Below are positions 1 to 56,171 of a DNA stretch of 56,171 bases, piece after piece. Every line of letters starts with the position of its first letter. Position 1 is the stretch's first letter. A model generated the notes under the pieces. It saw only the letters and a program-made list of their open reading frames with translations, searched no databases and was not told the origin of the DNA. Source of the stretch: a virus (lineage: Duplodnaviria > Caudoviricetes); the IMG/VR virus record IMGVR_UViG_3300049489_000406, positions 1 to 56,171 of that record, one strand, 5' to 3'. A program made the translations under genes and the position numbers.

Positions 1-22
1 GATGAAAACCTTGCTATTAAAT

Positions 23-141
23 AGGGGGTTCAAAAAGTTTTTTAAAACCTCTATTTTTAATAAATATATAATTAATAATATTTTTAAGGGAAATTATCAA
101 AAATTAAGATTTAAAACCTTTTAAAACTTTTTGAACCCCCT
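23..141. repeat. Perfect 19-bp inverted repeat around an AT-rich spacer; candidate replication origin
   Basis: AGGGGGTTCAAAAAGTTTT (23-41) and AAAACTTTTTGAACCCCCT (123-141) flank 81 bp of very AT-rich DNA just upstream of the primase-helicase. Confidence 0.6.
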
Positions 142-300
142 CAAATTCAATAATTTACATACTTATACCTTACTCCTTGGGTATTGAATTATTCTAAATA
201 AACTTATAATCTATTACATATATTTTTTACATCGTGATCGGTTGCAGTTAAAAAATCTGGGCGTACACTAAGAAATCAACAAACAATATAAGGTCTAAAC

Positions 301-2640
301 GTGGGAACACTAACGATAAGCCTGGGCAAGTGCCTGAATTCAAGCAGCGTAAAGTCTGTAGAATTTTCTAGCTTCTATGAGATTGTAGAATTTTTTAGAA
401 ACCCGATAAAAATAGAGCACACAATCGATCAATACCTGATAAAAACGAAAAAGGAAAGATCAGAAGTCAAATCAAAGATACCTTATTTTGTTGGGGCAGA
501 ATTCACAAAAGGGAAGAGAAGAGCCGCAGACATCAAGTCCCGCCAGTTTTTAACGATAGACTTCGATTACGCACACAAGAACTGGCGGGAAGTAATCACT
601 AAAAACCTGATGTGTGATTATCTCATAACTTCATCACTCAGCTACTCAGAATTTCACGATAGATACAAGCTACATCTAATTGTCCCACTCGATCAGGGCA
701 TACAGTGTAAGGAAGTACTAAAAGAGACTGTCATAGAATTCTTAAACAGGATTAACTGCCCCCTCGATTGGATAGATGATTCCGCCTCGCTTGACATGTC
801 AAGAGCGTTTTTAATGCCGATTGTGCTGTCCGGTGGGATGTTCATACACGAATTTAAAACTAACGGGATACCGTTCAACGTTAAAAACACAACACAGAAC
901 GTTTCAACAATAAAGCTGCGAATGTTGCCGAGCAAGATGGATGGAATAAAGGGCGCTTATTGTCGCTTGTACAACGCCCGCGAAGTCTTTGAACGCTACG
1001 CAGAACAGTACGGGTACGCTACGGGCACAAACGGGCGCTACACGTACATCAACGGCACCTCGTCAGATGGCATAACTTTTTATGATAACGATGAGTTTTT
1101 AAGCTCATTTCATTCGACAGACCCTCTAAGCGCTAAACCCCTTTGGTCGGCTTACGATCTCTATGTATTCTTTGAACATGGTGGGGACGAAGCGCAAGCG
1201 GATGTAGAGCTACATAGCATACCCTCAATAGCTGCATCAATCGCTAAAGATTATGAATGTACCCCTCCGTGCCTTATACCCATACAAGCAGATAACATGC
1301 GGCACGCTACTGAGATAATGAGCAGCCAAAAAGCACTCGAATTTTTACGTAAGCATATGTACGTATCCATCCAGTCCTCAAAACTCCACATTTTTTATGC
1401 TGTAACGCACAAAGACAGCAAAGATAGAGAGACCTTTACGCCGACTGTAAAGGACTGCGCTGATTTCTTCTCAAACATGACCCCTATCGAGCACCCGTAC
1501 AAGCGAAAAGAATATATGCACCCAGTTGAGTACTATGTTAAACACGACAGTCAAGCAAAGAAGGTTTACGGCGTGTACTTTGATCCTGATCCCGAAGCGC
1601 CCATAAGGACGGACAAGATTAATCTCTTCGATGGCTTTGAGTATTCGGATAACGGAGATGAATATGTAGAGCCTGGCGTGTTTATTGATTACGTAAACAC
1701 TGTTCTTGCAGCGGGCGATACCGCACTAGGCACGTGGATACTCGACTGGCTAGCGGACATCATACAAAACCCGCACGTAAAACCAGGCACGGCTTTGATC
1801 ATGTACAGCGCCGAGGAAGGGGTGGGCAAAAGCTCACTACATGAAAAAGTAATGAAACGAGTCTTGGGGCGGTATGCGTTTATGATCGATGGAGATACAT
1901 TAAAAAGCCAATTTACGGGTCATTTAAGCGAGCGTCTTTTGATTACGATAGATGACATCATGTACCAGGGCAGGGACATAGCCGACAGGCTAAAAACAAT
2001 GATAACGCGTGAATACGCACCGGTTCAGAAGAAGTATAAAGACATCTATGAACTTAAGGACTACGCGCGTATCATGATGACAGCTAATCACCCCAACGTT
2101 GTAACTATCAATGCCGACACGGGCAGCCGCAGGTACACAATAGCCGAGGTGTCACCGATCCACCTCAACGATAGAAATTATTGGAGCAGTTTTGACTATT
2201 TTTGTGAGCGTAACGCTAGAAATATCTTCACCTATTTGCTGCGGCGCAATATAACATCCAATCTCAGAGTAGCGTACATAACAAAAGCTTATAATGAGAT
2301 CAAAAAAGATTATGCAAATATAGCTGAGTGCTACATAAATGAGCTAATTAGCTCGGACGTTCATAGTTACGTCGAAAACGCTAATGTATCTGCTTTCGCG
2401 TATCAAAACGCGGGCATCTTTGGTGAGTATCTAATTGTCTCTAAGCAATACATCATTGAAGACATAAGAAGGCATTCGAACGAGAGAACAATGACAAGTA
2501 ACAGAGTCATGTCATTGCTGCGGCACACAAAGTTTTGCAGATCAGGTGCGATTGCAATCGATGACCCGCGCGGTGAACAGATACGACTTGATAAACAGCC
2601 TGCTGTGAGTTTTAAACTTAGTTTATTTAATCTATGTTGA
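301..2640 (+). CDS. Primase-helicase (N-terminal primase-like domain, C-terminal SF3/DUF5906-type helicase)
   Basis: N-terminal TIDFD and KLHLIVP motifs; Walker A EEGVGKS, Walker B ITIDD, MTAN motif C, SRRY arginine finger. Confidence 0.85.
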   Translation: MGTLTISLGKCLNSSSVKSVEFSSFYEIVEFFRNPIKIEHTIDQYLIKTKKERSEVKSKIPYFVGAEFTKGKRRAADIKSRQFLTIDFDYAHKNWREVITKNLMCDYLITSSLSYSEFHDRYKLHLIVPLDQGIQCKEVLKETVIEFLNRINCPLDWIDDSASLDMSRAFLMPIVLSGGMFIHEFKTNGIPFNVKNTTQNVSTIKLRMLPSKMDGIKGAYCRLYNAREVFERYAEQYGYATGTNGRYTYINGTSSDGITFYDNDEFLSSFHSTDPLSAKPLWSAYDLYVFFEHGGDEAQADVELHSIPSIAASIAKDYECTPPCLIPIQADNMRHATEIMSSQKALEFLRKHMYVSIQSSKLHIFYAVTHKDSKDRETFTPTVKDCADFFSNMTPIEHPYKRKEYMHPVEYYVKHDSQAKKVYGVYFDPDPEAPIRTDKINLFDGFEYSDNGDEYVEPGVFIDYVNTVLAAGDTALGTWILDWLADIIQNPHVKPGTALIMYSAEEGVGKSSLHEKVMKRVLGRYAFMIDGDTLKSQFTGHLSERLLITIDDIMYQGRDIADRLKTMITREYAPVQKKYKDIYELKDYARIMMTANHPNVVTINADTGSRRYTIAEVSPIHLNDRNYWSSFDYFCERNARNIFTYLLRRNITSNLRVAYITKAYNEIKKDYANIAECYINELISSDVHSYVENANVSAFAYQNAGIFGEYLIVSKQYIIEDIRRHSNERTMTSNRVMSLLRHTKFCRSGAIAIDDPRGEQIRLDKQPAVSFKLSLFNLC

Positions 2641-2665
2641 CTATTAACGTTTTAAGTGTTATAAT
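2637..2665 (+). promoter_or_regulatory. Sigma70-type promoter
   Basis: TTGACT-17 bp-TATAAT with extended -10 TG. Confidence 0.75.
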
Positions 2666-2696
2666 TGAATCACTACAAAAAAAAAATTTGTAAGCT

Positions 2697-2978
2697 ATGA
2701 ACGATATTCAAGACACGCTTAACAATAGACAAGACAGCTATGGACCATACGCAAATGTGTGTGCGCTCACACAAGCCTTCATGCGTATCGTTAACCGATC
2801 ACCAAACGGTAACGCTTTAAGTGATGTGCATGTTGAGTCTTTGCATATGATATTTTCCAAGATTTCAAGGCTACTGTCGGGCAATAGCAATCATCTTGAT
2901 ACAATACACGACATAGCAGGGTATGCAACACTGCTATACGATGACATCAGCAAAGGGGTAGAAAATGGGATCAAATAG
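2697..2978 (+). CDS. DUF6378-like phage protein
   Basis: RxxxYG near the N-terminus; KISR..G...H.D...DIAGYA at the C-terminus. Confidence 0.75.
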   Translation: MNDIQDTLNNRQDSYGPYANVCALTQAFMRIVNRSPNGNALSDVHVESLHMIFSKISRLLSGNSNHLDTIHDIAGYATLLYDDISKGVENGIK

Positions 2979-3189
2979 CCGAAAAAAGGTACCGTTACCA
3001 GTAATGGTAACGCCAGAAGTAAGGGACTTTTTTGTGAGTCAGACGGGCAAACTATGTCACGGCAGTGCAGCCGCTCACGTATTAAATGAGTATTGCGAAG
3101 AACTTGTAGAGGTCACTTTACAAGATGGCAGAAAGGCTTTAATCAAACGAATAGATGCATTTGACTATGAAACCAAAAAAGATAACTAG
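2965..3189 (+). CDS. Small RHH/BrnA-like DNA-binding protein
   Basis: KKVPLPVMVTPEVRDFF resembles a ribbon-helix-helix strand plus helix. Confidence 0.4.
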   Translation: MGSNSRKKVPLPVMVTPEVRDFFVSQTGKLCHGSAAAHVLNEYCEELVEVTLQDGRKALIKRIDAFDYETKKDN

Positions 3190-3385
3190 AGAGCCTGGGC
3201 GACCCCAGATGTGCGAGAGCGATAGGAAGATTCTTTTTAGCATAACAATAGATAAGCGCTATAAAGACTTTCTGATCAATTCTGGGCGTGGAGTAGCTGG
3301 CAAAGTACTAACGGCTTACTATCGCATTCACGCTAAAGAGATCAAGAAACAGCCGTATAGCAACATGCTAAAAGGTTCTATATAA
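3167..3385 (+). CDS. Small BrnA-antitoxin-like/RHH protein
   Basis: PGRP....RK..FSITID....DFL...GRG matches the BrnA-type pattern; start taken at MKPKK. Confidence 0.45.
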   Translation: MKPKKITREPGRPQMCESDRKILFSITIDKRYKDFLINSGRGVAGKVLTAYYRIHAKEIKKQPYSNMLKGSI

Positions 3386-3421
3386 GGCACTCACGTCTTA
3401 AGAATTCAAGAGTTTTTACAC

Positions 3422-3475
3422 CCCACGGTAACGTTAATATTTTAGCGTTAATGGGCTTCTTTTTGGCTTTTTTCA
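3422..3475 (+). terminator. Possible intrinsic terminator
   Basis: CCCA-TAACGTTAA-loop-TTAGCGTTA-TGGG stem followed by a T-rich tract. Confidence 0.35.
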
Positions 3476-3492
3476 ACGTAGGAGATTCTTAT

Positions 3493-3798
3493 ATGTTAAT
3501 GCCCGCAATTCAGAACATTATAGATGATTCAGTAGCATATTATCAAGACGCTAAGACTTTGGGGATAGAATTTATTGAAACTGTTCTTAAAGATTTTTTA
3601 GCAGAGCATGGTATGGGCGTTGAGATAAAAATAGCTATTAACAATTACACAGCTATGCGCAATGTCTGGGTGATACCTGTGCGTTCAAGTCTGGAACCTG
3701 TGCTACGGACTGACACGCTAAAAAGAATTGTCAGATTTTCAATTAAGCATGGGGTTGAAGTGGCTATGTCGGAAGGCTGTTTTATCATATCAATCTAG
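3493..3798 (+). CDS. Hypothetical protein
   Basis: ORF with AGGAG RBS upstream of ATG 3493. Confidence 0.7.
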   Translation: MLMPAIQNIIDDSVAYYQDAKTLGIEFIETVLKDFLAEHGMGVEIKIAINNYTAMRNVWVIPVRSSLEPVLRTDTLKRIVRFSIKHGVEVAMSEGCFIISI

Positions 3799-3808
3799 TG
3801 AGGTAAAA

Positions 3809-4843
3809 ATGATACATTCAGATTTTGCGCCATCCTCGGCTTACAGATGGACACAGTGCACGGCTACTGTTCGCATGTCCAAGCTTGTGCCAAAGCAGAA
3901 AGATACAATAGATGCAGAGCGCGGGCGTAACCTACACGCTGACATAATAAAGCCGCTAAAAGCTACTTTAGATAAAGCTATCTATCTCAGCGCGGTCGAT
4001 AGTAATATTGAGTTTGTCATTAACGCTGTAAAAGACTTAGTATCTAAAAAATATGAATACACTATGGAAGAGCGTGTAACATTAAATCGAGACATCTACG
4101 GTCACTGCGATCTATCTATCTATGACCGGTCTACACTTCACATCATAGATTACAAGTTTGGCGCTCAACCAGTCTATGCGCAAGATAATATGCAGCTTGG
4201 CATGTACGCACTTATGAAATTGCTGCAGCTTAAGAGAGAAGGCAGAGACTTCAAAACGGTAAAATTAGTCATTATTCAACCCGCGTTTTCTAAAGTGGAT
4301 ATTAATGTGTTAAATAAAGATAAGAGTTCACCCTTCACAGGATTTAACTTTCTTGATGAAGTGTACGCAAAAGTAATAGCCTCATATAAAGAGATATTAA
4401 CAACGCCAGGCAGGTTCAACCCGTCTAATGAAACTTGTCACATGTGCCCTGCTCGTGCGCACTGTGATGCGTTTGCAGCATTTGCACTAAAGCATCATAA
4501 AAAGGATTTCCTAAGTTATGAAGAAAAACTTGAGATAATCAAGAACAAAGCCGCGACTTCTACACTCATACGAGGCATTGAAGAGTATATAATAGATAGA
4601 GCACTTAAGAATGAAGCCCCTGGGATCAGACTTGAACCTGGGCTTAGTAAAAGAAAGTGGGGTAATGTAGATGAAGTTAAAAAAATCCTCGGCGATGCGG
4701 TCACTTCGCAATCGATTCTCTCAGTTTCAGACGTTGAAAAAAAGATCGGCAAAGAAGAATTTAAAAGACTTAAACTCAGCAAACACGTAGTAAGAGAGCC
4801 TACAAGCAGTAAAATAGTGTTTATTGAAGATGATTACTCATAA
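3809..4843 (+). CDS. DUF2800 / Cas4-like PD-(D/E)xK exonuclease
   Basis: HSxFAPSSAxRWxxC; GxCD...IIDYKFG; N.QL..YA; C-terminal CxxCxxxxxC; GAGGT RBS. Confidence 0.9.
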   Translation: MIHSDFAPSSAYRWTQCTATVRMSKLVPKQKDTIDAERGRNLHADIIKPLKATLDKAIYLSAVDSNIEFVINAVKDLVSKKYEYTMEERVTLNRDIYGHCDLSIYDRSTLHIIDYKFGAQPVYAQDNMQLGMYALMKLLQLKREGRDFKTVKLVIIQPAFSKVDINVLNKDKSSPFTGFNFLDEVYAKVIASYKEILTTPGRFNPSNETCHMCPARAHCDAFAAFALKHHKKDFLSYEEKLEIIKNKAATSTLIRGIEEYIIDRALKNEAPGIRLEPGLSKRKWGNVDEVKKILGDAVTSQSILSVSDVEKKIGKEEFKRLKLSKHVVREPTSSKIVFIEDDYS

Positions 4844-4856
4844 TTTAAAATATACG

Positions 4857-4885
4857 TTGACATACATAGACTTATATACTATAAT
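4857..4885 (+). promoter_or_regulatory. Consensus sigma70 promoter for the ssb operon
   Basis: TTGACA-17 bp-TATAAT. Confidence 0.9.
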
Positions 4886-4890
4886 ATATC

Positions 4891-4955
4891 TGTAGCGCTG
4901 ATCTCCAAATCAGTTAAAGCGTACTTTTTCGCTAGGGTTTTAGTACGCCGCTACA
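4891..4955 (+). ncRNA. Structured 5' leader (three-way junction) upstream of ssb
   Basis: Outer stem TGTAGCG/CGCTACA encloses hairpins CTGAT/ATCAG and GCGTACT/AGTACGC; begins at the expected transcription start. Confidence 0.65.
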
Positions 4956-4986
4956 CTCAACAATCAAACGATAAAAAGAGGTAAAC

Positions 4987-5673
4987 ATGTCAAGTACACC
5001 AGGTAAAGTTACGATTTACGGCAGACTTTTAAGCAACCCACTCAAACTGTCAGAAGTGCAGGGGGCATTTGATGACTCCGGTCGACAGGTAAAAGCCTAT
5101 AAAACACTTATCATTCTTGACGACATTCCCAAGTGTTCAGTATCGGCAGAAAATGAGCTTAAAAAGCTGCTGAACGCCAGAGAATCCGCGCTACTTGCTA
5201 AGTTCAATGGCAAAGTGCCAAAAGAGGTCGAAAAAAGCAACGAGTTTCAGCTTTCACTTAAAAGAATCCCAAATTTCGGAGAGGATGACGAGTATCCGCT
5301 ATCTTTAAATAAGCATTATATTAACAAAGCAATTAGGGAATACCCAGATAAGCTAAATCCTAACAGGGTCAATCCACCGCCTACATGTTACTTAAAGCGC
5401 AACGGCGCGTTAATACTCTTGCGCGATCAGGAGCTTGTAGATCACATCTACCCTGGTGCGTATGTGGGCGTATCGCTCACTATCTTCGTAATGACTAAAG
5501 AAGAAGCAATACTTAAAAAATTAGGCTCGGCTCCATTCATGGGCGTAAGCATCAATAGTATGATGTTTTTAACCCACGGTGAGAAACTGAGCAGCAAAGA
5601 AACATCAGCTAGTGACTTCGACAAAGAGTCAGAAGTTGATGAGGATATTGCTAATTCAGATTTTGATGTATAG
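4987..5673 (+). CDS. DUF2815-family single-stranded DNA-binding protein
   Basis: IYPGAYV and GVS.N..MF..HGEKL motifs; acidic tail ending DFDV; lies between DUF2800 and polA. Confidence 0.85.
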   Translation: MSSTPGKVTIYGRLLSNPLKLSEVQGAFDDSGRQVKAYKTLIILDDIPKCSVSAENELKKLLNARESALLAKFNGKVPKEVEKSNEFQLSLKRIPNFGEDDEYPLSLNKHYINKAIREYPDKLNPNRVNPPPTCYLKRNGALILLRDQELVDHIYPGAYVGVSLTIFVMTKEEAILKKLGSAPFMGVSINSMMFLTHGEKLSSKETSASDFDKESEVDEDIANSDFDV

Positions 5674-5718
5674 TTAATCGCTTGGGGGTAAGGGGTTAAT
5701 AAAATAAAGAGGTTGAAC

Positions 5719-5925
5719 ATGAAGGAGACTTTTTTGCATGCGCATAAAACAATCATCTCTGTTATCATTATTATTGCAGTGCTCGGGGCATTCGCGCCGC
5801 ACTTCTTTACGATAAAAACAGTCTGGGCGATTGTCTTTCTGGTCGTTACTGGCATTATCGGTACTTTCTTAAGTCATCAAATGACTAAGACACAGCAGCC
5901 TATGACACCAACAAAGCAGCCGTAA
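5719..5925 (+). CDS. Small two-TM membrane protein
   Basis: Two hydrophobic segments; GAGG RBS; TAATG overlap with the polymerase. Confidence 0.65.
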   Translation: MKETFLHAHKTIISVIIIIAVLGAFAPHFFTIKTVWAIVFLVVTGIIGTFLSHQMTKTQQPMTPTKQP

Positions 5926-8000
5926 TGTATGAAATATCTATCGACTTTGAAACGTATAGCGAGGTCGACTTAGAAAAACAAGGAGTGTACGCCTATGCAC
6001 AACACCCAAGCACTGAGATTTTGTGTTGTGCATATGCAATAAACAATGACAAAATTCAAGTGTATCGGTGCGACTCACAAGAAGTACCTAGAGATTTGCT
6101 AGACGCTATATCAGCAGGCGCTAAGATACGGGCATGGAATGCTAATTTTGAACGACTTATCTGGCAATACGTTGCAGTAAAAAAGCTAGGCTGGGGCGTT
6201 GTCAACATCACTCAGTGGATAGATGACATGGCAGTTTCTGCATATTGCGGCTTCCCGCTCTCATTAGAGAAATGCGCAAACATGTTAAAGCTTGATGCGC
6301 GTAAAGACAAACGTGGTAAAGAGCTAATATCTAAATTCTGCAAGAAAAGAACACTACCGCAGGATGACACGCATGGGTTCAATGACCTTGTGAGTTATTG
6401 CATACAAGACGTTAAAGTGCAGCAATCAATCGTTGCAGCGCTCCCGCGCAGAGATTTGCCGGAGGCGTATCAAAAAGTCTGGGTGTCAACGCAGAAACTT
6501 AACGATCGCGGGATACGAATAGACGTTAACTCTGTTAAGAACGCCCTGCCAGCCTATGACACCTACATTGCTGCATTGCAGAATAGACTGCAAGAAATCA
6601 CACAAGGCAAGGTGAAGACAGGCAAACAGGTTGCAAAAATTTTAGAGTTTATAAACGATTCTGGCTGTGATCTTGATGACTTACAGAAGAATACGTTAAA
6701 ATCGTTTAGCTCAAACGATCCTCTTGTTAGCGAGATAATATCGATAAGACAAGATACCGCATTATCCAGTATATCAAAATACAAGAAAATGTTGCAATGC
6801 CACATAGCTGGTAAATTGCATGGTACACTTCAATTTTTTGGAGCTACGCGCACCGGCAGATTCACAGGCAGGCTTGTGCAGCTTCAAAATCTACCCAGGG
6901 CGTCGGTCGCGGATAACGTCATTGATGCATTGCAGCATAACCGCACATCTGAGCTTAACAGCTTTGGGAAATTAAGCACGACACTTAAGAATGCCCTGCG
7001 CCAGATGCTGATAGCTGATGGCGTCTACGCAATAAGTGATTACGCTAACATTGAGCCGCGCATAATCGCATGGCTCGCTGATGATCATGATACGTTAATA
7101 TCTTATGTGCGTGAAGACGATCAGTATCTGCGTATGGCGGCGTCTATCTTCAATGATGACTTAGACGTGCTGATTAATGAGTACACCAAAAGGACTCCCG
7201 AAGCGCAGCATAAACGGCTCATAGGCAAGATAACAGTGCTCGGCTGCGGATACGGGATGGGCGCTGCTAAGTTCTTATCGATGGCTAACACTGAATATAG
7301 ACTCGGCATGGACGAGAACACGGCGCTACGATGTATACAGGCGTACCGAAAAGAGAAATACAAGGTTCCAGAGCTTTGGGCGCAATTAGAGAAAGCTGCT
7401 AAAAGCGCCACAGCTTTTAAAGGCAGGGTGTTTAAAGTGGGCAGGGTATCGTTCTGTCACACTAAATGGCATCTCTTCTGCAAACTTCCTAGTGGTAGAA
7501 ACCTCTGCTACCCATACGCTCGCCTTGGCAACGTTTGGATTACCGAAGACGCTAAAAAGTTGGTACTACCAATAGGGGCGGTACCCATGAACGCTAAGAT
7601 CAAAAGCAAAGAACCTGTCATCATATTTAAAGAGGTACCGGATGACGAGCACGTTGTGCGTTGGTCAAGCATATGGGGTGGTACTTTTCTTGAGAACATA
7701 AGTCAGGCTATAGCTGCTGACGTCTTGCAGTTCGCGCTTTTGCGGCTTGATGATGAAGGTATGAGGACTGTGCTACATGTGCATGATGAGATTGTCTGCG
7801 ACGTTGATGATACTAACGCTAGAGGGCATGCGAGTGCTAGCAATATGTGTATGGCGGAAAACAGTTACACACTAGACTTGCCGCAGCGCACAAAATCAAG
7901 TCTTGACACACTTAATCTACTAATGATAACACCTTGTGACTGGTCGAAAGATTTACCTCTTAAAGTTGAGGGTTTTTATTCCAAGAGATACAGGAAATAG
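5925..8000 (+). CDS. Family A DNA polymerase with 3'-5' exonuclease (APSE/SPO2-like)
   Basis: IDFETYS exonuclease motif; TGRF.G...QLQNLPR; DYANIEPR; GK...LG.GYGMG; VHDE. Confidence 0.95.
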   Translation: MYEISIDFETYSEVDLEKQGVYAYAQHPSTEILCCAYAINNDKIQVYRCDSQEVPRDLLDAISAGAKIRAWNANFERLIWQYVAVKKLGWGVVNITQWIDDMAVSAYCGFPLSLEKCANMLKLDARKDKRGKELISKFCKKRTLPQDDTHGFNDLVSYCIQDVKVQQSIVAALPRRDLPEAYQKVWVSTQKLNDRGIRIDVNSVKNALPAYDTYIAALQNRLQEITQGKVKTGKQVAKILEFINDSGCDLDDLQKNTLKSFSSNDPLVSEIISIRQDTALSSISKYKKMLQCHIAGKLHGTLQFFGATRTGRFTGRLVQLQNLPRASVADNVIDALQHNRTSELNSFGKLSTTLKNALRQMLIADGVYAISDYANIEPRIIAWLADDHDTLISYVREDDQYLRMAASIFNDDLDVLINEYTKRTPEAQHKRLIGKITVLGCGYGMGAAKFLSMANTEYRLGMDENTALRCIQAYRKEKYKVPELWAQLEKAAKSATAFKGRVFKVGRVSFCHTKWHLFCKLPSGRNLCYPYARLGNVWITEDAKKLVLPIGAVPMNAKIKSKEPVIIFKEVPDDEHVVRWSSIWGGTFLENISQAIAADVLQFALLRLDDEGMRTVLHVHDEIVCDVDDTNARGHASASNMCMAENSYTLDLPQRTKSSLDTLNLLMITPCDWSKDLPLKVEGFYSKRYRK

Positions 8001-8004
8001 ACGT

Positions 8005-8298
8005 ATGCGTGAAACATTAATAGAGCAGTATCTTAAAAAGCGAATTAAAGAAATTGGTGGGAAAGCCCTTAAGTTTGTCTCCCCTGGGCATTCGGGCGTT
8101 CCAGATCGCATATGCTTGCTACCACTGGGCGGTTTTGTATTCGTAGAAGCTAAATCACCCACAGGCAAAACGTCAGCACTCCAAGAGGTAACATTTAAAG
8201 AGTTTGAACGCTTGGGGCATTTTGTACATATAGTGCGATCTAAAGCTGATGTAGATTTCTTAGTAAGTGTGCTGAAAGACGCGTTAAATGATATTTAA
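8005..8298 (+). CDS. VRR-NUC domain nuclease
   Basis: MRE..IE; KFVSPG..GVPDR; FVEAK...LQ. Confidence 0.92.
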   Translation: MRETLIEQYLKKRIKEIGGKALKFVSPGHSGVPDRICLLPLGGFVFVEAKSPTGKTSALQEVTFKEFERLGHFVHIVRSKADVDFLVSVLKDALNDI

Positions 8299-9640
8299 GC
8301 CCCACGACTATCAAGAAGATGCGCTTATCAGGCTTGAGAAGTGCCAAAGATTAGCCTTGTGGCTGCCAATGGGCGCGGGTAAAACGTCTATAATGCTTCA
8401 TCACATTGCTGCATTGCAAAAAAGGTTTTTAATCGTAGCTCCTACGTCTGTTATGTCTAGCACCTGGCAGAATGAAGCTTTAAAGTTTGACACTTTAAAG
8501 CATTTAACTTTTGAAACACTTCACGGAAAAGATAAAGAGCATCTGTATCTTAACTCTAAAGCTTCATGCTTCTTAATCAATTATGAAGGACTGCCCTGGC
8601 TGTACGATACAATCAAAAAACATAAAAAGATACGATTCAGGGGCATGGTGTTTGACGAGTCCAGCGCGTTGAAATCCCCATCTACCGTGCGTTTTAAAAA
8701 GGTAAGACACTTAGCAGCTAAAGTTGACTACGTATATCTCTTGAGTGCTACCCCCGCGCCAAACTCCGCGCTTGATCTATGGTCGCAATACTATCTGCTC
8801 GATCAGGGCTTGCGACTTGGTAAGTCATTCAGAAACTATAGAGATAAGTACTTTAACGAGCAGGGTTACACTTTTAAAAAGTACACAATCAAACCTGGTG
8901 CATGGGAAGAGATTACATCTGCTGTCGCGGATGTAACATTTAGAATTGACGACTCTCAGCTTACTACAAAGAATAATCTCAACACGGTAAAAGTAGCCTT
9001 TAAGCTTACTCAAAGTGTGAAAGAACACTATGACGAGTTAAAAGATAAGTTAGTGCTTGAGCTTAGAGACACATTGATCACAGCAGTTAACTCTGCCGTA
9101 CTCACATCAAAACTCAGGCAATTCGTATCCGGGTTTCTCTATGACGATGGTGCAGCGCCGCATAAAATCCATGATCTTAGGTATCAAAGGCTTGTAAAAC
9201 TTTTAGGCGGTGAATTATCAGATAAGAACACGCTCATAGCCTACAATTTCAAGTATGAGCTTGCCGCATTGCAGCATTTTATCCCTGATTTAGTGCATCT
9301 GGACTCTCGGCATATGGACAGAAACTCAATTATTGAAGCGTGGAATGCCGGAAAAATAAGGTATTTAGCGTGCAACCCTGCTAGCGTATCCCACGGTTTA
9401 AATCTGCAAGCAGGTGGGCATACTATTGTCTGGCTGAGTCTCACGTTCAGTTTAGAGAAATATCAGCAGCTTATAGGAAGGCTTAACAGACAAGGACAGT
9501 TGCACTCGGTTACTAACTATGTACTCGTCGCCAGTAACACTATAGATGATTACATATTCAGAGCTTTGATAAGCAAAAAGAACGTTCAGGATGTCTTTTT
9601 AAATTTTTTATACGATCTTCAAAAAAACTATTTACATTAG
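8288..9640 (+). CDS. SNF2-like superfamily 2 helicase
   Basis: PHDYQ, MGAGKT, DESS, SATP, HGLNLQ, Q..GRL.RQGQ. Confidence 0.93.
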   Translation: MIFKPHDYQEDALIRLEKCQRLALWLPMGAGKTSIMLHHIAALQKRFLIVAPTSVMSSTWQNEALKFDTLKHLTFETLHGKDKEHLYLNSKASCFLINYEGLPWLYDTIKKHKKIRFRGMVFDESSALKSPSTVRFKKVRHLAAKVDYVYLLSATPAPNSALDLWSQYYLLDQGLRLGKSFRNYRDKYFNEQGYTFKKYTIKPGAWEEITSAVADVTFRIDDSQLTTKNNLNTVKVAFKLTQSVKEHYDELKDKLVLELRDTLITAVNSAVLTSKLRQFVSGFLYDDGAAPHKIHDLRYQRLVKLLGGELSDKNTLIAYNFKYELAALQHFIPDLVHLDSRHMDRNSIIEAWNAGKIRYLACNPASVSHGLNLQAGGHTIVWLSLTFSLEKYQQLIGRLNRQGQLHSVTNYVLVASNTIDDYIFRALISKKNVQDVFLNFLYDLQKNYLH

Positions 9641-9658
9641 TGTTAAATAGTTTATACT
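9624..9658 (+). promoter_or_regulatory. Promoter of the same family as the 54-55 kb repeats
   Basis: AAAACTATTTACATTAGTGTTAA is 21/23 identical to the 59-bp repeat core; TTTACA-16 bp-TATACT. Confidence 0.65.
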
Positions 9659-9689
9659 GCATGTATTGAAAAGTTAAAGAGACTAAAAC

Positions 9690-9842
9690 ATGGACCCTAA
9701 AGATATTGATTGGCTGTGCGGAGAATATGAGCCACCTGTTGACCTGTACACCGTACTAGTCAGGACGCCCGAAAGGATCTTACAGGTTCCAAGCCGTCTA
9801 TTAACGCTTGATAACTTAATCGCCGCAATTGATAACAGCTAG
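9690..9842 (+). CDS. Small hypothetical protein (50 aa, not in ORF track)
   Basis: MDPKDIDWLC...IDNS; first gene after the promoter. Confidence 0.55.
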   Translation: MDPKDIDWLCGEYEPPVDLYTVLVRTPERILQVPSRLLTLDNLIAAIDNS

Positions 9843-9852
9843 AGGTATAACT

Positions 9853-9990
9853 ATGAAATTTATCGTAATAGCCGCATCATTAGTTTTGTGCTCATGTTCA
9901 AGTTTAAAGTTTTACATTGTTGATTGGAACAATCAGGAGGACAGCCAAGGCTTGAAAAACTATCCATGCAATCACCAGCAAATGTGTTAA
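9853..9990 (+). CDS. Small lipoprotein (45 aa, not in ORF track)
   Basis: MKFIVIAASLVLCSC lipobox; GAGGT RBS. Confidence 0.65.
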   Translation: MKFIVIAASLVLCSCSSLKFYIVDWNNQEDSQGLKNYPCNHQQMC

Positions 9991-10002
9991 GGAGTGTAAA
10001 AA

Positions 10003-10167
10003 GTGTTGAGATCAATGAAATTGGCTATTCTCGTTGTCATTTTTGCCATTTGTGGGTGTACGAATTCGCTAGATGATAAAAGTAAAGACGATAAATGCAA
10101 ATGCGACTGTGATGATACCTCACTTGCATTCACACAGGGTTACGTCGTGGGTAATCTTATTCGGTAG
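10003..10167 (+). CDS. Small lipoprotein (54 aa, not in ORF track)
   Basis: MKLAILVVIFAICGC lipobox; AAGGAG RBS. Confidence 0.65.
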   Translation: MLRSMKLAILVVIFAICGCTNSLDDKSKDDKCKCDCDDTSLAFTQGYVVGNLIR

Positions 10168-10183
10168 TTTAAGGAGTGTAAAA

Positions 10184-10432
10184 ATGCCAGTTATTTATCT
10201 TATAGGGGCTTTGTTAACTATAAGCTTAATCGTGACAATGTTTGCTGACAGTGGATATAGAATAGAATATTTTGTTACATCCTTTATTGTCTTAATTCTA
10301 TTTACCGCAGCCGCTATTTTGCTTGTCTTAGCACTTGTCTCAGCATCGGACGGTAAATTAAGTGAATGCAAATCTTACAATCCAGCATCTGCATATGCTG
10401 TTGGGTATATTACTGGCAGGATTGTAAAGTAG
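10184..10432 (+). CDS. Small two-TM membrane protein
   Basis: AAGGAG RBS before MPVIYL; two hydrophobic helices. Confidence 0.65.
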   Translation: MPVIYLIGALLTISLIVTMFADSGYRIEYFVTSFIVLILFTAAAILLVLALVSASDGKLSECKSYNPASAYAVGYITGRIVK

Positions 10433-10434
10433 AT

Positions 10435-10833
10435 ATGAAATACGAATTTACCGGAGATACAAAAATAATCTATGTAGGATTTAATCTTACACCCGTAGTA
10501 CTACATAGAATACGCGCTATAAAGAATTTTTTGTATGACATCCCTTTTGGAAACTTTTGTATTGTAACAGGTGAGCTAGGGGGATGGATAGAGAAAGAAA
10601 GCAATTTGAGCCATGATGGAGATTGTTGGGTGACCGATGATGCTCAAGTCTATCAGGGCGCTACAGTTCGTGATAACGCCTCAATTCGTGGTAACGCTCA
10701 CATTTATGGTAAGGCGTTAATTTGTGACGATTCTATTGTTACGCATAACGCTAGAGTATCCGGTAACGCTATTGTGCGCGGAAAATCCATTATACATTCA
10801 TATATGCGGGTAACTGGTAATAAAGAGAGGTGA
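10435..10833 (+). CDS. Phage hexapeptide-repeat (left-handed beta-helix) protein
   Basis: KYEFT...RIRAI...GELGGWIEKE.NLS..G.CWV followed by GNA/DNA hexapeptides. Confidence 0.85.
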   Translation: MKYEFTGDTKIIYVGFNLTPVVLHRIRAIKNFLYDIPFGNFCIVTGELGGWIEKESNLSHDGDCWVTDDAQVYQGATVRDNASIRGNAHIYGKALICDDSIVTHNARVSGNAIVRGKSIIHSYMRVTGNKER

Positions 10834-11024
10834 TAGTGATGGGTATTAAAACAGATCTTAAAAGTCTTAATGAGTTTATGAAGGACTATAAAGAAAACCC
10901 TAAAAAGTATGAGGGTTTGAAATTGTATGACGCTTTAGATGTCTACAGAAATCCTAAGATTCGTGTTAGGGATTTTCAATACGTCGTCTGTTATCTTGCT
11001 GAGTTGTTAAAAGTTTACCAATGA
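10830..11024 (+). CDS. Hypothetical protein
   Basis: Coupled ORF with GAGG RBS. Confidence 0.6.
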   Translation: MIVMGIKTDLKSLNEFMKDYKENPKKYEGLKLYDALDVYRNPKIRVRDFQYVVCYLAELLKVYQ

Positions 11025-11045
11025 AATTGTAAAGAGAGGTGAAAC

Positions 11046-11540
11046 ATGCAAAACGTAGCAAACAATATCAAGATAAGTGAAATCGCAGTGGGCGTATTAA
11101 AGCGTCTATTTGATGCCGCAATAATTCTAACATTTATCGGAAGTTCTTACTACGTATACAACGCAATTAAACACAAGCAGGAGATGAAACATGCAACACT
11201 TAAACCCGTTGAGTCTAGTTATCTGTATAGGGCTATTGGGTCAGATGATAGCTTTAGTCTCTTACAAAATAATTCACGTGGACAGGTACATACTACCACC
11301 CATCGATCACATCACAATAAAGCAGTAGTTCATCATCACTCAATCAAGCATGCGCATCATGAGTTAACCCACCATAAAGCGCACGCGCATGTCACTGGCG
11401 GTAAGGTGCAAACGCATCATCACTCAATTAAGCACCCAGAGGGGCTACTTGTCATTGATAACGGTGCAGGAGTACACACGGGTGTATTAATCAATCACGA
11501 GAGTACATTGCCGATCCATGCCGTAAGGGGTGAGTCATGA
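11046..11540 (+). CDS. Membrane-anchored histidine-rich protein
   Basis: One N-terminal TM segment; His-dense tract containing HHHSIKH twice. Confidence 0.7.
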   Translation: MQNVANNIKISEIAVGVLKRLFDAAIILTFIGSSYYVYNAIKHKQEMKHATLKPVESSYLYRAIGSDDSFSLLQNNSRGQVHTTTHRSHHNKAVVHHHSIKHAHHELTHHKAHAHVTGGKVQTHHHSIKHPEGLLVIDNGAGVHTGVLINHESTLPIHAVRGES

Positions 11541-11959
11541 GTAAGAAATACGAGTTTACCGGAGAGACGAGAGTAGTTGTTTATAAAAAATCAGGTGATT
11601 TTGTAAACGTAAATCTAAAAAGGATACGCGCACTTAGGGATTTTGGAGATGTAAGAACAGGTGACCTTGGCGGTTGGATAGAGAAAGAGGACAATCTGAG
11701 TCAAGAAGGCAAATGTTGGGTATACCATAACGCAATCGCTGCTGGAAACTCTAAAATATCTGGTGGTGCTTGCATCAAGGATAATGCTCAGATATTTGAT
11801 AATATTAAAATATCTGAAATGGCTATTATAAGCGGTGAAGCAAGAATATCAGGCGATTCTATAATATCCGGCACGACTCACGTCTCAATAAATGCTTGTA
11901 TATTCGATTCTGAAGAATATCAAAGTGCGCGTACTCTTTTTAAAATAGGTGAGTCATGA
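11537..11959 (+). CDS. Hexapeptide-repeat protein, paralogue of 10435..10833
   Basis: KKYEFTGET...RIRALRDFGDV..GDLGGWIEKE.NLSQ.G.CWV. Confidence 0.85.
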   Translation: MSKKYEFTGETRVVVYKKSGDFVNVNLKRIRALRDFGDVRTGDLGGWIEKEDNLSQEGKCWVYHNAIAAGNSKISGGACIKDNAQIFDNIKISEMAIISGEARISGDSIISGTTHVSINACIFDSEEYQSARTLFKIGES

Positions 11960-12258
11960 GTAATAAATATAGAAGCACATACGAAGACATAGCGAAAATA
12001 GCAGATGAGCTTGTTAGAGTAGTAAAAAGGTCTAATCAATTCTGCAAAATAGGTGCGGACGATGAGGAGTATTGTCGCCGTGTTTTTATTACTATGTTGA
12101 GTGTATTTTGCACACAGATTGATGTCTGCTTCTATCCTGTAGTTGCTCTCCAAGAAGATGAGGAAGAAGTTGTAAGTTTTATGAATAAGTGTACCAACAA
12201 CATATATTTGAAATATGAGTCAAATGTAATCAATCAGTTGAGTAATATGGTTCATTAA
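11956..12258 (+). CDS. Hypothetical protein
   Basis: ATGA-coupled ORF. Confidence 0.65.
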   Translation: MSNKYRSTYEDIAKIADELVRVVKRSNQFCKIGADDEEYCRRVFITMLSVFCTQIDVCFYPVVALQEDEEEVVSFMNKCTNNIYLKYESNVINQLSNMVH

Positions 12259-12320
12259 ATAAGGCGAATGAATTTTGGGTGTTACTTGTAAAGATAGGAA
12301 AATAAAAGGTAAACACGATT

Positions 12321-12497
12321 ATGACTGACTATATAAAAGCCTTAGCCGATTTCATCGGATATTCAGCAGCCCTATGCGGCATGGTGTTCTTAATCATGAT
12401 CGCATATGCATACGTTAAAGATGTCAACGAGGGGGTGGCATGTAAGAGTGACGCGATACCCAGTGTGATTACTAAAGTGCAAGATACTTATTTTTAG
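12321..12497 (+). CDS. Small membrane protein (58 aa, not in ORF track)
   Basis: MTDYIKALADFIGYSAALCGMVFLIMIAY; one TM segment. Confidence 0.5.
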   Translation: MTDYIKALADFIGYSAALCGMVFLIMIAYAYVKDVNEGVACKSDAIPSVITKVQDTYF

Positions 12498-12508
12498 AGA
12501 GGTAGAAA

Positions 12509-12601
12509 ATGAAAAACAAAAAGACACTATGCATTGCAATCAATGTAGCAATTGGATTTATGGGAGTTGTAGCGTTCTTGGTTTGTTGGATGGGAGGGTA
12601 G
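12509..12601 (+). CDS. Very small membrane peptide (30 aa, not in ORF track)
   Basis: GAGGT RBS; MKNKKTLCIAINVAIGFMGVVAFLVCWMGG. Confidence 0.5.
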   Translation: MKNKKTLCIAINVAIGFMGVVAFLVCWMGG

Positions 12602-12604
12602 GAA

Positions 12605-12901
12605 ATGAGTGATCTAGTAGTGCCCAAACAAGATAAATGGAAGGAGTTAGTGTATAGGCATAAGGAATCCTTTAACCATTTCTTGTCTGATTTCATGCAA
12701 AAAGCTAATCCTGTCTTCTTAGAGTCTGTAAACTTCGCTCCCGAACATATTCAATTAGATTGTTTCCTTATGGAGATGCTTTTGCATTCATCTTTTCAAA
12801 GTTACGAGGATGTTTTAAAAGTTTTAAGATTGCATGCAATGAACACTATACTTTCCAAAAACGACTACATGGACGTATTAAAAAGGAGAAAACTATGCTA
12901 G
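12605..12901 (+). CDS. Hypothetical protein, paralogue of 15639..15890
   Basis: Shared KWxELV...F and PE....D..L....LH. Confidence 0.65.
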   Translation: MSDLVVPKQDKWKELVYRHKESFNHFLSDFMQKANPVFLESVNFAPEHIQLDCFLMEMLLHSSFQSYEDVLKVLRLHAMNTILSKNDYMDVLKRRKLC

Positions 12902-13704
12902 ATGAGAGCAATTTTACAATCACTTATTTTAACTCAGGTGAGCCTAGGGTTGTGTTTAAAAATAATATACACGTTGATGCGCTAGAAGTTATTAAGTGGG
13001 ACAGCATAAAACATCCAAACCTCATGGTTCCAATACTTATGGCTGATGCTATATCTACTCACACTAGGGTACATTTTCTTAAACCTCTTATCGCAAGTTA
13101 TTTACCGTTCAGTAGACATGATAGGAATTTCGCGGTTGGTGAGTATGCACACATTGACCCAGCTTTAAACGTGCTTGGTAGATACTTTAGCCGCATAAAA
13201 ACGCATGCTTTACATTGTGAAAATAGGTGGGGCAATTTCATAGAAAACGTTTTAATCAATGAGGATAGCGTAGGTTCTCAAAATAAATTGATCATTTATC
13301 CGGATGCTTCGGCGTACAAGCACTATTCAAGAGATAGCAGAAAACCATATTATTTTCTTGAGAAGAAAAGAAATTTAGCCGATGTGGTAATTTCTTCATT
13401 GCAAGAAGATGCTATACGCGCTGCTTGTGCTGTGAATAATTATGAAGAGATACTATTACTTGATGATATTTGCGATGGTGGAAGAACGTTAATCGAATCC
13501 GCAAAATACATTAGAAATAATATTAACAATAGCACACCAATTAGAGCATGTGTATATCACGCATTCCCTACGTTCATAAAAAATAATCTATGGGAGTATG
13601 TAGATAGACTTTACGTTATTAATGCAGATTCATACAACAGTCTCATTGGTTTATCAGATATACCTAGTAACTTTTTACATAAAATAGAGGATGATCTATG
13701 CTAG
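12895..13704 (+). CDS. Ribose-phosphate pyrophosphokinase-like protein (probable NARP1 ADPR-PP synthetase, Adps)
   Basis: F.SGE, YLPFSRHDR, YPDASA, LLDDICDGGRT PRTase motif; AGGAG RBS; overlaps the NAMPT-like gene. Confidence 0.8.
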   Translation: MLDESNFTITYFNSGEPRVVFKNNIHVDALEVIKWDSIKHPNLMVPILMADAISTHTRVHFLKPLIASYLPFSRHDRNFAVGEYAHIDPALNVLGRYFSRIKTHALHCENRWGNFIENVLINEDSVGSQNKLIIYPDASAYKHYSRDSRKPYYFLEKKRNLADVVISSLQEDAIRAACAVNNYEEILLLDDICDGGRTLIESAKYIRNNINNSTPIRACVYHAFPTFIKNNLWEYVDRLYVINADSYNSLIGLSDIPSNFLHKIEDDLC

Positions 13705-15173
13705 TAAATAACCCATTAATGCTTACTGATTTTTATAAGACTGGGCATATTAAACAGTATCCTCCAGGCACCACGCTTATATACTCTAACATGACCGCGA
13801 GGGATGATAAGTATACAATTTGCAATGAATCACCACTATATAATCATAAAGTGATTATGTTTGGTTTACATCATTTCATCTCTTTACTTAAAAATGAGCT
13901 TGACTCAATGAATTATAGAATGGCAGACGTGTATATGGATTTGGTTAAAGAAAGCACAGGAGTAGATCTAAACCCAAAAGATTACTACCGTTTACTTACT
14001 ATCAGTGGCATACCTTTGGAAATTAAAGGGTTTGAAGAAGGTGAGCTTGTTCCTGTAGGCATTCCATTGATAACTGTTCAGAACACGAATACGTCATTTT
14101 TTTGGCTCACCAATTTTATAGAAACCTGGATGAGTTCAGAAATTTGGAAGTGCATCAACAACGCAACAATAGCTTATGAGTACAAGAAGCTATTTACATA
14201 CTACGCCATGCAAACATGCGACACTATCGATCACGTAGACTTCCAAGGGCATGATTTTAGCTTTCGAGGAATGTCTGGCGCAGATGATGCTATTCTAAGC
14301 GGATTGGCTCATTTGACATGCTTCAAAGGCACCGACACGCTTCCTGCTATATATTACGGGAAAGTGTTGTACGGAAAAGATGTGACAGGGTACAGCATTC
14401 CCGCGACCGAGCATTCTGTAATGAGCGCTTACGGAGAAGATAACGAGCTTGAAACTTTTAGACATCTTATTAACGATGTCTACCCTTCTGGCTTAGTGTC
14501 CATCGTTAGTGACACTTGGGATTTTTGGCGTGTTATGAATGACTACTTGTCTATCCTCAAGGATGACATCCTAAAGCGTGAGGGTAAAGTAGTATTCCGA
14601 CCAGATAGCGGCAATCCTGCTGATATTGTTTGCGGCACAGCAACAGAAATTGGTGCTATTGAAGCCCTAGCTAATGTTTTTGGATTTAGTACGAACAGTA
14701 AGGGCTATAAAGAGCTAAACCCAAAAGTAGGACTGATCTACGGCGATGGAATCACAATTAAAACAGTCATTGACATACTCGAGAGATTAAAAGCCAAAGG
14801 CTGGGCGTCTAATAATATTGTCTTCGGTATTGGATCGTATACGTACCAGTACAGCACACGTGATAGCTTTTCTTTCGCTATGAAATCTACTTACACTGAA
14901 AGAGACGGCAAAGGGTATGAAATTTTCAAAAGCCCTAAAACTGGACAGTACAAAAAGTCCGCACGTGGTTTGATACGAGTCGATAAAAATGATAACGGAG
15001 AATTCACTTTTACTGATAGAGTGTCCAGGGGTGAGGAGCTAAAAACTTACTTAACTACGTATTTAAGCAAATACGGAATACAATACGATCACTCATTTAC
15101 AAGCATAAGAGATAAGATCAATGAAAACATACAAAAAGAGTTAAGCAATGCTGGAAAAGATAGTAATATTTGA
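13698..15173 (+). CDS. Nicotinamide phosphoribosyltransferase-like protein (probable NARP1 Namat)
   Basis: TDFYKTGH..QYP, HDFSFRGM, FKGTDT, SIPATEHSVM, VSDTWD, RPDSG, IYGDGIT. Confidence 0.92.
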   Translation: MLVNNPLMLTDFYKTGHIKQYPPGTTLIYSNMTARDDKYTICNESPLYNHKVIMFGLHHFISLLKNELDSMNYRMADVYMDLVKESTGVDLNPKDYYRLLTISGIPLEIKGFEEGELVPVGIPLITVQNTNTSFFWLTNFIETWMSSEIWKCINNATIAYEYKKLFTYYAMQTCDTIDHVDFQGHDFSFRGMSGADDAILSGLAHLTCFKGTDTLPAIYYGKVLYGKDVTGYSIPATEHSVMSAYGEDNELETFRHLINDVYPSGLVSIVSDTWDFWRVMNDYLSILKDDILKREGKVVFRPDSGNPADIVCGTATEIGAIEALANVFGFSTNSKGYKELNPKVGLIYGDGITIKTVIDILERLKAKGWASNNIVFGIGSYTYQYSTRDSFSFAMKSTYTERDGKGYEIFKSPKTGQYKKSARGLIRVDKNDNGEFTFTDRVSRGEELKTYLTTYLSKYGIQYDHSFTSIRDKINENIQKELSNAGKDSNI

Positions 15174-15600
15174 CTTAGATGGAACCCTTAGTGACGACTC
15201 ACACAGAGAACACCACATAAGGAATCATCCTCAGAATTGGGAAGAGTACAACAAACACCAATTGCTTGATCCACCAAACATAGCAATTACCAAGATGTTT
15301 GAGGTGTTTTTGCACTCCAAATCTATTAAGCCAGTAATAATAACTGGTAGAACAGAAAGATACAGGAATAAAACTGTTGAATGGATTAAAAAGCATATTA
15401 ATTTAGGTGATTCATTTCCTGACCTGTTTATGAAACACAATGATGATTTTAGAACTGGGCACTTCTTTAAAAGGGAAACAGTGGAGAAATTAATGATAAA
15501 TCACGATGTTCTTTTTGTTGTTGATGATAGGGACAGCGCGGTGAAAATGTGGAGGGATGAAGGATTTACCTGTCTTCAATGTAGGTATGGCGATTTTTAA
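15148..15600 (+). CDS. HAD phosphatase, T4 PseT/PNKP 3'-phosphatase-like
   Basis: FDLDGTL, TGR.E, FK, DDR...V.MWR..G..CLQ...GDF. Confidence 0.9.
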   Translation: MLEKIVIFDLDGTLSDDSHREHHIRNHPQNWEEYNKHQLLDPPNIAITKMFEVFLHSKSIKPVIITGRTERYRNKTVEWIKKHINLGDSFPDLFMKHNDDFRTGHFFKRETVEKLMINHDVLFVVDDRDSAVKMWRDEGFTCLQCRYGDF

Positions 15601-15638
15601 AAATGAGAAGAACGAAAACATACAAAAGGAGTTAAGCA

Positions 15639-15890
15639 ATGAACGAGAGTAAAAAGTGGCTAGAACTGGTACAGAAACAGGAAAAAAGATTTAAGAATGC
15701 GGTCAATAGTGTTATTTCTCAGATAAATAAATCTTATTTTGAGGAATTGGAATCAGTGCCTGAAAAGTTTAGTGTAGATTATATTTTATTGAACGCATAT
15801 CTTCACGCTTATGACTTCCATGACGACTTCATTAATAACTATGTACCTACGGATTTACGCGAAAGTGTAAAAAAGTGTTTAACTATTTAA
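15639..15890 (+). CDS. Hypothetical protein, paralogue of 12605..12901
   Basis: AGGAG RBS; shared motifs. Confidence 0.65.
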   Translation: MNESKKWLELVQKQEKRFKNAVNSVISQINKSYFEELESVPEKFSVDYILLNAYLHAYDFHDDFINNYVPTDLRESVKKCLTI

Positions 15891-15906
15891 CTTTTAGTGT
15901 TATACT
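15878..15906 (+). promoter_or_regulatory. Probable extended -10 promoter upstream of rtcB
   Basis: TGTTATACT, then ATGTATTGAAA as found downstream of the 9.6-kb promoter. Confidence 0.5.
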
Positions 15907-15933
15907 AGATGTATTGAAACTTTAAGAAGTACA

Positions 15934-17139
15934 GTGATGAAAACTGTAGAGATCATAGAAGGTTTTAATGGCGGCATGGCTAAAGCGTGGATTAAGTACG
16001 TTCCACTCGATGGAAACGCTATTGAGCAAGTGCGCCAAACTTCTGACCTTCCTTTTATTTTTAAGCATGTAGCGGTAATGCCTGATGCGCATTACGGTGT
16101 GGGAAGCACAGTAGGCAGTGTAATACCTACAAAAAATGCAATTATTCCTGCGGCTGTAGGAGTAGATATAGGGTGCGGCATGATTGCAGCTAGGCTTTCA
16201 ATTAGTGCATCTAATCTGCCAGACAACTTGGCTGAGATGAGATCGCGCATAGAGTCTACCGTACCCACGGGATTTTCTAATTTCAAAGAACCTCAAAATA
16301 CAGCTATAAACCGTTGGAGCAGTGATTTATCTTTAAATTTCAATAAGTTTATAGCTAATTCAGTGCCAGGAGCTGATGAGAAGATATGCTTAAACCAATT
16401 GGGTACGCTAGGATCAGGCAATCACTTCATTGAGCTATGCATTGATGAAGAGCAGAGGGTGTGGATTATGCTGCACTCGGGGTCGAGAGGCATAGGCAAT
16501 AAGATAGGATCGCACTATATCAGTCTTGCAAAGACTGAGATGGATCGCCTTGGTATAAAATTGCCCAGTGAGAATTTATCCTACTTTACAAAAGAATCTC
16601 AGCACTTTGATGATTACTTTAACGCTGTCTTCTGGGCGCAAGAATACGCAAAGACTAACAGAGAAATTATGCTATTTAATACGCTAAATGCGGTACGTAA
16701 ATTTGTAAAGAATCCGCATCTAGCGGTTGAAGATTTTTGTGTTCAGTGTCATCACAATTATGTCTCTTTAGAGACACACTTCAATGAAGAGGTATACATA
16801 ACGAGAAAAGGCGCTATAAAAGCTGACAAAGGCGTGTACGGGATCATACCTGGGAGCATGGGTGCAAAATCTTTTATCGTGAAGGGCTTAGGCAATGAGG
16901 AAAGTTTTTGTAGCTGCTCCCACGGGGCTGGCAGAGTTATGTCAAGGGGTGAGGCTAAGAAGCTAATAGATTTAGATGATCACGAGCGCGATACTCAAGG
17001 TGTTGAGTGCAAAAAGGATATGTCTGTCATTGATGAAAGCCCGAGAGCCTACAAAAATATCGATTCAGTCATGAAATCCCAAGAGGACCTGGTAGAAATT
17101 GTGCATACGCTAAAACAGGTTTTGTGCGTTAAGGGTTAA
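15934..17139 (+). CDS. rtcB: RtcB RNA ligase
   Basis: MPDAH, AVGVDIGCGM, GTLGSGNHFIE, HSGSRG, HHNY, RKGA, IPGSMG, SCSHGAGR, DESP.AYK. Confidence 0.97.
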   Translation: MMKTVEIIEGFNGGMAKAWIKYVPLDGNAIEQVRQTSDLPFIFKHVAVMPDAHYGVGSTVGSVIPTKNAIIPAAVGVDIGCGMIAARLSISASNLPDNLAEMRSRIESTVPTGFSNFKEPQNTAINRWSSDLSLNFNKFIANSVPGADEKICLNQLGTLGSGNHFIELCIDEEQRVWIMLHSGSRGIGNKIGSHYISLAKTEMDRLGIKLPSENLSYFTKESQHFDDYFNAVFWAQEYAKTNREIMLFNTLNAVRKFVKNPHLAVEDFCVQCHHNYVSLETHFNEEVYITRKGAIKADKGVYGIIPGSMGAKSFIVKGLGNEESFCSCSHGAGRVMSRGEAKKLIDLDDHERDTQGVECKKDMSVIDESPRAYKNIDSVMKSQEDLVEIVHTLKQVLCVKG

Positions 17140-17156
17140 TAAAGCAGAGGTATGAA

Positions 17157-17687
17157 ATGACAAACATTATAGAGTTGGCGATCGAGCTTGAAAAGAAATA
17201 CGGCAGTTGGTGGCTTGAACGTGTACCAGAAAAAGACAGATCATACGAGTTATGTAGGCTAGCTGTGAAAGACACGGGATTTAACTTACGAGAAGTACCT
17301 GCGGAGTGTAAAACATATGAGATCTGCTTTGCAGCAATAAAGAAAAGTCCTGATGTCTTAGAGCATGTCCCGCACGAGCATAGAACGATGGAGCTATGCC
17401 TCGAGGCTACTCGTAAGACTTACAGTTTTATGCACATACCGGAGTCTATACTACAAGAGGTAAAGCAGAGAACAGATGAATATCGCGCAAACAAACTTGT
17501 AGAACGGGCGTGGAAAGTGATTGTTAAGCACGATGGAATGATGCTTAAAAACGTGCCTGACCAATTCAAAACTAAAGAAGTGTGTAGGTTAGCTTTTAAG
17601 GCTAACAATGACGCGGTCAATTACGTGCCACATTATCTACTTACTAGAGATATGAAGCGTTTTATAAAGTCAAAAGGTGATTTATGA
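17157..17687 (+). CDS. DUF4116-repeat protein
   Basis: Repeated L..VP...RT.E.C..A units. Confidence 0.8.
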   Translation: MTNIIELAIELEKKYGSWWLERVPEKDRSYELCRLAVKDTGFNLREVPAECKTYEICFAAIKKSPDVLEHVPHEHRTMELCLEATRKTYSFMHIPESILQEVKQRTDEYRANKLVERAWKVIVKHDGMMLKNVPDQFKTKEVCRLAFKANNDAVNYVPHYLLTRDMKRFIKSKGDL

Positions 17688-17995
17688 GAGAGCAATACAC
17701 AGCCAAAGATATTTTAATTGGTATTAGAGAATGCATAGCTTCTAACAAAGATTTAGACAAGTATTTAAAAGCTGAACCTATATTACGCCTTGCAGATTAC
17801 AGCATGAAGTACGTACCCAACGTGTGGATCACGCATAACAGCTACGAGTTAGCGTTTTTTGTATACGGTCGTATGATCAAACATCAAAAATGGAGTACGT
17901 TTTTGAGTTCGATAGATTTTTATACCGATCATTATGAATACAAAGAGGATATTATTATCTGCCCTTTTGATTTTAATTATTCTCAAAAAAAATAG
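17684..17995 (+). CDS. Hypothetical protein
   Basis: ATGA-coupled ORF. Confidence 0.6.
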   Translation: MREQYTAKDILIGIRECIASNKDLDKYLKAEPILRLADYSMKYVPNVWITHNSYELAFFVYGRMIKHQKWSTFLSSIDFYTDHYEYKEDIIICPFDFNYSQKK

Positions 17996-18020
17996 AATAC
18001 AAAATCACTTAAGAAAAAAT

Positions 18021-18398
18021 ATGAACAATTGGTCGCGCTTCTGGGAGAGACTAATAGTTGAGAAGTTTTGCCAAAAAGAAAAAATAGAGTCGAAGATAAA
18101 AAAAGATTTGATAGCTGGCGGTATTGATAGCCTCAGCGAATATCTAAATGAAAAACGGGTTGTTTTTATTTTTAGTGGTGTTGAAAATGTCCTAAATAGG
18201 ACTAGTGTAGTTGATGTGGATTCTGGTGATTGGTTCTTATCGCTCCCTTCGAGTATGAATGAGTTAAAGAGAGACAACATAGGGGTCATCATCTTTGTTC
18301 ATGAGAATTACGTAAGATCGGTCATCAGACAAAACTCAGGTCAAAGGCTAGCAGCGTATCAAAAATATAGTCTTTGCATAGAGAATGGTGACTTATGA
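18021..18398 (+). CDS. Hypothetical protein
   Basis: ORF filling the operon; start uncertain. Confidence 0.55.
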   Translation: MNNWSRFWERLIVEKFCQKEKIESKIKKDLIAGGIDSLSEYLNEKRVVFIFSGVENVLNRTSVVDVDSGDWFLSLPSSMNELKRDNIGVIIFVHENYVRSVIRQNSGQRLAAYQKYSLCIENGDL

Positions 18399-18940
18399 GA
18401 ACAGAACAGGAATGGATTAAAGCGTTAAGCAGGTGGTCAGATGATTGTATCTTCCTTGACGCTGTCCCAGTAGATCAAAGAACCCACGCAGTGTGTCTCG
18501 CCGCAGTTAAGAAATACGGACGCGACTTAAAACACGTGCCCGTACCACTTAGAACAGTCGAAATATGCTCAGAGGCGTTATATAAGGGTTTCGGTGGGTT
18601 CTGGCATGATGCAGAAAGAAAAGAGTTTATCCCCGAAGCTATCGTACAAGAGGTGCAGAAAGCAGTTGAAGAGAGAAAGAAAAATGACAAGCTTTATAAT
18701 GCTTGGCTCACACTTGTAAAAAATGACTGGCGTGTGTTGAAGTACGTGCCAGATCATTTAAGGCGTGAAGGAATTATAAAAGCCGCATTAAAACAGAGTC
18801 CAGAGGCTACTGCTATGATTGTAGCTAATATTAGCTTATCTCAGGATCAAATAGATAGATTGAGAGATAGTATGCATAAATTTTATTCTGGCACTCAAAA
18901 TTCTGTGGTTATTCTGCCGCCTGAAAAAGGTATGGATTAG
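18395..18940 (+). CDS. DUF4116-repeat protein with a C-terminal portal-derived segment
   Basis: DUF4116 repeats; the last 41 aa align without gaps to portal residues encoded at 51833-51955. Confidence 0.85.
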   Translation: MRTEQEWIKALSRWSDDCIFLDAVPVDQRTHAVCLAAVKKYGRDLKHVPVPLRTVEICSEALYKGFGGFWHDAERKEFIPEAIVQEVQKAVEERKKNDKLYNAWLTLVKNDWRVLKYVPDHLRREGIIKAALKQSPEATAMIVANISLSQDQIDRLRDSMHKFYSGTQNSVVILPPEKGMD

Positions 18941-18954
18941 AGGTTTATTGAATC

Positions 18955-19128
18955 ATGAAAGTTACCGCGCTAGTTGTAATCACAGCTTTAACAATTCCGT
19001 GCGTAAGGCAAATGTGGATTTATGGGGATAGACTGGATGCATTAACGCTAGCAGTTGAGAACATGTCAGTCATCTGTTTTATAACCTATTGCTATTTTGT
19101 AGGGAGAAATCGTGGACGTAAAAGATAG
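18955..19128 (+). CDS. Small membrane protein (57 aa, not in ORF track)
   Basis: GAGG RBS; two hydrophobic stretches and a basic tail. Confidence 0.5.
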   Translation: MKVTALVVITALTIPCVRQMWIYGDRLDALTLAVENMSVICFITYCYFVGRNRGRKR

Positions 19129-19333
19129 GCAATATTTGTTGGACGTAATAAAAAGAAACGACATCAGCATACGATCCTTTAAACAATATTTTTTTCAGGA
19201 GCCGAGTTATTCCCATATCGATACAGCCACTACGTTGATAGAGGGTGAGAAGATAAAGCATCTTAAGGAATCAAAATCACTCGATGCTTATAACAGGCTA
19301 ATAGGTAAGAAACCTATACGGAGTGGAATATGA
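19112..19333 (+). CDS. Hypothetical protein
   Basis: GGAG RBS, GTG start. Confidence 0.55.
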   Translation: MDVKDRQYLLDVIKRNDISIRSFKQYFFQEPSYSHIDTATTLIEGEKIKHLKESKSLDAYNRLIGKKPIRSGI

Positions 19334-19644
19334 AAAAAGATGAGCAATATTGTGATGATAGTTACTGGTTAAAACAGGTAAAAATAGACGGGAGCCTCGA
19401 CGATGTCCCAACGGAACATAGGACTTATGAAGTATGCCTTGAAGCCGTGAAGGTGTGGCACTTAGCACTAAATCACGTACCAGATCAGCATCTAACGCGC
19501 GATTTGATATCTGCGTCTTTGACTAGAGCTTATGATAACGGATACGAAGAAGGCGAATCGGCAGGGTATCATCACGGGTATGAGCAAGGCGAATCTTTTG
19601 GGTATGAACAGGGTTATAGTGACGGAGTAAAACATGAAAACTAG
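19330..19644 (+). CDS. DUF4116-repeat protein with a GYxxG-repeat tail
   Basis: L.DVP..HRTYEVCLEAV; tail AYDNGYEEG..GYHHGYEQG. Confidence 0.75.
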   Translation: MKKDEQYCDDSYWLKQVKIDGSLDDVPTEHRTYEVCLEAVKVWHLALNHVPDQHLTRDLISASLTRAYDNGYEEGESAGYHHGYEQGESFGYEQGYSDGVKHEN

Positions 19645-19786
19645 TGAGGATGAATTATCAGACTTGAGAACAGAGCTTAAAGAAGCGTATTCACGAATAA
19701 ATGCTTTGGAAGAAGAAATAAAGGATGCTATTAGAGATCTAAATAGTATTAGTGAATATCTACGGAATTATGTCTTAAAGTCGTGA
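19634..19786 (+). CDS. Small coiled-coil protein (50 aa, not in ORF track)
   Basis: GGAG RBS; heptad pattern MKTSEDELSDLRTELKEAY. Confidence 0.55.
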   Translation: MKTSEDELSDLRTELKEAYSRINALEEEIKDAIRDLNSISEYLRNYVLKS

Positions 19787-19828
19787 GGGTATAATTACTG
19801 TATCACCTAAAGCACATGAGGAATAAAA

Positions 19829-20113
19829 ATGGATAACGAGCAGTACTGGTTAGATCAATTTGGTATGCCACGCGATAAACGTGACAATAAATATGCTGAT
19901 CTTAAAGATGTACCACATCATTTAAGAACTCTCAAGGTTTGTAAGTCAGCGTTGTACAGTTGCCCTTTCAATTTAATACACGTGCCCGTTCATCTCAGAA
20001 ATGATGAGATAGTACAAATAGCCTTAGATGATTTAATACATGTACCCTATTATTTTAGAGATAATGATACGGTACAAAGAGCCTTAGATGCTATAGAAGC
20101 AGTTGTGAGCTGA
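19829..20113 (+). CDS. DUF4116-repeat protein
   Basis: LKDVP..LRTL.VC..AL; LIHVP repeats. Confidence 0.7.
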   Translation: MDNEQYWLDQFGMPRDKRDNKYADLKDVPHHLRTLKVCKSALYSCPFNLIHVPVHLRNDEIVQIALDDLIHVPYYFRDNDTVQRALDAIEAVVS

Positions 20114-20211
20114 TATACTGGTAAAGACGATTAGGGACTTCTTGAGTGCGATGGAGTCTTAAATGAGTTTATATAACGGTTATGCAAAAGGCTATATAGA
20201 CGGAGTAAAAC

Positions 20212-21063
20212 ATGAATTATGAGCAATTAAAAGCCGATAGAGATCGTTTGCGTTCTGATATAGAAAAGATTAAACACCTACCTCTAAAAGACGAAGAATG
20301 TGAACGTGATGACTGTTTTAGTTTATCAAAAGTGAAAGGTCTAACTGTTCAATCAGTCTATTTTGATGAGCATAAAGTATGTATAAAAATGCACGTGAAC
20401 AGCAAAGGCATAGATTCTTTAGTTCTACAATGTGAAGGTTGCACCTTATATGATTACGATCAACCTATATATTTCTTAAATGGACACCGTATAGATGGTA
20501 TATTTTCGCTCACCAGAGTAGAAAAACAGTTTACCTATATTTCATTCAAAATTTACTCATTTAAAGGCGTTGCAATTTTTACTTTTTATGGGGATTCATT
20601 GGATTTTAAAAAGGTAAAAAATAATTCACAAATCTTAATAAGTGATATAAAAAGCGATAAAGAATGGATTAAGGATATAGTCAATCGTAAATGCAGATTA
20701 GAAGATTTACCCGAACAAAATAGAACCTACGGTGTTTGTCTCAGCGCGGTAGAATTTTACCCACCATATCTGGAAGATGTACCCGAACACTACAAGACCG
20801 CAGAGATGTGTGCAAAAGCCCTATACACGGGTTTCAAATCCAAATGGGATGAGAAAAAATTAATACCCGCAAATGTGTTTGAAGCTGCTAAAGCCCTAGT
20901 AAAAGATAGAAAGAAAAAAGAAATGCTATACATATCATGGCTAAATTTAGTAAGAGATGATTGGAGGGTAATAGAGCACGTACCTATTTGTTTTAAAAAT
21001 AAAAAAATGTGTGCGGTAGCTTTAAGTCAAAGCCCAGAAGCTAAAAAATTTATTGAGGAGTAG
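20212..21063 (+). CDS. N-terminal beta-rich domain plus DUF4116 repeats
   Basis: C-terminal half is paralogous to 18395..18940. Confidence 0.75.
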   Translation: MNYEQLKADRDRLRSDIEKIKHLPLKDEECERDDCFSLSKVKGLTVQSVYFDEHKVCIKMHVNSKGIDSLVLQCEGCTLYDYDQPIYFLNGHRIDGIFSLTRVEKQFTYISFKIYSFKGVAIFTFYGDSLDFKKVKNNSQILISDIKSDKEWIKDIVNRKCRLEDLPEQNRTYGVCLSAVEFYPPYLEDVPEHYKTAEMCAKALYTGFKSKWDEKKLIPANVFEAAKALVKDRKKKEMLYISWLNLVRDDWRVIEHVPICFKNKKMCAVALSQSPEAKKFIEE

Positions 21064-21066
21064 AAC

Positions 21067-21336
21067 ATGAAAACAGAACAAATCAATAACTACGTACTCT
21101 ACCTCTCTACTTTAACTCTAGTGGTCAACATTGTAGAGAAGTGCCTATCCCCTTATTCTGTATTCTTAATGATTACTTGCCTGCTATTTTCTCTCTGGGT
21201 TTATAAGATTGACATTTTCGGATTCATGGGAGAGGAAGCGCATACTTCACATAAAGCACAAGTATTTATCAGATTACTTACAGAGTCATCAATTATTATT
21301 TTTGTGCTAGGTATTATTCTTTCATCGTTTAAGTAA
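21067..21336 (+). CDS. Three-TM membrane protein
   Basis: Three hydrophobic segments; GAGGAG RBS. Confidence 0.65.
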   Translation: MKTEQINNYVLYLSTLTLVVNIVEKCLSPYSVFLMITCLLFSLWVYKIDIFGFMGEEAHTSHKAQVFIRLLTESSIIIFVLGIILSSFK

Positions 21337-21354
21337 CTAAAGAGGTAAATACAA

Positions 21355-22071
21355 ATGAGAGAAAAGATTATAGCGACAGATGATACGATCCACGACATTG
21401 TTAGGCGCGAGATAGAGATAGTCGGAAATGATGGAGATTTGAACCACATCGATACGAGTCGGGTGACGAATATGTCAAGACTTTTTCAATACGTGGGGGA
21501 TTTTAACTGTGATATATCGAAATGGGACACCTCTAGGGTTACTACTATGCGTTTTATGTTTAAGGAGTGCTACGCATTTAATCAACCCATTGGTAATTGG
21601 GATACTTCTAATGTCTCCGATATGTACTGTATGTTCTCCGAATGTTTTAACTTTAATCGGGATATTTCGAAGTGGGATACCTCTAAAGTTAAAGATATGC
21701 GTTGGATGTTTTATAGGTGTTCTTCATTTAATCAACCCATTGGTGGTTGGGACACATCTAAAGTTACTGATATGCTCGCGATGTTCGATGGGTGCAAATC
21801 ATTTAATCAACCCATTGGTGGTTGGGACACATCTAAAGTTACTGATATGCGCTTCATGTTTAATGTGTGCTATTTCTTTAATCAAGACATCTCGAAATGG
21901 GATACTTCTAAGGTTACCGATATGGGCGCCATGTTTTATGGGTGCTCATCATTTAATCAAGACATCTCGAAATGGGATACTTCTAAGGTTACCAGTATGT
22001 GCTGGATGTTTAAATACAGCATCAAAATGGAAGAGAAAAACAAACCAAAATTTACCAACCAGGGGGATTAG
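21355..22071 (+). CDS. DUF285/BspA-like leucine-rich repeat protein
   Basis: Seven 25-aa [25 protein letters not shown] repeats. Confidence 0.92.
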
Positions 22072-22074
22072 AAA

Positions 22075-23511
22075 ATGAGACCGAGGATTATCGCTACAGA
22101 TGATACGATCCATGAAATCGTCAGACATGAGATAGAGATAGTCGGAAATGATGGAGACCTGAACCATATTGATACGAGTCAAGTCACGGATATGTCAGGA
22201 CTTTTTGAAGACTTGGAAGATTTTAACTGTGACATATCGAAATGGAACACATCTAAAGTTATTACTACGCAGCGTATGTTTTGGGGTTGCTCTTCATTTA
22301 ATCAAGATATTTCAAAGTGGGATACCTCTAATGTTACCGATATGTGTGGGATGTTTCATGGATGCCATTCATTCAATCAAGACCTATCGAAGTGGAACAC
22401 GCCTAAAGTTACTAATATGAGTTCGATGTTTAGTGAATGCAGCTCATTCAATCAAGACTTATCTAAATGGGATACTTCTAATGTCACTACTATCGCTGCA
22501 ATGTTCGAATGGTGCTCTTCATTTAACCAAGACCTGTCGAAGTGGGACACTTCTAAAGTTACGGATAAGCTATGGATGTTTTTCAGATGCGACAAAATGG
22601 AAGAGAAAAACAAGCCTAAGTTTAACAACCTTGAGGAGCAAAAAATGAGACCAAGGATTATAGCGACAGATTATACTATCCACGACATTGTTAGACGTGA
22701 AACAAGAATAGTTGGGAACAATGGGGATTTGAACCATATTGATACGAATCAAGTCACGAATATGTCAGGACTTTGTGAACATCTGAGATATTTTAACTGT
22801 GATATATCGAAATGGGATACCTCTAATGTTTCCGATATGAGTAGAATGTTCTACGGATGCTTATCATTTAATCAAGACATCTCAAAGTGGGATACCTCTA
22901 AAGTTACAGATATGACCTTTATGTTTTGTGAGTGTTTATCATTTAATCAAGACCTGTCGAAATGGGATACCTCTAAAGTTACTGATATGGGATGTATGTT
23001 TGATAGGTGTTCTTTATTTAATCAACCTATTGGCAATTGGAATACATCTAATGTCACTGTTATGAGATATATGTTTGATGAGTGTCGCTCATTCAATCAA
23101 GACCTCTCCAAGTGGAACACGTCTAAAGTTACTGATATGCGCGGGATGTTTAGTAGATGCTTTTTATTCAATCAAGACCTCTCCAAGTGGAACACGTCTA
23201 AAGTTACTTATAAGTGCTCGATGTTTGACGACTGCGACAAAATGGAAGACAAAAACAAACCAAAATTTACCAACCAAGAGGAACAAAAAATGAAACGACA
23301 ATACACTAAAAGAACAAAGGATGAGAAAGTCACACGTCTTATCCTATGTGTTGAGAAATTGATGACTAAAAGGGATGTCATTAATGGTAAAATACAATCC
23401 ATCAACGAAAAAATAGCAAAGATTAAACATGGAAAGTTTAATAAACTGATAGGTGGTTTAACGGACGATCAGAAACAAATGATAGTGAAATACATCGAGG
23501 ATAGGTTTTAA
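22075..23511 (+). CDS. Tandem DUF285/BspA units fused in frame to a coiled-coil domain
   Basis: Two units (5 and 6 repeats); internal RBS+ATG at 22645 and 23290. Confidence 0.88.
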   Translation: MRPRIIATDDTIHEIVRHEIEIVGNDGDLNHIDTSQVTDMSGLFEDLEDFNCDISKWNTSKVITTQRMFWGCSSFNQDISKWDTSNVTDMCGMFHGCHSFNQDLSKWNTPKVTNMSSMFSECSSFNQDLSKWDTSNVTTIAAMFEWCSSFNQDLSKWDTSKVTDKLWMFFRCDKMEEKNKPKFNNLEEQKMRPRIIATDYTIHDIVRRETRIVGNNGDLNHIDTNQVTNMSGLCEHLRYFNCDISKWDTSNVSDMSRMFYGCLSFNQDISKWDTSKVTDMTFMFCECLSFNQDLSKWDTSKVTDMGCMFDRCSLFNQPIGNWNTSNVTVMRYMFDECRSFNQDLSKWNTSKVTDMRGMFSRCFLFNQDLSKWNTSKVTYKCSMFDDCDKMEDKNKPKFTNQEEQKMKRQYTKRTKDEKVTRLILCVEKLMTKRDVINGKIQSINEKIAKIKHGKFNKLIGGLTDDQKQMIVKYIEDRF

Positions 23512-24377
23512 TGTCAAAAATAGTAAATGCTGACGTGATAGAAACGCTTACTACATTAAACATAACGAACTATTTTGACGTAATTATTGCAGACCCTCCA
23601 TACAACATAAATAAAAATTTTGGGGTAGGTTCTGATTCGGTTCCTTTACCTGATTACATTGATTGGTCAAAACACTGGATTGATCTTTGTCTTAAGTCAT
23701 TAAAACCTAACGGTATAATGTATATCTATGGATTCACTGAAATACTTGCGCACATCGCCGTAAACTATCCGTTGGGCAAACAACGGTTTTTGATATGGAG
23801 TTACCTGAATAAGGTAGCTCCAAATTCTAAGTTTTGGCAGAGGTCGCACGAGGCTATACTGTGCCTTTGGATAGATAAAAAACCCGCGCTAGAGATAGAT
23901 CAAATACGTGAGCCATACTCTAAAGGGTACGCTAATGCGCACGGTAAAGAAAGAAAAAGTACTAAAGGGCGTTTTGGTTCTAAGGCAACTGTATATAATG
24001 TGAACCCACTAGGTGCGATGCCGAGAGATGTTATAAGAGTACCTGCTTTAGCTGGAAAATCATCAGAGAGACCTTTTATGTGTAGAACCTGCGGAGGCGT
24101 TATGTATGATTCTGAGTATTTAAAAAGCCATCTCGGACATAGCATTTTACAACATCCAACACAAAAACCAGCAGAGCTTACAAAAAGACTTTTACTATCG
24201 GCAGCTAAACCTACGCGCGGAAAAGTACTAATACCTTTTTCGGGTTCGGGTTCTGAGTGCTTAGTAGCCAAAAGTTTAGGCTTTGAATTTTTAGGGGTAG
24301 AGCTAAACTGGGAATATGTAACCTACGCAGAAAATCTAATAAGGAGAAATAATGGACTTGCAAGCAGCGTCATTTGA
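23511..24377 (+). CDS. Orphan N4-cytosine/N6-adenine DNA methyltransferase (beta-type order)
   Basis: ADPPYN, then HPTQKP and PFSGSGS. Confidence 0.92.
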   Translation: MSKIVNADVIETLTTLNITNYFDVIIADPPYNINKNFGVGSDSVPLPDYIDWSKHWIDLCLKSLKPNGIMYIYGFTEILAHIAVNYPLGKQRFLIWSYLNKVAPNSKFWQRSHEAILCLWIDKKPALEIDQIREPYSKGYANAHGKERKSTKGRFGSKATVYNVNPLGAMPRDVIRVPALAGKSSERPFMCRTCGGVMYDSEYLKSHLGHSILQHPTQKPAELTKRLLLSAAKPTRGKVLIPFSGSGSECLVAKSLGFEFLGVELNWEYVTYAENLIRRNNGLASSVI

Positions 24378-26229
24378 CGTGTGGAAACAAAAATATCAAT
24401 TAAAAGATGAGCACGGCACAGCAATAGACAAAGATGTTGATAGCATGTTCCAGAGAGTAGCTAAAACCCTCGCAAGCGTAGAATCTAATAGTGAACACTG
24501 GTATGAGCGCTTTTTGTGGGCGATGAGACGCGGCGCGTACCCTGCTGGTAGAATACTAGCTAATGCGGGTGCCCAGGGGTATAAGCCCAACACAACACTC
24601 ATTAACTGTACAGTGAGTCGTGTTATAGATGACTCCATTGAGGGTATAATGCTAGCACTGTCAGAAGCTGCAAGCACACTTAAAACAGGCGCTGGGATAG
24701 GGTATGACTTCTCCACTCTGCGACCTAAAGGTGCATACGTACGCGGTGCAGGTGCGAAAACATCCGGATCACTATCGTTTATGGACATATTCGATAAGAT
24801 GTGTTTTACAATCTCATCAGCAGGAGGCAGGCGCGGCGCTCAGATGGCTACAATGCGTGTAGACCATCCCGACATCATAGATTTTATTAAAGCTAAAAGA
24901 GAAAACGGGCGCTTAAGACAGTTTAATATGTCAGTGTTAGTTACAGATAGCTTTATGCACGCTGTAGATACCGATCTTGACTGGCAACTGTGTTTTGCGG
25001 GTAAAGTGTATAAAACAGTTAAAGCCTGTGACCTCTGGGATTTGATTATGCGTTCAACGTATGACTATGCGGAGCCAGGGGTGCTTTTTATAGACAGGAT
25101 CAATGAAGGGAACCCCCTTGGGTTTATTGAGCAGATAACTGCTACGAACCCGTGCGCGGAGCAGCCATTACCCCCTAATGGCGCGTGTCTTTTGGGTTCA
25201 GTAGACCTTACAAAATTTGTCAGATACCCTTTTTCAGATGATGCCGTTTTTAACTATGAAGATTTTATAGAAGTAGTTTCGGTGTTTGCACGTATGCTAG
25301 ATAACGTTGTAGATATAAACAACCTCCCCCTTGAGTCTCAGCGACAAGAAATCATGATGAAACGCAGGCACGGCATGGGGTTTTTGGGTTTAGGTTCCGC
25401 ATTGACTATGCTAAAAATAAAGTACGGATCACCTGAGGCGATACGACTTGCACGCACAGTCTCTATAGCGATGGCGCGTACGAATTACGAGACCGGTGTA
25501 GACCTGGCTTATGAAAAGGGTGCTGCTCCGATATTGAAAGATGAAAACAACTTAAAAAACTATGTCGACAGAATAAAAAAACTCGGTTACGTAAATGATG
25601 ACTATCTAAGAAAAATGGAAGCGTGGGGGTGCAGATACACACATGCAACATCTATAGCCCCTACGGGCACTCTATCCCTGTCCGTGGGAAACAATGTGAG
25701 CAATGGCATAGAGCCTACATTTTGTCACGAGTATGCTAGAAACGTCATCATAGATGGGAAGAAAACAAAAGAAAAAGTTAACGTTCTATCTTATGAGTAC
25801 CTGCGATACAAATCTATGCATCCTGAGGCTACTGTAGATACGCTGCCCGATTATTTTGTTACCTCAGATAGCATAACGCCCGAGCAGCATGTAGATATGC
25901 AAGCAGCGTGTCAGCCATCTATAGATTCTAGTATATCAAAAACAATTAACGTCCCCACTGATATAAGCTTTGATGCTTTTAAAGACATATACCGCTATGC
26001 TTTTAGTAAAGGGTTGAAAGGATGCACCACATTTAGATTTAATCCTGAGGCTTTTCAGGGGGTACTGGTTAAAGAATCTGATCTAAAAAACACTATTTAC
26101 AACTTCAAACTCGAAAATGGTGAGACGGTATCATGTACGGGCGACACAATAATTACGTATGACGGAGAGAATCACACAGCAGCAAATCTATACGATGCTA
26201 TTAAGGAAGGTTACTATGGTAAATTCTAA
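24352..26229 (+). CDS. nrdJa: Class II (B12-dependent) ribonucleotide reductase, NrdJa subunit
   Basis: NC, GGRRGAQM, TNPCAEQPL, SIAPTGT, ISKTINVP, KGCTTFR; C-terminus HTAANLYDAIKEGYYGKF. Confidence 0.92.
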   Translation: MDLQAASFDVWKQKYQLKDEHGTAIDKDVDSMFQRVAKTLASVESNSEHWYERFLWAMRRGAYPAGRILANAGAQGYKPNTTLINCTVSRVIDDSIEGIMLALSEAASTLKTGAGIGYDFSTLRPKGAYVRGAGAKTSGSLSFMDIFDKMCFTISSAGGRRGAQMATMRVDHPDIIDFIKAKRENGRLRQFNMSVLVTDSFMHAVDTDLDWQLCFAGKVYKTVKACDLWDLIMRSTYDYAEPGVLFIDRINEGNPLGFIEQITATNPCAEQPLPPNGACLLGSVDLTKFVRYPFSDDAVFNYEDFIEVVSVFARMLDNVVDINNLPLESQRQEIMMKRRHGMGFLGLGSALTMLKIKYGSPEAIRLARTVSIAMARTNYETGVDLAYEKGAAPILKDENNLKNYVDRIKKLGYVNDDYLRKMEAWGCRYTHATSIAPTGTLSLSVGNNVSNGIEPTFCHEYARNVIIDGKKTKEKVNVLSYEYLRYKSMHPEATVDTLPDYFVTSDSITPEQHVDMQAACQPSIDSSISKTINVPTDISFDAFKDIYRYAFSKGLKGCTTFRFNPEAFQGVLVKESDLKNTIYNFKLENGETVSCTGDTIITYDGENHTAANLYDAIKEGYYGKF

Positions 26230-26533
26230 ATACTCTAGACTTGTTGACATCTACTCATCGATTAGAGAGCAAGATTTTAACAAGCTTTTATACGGCAGAA
26301 ATTTTAGTGAGCAGTCGGTTATTATCCTAAGAAAAATAATACTAGACAAGCAGTGTCAAAAAATCGTTGCTAAACAGTACGGCGTGTCTCAGGCTTTTAT
26401 AAGCGGTTTAATTTCAAGATTCATAAGGGCTAAAATGTTCAAATGCGAAACGTGCGGACGTGTTTTTTTGCGATCATGTAACTTATCAGCCCACGTTAAG
26501 ACTTGCAAAAGGAGCCAAAGTGATGATTATTGA
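26216..26533 (+). CDS. TrfB/KorA-like HTH protein with a C-terminal C2HC zinc finger
   Basis: QKIVAKQYGVSQAFIS HTH; FKCETCGRVFLRSCNLSAHVKTC; AAGGAAGG RBS. Confidence 0.65.
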   Translation: MVNSKYSRLVDIYSSIREQDFNKLLYGRNFSEQSVIILRKIILDKQCQKIVAKQYGVSQAFISGLISRFIRAKMFKCETCGRVFLRSCNLSAHVKTCKRSQSDDY

Positions 26534-27023
26534 TAGTAAAATAGTTTCTGTTAGCGTTAACTCTAACGAGTGCAGTAGTACTTTAACTGTAAGACCCGAG
26601 ATGTTACCTGGCGTTACGTACAAAATAAAACCACCAGGTCACAATGATGCGATGTACGTTACAATAAACTCACTAGATAACAAGCCTTTTGAGCTTTTTA
26701 TACAGTCCAAAAATGCAGAGCACACCCAATGGACATCTGCGCTTACCCGTGTGATCTCTGCCATTTTTAGAAAAGGTGGGGATGTAACTTTTCTCATCGA
26801 TGAGCTGAAATCCATACACGATCCGCGAGGCGGTCACTTTGCGCATGAAAAATACGTACCTTCTTTGGTGGCTGAAATTGGGTACGTCTTAGAAAAGCAC
26901 TTAAATCTTAAAAAAGAAGCAAAACCCACAAAAAAGACGTGTCAAAAATGCAATGGTGTAAACGTTGAGGTTTCCGGCGGATGTTCAATATGCAGAGATT
27001 GTGGAGATTCTAAATGCGAATAA
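26520..27023 (+). CDS. nrdJb: NrdJb (TSCPD domain plus C-terminal Zn ribbon)
   Basis: RPE.L.G.TYKIK, YVTIN, PFELF, ALTRVISAIFRKGGD, CQKC...GC..C..CG.SKC. Confidence 0.9.
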   Translation: MMIIDSKIVSVSVNSNECSSTLTVRPEMLPGVTYKIKPPGHNDAMYVTINSLDNKPFELFIQSKNAEHTQWTSALTRVISAIFRKGGDVTFLIDELKSIHDPRGGHFAHEKYVPSLVAEIGYVLEKHLNLKKEAKPTKKTCQKCNGVNVEVSGGCSICRDCGDSKCE

Positions 27024-27487
27024 AGAAGATCATATCTGGCGGACAAACAGGTGTCGACCAAGGGGCTTTGCTCGCAGCTATTGACCTAGGTATTGAGCAC
27101 GGTGGGTACTGCCCTAAAGGGAGGCGTTGCGAGTCCGGCAAGATTCCTGATATTTTCAACCTACAAGAGCTTGACACATATGACTATGCGGCACGTACAG
27201 AGAAAAATATACTAGAGTCTGACGGAACATTGCTTATTACGAAATATCTTTGTGGAAATCAAACTCCAGGGTCACGTCTCACTAAAAAGCTGTGTGCAGC
27301 GCACGGTAAACCTATTCTACATACTTCTGGACTGTTGGCATCCCCTAGTGAAATTATAAAATTTATCAAGGAACATAAAATACAGGTGCTTAATGTCGCA
27401 GGAACAAGAGGGTCAAAATGGGAGGGCGCTGAAAAATTTACAAGAGATTTAATAAAATCAGTGATAAATTTTGAGGAGGTAATATGA
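27014..27487 (+). CDS. SLOG-superfamily 'putative molybdenum carrier' protein
   Basis: IISGGQTGVD, GG.CPKGR, Y..RT..N...SDGTL, LNVAG.R.S. Confidence 0.9.
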   Translation: MRIKKIISGGQTGVDQGALLAAIDLGIEHGGYCPKGRRCESGKIPDIFNLQELDTYDYAARTEKNILESDGTLLITKYLCGNQTPGSRLTKKLCAAHGKPILHTSGLLASPSEIIKFIKEHKIQVLNVAGTRGSKWEGAEKFTRDLIKSVINFEEVI

Positions 27488-27562
27488 TTATTATTAATGG
27501 CTATCGTCCCCGAGACCCTGGAAAAGTGTGGATAACGCAACATATCTTATCGTCTTTTAAAA

Positions 27563-27597
27563 ATTTTCTCCTGCAATACCAAATTGCAGGAGAAAAT
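27563..27597 (+). promoter_or_regulatory. Perfect 15-bp hairpin occluding an RBS
   Basis: ATTTTCTCCTGCAAT-ACCAA-ATTGCAGGAGAAAAT; AGGAG lies in the stem, ATG at 27599. Confidence 0.6.
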
Positions 27598-27616
27598 CAT
27601 GAGACAACACCATCCG

Positions 27617-27872
27617 GAATTCCAGACGCTAAGGGGTATAACCCAGAAGCATCAATCCATCAAGAGCATGACAAATGAATTTTTCTAAGGGCTATCAGCC
27701 CAAACACGCAAAGCCTAACCACGACCCTGACAAAATTTGGATACCGCAGCATATCTTAGCGTTTTTTTAAAAACCAAAATACCGGAGAAAGTCATGAAAC
27801 AACATCATCCAAAAACGTCCAGAATTCCAGATGCTAAGGGGTATAACCCAGAAGCATCAATCCATCAAGAGC
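27617..27872. repeat. 51-bp direct repeat (50/51) within a degenerate ~205-bp tandem duplication
   Basis: GAATTCCAGA(C/T)GCTAAGGGGTATAACCCAGAAGCATCAATCCATCAAGAGC at 27617 and 27822. Confidence 0.9.
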
Positions 27873-27948
27873 CTGACGCTGTCTACGCGGTAAGCCCCCA
27901 ATCACAAAATCTATTTAGAACAGTTGTGGGGCGGCACGAGCGTAAAAC

Positions 27949-28605
27949 GTGTTACTATATATTAAAATTAGAAATTGTAAACGGCTAAACATGATACCCA
28001 TCACCTTATATAACATAGAGCTTTATAGCCACCACTCTTACTACGTGCATAACGTTGTAACCCACAACATATACGAATACCGGTGTGAGACTTGCGGCAA
28101 GACATTCAATTACTTATCCCTATTGACTCGTCACATGTACTCACATAGGACATTACCAAAGCCGTACATATGTCGCGTTTGTAGCGCTGCATTCAGTAAC
28201 CGTGGTAATCTGAATGAGCACATCAGAACGCACATTATGAAAAAAGACTACCAGTGTGTGTACTGCAAGAAATTCTTTACACGCAAACACTATAAAGACG
28301 AGCACGAACGCAGACACTTTGACTCACCAGAGTATGAGTGCGAGCATTGTGGAGAGAAAAAAGCACAGAGTAGCAATTTATACAAGCACATGCGCGAGAA
28401 ACATGGCGTAGAGCCTAAGAAATTCAAGGATGGGGGCGAGATCGCAGGAAGCGATGAAGCGGCGACTAGCCAAGAGAGCACGCATTTGGAGCCAACTGTT
28501 GCACCTGAACCTGCAATCGTTGAAGATGACGACAGCGATCTTGCTATAGCCCATAGTTATGTTAAAGAGCAGCTAGAAAAAGAGAAGAAAGAACACGATG
28601 GATGA
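27949..28605 (+). CDS. Intein-C-like peptide, four tandem C2H2 zinc fingers and an acidic tail
   Basis: LYNIEL...HSYYV.NVVTHN motif, then four C-x2-C-x12-H-x3/4-H fingers. Confidence 0.85.
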   Translation: MLLYIKIRNCKRLNMIPITLYNIELYSHHSYYVHNVVTHNIYEYRCETCGKTFNYLSLLTRHMYSHRTLPKPYICRVCSAAFSNRGNLNEHIRTHIMKKDYQCVYCKKFFTRKHYKDEHERRHFDSPEYECEHCGEKKAQSSNLYKHMREKHGVEPKKFKDGGEIAGSDEAATSQESTHLEPTVAPEPAIVEDDDSDLAIAHSYVKEQLEKEKKEHDG

Positions 28606-29128
28606 TCCTAAAAACAACGACTTATGGTATTATCTCTTGCAAATCTTGGGGAATGCCATCATGTTTTCATTAATAAAAACTCTATTTTCGTCATCACTGT
28701 CAGTGTCTAACAGGGAACGCAGGTTTTTGCTTTTCCTATGCGCATCCATGATTATACTTAACTTCTGGGGAACGTGGAGAAATAGCAAAACGCTTTGGAT
28801 GTTTCAAGATGCTATGAGTAGATTTTGGCTGGCTTTAGACATTACACAGCTAATCTATTGCTCGATGCTGTTTGGTTTTATCTATAGTGCGGCTCAGTTA
28901 CCGCAGTGGTTCAGGACTACTCTATTTATTACCTCATCAGTTTTCTTGCTAACGAATATCTATAATTTCATAGTCAACTTCTCTTATCTTCCGAAGGAGG
29001 GTTTATTTATATTTGTGATGTGGTTCATTAATAATAGTGGCATGGTATTGATCAGTGCTGTTGTTGCTTATTTCATCATATCGCATAAAATGTGGCTACA
29101 ATCCCAAGGATGCAGATATGAACCGTGA
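28598..29128 (+). CDS. Multi-pass membrane protein (about 5 TM); possible holin-like
   Basis: Five hydrophobic segments; directly upstream of the spanin-like pair. Confidence 0.55.
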   Translation: MDDPKNNDLWYYLLQILGNAIMFSLIKTLFSSSLSVSNRERRFLLFLCASMIILNFWGTWRNSKTLWMFQDAMSRFWLALDITQLIYCSMLFGFIYSAAQLPQWFRTTLFITSSVFLLTNIYNFIVNFSYLPKEGLFIFVMWFINNSGMVLISAVVAYFIISHKMWLQSQGCRYEP

Positions 29129-29415
29129 ATCCTTATATAGAATTTATTATGGGCGTAAAGAGTAACTTGTCAAAGAGAGTAGGTTTAATAGTAGCATTGT
29201 TGTGTGCGATAGGAACAATTTACTATCTCGGGTATAGAAACGGTGGAATCAAAACCGAATATAAAACAATAAAAGGCGATGAAGAATACAAGACAAAGGT
29301 AAGTAAAATGCAGTATCATGTTGGCGATAAAGCAAACGATTCTACTCAGAAAAGGAACGATGACCTTGATAGAGAAAGACAAGCTATACTTAAAGACCTT
29401 GATACTGTCTGCTAG
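29125..29415 (+). CDS. Putative inner-membrane spanin (Rz-like)
   Basis: Single N-terminal TM, GY..G motif, helical periplasmic part; overlaps a lipoprotein gene. Confidence 0.6.
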   Translation: MNPYIEFIMGVKSNLSKRVGLIVALLCAIGTIYYLGYRNGGIKTEYKTIKGDEEYKTKVSKMQYHVGDKANDSTQKRNDDLDRERQAILKDLDTVC

Positions 29416-29701
29416 CTTATTACTGTGTGGTTGTGATACTTACCCCGTCAAAATAATCACAGAGATGTACATGCCAAGATACTTAGTAACACCTGTTTCT
29501 GTAACTCCAAAATCCGTATCGCTAGAGAAAGACAATATTAATCTAATCCGTGCATGTCTCACACCCGACACTAAAAAATCTTTTAACCGGATACTGTACA
29601 ACTACTATGATAATTACTACGGGCTACAAATGTGTAATAATAAGCTGCTATCCATAGGTTCGTACATTGATGAATACAACAAAGACTTATTAAATCTTTA
29701 G
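29360..29701 (+). CDS. Putative outer-membrane spanin lipoprotein (Rz1-like)
   Basis: LLLCGC lipobox; Pro-containing N-terminal part; L.MCN.KL..I near the end; overlapped arrangement. Confidence 0.6.
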   Translation: MTLIEKDKLYLKTLILSASLLLCGCDTYPVKIITEMYMPRYLVTPVSVTPKSVSLEKDNINLIRACLTPDTKKSFNRILYNYYDNYYGLQMCNNKLLSIGSYIDEYNKDLLNL

Positions 29702-29761
29702 TTATTGATTTTGCTACGGACAGCGTATACACTTACCCCGTTGAAACATTTGGGGGATACC

Positions 29762-30331
29762 ATGAAGAAGATTACCACTTTACTTGCTTTTTTACTTAGT
29801 GTGAACGCAAACGCTGATGATACGACGCATCCCGTGCACGTTACGCTTTACATGTCCAAAAACGCTTGTGCGTACCTCGTAGACAACTCAACGGGTGCCA
29901 CTCAGTTTAAAGAACCCGTTGACGTGCCATACAACCTATTCGCTTACAATATTGGGCGTGATGGCGATACTCAAGTACGCGCACAGGGTGATTTTACGTG
30001 CTATGGCGCTACTTCTACAAATCAAAACGGGGTACTTGGCTACTTACCGCTACAGTATGCATACACTTATGCATATGGGAGGTGTGACGATAAAAAATCT
30101 AACACTTTAACGTCCACAATTTCCGGCGCTGAAACTCGCACTATCTTTGAGCAAAAAGGCTTTATAATTAACACAGATAAGACTTATATGCCGCCAAATC
30201 CTGCGTTTAACTTAGCACCTTGGCAATTCTTAAGCGCAGGTCAAGTGTGGGTAATGGCTGGCTGTACAAACTATGACAACATTAAAATTAACTACGCAAA
30301 CATTATAATTAATTTCACAAAAGAATCTTAA
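29762..30331 (+). CDS. Secreted beta-rich protein of unknown function
   Basis: Sec signal MKKITTLLAFLLSVNANA; GGGGGA RBS; four Cys. Confidence 0.7.
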   Translation: MKKITTLLAFLLSVNANADDTTHPVHVTLYMSKNACAYLVDNSTGATQFKEPVDVPYNLFAYNIGRDGDTQVRAQGDFTCYGATSTNQNGVLGYLPLQYAYTYAYGRCDDKKSNTLTSTISGAETRTIFEQKGFIINTDKTYMPPNPAFNLAPWQFLSAGQVWVMAGCTNYDNIKINYANIIINFTKES

Positions 30332-32760
30332 AACACGCTTGACGTAATCTTAGTAGTGGCTACTATAGAGTTTGACCCTGGATTATGCATCACACCCTCG
30401 TAGTATAGAAGGCTACAGCTTAAATCCAAGCCAAAAGTACCGTCGCCTCTCAGGTTACTGTTGAATATAGAAACCGTTCCACTCGCAGGCACTAATCCGT
30501 TACCGCGCTGTTTGATACTAAATCCAGTACCTGGGTTTTTACCGATTGATAGCAATCTATTGATATATAGATTGTTACCACGGTAGTCTATGTGCGGCAT
30601 ATTTACGCAGTTATCAATGTAAAGTAAGCTAAGATCAGTAGTACATAGTATCTGAGAATTGAGTACGCCCGTGCATTCGGTCATCTGTATTTGACAAGCT
30701 GAATTAGATGATGAATATGTAAGACCTGACGAGAAGTAACACCCTTTAAATATTATAGATGCACCTGTGGCTCCTGATATTGTAACCGTATTTTGAAAAG
30801 TGCAACTTATAAACGTGATGGTACCAGCGGTTACGCTAATTGTAGCGGCTTGGCTTATTTGAAAACCCTCGATAAGCGCAGTCCCAGAGTTTACAGTTAG
30901 CGTACCGTTCAAGACTGTGCTGCTAAACGACCCGAGAAACACCGCGGGTCGTGGATGTGCTGCACGCAGTCTTACAATTGTGCCAGAAGGTATTGTAACG
31001 TTTTCAACAAACGTACCTGGGAACACTATGTAGTTATTCGGCGATGACGCGGCGTTATTAACAGCCGTTTGTACAGATGATAGTGGATGATTTATAGACC
31101 CCGTACCCCCTGCTAGTGCCCCAGTTACAACAAAACCCTCCACCGCGCTTAAAGGATCCCACGAATCATAATTAGTAAGAGCCGTAGAGACGGTAGTAGC
31201 ACCACTGTATATTGAATTCGCCGGAGGCGAATAGTTTACGTTTGTAGCTGTTGCAGAGTTTCCTGTAATTGATATTCCCCACGTCCCTGACGCGCCGCTA
31301 CCCGTAACGCCAGGTGCGCCAACTGTGTTGTAGCTGATCGTTTGAGCAGCCGAGCCATTGAACGTTGTGCCGCTAACTGCCCCTGCGCCTGAATTGTTAA
31401 AAGTAACAGCGTTATTAGTGTTAACGTTTATGTTAGCGCTACCGTTAAATGATACGCCGTTAATAAGTCTGGCTGTTTGTAGTACTGTAGCGGTTCCGGC
31501 GTTGCCAGTAACTGAGATTCCCCAAGTGCCCGAGGCGTTAGCGCCAGTTATGCTAGGTGCGCCAATTGTGTTGTAGCTTATCGTTTGAGCAGCCGAGCCA
31601 TTGAACGTTGTGCCGCTAGCGCCTCCTGTGCCTGAGCTATTAAACGTCACGGCACTCGGTGTTGCTGCCGTGACTGTTATATCTGCACTACCATTGAACG
31701 ACACCCCGTTAATGAGCCTGGCTGTTTGTAGTACCGTAGCAGTTCCAGCATTACCAGTAACAGCTATCCCCCAAGTACCAGATGCATTTGAGCCTGTGGT
31801 ACTTGGGACACTCAACGTTTTTCTATCTACTGTTATTGCTGCTGAACCGTTGAAAGTAATGCCCGAATTGGCACCCAAAAAACCTGATGAAAAAGTCACA
31901 GCACTTGGTGTTGCTGCCGTGACTGTTATATCTGCGCTACCGTCAAATGCTACGCTATTAATAGCCCTTGGTGTTTGCAAAGTCGTAGCGGTTCCAGCGT
32001 TGCCAGTAACAGCTATCCCCCACGTGCCTGAGGCGTTAGTGCCAGTTATGCTAGGTGCGCCAATCGTGTTGTAGCTAACTGTCTGGGCTAGAGAACCGTC
32101 AAATGTTACTCCGCTAGCACCACCTGTGCCTGAATTGTTGAACGTTACAACATTTGGCGTTACTGCATTTAGCGAGATGTTTGTACTACCGTCAAACAAT
32201 ATGCCGTTAATTGTTCTCGGTGTCTGTAGCGTTGTAGCTGTTCCAGCATTACCAGTGATGCTGCCCGTGATAATCACATTAAAAGTTTTGGAACCATCAA
32301 TAACCTGCGTGCCTGTAGTCTTTACGCACGCATCTAAAGCTGCTTGCAAATCAGTTTGCGAGGACAGTGTACCGATAATCGAACCCCATTGAGCTACTTT
32401 ACCGCCCGATGGTATGCGATTCCATGTGTTGTTGGGCATAAAAATGGCTTGATCATCTACAAGCCAGCCTGTCTCACCGTCTAGGACTGTATTACCTGGT
32501 GTGGTTACTATCCACGTGTCACCCACAGTGCCAACGCCAGAAGCTAATGACCCTCCTGTCGATGTGACGTTAGTATCTGCGTTCCACGTTCCTTTAGGAT
32601 TTTTTACGCCAATTGGTAGGTACGTAACGGGTATTTTAGCTGTCGCATCAAGGGGAGCCACACCTAAAGCCACACCTTTTTGAGCTAGGGGTATTTTACT
32701 ATCAATATCTGCTTGCAGGCTTCCAGTGCCTAACACCGCTCGTCTTACTAGATTGCTCAT
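30328..32760 (-). CDS. Long tail fibre/spike with 83-aa repeats and a C-terminal beta-helix-like domain
   Basis: GVAPLDATAKIP and GTWNA.TN motifs; four TGNAGTAT.LQT.R.ING..F.GS repeats. Confidence 0.8.
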   Translation of the reverse strand: MSNLVRRAVLGTGSLQADIDSKIPLAQKGVALGVAPLDATAKIPVTYLPIGVKNPKGTWNADTNVTSTGGSLASGVGTVGDTWIVTTPGNTVLDGETGWLVDDQAIFMPNNTWNRIPSGGKVAQWGSIIGTLSSQTDLQAALDACVKTTGTQVIDGSKTFNVIITGSITGNAGTATTLQTPRTINGILFDGSTNISLNAVTPNVVTFNNSGTGGASGVTFDGSLAQTVSYNTIGAPSITGTNASGTWGIAVTGNAGTATTLQTPRAINSVAFDGSADITVTAATPSAVTFSSGFLGANSGITFNGSAAITVDRKTLSVPSTTGSNASGTWGIAVTGNAGTATVLQTARLINGVSFNGSADITVTAATPSAVTFNSSGTGGASGTTFNGSAAQTISYNTIGAPSITGANASGTWGISVTGNAGTATVLQTARLINGVSFNGSANINVNTNNAVTFNNSGAGAVSGTTFNGSAAQTISYNTVGAPGVTGSGASGTWGISITGNSATATNVNYSPPANSIYSGATTVSTALTNYDSWDPLSAVEGFVVTGALAGGTGSINHPLSSVQTAVNNAASSPNNYIVFPGTFVENVTIPSGTIVRLRAAHPRPAVFLGSFSSTVLNGTLTVNSGTALIEGFQISQAATISVTAGTITFISCTFQNTVTISGATGASIIFKGCYFSSGLTYSSSNSACQIQMTECTGVLNSQILCTTDLSLLYIDNCVNMPHIDYRGNNLYINRLLSIGKNPGTGFSIKQRGNGLVPASGTVSIFNSNLRGDGTFGLDLSCSLLYYEGVMHNPGSNSIVATTKITSSVF

Positions 32761-33023
32761 AATATGCTTACCTGAATATTTGTCGTACCGGATGCATTAA
32801 GTAGGCTAAAAAAATACTTGCTATTTTGCATCATATCTACGAGAAGCACATTATCAGACGTTTGAGCAAAATCAGTTAAAGCAAACGGAGTTAACTCGTC
32901 TTGTGAAACGCTAAGATTTACTGTAGCCCCGCCAAACGTTCCGCTTAATTGCACTTGCATAACTCCGCCACTATGTAGCATTGTAGCCGTTACTGGTAAT
33001 GCCTGTGTGAGATCGAATAGCAT
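32757..33023 (-). CDS. Small virion-associated beta protein
   Basis: VQLSGTFGGATV.L motif; coupled to the fibre gene. Confidence 0.55.
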   Translation of the reverse strand: MLFDLTQALPVTATMLHSGGVMQVQLSGTFGGATVNLSVSQDELTPFALTDFAQTSDNVLLVDMMQNSKYFFSLLNASGTTNIQVSIL

Positions 33024-33031
33024 AAAATACC

Positions 33032-33439
33032 TTAGACTATGTCTTTTAGTGCCCGTAGTTTATCATCATATTCAGCCTTACGCTTCACTATCTCCGTAAA
33101 AGTTAATGTGCAGTTTAAGAAAGGAAATTCGTAGACTTTTTTAAGGTCGTACATCGTATCTTTAGCGTCAACAAGCGCTTGGGCGTAAGTCATACCCTCA
33201 AACATCGCAGAAAAAATATCGTCCCTATATTGCAGCTCAGGCTTAACTCCACCTGTTTTAGTCTTCACCATCGGTAGATTTTTTTGTACAAAATAATCAC
33301 ATAGACTCTTCCAGTGCTCATCTAGCGTATTCATTAATTCGTGATATAGCGGTAAAAGTTTAGCAGTATCTGCTTTTGTACTGCTTTCTGTAATTGCAAG
33401 TACTGCGTCAATAAAACTATGTAATTCTTTCTTTTTCAT
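33032..33439 (-). CDS. Hypothetical protein
   Basis: ORF in the late operon; GAGG RBS. Confidence 0.6.
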   Translation of the reverse strand: MKKKELHSFIDAVLAITESSTKADTAKLLPLYHELMNTLDEHWKSLCDYFVQKNLPMVKTKTGGVKPELQYRDDIFSAMFEGMTYAQALVDAKDTMYDLKKVYEFPFLNCTLTFTEIVKRKAEYDDKLRALKDIV

Positions 33440-33626
33440 TGAGTGCAGCCTCTAGGTTTTCTAATAATTCACACGGTAACCCTGTAACATCTCCAAAAGG
33501 TATTATACATCTATGCGCAAATTTTGATAATTCATCTTCGGTCATAGGCACCTGTAATAAATCACACGGTAACCCTGTAACATCTCCCCAAGGTATTAAT
33601 TTTGATAATTCATCTTCGGTCATAGG
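33417..33626 (-). CDS. Small hypothetical protein with an internal duplication
   Basis: MTEDELSK...GDVTGLPC.LL occurs twice; GAGGT RBS. Confidence 0.45.
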   Translation of the reverse strand, partial: PMTEDELSKLIPWGDVTGLPCDLLQVPMTEDELSKFAHRCIIPFGDVTGLPCELLENLEAALNEKERIT

Positions 33627-33633
33627 CACCTCT

Positions 33634-35412
33634 CTAAGCTGTTCTAATATAGCAATAAAATGCATACGTATTAAAGTTTAAGTCATGATCATGAGCGGCG
33701 TTAGACCCTACGGGAGAAGTAAATGCCCAGGTATTATTGCTATCTGATCCTGCACCCAACCCCCAACGCGTATTAACTCCTCCATCAGTCCACAATCCCC
33801 AGATGGCTACGGGTCCATAAATACTAGTGCCCTCCCCAAAAGGTATGACGTGCTTGTGGGCTGGTAAATGTGCTTCGGTTAGTGTGGTACCACCAACTCT
33901 ACCTGAAAAAGGGTCAGTCGCGTTAGCTCTAAGCCCTCCGGCAGGTCTGTAACTTGAGGATATAACAAGATTGTGATGATCCCCCGCGCCACTTATTAAT
34001 GCCCATGTCAATGTGCCCCATCCAGGCACTATACTAGCAGGGTTAGTTATAACGAGTGGGTTCTGAGAGAAAAACGGAGTCCCTATCGGATATACTTTGT
34101 CTAACTCAACAAAAGTTGTTTTTGCAGATAGGGTTGCAGGCGTCACCCACCTAATCGTGTCTGTGCCCGCATTTATTTCATCTATCGAACATGCTCTGCC
34201 AAGACCTGAATACCGATATGGGTCTGGGTTAGTTGAGGGCTGTGCACTTTCATACCCCGCAAGGTACCATTGCGCACCTCCCGATACCGCAATGCACTCA
34301 AACATACCTTCGGAAACCGAATCTACAAACACCTGAATACTGTTTAAAGTTCCAGAAAATCTTCTTATTATGTCTGCCCCGCCTGCCTGTATTACAAAAT
34401 TTGTAGGGCTCGGGTTAGAGTTTATTAAAACCAAACGAATACTAAAAGTATCTCCGACACTCGAACGCACTGGGAGTTGTACATTAACACCCATATATAC
34501 TATTATTGTCCTTTTATCGTCTTTAGGTAGGATAGTAACAAGCGGACCAGGTGCAGGAAAAAGGGCAGGCGCGTTATTAAATATTATATTGTACCCGCCA
34601 GTATCGCTTTTACCTTCCAGATTATTGTCAGAATTAAGCCTTACTACAGTTGCTCGTTTAACAACATTAAAATTAGGGCTGTGATAAATAGCACTTACTA
34701 AATCGCCAACATTCAAATCCCCTGGCTGCATTGTCGCGCCACCTGAGTCAACAAGCGCAGGAGTAGCAACAATACTGCCAATTTTTAAAGTAACTGATCC
34801 TGTATTGATCTGATTAACGATAAAACTTATAGGCATACCATCATAAAGTACTAAAGGATTATGACCAGAAGACGCCGTAAGTGAATATTCATTACCAGAA
34901 TTTCCAGTTACTAAATAGTAATTATCTTGATTAACATCTTGTGTACTTATCGCATCATTTAGATTTTTGATAAGCATATCCGTACCGTCAAACATAACAT
35001 CTATGATAAATGTAGGTTGAATTTCATCTATGGGTATATGGCTTCCGTCTTTAAACTTAAGATTAAAAACGCCAGGAATACCACTTGAAAACGCTAGCGT
35101 GGGGTTGATGACGCTATTTGCGTTAGTAGCAATAAAAGAAAACTGAGCACCAGGGGATAGAAGTGCAGGAGCCTCTACACCTGTCTCGTGAGTTTTAAGT
35201 AAATAAGCCGCGCCAGACGATCCAGCATCTTCTACATAAGTTAGACGACTAGATGCTAAATTAATGACAGATTTTAGTATCTGTTTAGTGTCTGCGTCAT
35301 TAAACCCTTGACCTGAATCAGTAACAATACTTTTAAGCTCGTCATTAACTCCGATGTTAAAGTCCTGAGTGCTGTATTCGTCACCAATATTTTTTGTAGG
35401 TACGTTCTTCAT
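33634..35412 (-). CDS. Baseplate-attached tail fibre protein
   Basis: Follows the DUF2313-like gene; D..Q+LK.+ N-terminus; YPIG and LTEAHLPAHKH...H.H tip motifs. Confidence 0.8.
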   Translation of the reverse strand: MKNVPTKNIGDEYSTQDFNIGVNDELKSIVTDSGQGFNDADTKQILKSVINLASSRLTYVEDAGSSGAAYLLKTHETGVEAPALLSPGAQFSFIATNANSVINPTLAFSSGIPGVFNLKFKDGSHIPIDEIQPTFIIDVMFDGTDMLIKNLNDAISTQDVNQDNYYLVTGNSGNEYSLTASSGHNPLVLYDGMPISFIVNQINTGSVTLKIGSIVATPALVDSGGATMQPGDLNVGDLVSAIYHSPNFNVVKRATVVRLNSDNNLEGKSDTGGYNIIFNNAPALFPAPGPLVTILPKDDKRTIIVYMGVNVQLPVRSSVGDTFSIRLVLINSNPSPTNFVIQAGGADIIRRFSGTLNSIQVFVDSVSEGMFECIAVSGGAQWYLAGYESAQPSTNPDPYRYSGLGRACSIDEINAGTDTIRWVTPATLSAKTTFVELDKVYPIGTPFFSQNPLVITNPASIVPGWGTLTWALISGAGDHHNLVISSSYRPAGGLRANATDPFSGRVGGTTLTEAHLPAHKHVIPFGEGTSIYGPVAIWGLWTDGGVNTRWGLGAGSDSNNTWAFTSPVGSNAAHDHDLNFNTYAFYCYIRTA

Positions 35413-35416
35413 ACTT

Positions 35417-36004
35417 TTAAATCTCTATAAATTGAACATCAATATACGCGGGTTTGTAATGCTCAACTAAGCATTGATAGAGGCGTGCCGAAGGTGAGCC
35501 AAAAATAAAAGCTCCATACGTCGGGTCGTTTAATGGGTCAAAATCCATGTTAAATATATTATCAGGAGTTAAGCCTTGCATCGTTATAATTATCGTACCA
35601 AAAGTAGAATTATCAAAACCCGACAGCACTATGCCTAATAAGTCAGCCAAATGATAATAATCTTCTTTAGTAAACAGATTCAACGATCCAAGCTTGATCA
35701 TTATTTGTAGCGCTCGCGTTTCAATGCTGCCGCTAGTGTTAAAGCAATCGTCAGGAATCCCTAAAAACGTCTCCCAGGAATCGACAAATCGGTTACCCCT
35801 GGTTGGTAAAAACTGAGATGCTAACGTGTAAATAAGCGCTTCTGCCCTTCCAAACTCTATCGATAACCCTTTCAACAGCTTTCTAAAATTTGAATCTTCT
35901 ATATTTAACGCATCCCACATTTTACCAGTGGGCATAAGGTTAACCAAGGTTTGCACTAACTCATACTCAGTGCTCGGCGAGAAGTCTTGTATGTTAGCAC
36001 TCAT
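35417..36004 (-). CDS. Baseplate wedge protein (Mu gp48/DUF2313-like)
   Basis: L.NLMPTG..W, WE..LGIPD.C, C.....KPA. Confidence 0.85.
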   Translation of the reverse strand: MSANIQDFSPSTEYELVQTLVNLMPTGKMWDALNIEDSNFRKLLKGLSIEFGRAEALIYTLASQFLPTRGNRFVDSWETFLGIPDDCFNTSGSIETRALQIMIKLGSLNLFTKEDYYHLADLLGIVLSGFDNSTFGTIIITMQGLTPDNIFNMDFDPLNDPTYGAFIFGSPSARLYQCLVEHYKPAYIDVQFIEI

Positions 36005-37311
36005 GCAAACACTACCGTGCCCAGTACTGGCAGTTCAGTATCTGTTACAGCTATTGACCCAGCCGGTAAAGTAAGAGAAAAATCTATAAGCGACTGACCT
36101 GTTTGCGTGTCGACCGCGGTCTGGATGGGCTTAGTGTACTGATTCACGTTAATCGTGTTTATCGGATTTAGCTTTTTACCGATTGCTACTGACTCTTGAA
36201 AAAATTGCGTTAACGCTCCCGTAATGGCTGTACGCATGCCCTGTGTATCGGGCGTAATAGACGCAAAATTGAAATTAATGGGCAACGGTGTGGGAGCATC
36301 GACAATAATGTTAGCCTCCGGCAACTCCGCAGGTGTGGGTATTTGATCTCTAACTGCTATCAAATCAGCAGGACTGGGTATTATATTCGCATCATTATCT
36401 CGAACATAATATATTGTAACATGTCCGGCACTCGGAGTTATTGGGAGTACCCACACTCTCGTGATCCCCGCAATGCTGTACAAAATATCTTCTATCGCTT
36501 GCACACTAAAATGAGCAACTGGGTTACGAACTCGGTATAAAACGCGATCTCTAAATTGATCGTCACTCTCAACATCAGCGCCACCTGTTATCCCATTTTG
36601 GTTTACGTAAGACGTACTACTGACACCAGGCATAGTGTTTAATAGAGTAAACTGCGCACCTGATTCTTGATTCCCTGCGCTGCCAGCTATAGTGGATGTA
36701 ACATTAGCGGGTACAAAAGATGCTGAGACGTTTATGCTGCCTGCAAGCCCATCACCGATAGGACTCGCAATTGTAAATATAAAGCTATCAGTATCAATCA
36801 CAGTTATCGTAAATGTGCCTATAAGCGCACTAGGTGCAGATATTGACGTTGTAACTATCTGCATGCCAGATGCTAATTCATGATTTGATATTGTAACAGT
36901 AGCGGTAACGCCAGTTATGTTAACCGTTCCCGCTTCTAAAAAAGCTGCGATTGTTGCATCGGCGTCCGTAGTGTATTGATTACCTGTTTGCGACTGAAAT
37001 ATTGTACCTGCGGGTATCAATGTCCCTACCGTGCCCACTATATTAATTGATCCCTTCGCATTACTAGCTATCTGTCTAATTTTGTTGAACACTGACGCAT
37101 ACGCGTCTAAAAAATCATCCTCGGATGTCAGTAGCAACAAGCGTCTCTCTAGTAAAGTCTGACGACCGTATAGCTGTTTTATGGCCCCAGCCAGGCTTTT
37201 GACTAACGCACGTAATATGCTTCTACGCACTGTGGGGTTAGTCCCATCCCAGGATTGCGTAACATCCGTATTAATACGATCTATGATTTCTGATAATGTT
37301 GCATCTGACAT
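36001..37311 (-). CDS. Baseplate J / Mu gp47-like wedge protein
   Basis: G..GT.IPAGT, G..GN, GGAD.ESD..FR.R. Confidence 0.92.
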   Translation of the reverse strand: MSDATLSEIIDRINTDVTQSWDGTNPTVRRSILRALVKSLAGAIKQLYGRQTLLERRLLLLTSEDDFLDAYASVFNKIRQIASNAKGSINIVGTVGTLIPAGTIFQSQTGNQYTTDADATIAAFLEAGTVNITGVTATVTISNHELASGMQIVTTSISAPSALIGTFTITVIDTDSFIFTIASPIGDGLAGSINVSASFVPANVTSTIAGSAGNQESGAQFTLLNTMPGVSSTSYVNQNGITGGADVESDDQFRDRVLYRVRNPVAHFSVQAIEDILYSIAGITRVWVLPITPSAGHVTIYYVRDNDANIIPSPADLIAVRDQIPTPAELPEANIIVDAPTPLPINFNFASITPDTQGMRTAITGALTQFFQESVAIGKKLNPINTINVNQYTKPIQTAVDTQTGQSLIDFSLTLPAGSIAVTDTELPVLGTVVFA

Positions 37312-37757
37312 TAAATATTTCCTACGACGTTAAACTGTCTTTGAATAACGCTACTGTCTTTGTATATATTAATAGTTAGTGTTACTGTATCATTTTCGTA
37401 ATCTATTTCAGCATCTGCCGTAACACTATCCGCAAGATCATCAGCTATTAACCAATTAAGCGATGCTATAGTATAGTTAATAATATAGTTTTTTGAAAGT
37501 GTACTCAAAGGCTGATTAAATGATAGCCAAAGTTTGGAGCCGATCTCATCACCTACATCACCGAATAAATCCCCCCACCATCCACGGCGTAATAAAGGGT
37601 CAGCCTGTTCACTTTCAGAAGCCCGTGCATCAGTTAGTAAAGACACTATAAGCGCGGTATTAAGCCCGTAAGTGCCCGCAATATCCCCATCCGAACCGAG
37701 TGATATGTCGTAATATCCTTTCGATGTGTCAAGTAATAAGTCTACTGGCACGGTCAT
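37311..37757 (-). CDS. Mu gp46-like baseplate protein
   Basis: L.TAL.VSL.TDARA...RRGWWGD...IGSKLWL. Confidence 0.9.
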   Translation of the reverse strand: MTVPVDLLLDTSKGYYDISLGSDGDIAGTYGLNTALIVSLLTDARASESEQADPLLRRGWWGDLFGDVGDEIGSKLWLSFNQPLSTLSKNYIINYTIASLNWLIADDLADSVTADAEIDYENDTVTLTINIYKDSSVIQRQFNVVGNI

Positions 37758-38428
37758 GTAAGTGTTCCAGATGTTCCGGTCACTGGATGTATTCCGTCAT
37801 GCGACACTTCATACGACCCTGGGCTATGTGTATGATTATTGAAAGACTTACCCGCCGAGGTTATCATATCGCCAGCGCCTGTTATGTTTCCTGCTCCGGT
37901 TATATTAACAGACGGGGCATTAAAAGGCACACTACTAGTAAGTGATGATCCGTTCAATACCAGTGTAGCGCTTCCTGATTTTAAAGTAATTGATCCTTGA
38001 GACTCTATCAGAACATCACCTTGCGCGGTATGCGTTATTTTACCTTTAGCTGCTGAACACTTTATATCGCCCTCAGGAGTAACTATATTTATTTCAAAAT
38101 TGTTTAAAAATTCAATGTAAGTATTTTTTGAAGCGTTGCCAGCTACATACTCAAAAGGTTGTCTACCGGTAAATCTATTGAACATATCATATGGAAAGGT
38201 TATTAAATTTTCTTCTTGCCCCATTAGAGTAAACGTAATGCCCAGCATATCTTTTGAAACGCCTGAACAAGTGCCGTAGGGATGATAAACCTGACTTTCT
38301 GACACCGAACCCAGTGATGATACTTGCGCGGTGTATACTTTTTTGTTATCTTTCTGGTCGCTTAAAAACTTACTATTACGCGACGAATGCTTTATTTTAT
38401 TGAGAAGTATCGAATACTCTTCCGACAT
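37754..38428 (-). CDS. Baseplate spike (Mu gp45/gpV-like)
   Basis: PYG..S motif; beta-helix repeats; HTH metal-binding tip (NNHTH). Confidence 0.85.
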   Translation of the reverse strand: MSEEYSILLNKIKHSSRNSKFLSDQKDNKKVYTAQVSSLGSVSESQVYHPYGTCSGVSKDMLGITFTLMGQEENLITFPYDMFNRFTGRQPFEYVAGNASKNTYIEFLNNFEINIVTPEGDIKCSAAKGKITHTAQGDVLIESQGSITLKSGSATLVLNGSSLTSSVPFNAPSVNITGAGNITGAGDMITSAGKSFNNHTHSPGSYEVSHDGIHPVTGTSGTLT

Positions 38429-39530
38429 TTTGCACCTTTTGCTTTGCTTTGTCTCTTTCGGCTTGAACCGTGAAAGAATCAGGCAGCACTAACACTAATT
38501 TAGTGTGCGCACCCTCGCTGTCTAACTTAAACTGTACTGAGGCTATTAGTAATACTGCGTCTATGCCCGCAAATTCATCAATAACGTGCACTTTTGAATT
38601 AGTCGACCAAAGATTAACGCCGTCATATGTAAAGCCTGCCACTGTGCAAGGATAGTTAAAATATTTTGCGTTAGCTACGTTAGATTGCCAGATTGCCCAT
38701 TGTTTTGCTGTGTTTCTATCTACCGAAGCATCTGAAATGAAATTATACACACGAGACTGTCTTATTGATGCGTTCTCACTCTCTCCAAGCACGCTATTAA
38801 TCAGATAGTCAAAATCCCCTGGTGTCTCTATTGACTCTACAAAAACTGGTAGCTTTTGCTGCTGTGCGTGACATCTGTACTTATTAAATAGAACCCTAGT
38901 GTTAAATCTTGCAGTACTAATTAAGATGTTGCTAGACGCATCGCCTTTTTTATATATAAGACTAGTATTTATTGTCTTTGCATTTTGTGCATCTCTTAAC
39001 ACAAGATCACCGGAAGGTGATGAGCCTAGATAGACTTGAGATTTTTTTGCATACTTATCAAGGTATTCAAAAAATCCTTCACCTGTTTGTGGTGCTACAT
39101 AATCATTCTTAACGAATAACGTACGTTTTGAAGATTCTACTATAACATTTGCTTTAATTTTAAGCTTTGAAAGAACAGTACGGCAAACATCATCAAAATA
39201 CACGTTACCGCTAAAAGGCTGTATTATTGAGCTATCTACTGTAGAATCTAAAAGATCACTGAGTTTATCGCTCCCAGTTGCTGAAATTTCTCTTGCGTTG
39301 TAATTTTGCGTTACTACTATTTCATCCACGTATCCAGTAAGCACAAGTATATCATTAATTTTAACTCTACATGGTGCTGAGAGTTTTATGGGGTAGCCGT
39401 CTAGAGTTTCTGGAATTCCTACAGTAAATGAATACTGCTTACATAAATTAACAAATGAATCTGACACTACCGCGGATTTAAAACCTACATAGTCTTTACC
39501 GTTGAGTTCAATAGATATAATATCTTTCAT
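38397..39530 (-). CDS. Baseplate hub (Mu gp44/gpP-like)
   Basis: LTGYVD, G.DK..DL.DS, GE..FE.L. Confidence 0.88.
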   Translation of the reverse strand: MKDIISIELNGKDYVGFKSAVVSDSFVNLCKQYSFTVGIPETLDGYPIKLSAPCRVKINDILVLTGYVDEIVVTQNYNAREISATGSDKLSDLLDSTVDSSIIQPFSGNVYFDDVCRTVLSKLKIKANVIVESSKRTLFVKNDYVAPQTGEGFFEYLDKYAKKSQVYLGSSPSGDLVLRDAQNAKTINTSLIYKKGDASSNILISTARFNTRVLFNKYRCHAQQQKLPVFVESIETPGDFDYLINSVLGESENASIRQSRVYNFISDASVDRNTAKQWAIWQSNVANAKYFNYPCTVAGFTYDGVNLWSTNSKVHVIDEFAGIDAVLLIASVQFKLDSEGAHTKLVLVLPDSFTVQAERDKAKQKVQNVGRVFDTSQ

Positions 39531-40747
39531 GCTATGAACACCTTAAGCATGCCAGATACTACACCCTGATTAGCTGTTTTGTTAAGTTCTGCTAGCATAT
39601 CATAGTAGTCTAAATTATCGTATAGTGCATAAGTTAGCCCAATGAGTGACCTATTTTGTACAAATATTTCAGCTATTGATTTGGTATTAACCAGTTTATC
39701 ATTCATAAATCCCGATATATCATCCCTCATTGACGATATAGCATCCATGGTGTCCTGGTCGAATATCTGTATTCGGTTTCCAAAAGCGTCAAGGCTGTAG
39801 TTTTCCTGCACGGAAAGATTATATTGATTTTCTAGTAACACTGAATGCTGAGTTATATCATATTCTGTATTAAATACTTTATTTGTTGTATTTTTGTATT
39901 CGTTAACCATCGATAGCGTGTTAAGTAGAAGATTAAAGGATTTTCTATTCCTTTCTGCTACTATACGTGCTGTCGTATCAATTGAGGTATGCTTATACAC
40001 GTCAAAACTAAAGAAATGAGCATTAAGCTTGGTTATGTCATCCGCATTAGAAGCTATAGCTATCATGCTGTCGTGTGTATCTAAAACGGATTGCGCAAGG
40101 CTACTTGGATTTGTTACTTTTTCAACCGATGATGCCTCTAAACTGTTAATATTCTGCACAAATTTTGTGAGATTTTCTTTCACGGCAGGCACTAACTGTA
40201 ACGAATCTCTGTATCTATCAATTAGGCTATCTACAAAATTTTTATACTTACTTATCGCGTTAAGATAGAAACTTGCGCCGTTCCACGCATCTGAAAATGC
40301 TCGAAGTATGGCAGCAATTGTACTATCATACTTATTATTTATGCCCGATACATTACTCGTAACATCCGTAGGAAATTGAGCAGGCTGCACTTGAATAAAA
40401 GTTACTTTATAATCAGCCCTTCCAACACCCGTTATATCTTCGCTTACGGAATGAATAGACGCTTGTGCCAGCATCTGCCCGTCGGTTGGATGAATAAACA
40501 CGCCAGGGTCGGGAGACTTCAACGCATTTTCTAGCTGCGCTTTATTTTGATAGTAGTCAATATCCGCGCCAGTAACGACTATATTAAGCTCATAGGTAGC
40601 AAGCACTTCTCCTAAATCCTGGGTGCCGCGGGTTCTGTACGGGTAATTATCGACAATAATGTTGCGACCTTGGCTTTTAGATGTTCCACTAAAAAGAAAG
40701 GGTACCCCTTTATACGACCCTTGGAGTAGCTGCGATGCGACGCTCAT
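39527..40747 (-). CDS. Mu gp43-like 'DNA circularisation' protein
   Basis: L..GSYKGVPF...GR.....YPY....QDLG; PG...HP..G. Confidence 0.88.
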   Translation of the reverse strand: MSVASQLLQGSYKGVPFLFSGTSKSQGRNIIVDNYPYRTRGTQDLGEVLATYELNIVVTGADIDYYQNKAQLENALKSPDPGVFIHPTDGQMLAQASIHSVSEDITGVGRADYKVTFIQVQPAQFPTDVTSNVSGINNKYDSTIAAILRAFSDAWNGASFYLNAISKYKNFVDSLIDRYRDSLQLVPAVKENLTKFVQNINSLEASSVEKVTNPSSLAQSVLDTHDSMIAIASNADDITKLNAHFFSFDVYKHTSIDTTARIVAERNRKSFNLLLNTLSMVNEYKNTTNKVFNTEYDITQHSVLLENQYNLSVQENYSLDAFGNRIQIFDQDTMDAISSMRDDISGFMNDKLVNTKSIAEIFVQNRSLIGLTYALYDNLDYYDMLAELNKTANQGVVSGMLKVFIA

Positions 40748-42627
40748 ACTAGAAATCCGTAGGGCACATCATCTCTTAGCATTGAGGATGTACCAGCTTT
40801 TACTATTGTATGCGTACTTCCTGCTGTAGTTACAGTCTTATGTTTAACCCCGTCAGTGTATAAATGCACATGATTTACGTTAACATTTTTATTTAAACTA
40901 TGCGATACCGCAGCCGGTGTATGTGCTTCGGAACCCCCAAACAACCCCTTTACTGATTCATAAGCGCTTGAAAAAGGATGAGCTATGGCACTTACTACGC
41001 TATGCACAGCGGAAAATGCGCTCATAAAGGTGCCTTTTATATAGTCAACCACGGCTTTTAAAGGGTGAAGTAAATACGTATTAATCATACCGCCTACAGC
41101 CGTACATACGCTATATACCGTGTCTTTAATAGATTTCCAATGCTTGACAAACTCATATATTGCAAAGCCTGCGGCTGCTATCGCTGTAATTATCGCAACG
41201 ATTGGGTTCAGCTCCATCAAAAGATTAAAAGCCGCCATTATCCCGTTAGCCGCAATTAGCGCCCCTCGCAATACTATAAGTGCTGTACGATATGCAAGGG
41301 TAGCAGTAGTAAGTACCGCAAGCTTAACTCCTGCGTACACATATTTCAAACCAAGTGCTAGGTAACTATCCGAAAGTCGCTCAGTTACTACCCGTAGGAT
41401 CCCCTGGCTCGCCGTGAATGCCACAGTAATGCCTTTCAATATCTTAATCGCTTCCGATCCGTTGAACGTGGCTATTCTAAAAAGAATCATCGCTAAACGT
41501 GCGCCTTTCAAAGCGAATCCTGCCGCTACCATCACCGCTCCAAATAGCACAGACGCCGCAACAAATCCTATAACTATAAGGGCGCCAGCAGTTATAGCTT
41601 TTATCAGCTCTTTATGCTTGCTTGAAAAGTCAGCTATTGCTGTGGACGCTTTCAATATAACACTGCTTAACGTCTCGAACGCTGGCGTTGCTGCTGTAAG
41701 AAACTTTGACAGCGCATCATTAAGTGAATTAAATGCACGGGTAAGCCTTCCCGTCATCGTGCTGCCCTGATCCACGGCTGCGGTAGCAAACTTTGAAGAT
41801 GCTTGAGCTACTAAGTTTTTTATTCTCTCGGCTTGAGTGAGTCCAGTCACTAGAATGTCACCGACACCGGAAACTTTACCTATGTCAAATATTGCTTGTG
41901 ACACCTGGTTTGTAACTGTCTTTATGTCTTCTTTAGTGGATGCTGCTATATTGAGTATAACGGGTATTAACTTCTTTATGTTAGCTTCACCCGCACCTTT
42001 CGAAGCAAGTAGCGCTTCAGAAGTCATAACTGTACCAGATGAGAAAGTAGTAGCCTTAGCCAAACTATCAGCTAAAGCTTTCATAGATGAGACGTCTATG
42101 CCCTTAGCACTTGTTAGCGTACTGAGCGCACTTTCTTGCATCTTAAGCTCTTTGAAAGGCTTCATAAATAAAGCTAATATAGGCATTGCAACATTCATAG
42201 AGTTTATATAACCAGAAAAAGCCATCTTACCTGCCCACTCATTAAACTTAGTGATGCTGTCTTTAGCGGGCTTGAAATTGATGGGTTTAATAGTGATCGA
42301 TCTATCGATAAGATTAGTTTGCATGCCCTTAAGCGCTTCGCTCATATTACGCACTAACTTATTAAATTGACCTTCAAGCTTAATAAGCGACATGCCAATA
42401 TTGGTATCGACACTAACTATCGTATTTTTCAGCGATTCGAAATTAGCGCCTACACTACGAGAAACTTCACTTGCTGACATATGAAGTTTACTTAATGATT
42501 CGGATGTACTTACCGATATTTTTTCGACTGTAGAACGTAAACTATTAAGCTGCTGTTTTAAGCGTTCAGTTACTTCGCTAAATTTGTCAATAGCTGTTAT
42601 AGTGTAAGATACATCAAATCTAGCCAT
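40744..42627 (-). CDS. Tail tape measure protein
   Basis: I.AIDKFS N-terminus; Ala-rich helical body; NP+..II.AI......+.+..HW. Confidence 0.88.
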   Translation of the reverse strand: MARFDVSYTITAIDKFSEVTERLKQQLNSLRSTVEKISVSTSESLSKLHMSASEVSRSVGANFESLKNTIVSVDTNIGMSLIKLEGQFNKLVRNMSEALKGMQTNLIDRSITIKPINFKPAKDSITKFNEWAGKMAFSGYINSMNVAMPILALFMKPFKELKMQESALSTLTSAKGIDVSSMKALADSLAKATTFSSGTVMTSEALLASKGAGEANIKKLIPVILNIAASTKEDIKTVTNQVSQAIFDIGKVSGVGDILVTGLTQAERIKNLVAQASSKFATAAVDQGSTMTGRLTRAFNSLNDALSKFLTAATPAFETLSSVILKASTAIADFSSKHKELIKAITAGALIVIGFVAASVLFGAVMVAAGFALKGARLAMILFRIATFNGSEAIKILKGITVAFTASQGILRVVTERLSDSYLALGLKYVYAGVKLAVLTTATLAYRTALIVLRGALIAANGIMAAFNLLMELNPIVAIITAIAAAGFAIYEFVKHWKSIKDTVYSVCTAVGGMINTYLLHPLKAVVDYIKGTFMSAFSAVHSVVSAIAHPFSSAYESVKGLFGGSEAHTPAAVSHSLNKNVNVNHVHLYTDGVKHKTVTTAGSTHTIVKAGTSSMLRDDVPYGFLV

Positions 42628-42806
42628 TAACCACGCTCCATAGCTGCCTGTTCTTCTTTAGAAATTTTTACAGCATTTTTATAGTACGTTTCGAATGCTG
42701 ATATTGTCATAGTTTTAATATCGCTATGCGTTAACGACCCTTTATAAAATCTTAAGATGGAGCATATCGCAAATTCAAAATCTTCTATGCCCCAGTGAAT
42801 TTTTTT
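42627..42806 (-). other. Programmed -1 frameshift extension (tail chaperone G-T)
   Basis: Slippery A AAA AAA at 42800-42806; the -1 frame is open for about 57 codons to a TAA overlapping the TMP ATG. Confidence 0.75.
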
Positions 42807-43285
42807 GGTGTGATAAACCTCGCAGTGTATTTAACCATCAAGCTTTCAAGATCGCTAAAAGATACAAACTTAGAAAGCCACCCAGCTTTCATTGGCACTT
42901 TTCCTGTCTCTTCAACGGCACACACATCTGTATTACATATCATATCTTGAAAATTCTTCACGAATACGGCGTAATTGTCGCCAAGTAAATCTATAGCAAC
43001 GCCAGTAAGATTTTCTGCTATATCCTCTTCACTGGCTGCGGCTTGCTTAGACACATTCTGGCTAATTTCACTTTCTTTAGACATGATAGAATTTGTAAGG
43101 GATACGACATCAGTCATGAATGAGCGAGAAATGAGCGACCGCAACTTTAGAAAATACTCGTAGCTTGAACATTGTGGCTCGTACAGATACAGCGTTCGAG
43201 TCGTGATAGGATTACCCTTTGCATCACAACACTGTAAATCATTACTGAGCGTAAAAGTAAAGCTATTGCGTGTTAAGATTGACAT
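42785..43285 (-). CDS. Tail assembly chaperone
   Basis: Between the tube and tape measure genes; ends in a slippery site. Confidence 0.75.
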   Translation of the reverse strand: MSILTRNSFTFTLSNDLQCCDAKGNPITTRTLYLYEPQCSSYEYFLKLRSLISRSFMTDVVSLTNSIMSKESEISQNVSKQAAASEEDIAENLTGVAIDLLGDNYAVFVKNFQDMICNTDVCAVEETGKVPMKAGWLSKFVSFSDLESLMVKYTARFITPKKFTGA

Positions 43286-43286
43286 G

Positions 43287-43679
43287 TTAAAACTCCGCTT
43301 TGTTGCCTTCGATAATAACTTCTACTTCCCCATCTGCGGAAAATGAATACTCAGGATCATTAGATACTATAGCCCCTGACATAGAACCCGCTAGCCCGTT
43401 CTGATCAACGTATTGAATAAGATTACTAAACTTATTACTTTTAGCCGTTCTAACAATCTCTATATTCTCAAGTGTGGGATAAATCTTAAACTTAATACCG
43501 CCTTTCGCCGTCGTTAAATCTTGTGAGTATGCATACGTCACTTGCCCGCCTCCTAGGGACTGCGGCGATAGCTTAGACGTTCCAAGACCTTCAACGAGTG
43601 AAAAAGAGTTAGGCACAAGTGGTATAACCTCTCCATTGATCATAACGCTGGGCGCAAATATTTTAGCTTGCGTTGACAT
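43287..43679 (-). CDS. Tail tube protein
   Basis: 130 aa after the sheath gene; ADGEVEV.IEG C-terminus as in Mu-like tubes. Confidence 0.75.
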   Translation of the reverse strand: MSTQAKIFAPSVMINGEVIPLVPNSFSLVEGLGTSKLSPQSLGGGQVTYAYSQDLTTAKGGIKFKIYPTLENIEIVRTAKSNKFSNLIQYVDQNGLAGSMSGAIVSNDPEYSFSADGEVEVIIEGNKAEF

Positions 43680-43680
43680 T

Positions 43681-45255
43681 TTAAGCTCCTTGGCTGCTAA
43701 AGCTGAATGAAATTCTGAGCGTTCCGTTAAGCACTCGAAGCTGTTTCACGATAGGCACAATCATAGATACGTCAAACCCTATGATCATACCACTATCTGT
43801 TACAACTCCAACATTTAAATTCTGTTTAAAAAAGTTAATGGCATCTCTACCCGCTTCACAGAGTCCGTAGGGCTTCCCTGTTAGGTTTTTATACAAATGA
43901 ATTATAAAAGAACGTACTGTTGCTTCATTGGCTTGTCTACCCACCCCTGTGACGTCACCCGTAGTCAACACGGTTTGTGCGTATTGATATTTACTGTTAT
44001 TAAAAAAGTACTCACGAATTTGTGAAGCAGTATCCACAGCATTCAAATATTTAAATGTATTATCTGAAACACCATTTTCATCAGTGAGATACGTAGTTAC
44101 TACGTCACCCAGAATCACACGATTAACCGCAGAATTATTACCAAAAAAAGACACGCCGTTATTGTTTAAAGTTTCCTGATCGGCGCTACTCCATCCTCGG
44201 TTCTTGACAATAACAGGTATGTCTGCGAAAGGTGTTTCGTGATATGGAACAGCCGCCATATACGCACCGCCGAACGTATTCGATATATTAGCGCCTACTA
44301 GGTATGGTGCTATATTAGCGCCTGGGGTTAATCTTAAAGCGCGTATAGCTGCAAAATATGTAGCCAAGGCAGGGTTATACTCTACTATAGCTCCGCCCTT
44401 TTGATCCGCAAACGAGCTAACCGATTCGTCACTAAGATAAACAACACACTTAGAATCTAAAGACGCTACGGCACCTATAGCTCCCGCAGCCGAGGGTTGA
44501 GTACCATGTACGAGCAAAACACCGTCACGCACTGCATTAGTAGCGTTGAACGCTGCATCCAGATATTCTTGAATATCTGATATTTCATATGCCGTAGACG
44601 TTACGATCGTTTGATACCTGAACGACCCGATTATGTCGTCGAGGTCAGGCAGTGGAACGTTACCAGCGCCGCCCGAAAACGCGGACAGCGCAATCGTAAC
44701 ACCATCGATACCCTGCACGACTCTCATTTTTAACTGGTCGCCATCGAGTCCGGTGTGCGAAGCTGTAAGCGTTACAACGTTTGAGACATCCTCAGCAGTT
44801 ACAAGAATTGTATCATTTGCTGAAATAGCTGCAGCAATTGCTGCTGCAATCGTGTTGGCTGTTGATGCTGTTGTAACCGGTACTGAAATCTTATGATAAC
44901 GTTCTGATTGAACAGCGATGATAATGTTACCTGCACCCGTTGGGGTACCAGTAATCGTGATCGTAGCCGTAGCGGCGGTCGGAGCAGTTACAGGGTCTGC
45001 TAGCGGCAACACGTCTAAACGCGAAATAGCATTATACTTTTTAAAAATTCTAACCATCGTCGATAGCATAGATCGCCTGCCAAAAAGCGTATCTTCTACC
45101 CCATTGCTAGGTAGGGATTGCACAATTTCATTGACTGGCGCTGTTCCACTTGATGCTTTTTGACCGATAAGCAAAACACGCTGAGGGGCATTCGCGATCT
45201 CGCCTGGCGAACTTACAATGTTAAATGTGACAGAAGGTTTACTTATAATTGACAT
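43681..45255 (-). CDS. Tail sheath protein (Mu gpL-like)
   Basis: QRVLLIGQ, LFG..SML..M, VTTY..D..G..D..F..LN..DT. Confidence 0.92.
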   Translation of the reverse strand: MSIISKPSVTFNIVSSPGEIANAPQRVLLIGQKASSGTAPVNEIVQSLPSNGVEDTLFGRRSMLSTMVRIFKKYNAISRLDVLPLADPVTAPTAATATITITGTPTGAGNIIIAVQSERYHKISVPVTTASTANTIAAAIAAAISANDTILVTAEDVSNVVTLTASHTGLDGDQLKMRVVQGIDGVTIALSAFSGGAGNVPLPDLDDIIGSFRYQTIVTSTAYEISDIQEYLDAAFNATNAVRDGVLLVHGTQPSAAGAIGAVASLDSKCVVYLSDESVSSFADQKGGAIVEYNPALATYFAAIRALRLTPGANIAPYLVGANISNTFGGAYMAAVPYHETPFADIPVIVKNRGWSSADQETLNNNGVSFFGNNSAVNRVILGDVVTTYLTDENGVSDNTFKYLNAVDTASQIREYFFNNSKYQYAQTVLTTGDVTGVGRQANEATVRSFIIHLYKNLTGKPYGLCEAGRDAINFFKQNLNVGVVTDSGMIIGFDVSMIVPIVKQLRVLNGTLRISFSFSSQGA

Positions 45256-45257
45256 AT

Positions 45258-46382
45258 TTACGCTCCAAACTCTGGATCAACATCAAGATTAACTACCTTA
45301 TTTTGCGCATCCTGATTGAATGCTACATTTAAACCCAAATCACGGAAAGGTGCAAGTATATTAAACTGCCCTGTATCACAATAATTAACTTCGTAAGTGG
45401 TTTGGAATTTGAAACCATGCGCAAGTACAGGTCGATCTAGTAATATCTCGAAATCACTTACAAACATAAATTGGCTTGCAGGATTTGATGAATATTGCTT
45501 ATACGGCATTATCCCGAGCATCGCACGAAACACTGCAACTTTTATATCCTCTATTGCATCTCTGGTCTCCCGTGCCGATAACTCTTGTGATACCGGAGTA
45601 AATATATTTACGTCAACATCTTCGATCGTTAGAAACCAAAAAGCTTCCCCAGGCGATCGCATATCAACGCTATCATTCATTATGTTTCTATTTTTGCTAG
45701 CTGTAGTGTTTCCATGCGTCACAAAAGCCCAAAATTTACTATTAGTGCGTCCAGCTTTCTCATAATTTGTATAGCTTGCAAGTGCTCTTTGCACGTTTGC
45801 AGCCCCTGATATTCTGATATTTGTGTGCATAACCGAGGGTTCTGTTACTTCAGATACTAGATTCACGGGGCATGCAACGGTAAAACTTGTGGGTGTGGGG
45901 GTCGTTAAAACTATCTTAGCGCCATTAAGCCCTGTGTAGGCATAGCTCAACACTTTGCCATCGGTAGCATAGGTGCCGTTGGATAGCGATGTTTTAAACT
46001 TTACGTAATAGCGATTTGGTACTTCTAGCACTTCATAGTCTATGTTAAGTGTAGTGTTGCTCGATCCTCGTATACGCAAAACGGTATTAAGCCCTCGCGT
46101 TTTGAAATCAAACCCAAGTACCATGCCGTGATCTTTTGATGTTCTCACCGTGCCAACACCCTGACTTACAACGAAGCTTAGAATATCTATTGACTCCACA
46201 GCTCCTGATATTATAACGGATGATCCTGGTGTTAATCCGTGCGGCGTTGCTGTCGTTACAGTCATTACACCAAGTGACGCACTAATGCCTGAAACTGCTA
46301 TGGTGTCTGAGAATTTATCAGTGAAAAATGGCAGCACTTGTGCTAAATGATTAATGATAGGTTCAATCTTCACAATGACCAC
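45258..46382 (-). CDS. Probable tail terminator/completion protein with inserted beta domains
   Basis: Position between the gp10-like and sheath genes; TVTT..PHGL..G repeats. Confidence 0.55.
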   Translation of the reverse strand: MVIVKIEPIINHLAQVLPFFTDKFSDTIAVSGISASLGVMTVTTATPHGLTPGSSVIISGAVESIDILSFVVSQGVGTVRTSKDHGMVLGFDFKTRGLNTVLRIRGSSNTTLNIDYEVLEVPNRYYVKFKTSLSNGTYATDGKVLSYAYTGLNGAKIVLTTPTPTSFTVACPVNLVSEVTEPSVMHTNIRISGAANVQRALASYTNYEKAGRTNSKFWAFVTHGNTTASKNRNIMNDSVDMRSPGEAFWFLTIEDVDVNIFTPVSQELSARETRDAIEDIKVAVFRAMLGIMPYKQYSSNPASQFMFVSDFEILLDRPVLAHGFKFQTTYEVNYCDTGQFNILAPFRDLGLNVAFNQDAQNKVVNLDVDPEFGA

Positions 46383-46831
46383 GCAGTGTTTAAGCTATTG
46401 ATAAATCTTGTGTACGCATTTCTGTCACTATTAACTATAGCTGGCTGCAAAAACGGGCGTTTTTTAATCTCAAGCGTTCCGTATTCTAGCTTTTTAGCGT
46501 AATCCACGTCGGTGCCTCTCCCGCCAGCTCCAAAAACCATTGTGTCGGATGACACTATACCTTTTACGGACTTTGCCAATGCCCCTGTCATAATAGCCGC
46601 GGGATTGTAGGGTTTGGATGGATGATGTTTTACTATTCTACCCCTAATACGCACATAGTAAGATTTCGAGTAGTCTCGCTCTGTCTCTCTCATTAGGCGT
46701 ACAGACTCATCGCGCATGTCAATCGCTAAGTCGCAAAAAGCGCTCTGTATCGCCCTTTGTGTATTTCTCGTAGCGTTATCTGCACTCAAATATGCGATAT
46801 TGTTTTCAAATTCGTCAAGTATTTTTATCAT
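46370..46831 (-). CDS. HK97 gp10-like neck/tail-completion protein
   Basis: H.PS.P..P...TG.L..S; YA..LEYGT.....RPFL.PA. Confidence 0.85.
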   Translation of the reverse strand: MIKILDEFENNIAYLSADNATRNTQRAIQSAFCDLAIDMRDESVRLMRETERDYSKSYYVRIRGRIVKHHPSKPYNPAAIMTGALAKSVKGIVSSDTMVFGAGGRGTDVDYAKKLEYGTLEIKKRPFLQPAIVNSDRNAYTRFINSLNTAWSL

Positions 46832-47229
46832 ACTTTACTAGCCTGCTGAGTTTCTAGCCCTGTTTTTAATGCGTGAATTTCTAAGTACACGTCGTCTTCG
46901 TTTACGTTAATTATGCGAAGTATCTCATATCTGTAGTCTTTAAAAAGTATCCAATTTTCAGTGCTTAAATCACCTATATACTTTATATAAAACTTATGGG
47001 TGGGTAAATCCTCTTTAGCTACACTATCAGCTATTGCGTCGCCCTTTATCGTAACAATAGCTGCCCAAACCGATCCCATCTCTTCATAGTCGAAGCTGTA
47101 ATCTACAAGGTTTACTGATTGATAAGTAGGCGTAACAATAGCCTTCTTAAACAACGTTATCTTGTGCTTTAAATCGCCAAGGCATAACTTTGACTTTGTA
47201 AACTGTACATATTTGCACTTAGTGCTCAT
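46828..47229 (-). CDS. Head closure / head-tail adaptor (SPP1 gp16-like)
   Basis: GDLKHKITL, VWA.I..+.G, THKF.I.Y, YEI..I.N..E. Confidence 0.85.
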   Translation of the reverse strand: MSTKCKYVQFTKSKLCLGDLKHKITLFKKAIVTPTYQSVNLVDYSFDYEEMGSVWAAIVTIKGDAIADSVAKEDLPTHKFYIKYIGDLSTENWILFKDYRYEILRIINVNEDDVYLEIHALKTGLETQQASKV

Positions 47230-47855
47230 AACTCTAATATTCTATATTTATCGAGTATTGCTTTAGATGCACCGCTTAATACTTTCTGACATCCGCAGCT
47301 CGAAACATCAGAAACTCCGCAATCCCCACGGTTAGAGTATAAATCTGCAATAATCTGCATCATAGCTACTTGCAAATCCACGGGTACGTAGCTTTCATCG
47401 ACTCCGTACCCTGCGGTAAACTGAATGCGTATGACTTGCACCCTCTTTAACACGTCAGTTGGAAACGTCTTATCTGGAAGCTCTAGTATTTTGCTGTAAT
47501 CTATATCGTCAGTAGTGAAATAAGTATCGATAGGTACCACAGTCTCTACGTTATTAGTATTTAAGTACGTAAATAGGGTTAAAGTATCAAACGGTGAACG
47601 TTTTAGCAGTATTCCGCAGCACCCATCAGCATAAAAACAGTCTCTATAAGTTAGGAATTCCGTAGTTATTAAAACTCTTTTTGTGTATGACTCTATAAAC
47701 TCAGTAGCCGCCCTAATCAAAAAAGTTAATATAGCATCGTCATCATTTGTATCAATTTTTAAATACGATTTTAAAGTAGCCAAGGATATAGCAAGATTCG
47801 TTGGGAAACTTAGCTTGCGATACTGGCTATAATTAATGCATGCACTACTCTGCAT
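47226..47855 (-). CDS. Head-tail connector (HK97 gp6 / SPP1 gp15-like)
   Basis: SL..LK.YLKID...DD..L..LI.AA...IE.YT.R; FTAGYG...VP.DL..A. Confidence 0.9.
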   Translation of the reverse strand: MQSSACINYSQYRKLSFPTNLAISLATLKSYLKIDTNDDDAILTFLIRAATEFIESYTKRVLITTEFLTYRDCFYADGCCGILLKRSPFDTLTLFTYLNTNNVETVVPIDTYFTTDDIDYSKILELPDKTFPTDVLKRVQVIRIQFTAGYGVDESYVPVDLQVAMMQIIADLYSNRGDCGVSDVSSCGCQKVLSGASKAILDKYRILEL

Positions 47856-48078
47856 CTTTCCGCTTACTCTTTTTATACTCTGGTTTCTTGTCGAAATAGT
47901 CAGAATCTAAATACTTTTTAGATTCTGGCGCATCAATTAACCCAAGTTTTTCAAGATGCTTAACCTCGGACTCATGCATATTGTCTAAGGTTTCAGCGTG
48001 ATCATCATTAAAGTCAACGGGTATGTAGTGCAGTTTACCTTTAACTTTAAAGTAGAAGGGCTTGTTAACTTTTATCAT
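47845..48078 (-). CDS. Small hypothetical head-region protein
   Basis: Coupled ORF; L.KLGLI motif and basic tail. Confidence 0.6.
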   Translation of the reverse strand: MIKVNKPFYFKVKGKLHYIPVDFNDDHAETLDNMHESEVKHLEKLGLIDAPESKKYLDSDYFDKKPEYKKSKRKDAE

Positions 48079-48419
48079 ACAACTGTGCCGTAAGGTGCTT
48101 CTGATAGATGCGAAAACATAGCATAAATTGACGTATTAGCTACAGGGTTCGTAGCTGTAAGCTTAACATAGCGCTTACCCCCTACATAACCCAAAGCCGA
48201 TACACCGTCGCCAGTAAAAGCCGTAGCACCGATGAGCCAATTAGCGTCTACTGCTGCCCCGTCTGCTAGCGCAGAGTCGTTGCCATCCTCTAACGCAATC
48301 GTAGTAGTCGCACCGTGGCTGAACATAAACGTAAGCGCCTGCGCACCTTGTGTATCGATAATCGTGGTGCCCGATACGACATCGATCACACGGATCAAAC
48401 TTGCTTGATCTTTATTCAT
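48075..48419 (-). CDS. Putative capsid decoration protein
   Basis: Follows the capsid gene; IDT.G...L.F and GYVG.KRYV.L motifs. Confidence 0.6.
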   Translation of the reverse strand: MNKDQASLIRVIDVVSGTTIIDTQGAQALTFMFSHGATTTIALEDGNDSALADGAAVDANWLIGATAFTGDGVSALGYVGGKRYVKLTATNPVANTSIYAMFSHLSEAPYGTVV

Positions 48420-48444
48420 TTTTAACTCCAAATTTTTTGACTAT

Positions 48445-49650
48445 TTACACTGCATTTTTCAATACTACACCAGCTTCAGCAAGAATCACATGCCCGCCGA
48501 TGAATCTGTGCATCGTAATAGCGACCTGGTTGTTAGATGCTAACTCGCCGTAGATGTCGCGAATCACAAACGCTTGAAAGGCGTCTACAACTTCGTACAT
48601 ACGTCTAAAGTCCGCAAAGATTACGTTTTCAGTGTTTGCGTCGATCGTGCCAGGCATATCTGGAATCTCGATATACGGGTACCCATTGATCGCGTTAGGG
48701 TACCCTGCTGCCATGTTGCCCTGCTGCCATATGTACTGACCGTTACCGTCTTTTAACTTACGAATGTGTGCGGACACTTCACGACTGAATCCATACATTG
48801 GGTCGTACCCCGTTTTAAGTCTAGCAGCTAAATCAATCAAAGAGTCATATGTAAACGAGTTAGCTACACCTGAGTTAACGCGTAAAAGATTTGATACCGG
48901 ATTCATAAAGCCAAAAGGTTCATTAACGCCTGTCCCATTAACGAATGCGGCTCCCTCCCATTGCGCAAAGCGCTCAATCATGTCGTTCTGAATCTCAGCC
49001 TCAATATCAGTAAAGCCAGAAAGCAGAAGCTGCTGTGTTGCGATGACGCGACCAGATACGCGATGCATTTCTACAGAAGCTTTAGAATACGTCGACATGC
49101 TATCGGTAGCAGGTGTTCCCTCCTTAGCGCCGTACACTTGAACCAGAACATCACGTTTTACAACGCCACCTGTCAGCGTGTTAATTCGGCGGTTTTTAGC
49201 GTATTGACGAATACGAGAAACCTCGGTGATAGGCTTGATAATCATCGTGTCTAAGTCTTCCGGCGTCACAAGAAAACCACCATCGACATTATTGTCTGTG
49301 CGCATGTATGATTTTTCAATCTGACCCGTGGCTGCAAACTTTTGCAATGCTTTCACACACTCAGATTTTTGACGGTACTCTTTAGACCCTGACCCCATGC
49401 GGCATAGCTGCTTTTCAAGCATTTCAATCTGCCCGATAGCCTTGTCTGTATCCTCTTTTGATTTAGCTAGACGCGCCACAAGATCCTGATTAAGCTTTTC
49501 TTGCTCATCCATCTTCTTCGATACAACGTCTAGCTCTTTTTTCAAGGCTTCGCGCTTATCAGCAGTCATAGTTAAATCATTTTGTAGCTTCTCTGTAATA
49601 TCTCGTACAGACTTAAGCGCTACTGTGTACTCTTCATCTTTAGTCATCAT
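48445..49650 (-). CDS. HK97-fold major capsid protein with N-terminal delta domain
   Basis: Coiled-coil N-terminus; DGGFLV.P; AF.NGTG...P.G; KLKD.NGQY.W; FADF. Confidence 0.95.
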   Translation of the reverse strand: MMTKDEEYTVALKSVRDITEKLQNDLTMTADKREALKKELDVVSKKMDEQEKLNQDLVARLAKSKEDTDKAIGQIEMLEKQLCRMGSGSKEYRQKSECVKALQKFAATGQIEKSYMRTDNNVDGGFLVTPEDLDTMIIKPITEVSRIRQYAKNRRINTLTGGVVKRDVLVQVYGAKEGTPATDSMSTYSKASVEMHRVSGRVIATQQLLLSGFTDIEAEIQNDMIERFAQWEGAAFVNGTGVNEPFGFMNPVSNLLRVNSGVANSFTYDSLIDLAARLKTGYDPMYGFSREVSAHIRKLKDGNGQYIWQQGNMAAGYPNAINGYPYIEIPDMPGTIDANTENVIFADFRRMYEVVDAFQAFVIRDIYGELASNNQVAITMHRFIGGHVILAEAGVVLKNAV

Positions 49651-50651
49651 AACAACCCTTTTAATTTTTCCAAACCCGACAACAACTCTTTTACTTGTAG
49701 CTCTCTATCATCTTCACATCGAACATACTCACTATGCCCGTCCGCTAAGAACTTAGACGCTAAAAAAACCGCAGCCGATTTTGAAAAATAACCAGACTCT
49801 CTCAAGCAATTTTCAAAGTCCCTACGATTAAACTTTTTAACTTCATCAACAGTTAAACATACGCGCTCAAACGGGTTAGACTTACCCATGCGTGCATAAT
49901 ACTCTACAACAACTGAACGCTCGTCCTCTGAAAAATTAGACTTTTTAATAGTATCTACTGCTGCAAATAAAGCTGCTGGTACTACTTTCAACTCCCCATC
50001 TATGACATCTGCGATAAGGCTCTTATAAGATGTAAAGTCTTCACTATCAGAGTATGATACAAAAGCGCTTTTATATTCTAAACTGGGCTTATCTATTGAA
50101 GCTGTAAACTCTCTCACTCTTTTTAACGCTTCTTCTGCATTCCAAGGCGTGTCTAAGTCTGCTATGTTAAGCATTTTTGAATGAGTGAAGCTCTTAAAAT
50201 TAGTAATGTCAGCCTTTGGGTTGGCGGGAAAAGTCACAAGTGATGTCTCATACACATCTGCTTTAGTGATATAACGCTTGCCCTCTTTACGCACGGCATC
50301 TTTTAGAAACATGCCAACCGAAAAACTCTTAACAGAACCTACGCGCAACTGAGGCATTACCCTATTTGCGACAAAATCATCGGACTTGGGCATCTTAGCG
50401 TTGAGGTACAAGCCTTTCTCTGTGTCTTTTAGCGTTCCAACACCGATAGGATTTTCTGGGCTATGCTGCCAGAGTATTTTTAATGCGTTGTTACTCTTCA
50501 ATGACTCCGTAAAAGCCCCTGGTGATATAACATCATTATCGTAATCAGTATTATTATACGTAGACGCGTACCCTTCTACATAATGATAATCACTATCTGC
50601 GTCGGATTTAACTATAAACTCGTAATCGCAGTATTTCTTTATTACGTGCAT
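49647..50651 (-). CDS. HK97-type prohead protease with C-terminal extension
   Basis: EGYAS.Y...D...DVI.PGAF, LWQH..PIG, SFSVG, ETSLVTFPANP.A. Confidence 0.95.
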   Translation of the reverse strand: MHVIKKYCDYEFIVKSDADSDYHYVEGYASTYNNTDYDNDVISPGAFTESLKSNNALKILWQHSPENPIGVGTLKDTEKGLYLNAKMPKSDDFVANRVMPQLRVGSVKSFSVGMFLKDAVRKEGKRYITKADVYETSLVTFPANPKADITNFKSFTHSKMLNIADLDTPWNAEEALKRVREFTASIDKPSLEYKSAFVSYSDSEDFTSYKSLIADVIDGELKVVPAALFAAVDTIKKSNFSEDERSVVVEYYARMGKSNPFERVCLTVDEVKKFNRRDFENCLRESGYFSKSAAVFLASKFLADGHSEYVRCEDDRELQVKELLSGLEKLKGLL

Positions 50652-50676
50652 ATCTACGCCTTAAGATTTTATACGC

Positions 50677-51384
50677 TCAAAAGTATATTGCACTGCAACG
50701 ACAATTGCAAATATTTGATGCAGTGGCTCCATGCATAGTGTCGCCAGGGTATAATAAGCTTTCTCCATTCACTATAAATAGCTCTTTAGTGTTAACAGTC
50801 TGACCAAAGGCATCACCATGCCATTTTCTCTCTCTGCCGTCTAATATCGTAACCCACGACTTTTTAGCTTGAGACTCAGAAGCAATCACATATTTTTTAC
50901 TCTCTACAGCGTTTTGAGTTTCAGTTACAGCAATTAGCTTACGTCTAGCTTCGGCATGCTGCTTAAATAGCGTTTCTTTTAACTTCTCATCTAGAGAAGC
51001 CTCACCCTCAATTTTATCCTGCACTTTTTTGAAATCCGACATCAGCGTGTGCAAAATCACACCTGTGCGAACAGCTAAAAGTGACACTATTAGCTTACTA
51101 AATGCCGCGTTACTGTCTTGCTGTTCGCTTCTGCCCTGTTCCGCAGTGTTGGCTACGCTGTATAACTCACTTGTTACTAACACGTTTATGCGTTCGTAAT
51201 GTTTTAGCAATATCGCGTATAAAATATCATTTATCTTAATCATGCTTCCGTTTGTAAACTTGCTCATAAAATACCTAAGCACGTAAATAAAGAAAGCTAT
51301 TAATTCTTTCTCAAGTTTCCTCTCCTGTTTGATCTTCAACGCTCTGTCTTTGTTGTGTGCTCGTATCTGTTCCTGTTGCGTCAT
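50677..51384 (-). CDS. Mu gpF / SPP1 gp7-like head morphogenesis protein
   Basis: IA.TET, K.W....D.R.R..H, F.V.G..L.YPGD, NCRC. Confidence 0.88.
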   Translation of the reverse strand: MTQQEQIRAHNKDRALKIKQERKLEKELIAFFIYVLRYFMSKFTNGSMIKINDILYAILLKHYERINVLVTSELYSVANTAEQGRSEQQDSNAAFSKLIVSLLAVRTGVILHTLMSDFKKVQDKIEGEASLDEKLKETLFKQHAEARRKLIAVTETQNAVESKKYVIASESQAKKSWVTILDGRERKWHGDAFGQTVNTKELFIVNGESLLYPGDTMHGATASNICNCRCSAIYF

Positions 51385-52660
51385 ACACGTTATTCTCGCC
51401 TACTGGGACTTGCGTAGTTTGAACATAAACATCATCACCACCGCTATCCAGCTTAGGATCACCACGCATCTCCCGTATCTCATTGTAAGTGTAAGCCCCT
51501 GATGCTGTTTTATCTTTTATAATGTTAGACTTTCTAACAGCTAATGCGGCTATCTCATTCTCATCATAAGTTAAAGTGTACCTAGAATTATCAATCTTAC
51601 CGTAAAAAAATAATAAGTCTTCAAGCTGTTTATACAGTGTCTTCACAAGCGGGATGACGGCATTGTCATACAACATCAAGCTTGCAACTTCTAAATTGTT
51701 ATACGTCATAGCTTGATTAGACACTAAAGCCGCCGGTATCTCTAAACGTCTATATATCGACGCTTCTGTGTTCTGCCTTAACACTTGAAAGTCTGAATCT
51801 GTGCGGTTGCTTTGACCGTCAAGGCTTCTAAAATCCATACCCTCCTCAAGCAGCATAATATCCCCAGCATTTTGAGCGCCAGAATAGAATCTATGCACGC
51901 TATCCCTCAGTCTATCTTTTTGATCTTGAGATAAACCGAAATTAGCGACTATCATACCAGACGGCTTAACGCCTTTTTTTAGTCTTGATATGTTATGCTT
52001 TGAAAGACCAATCATCTGCTCAATATCATATGAAACAGCAACTAGTTTAGAGATTCCAAAACTCGAACCTTTAAATCTCGTATCGTAATTTCTGATAAGT
52101 CGCGCAAACTTAGTGCCGTTTTGTGATACGTAAAAAGCGGGGTTTGAAGACTCATCGAGCGTAAAAACCTCATTGTAACCTTCTTTATTAACACTTACAG
52201 TTTTAGCACTGCTGTTTATAGTGCCTTGCAAACTGTCAAGCAAATTAAGGTATTGAGGCTCAACATATGCTAATTCTTGAAGTTTAGATATTCCAGTAGC
52301 CGCTAAGAAAACATTACCGAAAATCTGATATGTGTTAGATAAATTATATATAAATTGATACTGAGTCATAGATGAATTGGGAGATTTAAGTGCATAAAGT
52401 ATGTCATGATCTACATATACTTTATTTACTTTATCGTAAAGCTTTGGCTCGATAGCTGCAACTTCTTTGCTTATTCTATCTATACCGTCAGCCACGGCAG
52501 GGCATCTAGTGTAATAATTTTCTAAACAGTAAAAAGCAACAATACTATCTCCGCTATCGATAGCATTGCATAAAAATGATCCGAAAGTACTCGTGCTACA
52601 GCTTTTAGTTTCTACGCTGTTATCAAATTTATGCTTAGATAGTCTCTTAAATAGCCGCAC
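51311..52660 (-). CDS. HK97-family portal protein
   Basis: L..PN..MT...F, GN.F, G.S.L, G..PSG, Y.G..NAG..+LLE.G, TY.N, T.NEIR...G. Confidence 0.95.
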   Translation of the reverse strand: MRLFKRLSKHKFDNSVETKSCSTSTFGSFLCNAIDSGDSIVAFYCLENYYTRCPAVADGIDRISKEVAAIEPKLYDKVNKVYVDHDILYALKSPNSSMTQYQFIYNLSNTYQIFGNVFLAATGISKLQELAYVEPQYLNLLDSLQGTINSSAKTVSVNKEGYNEVFTLDESSNPAFYVSQNGTKFARLIRNYDTRFKGSSFGISKLVAVSYDIEQMIGLSKHNISRLKKGVKPSGMIVANFGLSQDQKDRLRDSVHRFYSGAQNAGDIMLLEEGMDFRSLDGQSNRTDSDFQVLRQNTEASIYRRLEIPAALVSNQAMTYNNLEVASLMLYDNAVIPLVKTLYKQLEDLLFFYGKIDNSRYTLTYDENEIAALAVRKSNIIKDKTASGAYTYNEIREMRGDPKLDSGGDDVYVQTTQVPVGENNVYDATGTDTSTQQRQSVEDQTGEET

Positions 52661-52669
52661 GGTTACGTC

Positions 52670-53914
52670 TTAAAACACATCAAAACCAGGATTATTAGCA
52701 TTATTCATTAAATAAGTCAATCCGTGCACTAAAGCATCTAAACGATTTGGCGATCTTAACGTTTCAAGCGGCACGTATTCTGTCATCTCACTTTCTAAAT
52801 CGTTCAAGCCAGGCGGGTGATAAACTCTACCCTCTTCATACAGATATAGCACCGCATCGGCTCTCACATGCTTACCCACTTTAGAATGTACTTTAACTAC
52901 TCGCGCTGTAGAATTAAGCGTTTTTAAATATGTCTTTAGAAGATCACCTACACCGTTTGACTCATACACTATGCAATTTGCTCTATACATATTGTACGCA
53001 TTCACAACTATATTGCCCCACGCCCCTGGGGATGTACGTGTCGAGAGATCAGCGATAACATTGACCCCGTGCCCGTCCGTACCTAAAACTACAATACCCA
53101 CCATATCCGAATTCTCACCTGATGTAGTCGAGGGATCAACAGCTACGCATATGCGACTTTCAACTACTTTCTTCGCTGCATTGGCATAGATAATGTGATT
53201 GTAGTTAAATATCGCACCAATTTTGTCGCTCAAAAACTCACCGTGTTCAAAACGCGCTCGCTCTCTACTTGACATAGACGCAAGCACTTTTGTTATATAG
53301 TCTGAGTTTATGTTATCCGCATTATCAACGGGATTCATTTTTAAGTACGCAAAATCCTCAGGACTTGCGAGTTTAATTTTTGATATAGGGTCGACTTTTT
53401 CTACGAACAGCTTATAAGTCCAGTGCGACATCGATGGTGGATTGCAACCGTAAAAAATCTTATTCTTAAGCTGAGTTTTTTCAGCGAGTCGCGACAGTAC
53501 GATAGCGCGTGACTCATAGCTTATCTGTGAGCACTCTTCTAAAAATATCGTAGAAAACTCATTACCCAATATTTTTTCTGTTCGCTCTTTATCGTCAAGC
53601 CCGCCAAAAAGAATACGTGAGCCGTTGGGTAACTCAAGATAGTAATCTGTTCTGTTGAGATGCACTTTAAGCTCAGGAAAACACACGCTCAGAAGCTTCG
53701 GTAACGTGCCATTCAAGATTGAAGTTTTAAGATGATTGAATCTCTTTCTAAAAACTGCATGATTACTCTTACACTTGAGTGCTCGAATAATCAGATTACG
53801 CATATTGATAAACGTCTTGCCAGATCGTGCGCCGCCGCACAGCATTATGTGCGTTGCAGCAGAGGCGTGCAGCGCTGTAGCTTCTATCTGTTTAGCTGTC
53901 TTTACAAAAGACAC
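52670..53914 (-). CDS. terL: Terminase large subunit
   Basis: GGARSGKT Walker A, FLEE, CNPP; nuclease VAVDP...D..GIVV; SPNRLDA. Confidence 0.95.
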   Translation of the reverse strand: MSFVKTAKQIEATALHASAATHIMLCGGARSGKTFINMRNLIIRALKCKSNHAVFRKRFNHLKTSILNGTLPKLLSVCFPELKVHLNRTDYYLELPNGSRILFGGLDDKERTEKILGNEFSTIFLEECSQISYESRAIVLSRLAEKTQLKNKIFYGCNPPSMSHWTYKLFVEKVDPISKIKLASPEDFAYLKMNPVDNADNINSDYITKVLASMSSRERARFEHGEFLSDKIGAIFNYNHIIYANAAKKVVESRICVAVDPSTTSGENSDMVGIVVLGTDGHGVNVIADLSTRTSPGAWGNIVVNAYNMYRANCIVYESNGVGDLLKTYLKTLNSTARVVKVHSKVGKHVRADAVLYLYEEGRVYHPPGLNDLESEMTEYVPLETLRSPNRLDALVHGLTYLMNNANNPGFDVF

Positions 53915-53945
53915 TCACAAGTCCTAACATGCCAATTATTTTAAG

Positions 53946-53974
53946 ATGTTAACTACATTAATGGTGCAGTGCAA
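53946..53974 (-). promoter_or_regulatory. Candidate late promoter for the terL operon
   Basis: TTGCAC-17 bp-TAACAT; TTGCACTGCA is shared with the terS upstream region. Confidence 0.45.
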
Positions 53975-54020
53975 CAGCGCTAAGGGTCAGCAACTGCAAG
54001 GATTCTCACAATTTCTACAG

Positions 54021-54079
54021 ATATTTGAGTAAAACTATTGACACTAGTGTTAAGTCTTGATATGATGATCTCAAGTTAA
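54021..54079 (+). promoter_or_regulatory. 59-bp promoter repeat, copy 1
   Basis: TTGACA(54038)-17 bp-TATGAT; palindrome ACACTAGTGT overlaps the -35. Confidence 0.92.
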
Positions 54080-54106
54080 ACAAATAAACAGATAGGGTAG
54101 AAAAAA

Positions 54107-54685
54107 ATGTTTAAATTGCTATCGGAAACGTTAATCAATCTCGAAGACAAATTTAAAGAGTGCTACTTAAATTCAGGCGATGACATACAAAACCTAATAT
54201 TAATAAATCTTAACATACGTTACTCTGAATATATGGACATTACTTATGAATCCAGGACTGATTTAATAGACACAATAAAATCATTGCTAGGCAACGAAGA
54301 TAAGTGCCACGAAGAAGTAAATTATCTATTCTACATATTTAACTGTACACTTGGTAGTGAGATAGTAAAATTTATGAGAACAACCTCACTAATGCTCTAT
54401 TATAAAGAAGTAAAAACGTATGGGGACAATAAAAATGGGAGCGTTTGCATGATACGAAGAAACAGAAACAGCGAACCTCAAGCGCACAAACTAGTATGCG
54501 GGTTAAAATTTAGATCAAACGCGCTAAAAGACTTTAGAATAGCCACATTAAAATCTTTTATAGCCTTCTATCTAGAAGAAACAAGAGAAAATATGGGACA
54601 CGGAATATACTCAGCGTGCTACGACAATCTGCTAAAAGCGGACGAAATACTAATGCGTGAAGAAGACTACAAGCAAACAAAATAA
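54107..54685 (+). CDS. Hypothetical early-cassette protein
   Basis: Directly downstream of repeat copy 1. Confidence 0.75.
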   Translation: MFKLLSETLINLEDKFKECYLNSGDDIQNLILINLNIRYSEYMDITYESRTDLIDTIKSLLGNEDKCHEEVNYLFYIFNCTLGSEIVKFMRTTSLMLYYKEVKTYGDNKNGSVCMIRRNRNSEPQAHKLVCGLKFRSNALKDFRIATLKSFIAFYLEETRENMGHGIYSACYDNLLKADEILMREEDYKQTK

Positions 54686-54688
54686 AAA

Positions 54689-54747
54689 ATATTTGAATAA
54701 AACTATTGACACAAGTGTTAAGTCTTGATATGATGATCTCAAGTTAA
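54689..54747 (+). promoter_or_regulatory. 59-bp promoter repeat, copy 2
   Basis: TTGACA(54706)-17 bp-TATGAT. Confidence 0.92.
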
Positions 54748-54776
54748 GCAGTTAAACAAAACTAAAAGGCGAAAAA

Positions 54777-55019
54777 ATGAATCAAGAAGACATCAAAAAA
54801 GTATACGAAATGTTAAAAAGCCGTACTATACACCCGCGCGGAAGTTTCGATGACGCTGGCAGGTGGTATGCTAATAATGACGACTTAATAAACGTGAGAG
54901 CACCCAGCCGTGCATTTCCATATTCTCAAATGAATGCGTGCAGAACATTAAAGTACGTGAAAGCTGTAGCTGAAAAATTTAGCTGCGAAACAGTTGAAGA
55001 GTTAAAGCTAAGAGTGTAG
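54777..55019 (+). CDS. Small phage protein of unknown function
   Basis: HP.G.FD.AGRWY...VRAPSRA.PYS....CRT, a pattern I recall from other phage early proteins. Confidence 0.7.
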   Translation: MNQEDIKKVYEMLKSRTIHPRGSFDDAGRWYANNDDLINVRAPSRAFPYSQMNACRTLKYVKAVAEKFSCETVEELKLRV

Positions 55020-55024
55020 ATAAT

Positions 55025-55210
55025 ATGTATCAAGTGATCGTTGTAAATAGCATAGAGTATCTAGTAAAAGAGAACGAAAACACCGCAGTAGTATATCAAA
55101 AAGTTAAAAAGGATTTCAAATACGTATGTACTTTAGAAATACCTGATAGCACCGCCACACACTACATAGCAAATTGGCTACTTAACTGCACAAAAAGTGA
55201 AAATATTTGA
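55025..55210 (+). CDS. Hypothetical early-cassette protein
   Basis: ORF ending inside repeat copy 3. Confidence 0.6.
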   Translation: MYQVIVVNSIEYLVKENENTAVVYQKVKKDFKYVCTLEIPDSTATHYIANWLLNCTKSENI

Positions 55211-55261
55211 ATAAAACTATTGACACTAGTGTTAAGTGCTGATATGATGATCTCAAGTTAA
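55203..55261 (+). promoter_or_regulatory. 59-bp promoter repeat, copy 3
   Basis: TTGACA(55220)-17 bp-TATGAT. Confidence 0.92.
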
Positions 55262-55291
55262 ACGAATAAACGAAACAAACAGGATAGAAAA

Positions 55292-55615
55292 ATGAAGCAT
55301 CAAAACGTAATAGCACTAACAAACAGAGTAGGCAAATTAGTATCAGAACATGAAGTGAAATTCACATTTAACGACTACATCGATGACGATTGCAGAGTAG
55401 ATCAGTACGCAAGAGTGACTGTATATAAATACGAAAAAGAATCAATCATAAAAGTAGAAAAATCAGGCTGGGTAAAATCTTTTTACATGCAACCCGAGGA
55501 TGACATTATAGAGATGCTACTATCGATGCCCACGGGGAATGGTGTAGTTAAAACGATGACACGCAGAGAATTTAATTCTATCTTTGACGTAAATAAAGGT
55601 TTTATCTTATTTTAA
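55292..55615 (+). CDS. Hypothetical early-cassette protein
   Basis: AGGA RBS; stop codon overlaps the terS stop (TTAA). Confidence 0.7.
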   Translation: MKHQNVIALTNRVGKLVSEHEVKFTFNDYIDDDCRVDQYARVTVYKYEKESIIKVEKSGWVKSFYMQPEDDIIEMLLSMPTGNGVVKTMTRREFNSIFDVNKGFILF

Positions 55616-55965
55616 AGCGCAGCATCTTGATAGTCTAACACTACTTTCTGCTCAATCTGTGGTTTTTCAACTTCTCCCGTTTCTCTCCATCCTGCCATCG
55701 CGCCGAGATAGTACTTTGCAGCGGGTAGGCTGCCGTCCATTGCTTGTTGCAGTACGACATCTGCGACTTTGTTGATAGCTTTTGCCCTGCCCCTTGCAAC
55801 AGCCGCTTGATACTCGGGCACTTCATTGACGCGCCGCACAAAGTCCAAAACATTAATGTTAAGAATAGCTGCAATCTGCGCAACGCTCAAAGTCCGCGCG
55901 AGCTTTTCAATCTCTTCAAGTTTTTTATCTTTTGCCATGCTTTCCAACGCCGTAACTGTTGACAA
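55612..55965 (-). CDS. terS: Probable terminase small subunit (HTH)
   Basis: LSVAQIAAILNI HTH; A..RGRA.A...V...+...A..G...A..YYL....GWRE; true start may be the ATG of MAKDKK. Confidence 0.75.
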   Translation of the reverse strand: MSTVTALESMAKDKKLEEIEKLARTLSVAQIAAILNINVLDFVRRVNEVPEYQAAVARGRAKAINKVADVVLQQAMDGSLPAAKYYLGAMAGWRETGEVEKPQIEQKVVLDYQDAAL

Positions 55966-56030
55966 AACAAATATTACACGTTTATATTAGATATTGCGAT
56001 ATTCTCTGCAGTGCAAAGCAGCATTGTAGC

Positions 56031-56171
56031 TACCCATCTCTATCACCCATCTCTATCACCCATCTCTATCACCCATCTCTATCACCCATCTCTATCACCC
56101 ATCTCTATCACCCATCTCTATCACCCATCTCTATCACCCATCTCTATCACCCATCTCTATCACCCATCTCT
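56031..56171. repeat. 13-bp tandem repeat (CACCCATCTCTAT, about 11 copies) running off the window end
   Basis: Nine perfect copies from 56044, one near-perfect copy before them and a truncated final copy. Confidence 0.97.

Follow-up and report, generated by a model that had tools for sequence, protein, structure and literature searches.

Residues 17-40 of a zinc-finger protein from an uncultured freshwater tailed phage resemble the C-terminal motifs F and G of Hint domains well beyond chance within the window. The window is the whole stretch of DNA analysed, one linear virus record of 56,171 bases with a completeness estimate of 72%. The segment ends in His-Asn at the junction with an array of C2H2 fingers. 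The leader that contains it is probably derived from a Hint domain, and it may quite possibly be a noncatalytic Hint-derived scar left at a module boundary.

The Phage Record and the Zinc-Finger Gene

The portal, terminase, capsid, and Mu-like baseplate and tail genes are located on the minus strand of the phage record. The plus strand carries a replication and nucleotide-metabolism block, inside which the zinc-finger ORF is found. The order on this strand is two NrdJ genes, a cpYpsA SLOG gene, a duplicated stretch, the zinc-finger ORF, a membrane protein, and an Rz-like spanin (Table 1). No DNA match to the record was found in the phage collection, and the closest terminase relatives of the phage are at most 46% identical. 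The Rfam scan of the whole window returned 0 families.

Table 1: Features of the zinc-finger ORF and its surroundings, in window coordinates.
Feature	Position	Strand	Basis or remark
SNF2-type helicase of the window	8288-9640		DESS at motif II, without intein
cpYpsA SLOG gene	27014-27487	+	annotation of the window
Tandemly duplicated stretch with small ORFs	27484-27988	+	upstream of the zinc-finger ORF
64-aa ORF with GGAG Shine-Dalgarno, second copy of the tandem duplication	27794-27988	+	absent from the X6 variant
In-frame TAA closing the zinc-finger frame upstream	27943-27945	+	read from the sequence
Zinc-finger ORF, 218 aa from GTG	27949-28605	+	read from the sequence; six-frame piece begins at 27946
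First 14 codons from GTG, overlapping the end of the upstream ORF 27794-27988	27949-27990	+	probably outside the gene
ATG (Met15), most likely start	27991-27993	+	stop TAA of the 64-aa ORF, at 27986-27988, ends 2 nt upstream
Hint/intein block F/G-like segment, 24 codons Pro17-Asn40, ending His39-Asn40	27997-28068	+	
+1 residue Ile41 (ATA), no Cys/Ser/Thr nucleophile	28069-28071	+	sequence
Four C2H2 fingers, aa 44-66, 73-95, 101-123, 129-152	28078-28404	+	Pfam zf-C2H2
Acidic tail, C-terminal helix, and stop codon	28405-28605	+	stop overlaps the next gene's ATG 28598

The zinc-finger ORF is real. Pfam zf-C2H2 (PF00096) matches it in four stretches with an E-value of 2.2e-18 and 66 bits against a cut-off of 25.2, and the translation has Cys2His2 ligands at the right spacing. 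As stated in the initial annotation, an in-frame TAA is present just upstream, the residue at +1 is Ile, and His39-Asn40 (28063-28068) marks the start of the finger domain, three residues ahead of the first finger called by Pfam. The codon usage of the finger region is atypical and foreign-like (log-odds of -0.03 vs. 0.34 ± 0.13 for the phage). That of the tail is like the phage's own genes, with a log-odds of 0.475. A helix at aa 196-217 is predicted by AF2 with a pLDDT of about 78; the AF2 model of the whole protein, made without an alignment, is uninformative (mean pLDDT 43, aa 1-41 under 50). A Protein Atlas comparison of aa 1-45 returned zinc-finger clusters only, with 80-127 of 256 features in common, and is likewise uninformative. 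Judging from its sequence, the product would be an orphan phage DNA-binding protein that acts as a sequence-specific regulator. Because the stop codon overlaps the ATG of the following gene, the gene is presumably expressed with the downstream lysis genes and translationally coupled to them.

The initial annotation had pointed to viral databases as a place where the same architecture might recur; in viral_contigs, the zinc-finger gene has 0 relatives. Among 5.8 billion clustered proteins, the best non-self matches are eukaryote-like finger proteins that are 35-39% identical. One aligned finger protein, P0003, shows a strong likeness over the fingers only and a weak one through the leader, and a BLASTP alignment with a metagenomic finger protein extends through aa 3-43. 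The search for relatives with region 1-45 gave no candidate. Neither the zinc-finger gene nor a PT-HINT domain accompanies any of the 17 terminase relatives (at most 46% identical). The search with cpYpsA yielded 1 distant locus and that with the downstream membrane protein 0 loci, and the metagenome scan yielded one unrelated eukaryote-like locus (L224) and no homologue of the zinc-finger gene.

Start Codon and Extent of the Leader

The gene most likely starts at Met15, the ATG at 27991, which gives a predicted leader of 26 aa, M15-N40. Other public metagenome runs from freshwater contain the stretch as well: the runs X1-X3 carry it nearly unchanged, and X2, X3, and X5 include pieces identical to the window. 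No RNA run is listed for the stretch. A contig from the run X6 is 90-99% alike and consists of 27702-27772, then 51 other letters, and then 27991-28097. In this variant, 27773-27990 is replaced and the joint falls exactly at the ATG 27991, with no ambiguity (zero for both). The sole listed difference within the leader is 28065 C>T, which is synonymous at His39. In the fingers, the changes at 28200 and 28206 are synonymous and 28201-28203 converts Arg85 to Lys; the change at 28621, in the next gene, is synonymous.

Residues 1-16, including the element “IKI,” probably belong outside the gene. They are not intein-like when compared with the strand ahead of block F in genuine inteins, as 2000 shuffles give a p of 0.92 (mean) and 0.37 (maximum). 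In the 40-nt overlap, the codon log-odds is +0.18 in the frame of the upstream ORF and about -0.3 in the zinc-finger frame (-0.26 for the first 14 codons from GTG), values which come from only 12-14 codons. The initial annotation had matched the first 40 residues as a whole to split-intein IntC halves. The part of this match that stands is aa 17-40, which rank first among 34,196 segments of the window (see below); aa 1-16 drop out of it. The “IKI” element and the IntC-like length of 40 residues are lost with them, X6 replacing the DNA through 27990. The gene call supplied with the source begins within the fingers, at Met97, and is regarded as a miscall. An LRR reading of aa 1-28 was rejected: it is based on 2 NB-ARC/LRR matches among 1.84 billion representatives, in 5-6 repeated stretches, with E-values inflated by the repeats (the best single stretch has 25.8 bits), and the region is probably untranslated. 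With the start at Met15, therefore, the Hint-like 24-mer spans the leader from protein residue 3 to the finger junction.

Likeness of the Leader to Hint C-Terminal Motifs

Two sets of references were compared with the leader. The first contains 22 C-termini, 3 from phage NrdJ-gene relatives and 19 from 401 bacterial genomes (PF14890 scan), all of which (22/22) end in HN followed by C, S, or T. Residues 17-40 were scored without gaps (BLOSUM62) against 8 of these references picked as diverse, and they reach a maximum of 56, with a DECH-box helicase intein and 8 identities, and a mean of 28.4. They rank first of the 34,196 stop-free 24-mers of the window, the next best having 27 and 9.5, and first of the 26 that end in HN. 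The score is reached by none of 2,000,000 iid peptides of window composition and by none of 1,000,000 shuffles of the peptide. Of 366,575 natural 24-mers taken from 94 other loci, just two attain the maximum, and both are real RNR inteins. The exact PSSM tail p is 5e-9 for the window composition and 6e-8 for the peptide's own composition, and the significance falls to 1.6e-4 without the helicase-type references and the HN columns.

The second set consists of 8 C-termini unseen in the first, obtained from a TIGR01443 scan of the same 401 genomes, which matched 23 places in 21 of them with 22.6-42.3 bits. Against these references, aa 1-40 have Smith-Waterman scores of 34-58. For each reference, they are reached by 0 of 3000 random 40-mers of the window, and by 0-2 of 1500 shuffles. 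The best matches are L130 (58), L143 (54), L128 (52), and L132 (51), all of them PT-HINT proteins according to Pfam. In L128, L132/L143, and L139, HN is followed by Q, K, or G, that is, without a +1 nucleophile. The comparison of M15-R45 with 33 distinct Hint C-termini by hhalign gives a probability of 81.2% and an E-value of 1.2e-5 over 22 columns, in register to the final HN, and the score is reached by 0 of 400 random 31-mers of the window. A softened HMM (eset 3) assigns the leader 11.5 bits (i-E 0.025), rank 1 of 1077.

The penultimate His and the terminal Asn, named G:6 and G:7 in PMC4031507, are present as His39-Asn40 and are aligned in register with the HN of the 33 references. In our own alignment mapping, Asn22 occupies the F:4 column (usually Asp), as in the helicase and PT-HINT references, and His28/29 is at or beside the F:13 column (usually His). 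The Gly before the last strand, found in 32 of the 33 references, is Asn in the leader.

Results against the Likeness

Detection by Hint, Intein_C, or PT-HINT models, named in the initial annotation as a check, did not occur: no curated model reports the leader. Pfam, at E ≤ 1 with the zinc-finger protein, shows nothing Hint-like in the leader, and NCBIfam including TIGR01443, at E ≤ 10, reports nothing for leaders of 44 aa and 30 aa. The leader has 0 matches among 177,635 distinct PDB sequences at E ≤ 10. PF07591 (PT-HINT/type A BIL) gives no match to the leader; its E-values for the references L128, L130, and L132 are 5.8e-13, 1.3e-08, and 3e-24. Six-frame scans of the contig with TIGR01443, TIGR01445, PF14890, PF07591, and PF13403 have 0 matches each; of the 14 control genomes, 9, 7, 7, 5, and 3, respectively, are positive. 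The leader is under the cut-offs of both TIGR01443 (15.6 bits) and PF14890 (35.8 bits), and a motif of 24 residues may fall below the reporting thresholds of curated HMMs.

Our own HMMER models with default weighting give the leader -2.3, -5.9, -4.1, and 2.7 bits, with ranks of 183/855, 862/863, 646/881, and 10/931. In tblastn of whole inteins against the window, the leader has an E-value of 0.10 and the stretch 26062-26145 is about equal (E 0.13). This second, “block B-like” match was discarded as ordinary NrdJ C-terminal sequence, which is 51-73% identical in 19 of 19 relatives' loci searched. The within-window expectation of about 2e-4 to 2e-3 overstates the case, since the site was picked for its resemblance among some 250,000 windows. 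It is estimated that, scan-wide, a handful of chance matches this good would be expected in ORF leaders.

The Missing N-Half and the Complementation Fold

The initial annotation had found no IntN half in the window, and this is borne out. The six-frame scans of the 56-kb contig for a Hint N-half (TIGR01445, PF14890, PF07591, and PF13403) have 0 matches, and the best score of our own unfiltered IntN HMM over the contig is 6.0 bits (i-E 0.85). A permuted layout, IntC-cargo-IntN, was rejected because the same HMM finds no IntN-like segment after the fingers. The T-Q-H of the duplicated small ORFs was also considered as a block B and set aside, as by eye it is without the T-x-x-H spacing. A degraded intein upstream was considered as well; an HMM of 15 RNR inteins matches the upstream ORF collinearly, but at only 3.2 bits (rank 2 of 539, i-E 2.3).

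For the complementation fold, ESMFold2 was run on the 105-aa N-part of the L116 helicase mini-intein, used as a stand-in, and leader aa 1-45. The score is 0.48 (runs 0.49, 0.48, and 0.48), compared with 0.05 for the best of 3 controls, and lies in a band where passes are often wrong. Of 78 solved complexes, 51 reach the mark of the tool, as do 2 of 108 mismatched pairs; the passes at scores of 0.60 or less comprise just 5 of those 78 complexes and every one of the 4 mismatches, out of 180, that pass. Contact agreement between runs is at least 93%, and the partner pLDDT is at least 66. The L116 N-part has a pLDDT of 71-72 with the leader vs. 40-52 with unrelated partners. Because split-intein complexes are among the solved structures, the pass shows likeness at most, not binding; the fold check with an IntN half, also put forward in the initial annotation, thus gives weak support. 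The same annotation had proposed a switch triggered in trans by a foreign IntN. This proposal received no direct support, as the contig encodes no partner, the +1 nucleophile is missing, no curated HMM calls the segment, and the searches gave no homologues that could show conservation.

Proposed Origin of the Leader and Alternative Explanations

In the preferred reading, the 26-residue leader would descend from motifs F and G, the final two of an autoprocessing domain of the Hint superfamily, and the Hint types closest to it are PT-HINT/BIL domains and the DECH-box inteins of helicases. A Hint domain's His-Asn end is the natural boundary for the joining and exchange of payloads. Recombination at this boundary would have brought in a foreign array of zinc fingers after the final 24 codons of such a domain. 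The other approximately 100 residues of the fold, with blocks A and B and their Cys1, Thr, and His assisting residues, are absent, so that the leader alone could presumably neither fold nor cut and would be a scar, not an enzyme. The sequence likeness, the place of the junction, the lack of an N-half in the contig, and the fingers are observed directly, whereas the homology, the origin by recombination, and the lack of activity are inferred.

The foreign-like codon usage of the fingers, together with the native-like tail, fits a graft at a module boundary, and the Hint likeness fills the whole predicted leader from the likely start to the finger. As described in PMC3482391, HINT autopeptidases directly precede variable toxin domains, which are exchanged via standalone cassettes. 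This analogy is architectural only, since the payload here is not a toxin and the contig has no parent Hint gene. A relic of a Hint-toxin cassette was among the explanations offered by the initial annotation. The relic fits best, the nearest references being of PT-HINT/BIL type and also without a +1 nucleophile; the toxin part does not apply to this payload.

Alternatively, the leader could be a working trans-acting Hint C-half whose partner N-half is encoded by the host or by the ~28% of the phage genome that is missing. Cyclisation of Asn40 would then free the finger protein, or a type A BIL-style ligation would join it to partner cargo without a +1 nucleophile. This reading is unlikely. The residues for C-terminal cleavage all appear to be kept in register (His28/29, His39, and Asn40, with Asn22 at F:4), and the one variant difference listed in the leader is silent, at His39. 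The contig is only 72% complete, and the complementation score with L116 (0.48 vs. 0.05) may be taken as weak support. In addition, BILs without a +1 nucleophile are known, and type A BILs end in His-Asn yet cleave or splice, as reported in PMC4031507. However, the 56 kb contain no partner, and the halves of fractured genes are normally adjacent (PMC2677866). No counterpart of the strands found ahead of block F in natural IntC halves can be recognised here, and this part is probably not translated; the near-invariant Gly (32/33 references) is replaced by Asn, and the payload comprises a whole array of fingers instead of a broken gene's C-half. The pass in the fold test itself falls in a band more often wrong than right and may simply reproduce split-intein structures already solved. 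Of the two readings, the scar is the likelier because about 100 residues of the fold are gone, no adjacent partner is present, and the conserved Gly is lost. Less probable still is the full form of the proposal, a natural minimal F+G Hint C-half of ~26 aa without a +1 nucleophile, whose Asn40 clipping or BIL-style ligation with an N-half would constitute a protein-level DNA-binding switch in infection. Engineered inteins with very short C-halves exist.

Two further explanations dispense with Hint ancestry. Chance, by which an AT-rich, beta-prone leader rich in Tyr, His, Asn, and Val would fit the short F/G pattern, is doubtful. The segment is an extreme outlier under four nulls, and the result was replicated on the unseen reference set; the hhalign probability of 81% goes with a score that 0 of 400 null peptides reach. 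Moreover, the match occupies exactly the interval between the predicted start codon and finger 1, with HN at its end on the junction, and the fold separates from its controls (0.48 vs. 0.05). What speaks for chance is that no curated HMM matches, that default HMMER scores are -5.9 to 2.7 bits, and that the tblastn E-value of 0.10 stands alongside an equally scoring spurious match. The site was also chosen from a very large scan, and the repeat-inflated, plant-type LRR matches of aa 1-28 suggest that the leader mimics short motifs easily. It is very improbable that the leader is a decayed fifth zinc finger, a former C2H2 unit in which both cysteines were lost. Pfam calls four fingers, not five, and a PSSM of 47 distinct real finger units gives a p of only 0.033 (register 17) or 0.076 (register 16), and 0.21-0.30 without the ligand columns, against 5e-9 for the Hint PSSM. 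This is despite a 28-residue periodicity from Cys46 that puts Leu25, Tyr31, and His34 where a finger has its Phe, Leu, and first His, and His39 one residue beyond the canonical second-His position (H-x4-H), and despite the BLASTP extension through aa 3-43.

If the leader is a scar, it would be a small but clear record that Hint-domain ends act as recombination joints in phages too. It would also indicate that eukaryote-style C2H2 arrays can be grafted at a Hint end and that Hint remnants of 24 residues escape all curated models. If it is active in trans, it would be the shortest of all natural Hint C-halves and the first one tied to a DNA-binding payload, not to a broken enzyme, which would be of interest to phage regulation research and to split-intein engineering.

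Comparison with Known Systems

The DECH-box SF2 helicase inteins (L100, L111, and L116) have the highest ungapped similarity over the last 24 residues, and they too carry Asn at the Asp column of block F. Unlike the leader, they are complete, with Cys1 and a Cys at +1, and are located inside a helicase. With the IntC halves of phage fractured genes, as presented by Dassa et al. 2009 (PMC2677866), the leader has in common an intein C-terminal motif that opens an ORF, with HN at the domain junction. It differs from them in having no Cys, Ser, or Thr at +1 and no adjacent IntN gene or homing endonuclease. Furthermore, the “extein” does not supply a housekeeping enzyme's second half here, and the segment before block F is not recognisable.

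The ends of PT-HINT/type A BIL domains (PF07591; bacterial L128, L130, and L132) share with the leader the motif (T)-V/L-Y-N-I/L-E-hydrophobic ... H-S/T-F/Y-F/Y-V ... HN. Like the leader, they place the His-Asn end directly before a different C-terminal module, and in several of them a residue that is no nucleophile (Q, K, or G) occupies +1, where the leader has I. These domains are whole, with ~140 residues, an N-terminal Cys, and a T-x-x-H block, whereas only the last 24 residues are present here; the Gly conserved before their last strand is Asn in the leader. As for toxin cassettes, the phage gene differs from them in its payload, a C2H2 DNA-binding array, and in its setting, a phage early/lysis operon. 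No immunity gene, parent toxin gene, or secretion context was found. The layout itself is the same as that of the orphan C-terminal cassettes of polymorphic toxins in Zhang et al. 2012 (PMC3482391), in which the tail of a constant pre-payload region is followed by a variable module. Such cassettes arise by recombination at the boundary between the constant and the variable region.

Codon usage of the finger region

The finger region of the zinc-finger ORF (28078-28413) is unusual in codon usage, scoring a codon log-odds of -0.03 per codon as compared to 0.34 +/- 0.13 in the phage's own genes, whereas the tail of the same ORF reaches 0.475. The best matches, 35-39% identical, are finger proteins from insects and metagenomes. 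The codon usage of the finger region suggests that a eukaryote-like C2H2 array was recently acquired.

Class II RNR genes and inteins

The class II RNR of the window is encoded by two genes, an NrdJ core and a TSCPD piece. Among the 19 loci of relatives searched, the TSCPD piece was matched in nine; in all nine it is separated from the preceding NrdJ core by some 100-600 nt, and in eight the two differ in frame, so that, judged from these loci, the split seen in the window is an ordinary arrangement. The gap between core and TSCPD piece in the window is occupied by an ORF of 124 aa, in which weak Pfam matches (E 6e-4 to 6e-3) mark an HTH-like region and one C2H2 finger, making it a putative second finger gene, within 2 kb of the zinc-finger ORF. 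An Rfam search of the whole window found neither a group I intron nor any other Rfam family.

In two phage relatives (L012/L016 and L013/L018, loci matched via NrdJ), NrdJ carries an intein of roughly 370 aa placed after the NPC motif, and many bacteria also have a NrdJ intein of roughly 370 aa after this motif. At that site (about 25155), the coding sequence of the window NrdJ is continuous, without an intein.

The bacterial reference loci include other Hint proteins. One protein (L132, 565-3063) has three Hint domains in tandem, each of which ends in HNKG, and a Tim44-like domain. L128 and L142 are the two tandem copies of a small stand-alone Hint protein that ends in HN followed by Q. In a phage-tail protein (Phage-tail_3; L139, 739-3069), a Hint-like domain is inserted and flanked by Gly runs.

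Other genes and the upstream duplication

The NAMPT/NAPRTase-like, PNKP-type phosphatase, and RtcB RNA ligase genes could form a joint NAD salvage and RNA repair set. They are followed by the two DUF285 (BspA-like repeat) proteins, which are neighbours.

Positions of features in the window
Feature	Position	Remark
NAMPT/NAPRTase-like gene, PNKP-type phosphatase, RtcB RNA ligase, two DUF285 proteins	13698-17139 and 21355-23511	
N6/N4 DNA methylase	23511-24377	next after DUF285 pair
NrdJ core	24352-26229	
124-aa ORF	26159-26533	in RNR gap
TSCPD piece	26460-27023	
Duplicated blocks	27514-27672 and 27723-27877	
Duplication copy 1	27484-27678	single 64-aa ORF, coupled to cpYpsA (SLOG-family gene) through ATGA
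Duplication copy 2	27675-27770 and 27794-27988	two ORFs (one in copy 1)

Upstream of the zinc-finger ORF lies a tandem duplication with a unit of about 205-209 bp, containing small ORFs, whose two blocks are 82-86% identical; the second copy is divided into two ORFs because of a 4-nt length difference. Protein-family searches matched these small ORFs (27484-27988) to no family. The region is polymorphic, 27773-27990 being replaced by 51 other letters in a variant contig from a public freshwater metagenome run (X6).

At 27563-27597, two 15-bp arms form a perfect inverted repeat around a loop of 5 nt, and the 3' arm contains GGAGA, the ribosome site of the ATG at 27599. RBS-sequestering hairpins upstream of phage homing-endonuclease genes are reported in PMC2677866, and the inverted repeat resembles the hairpins described there.
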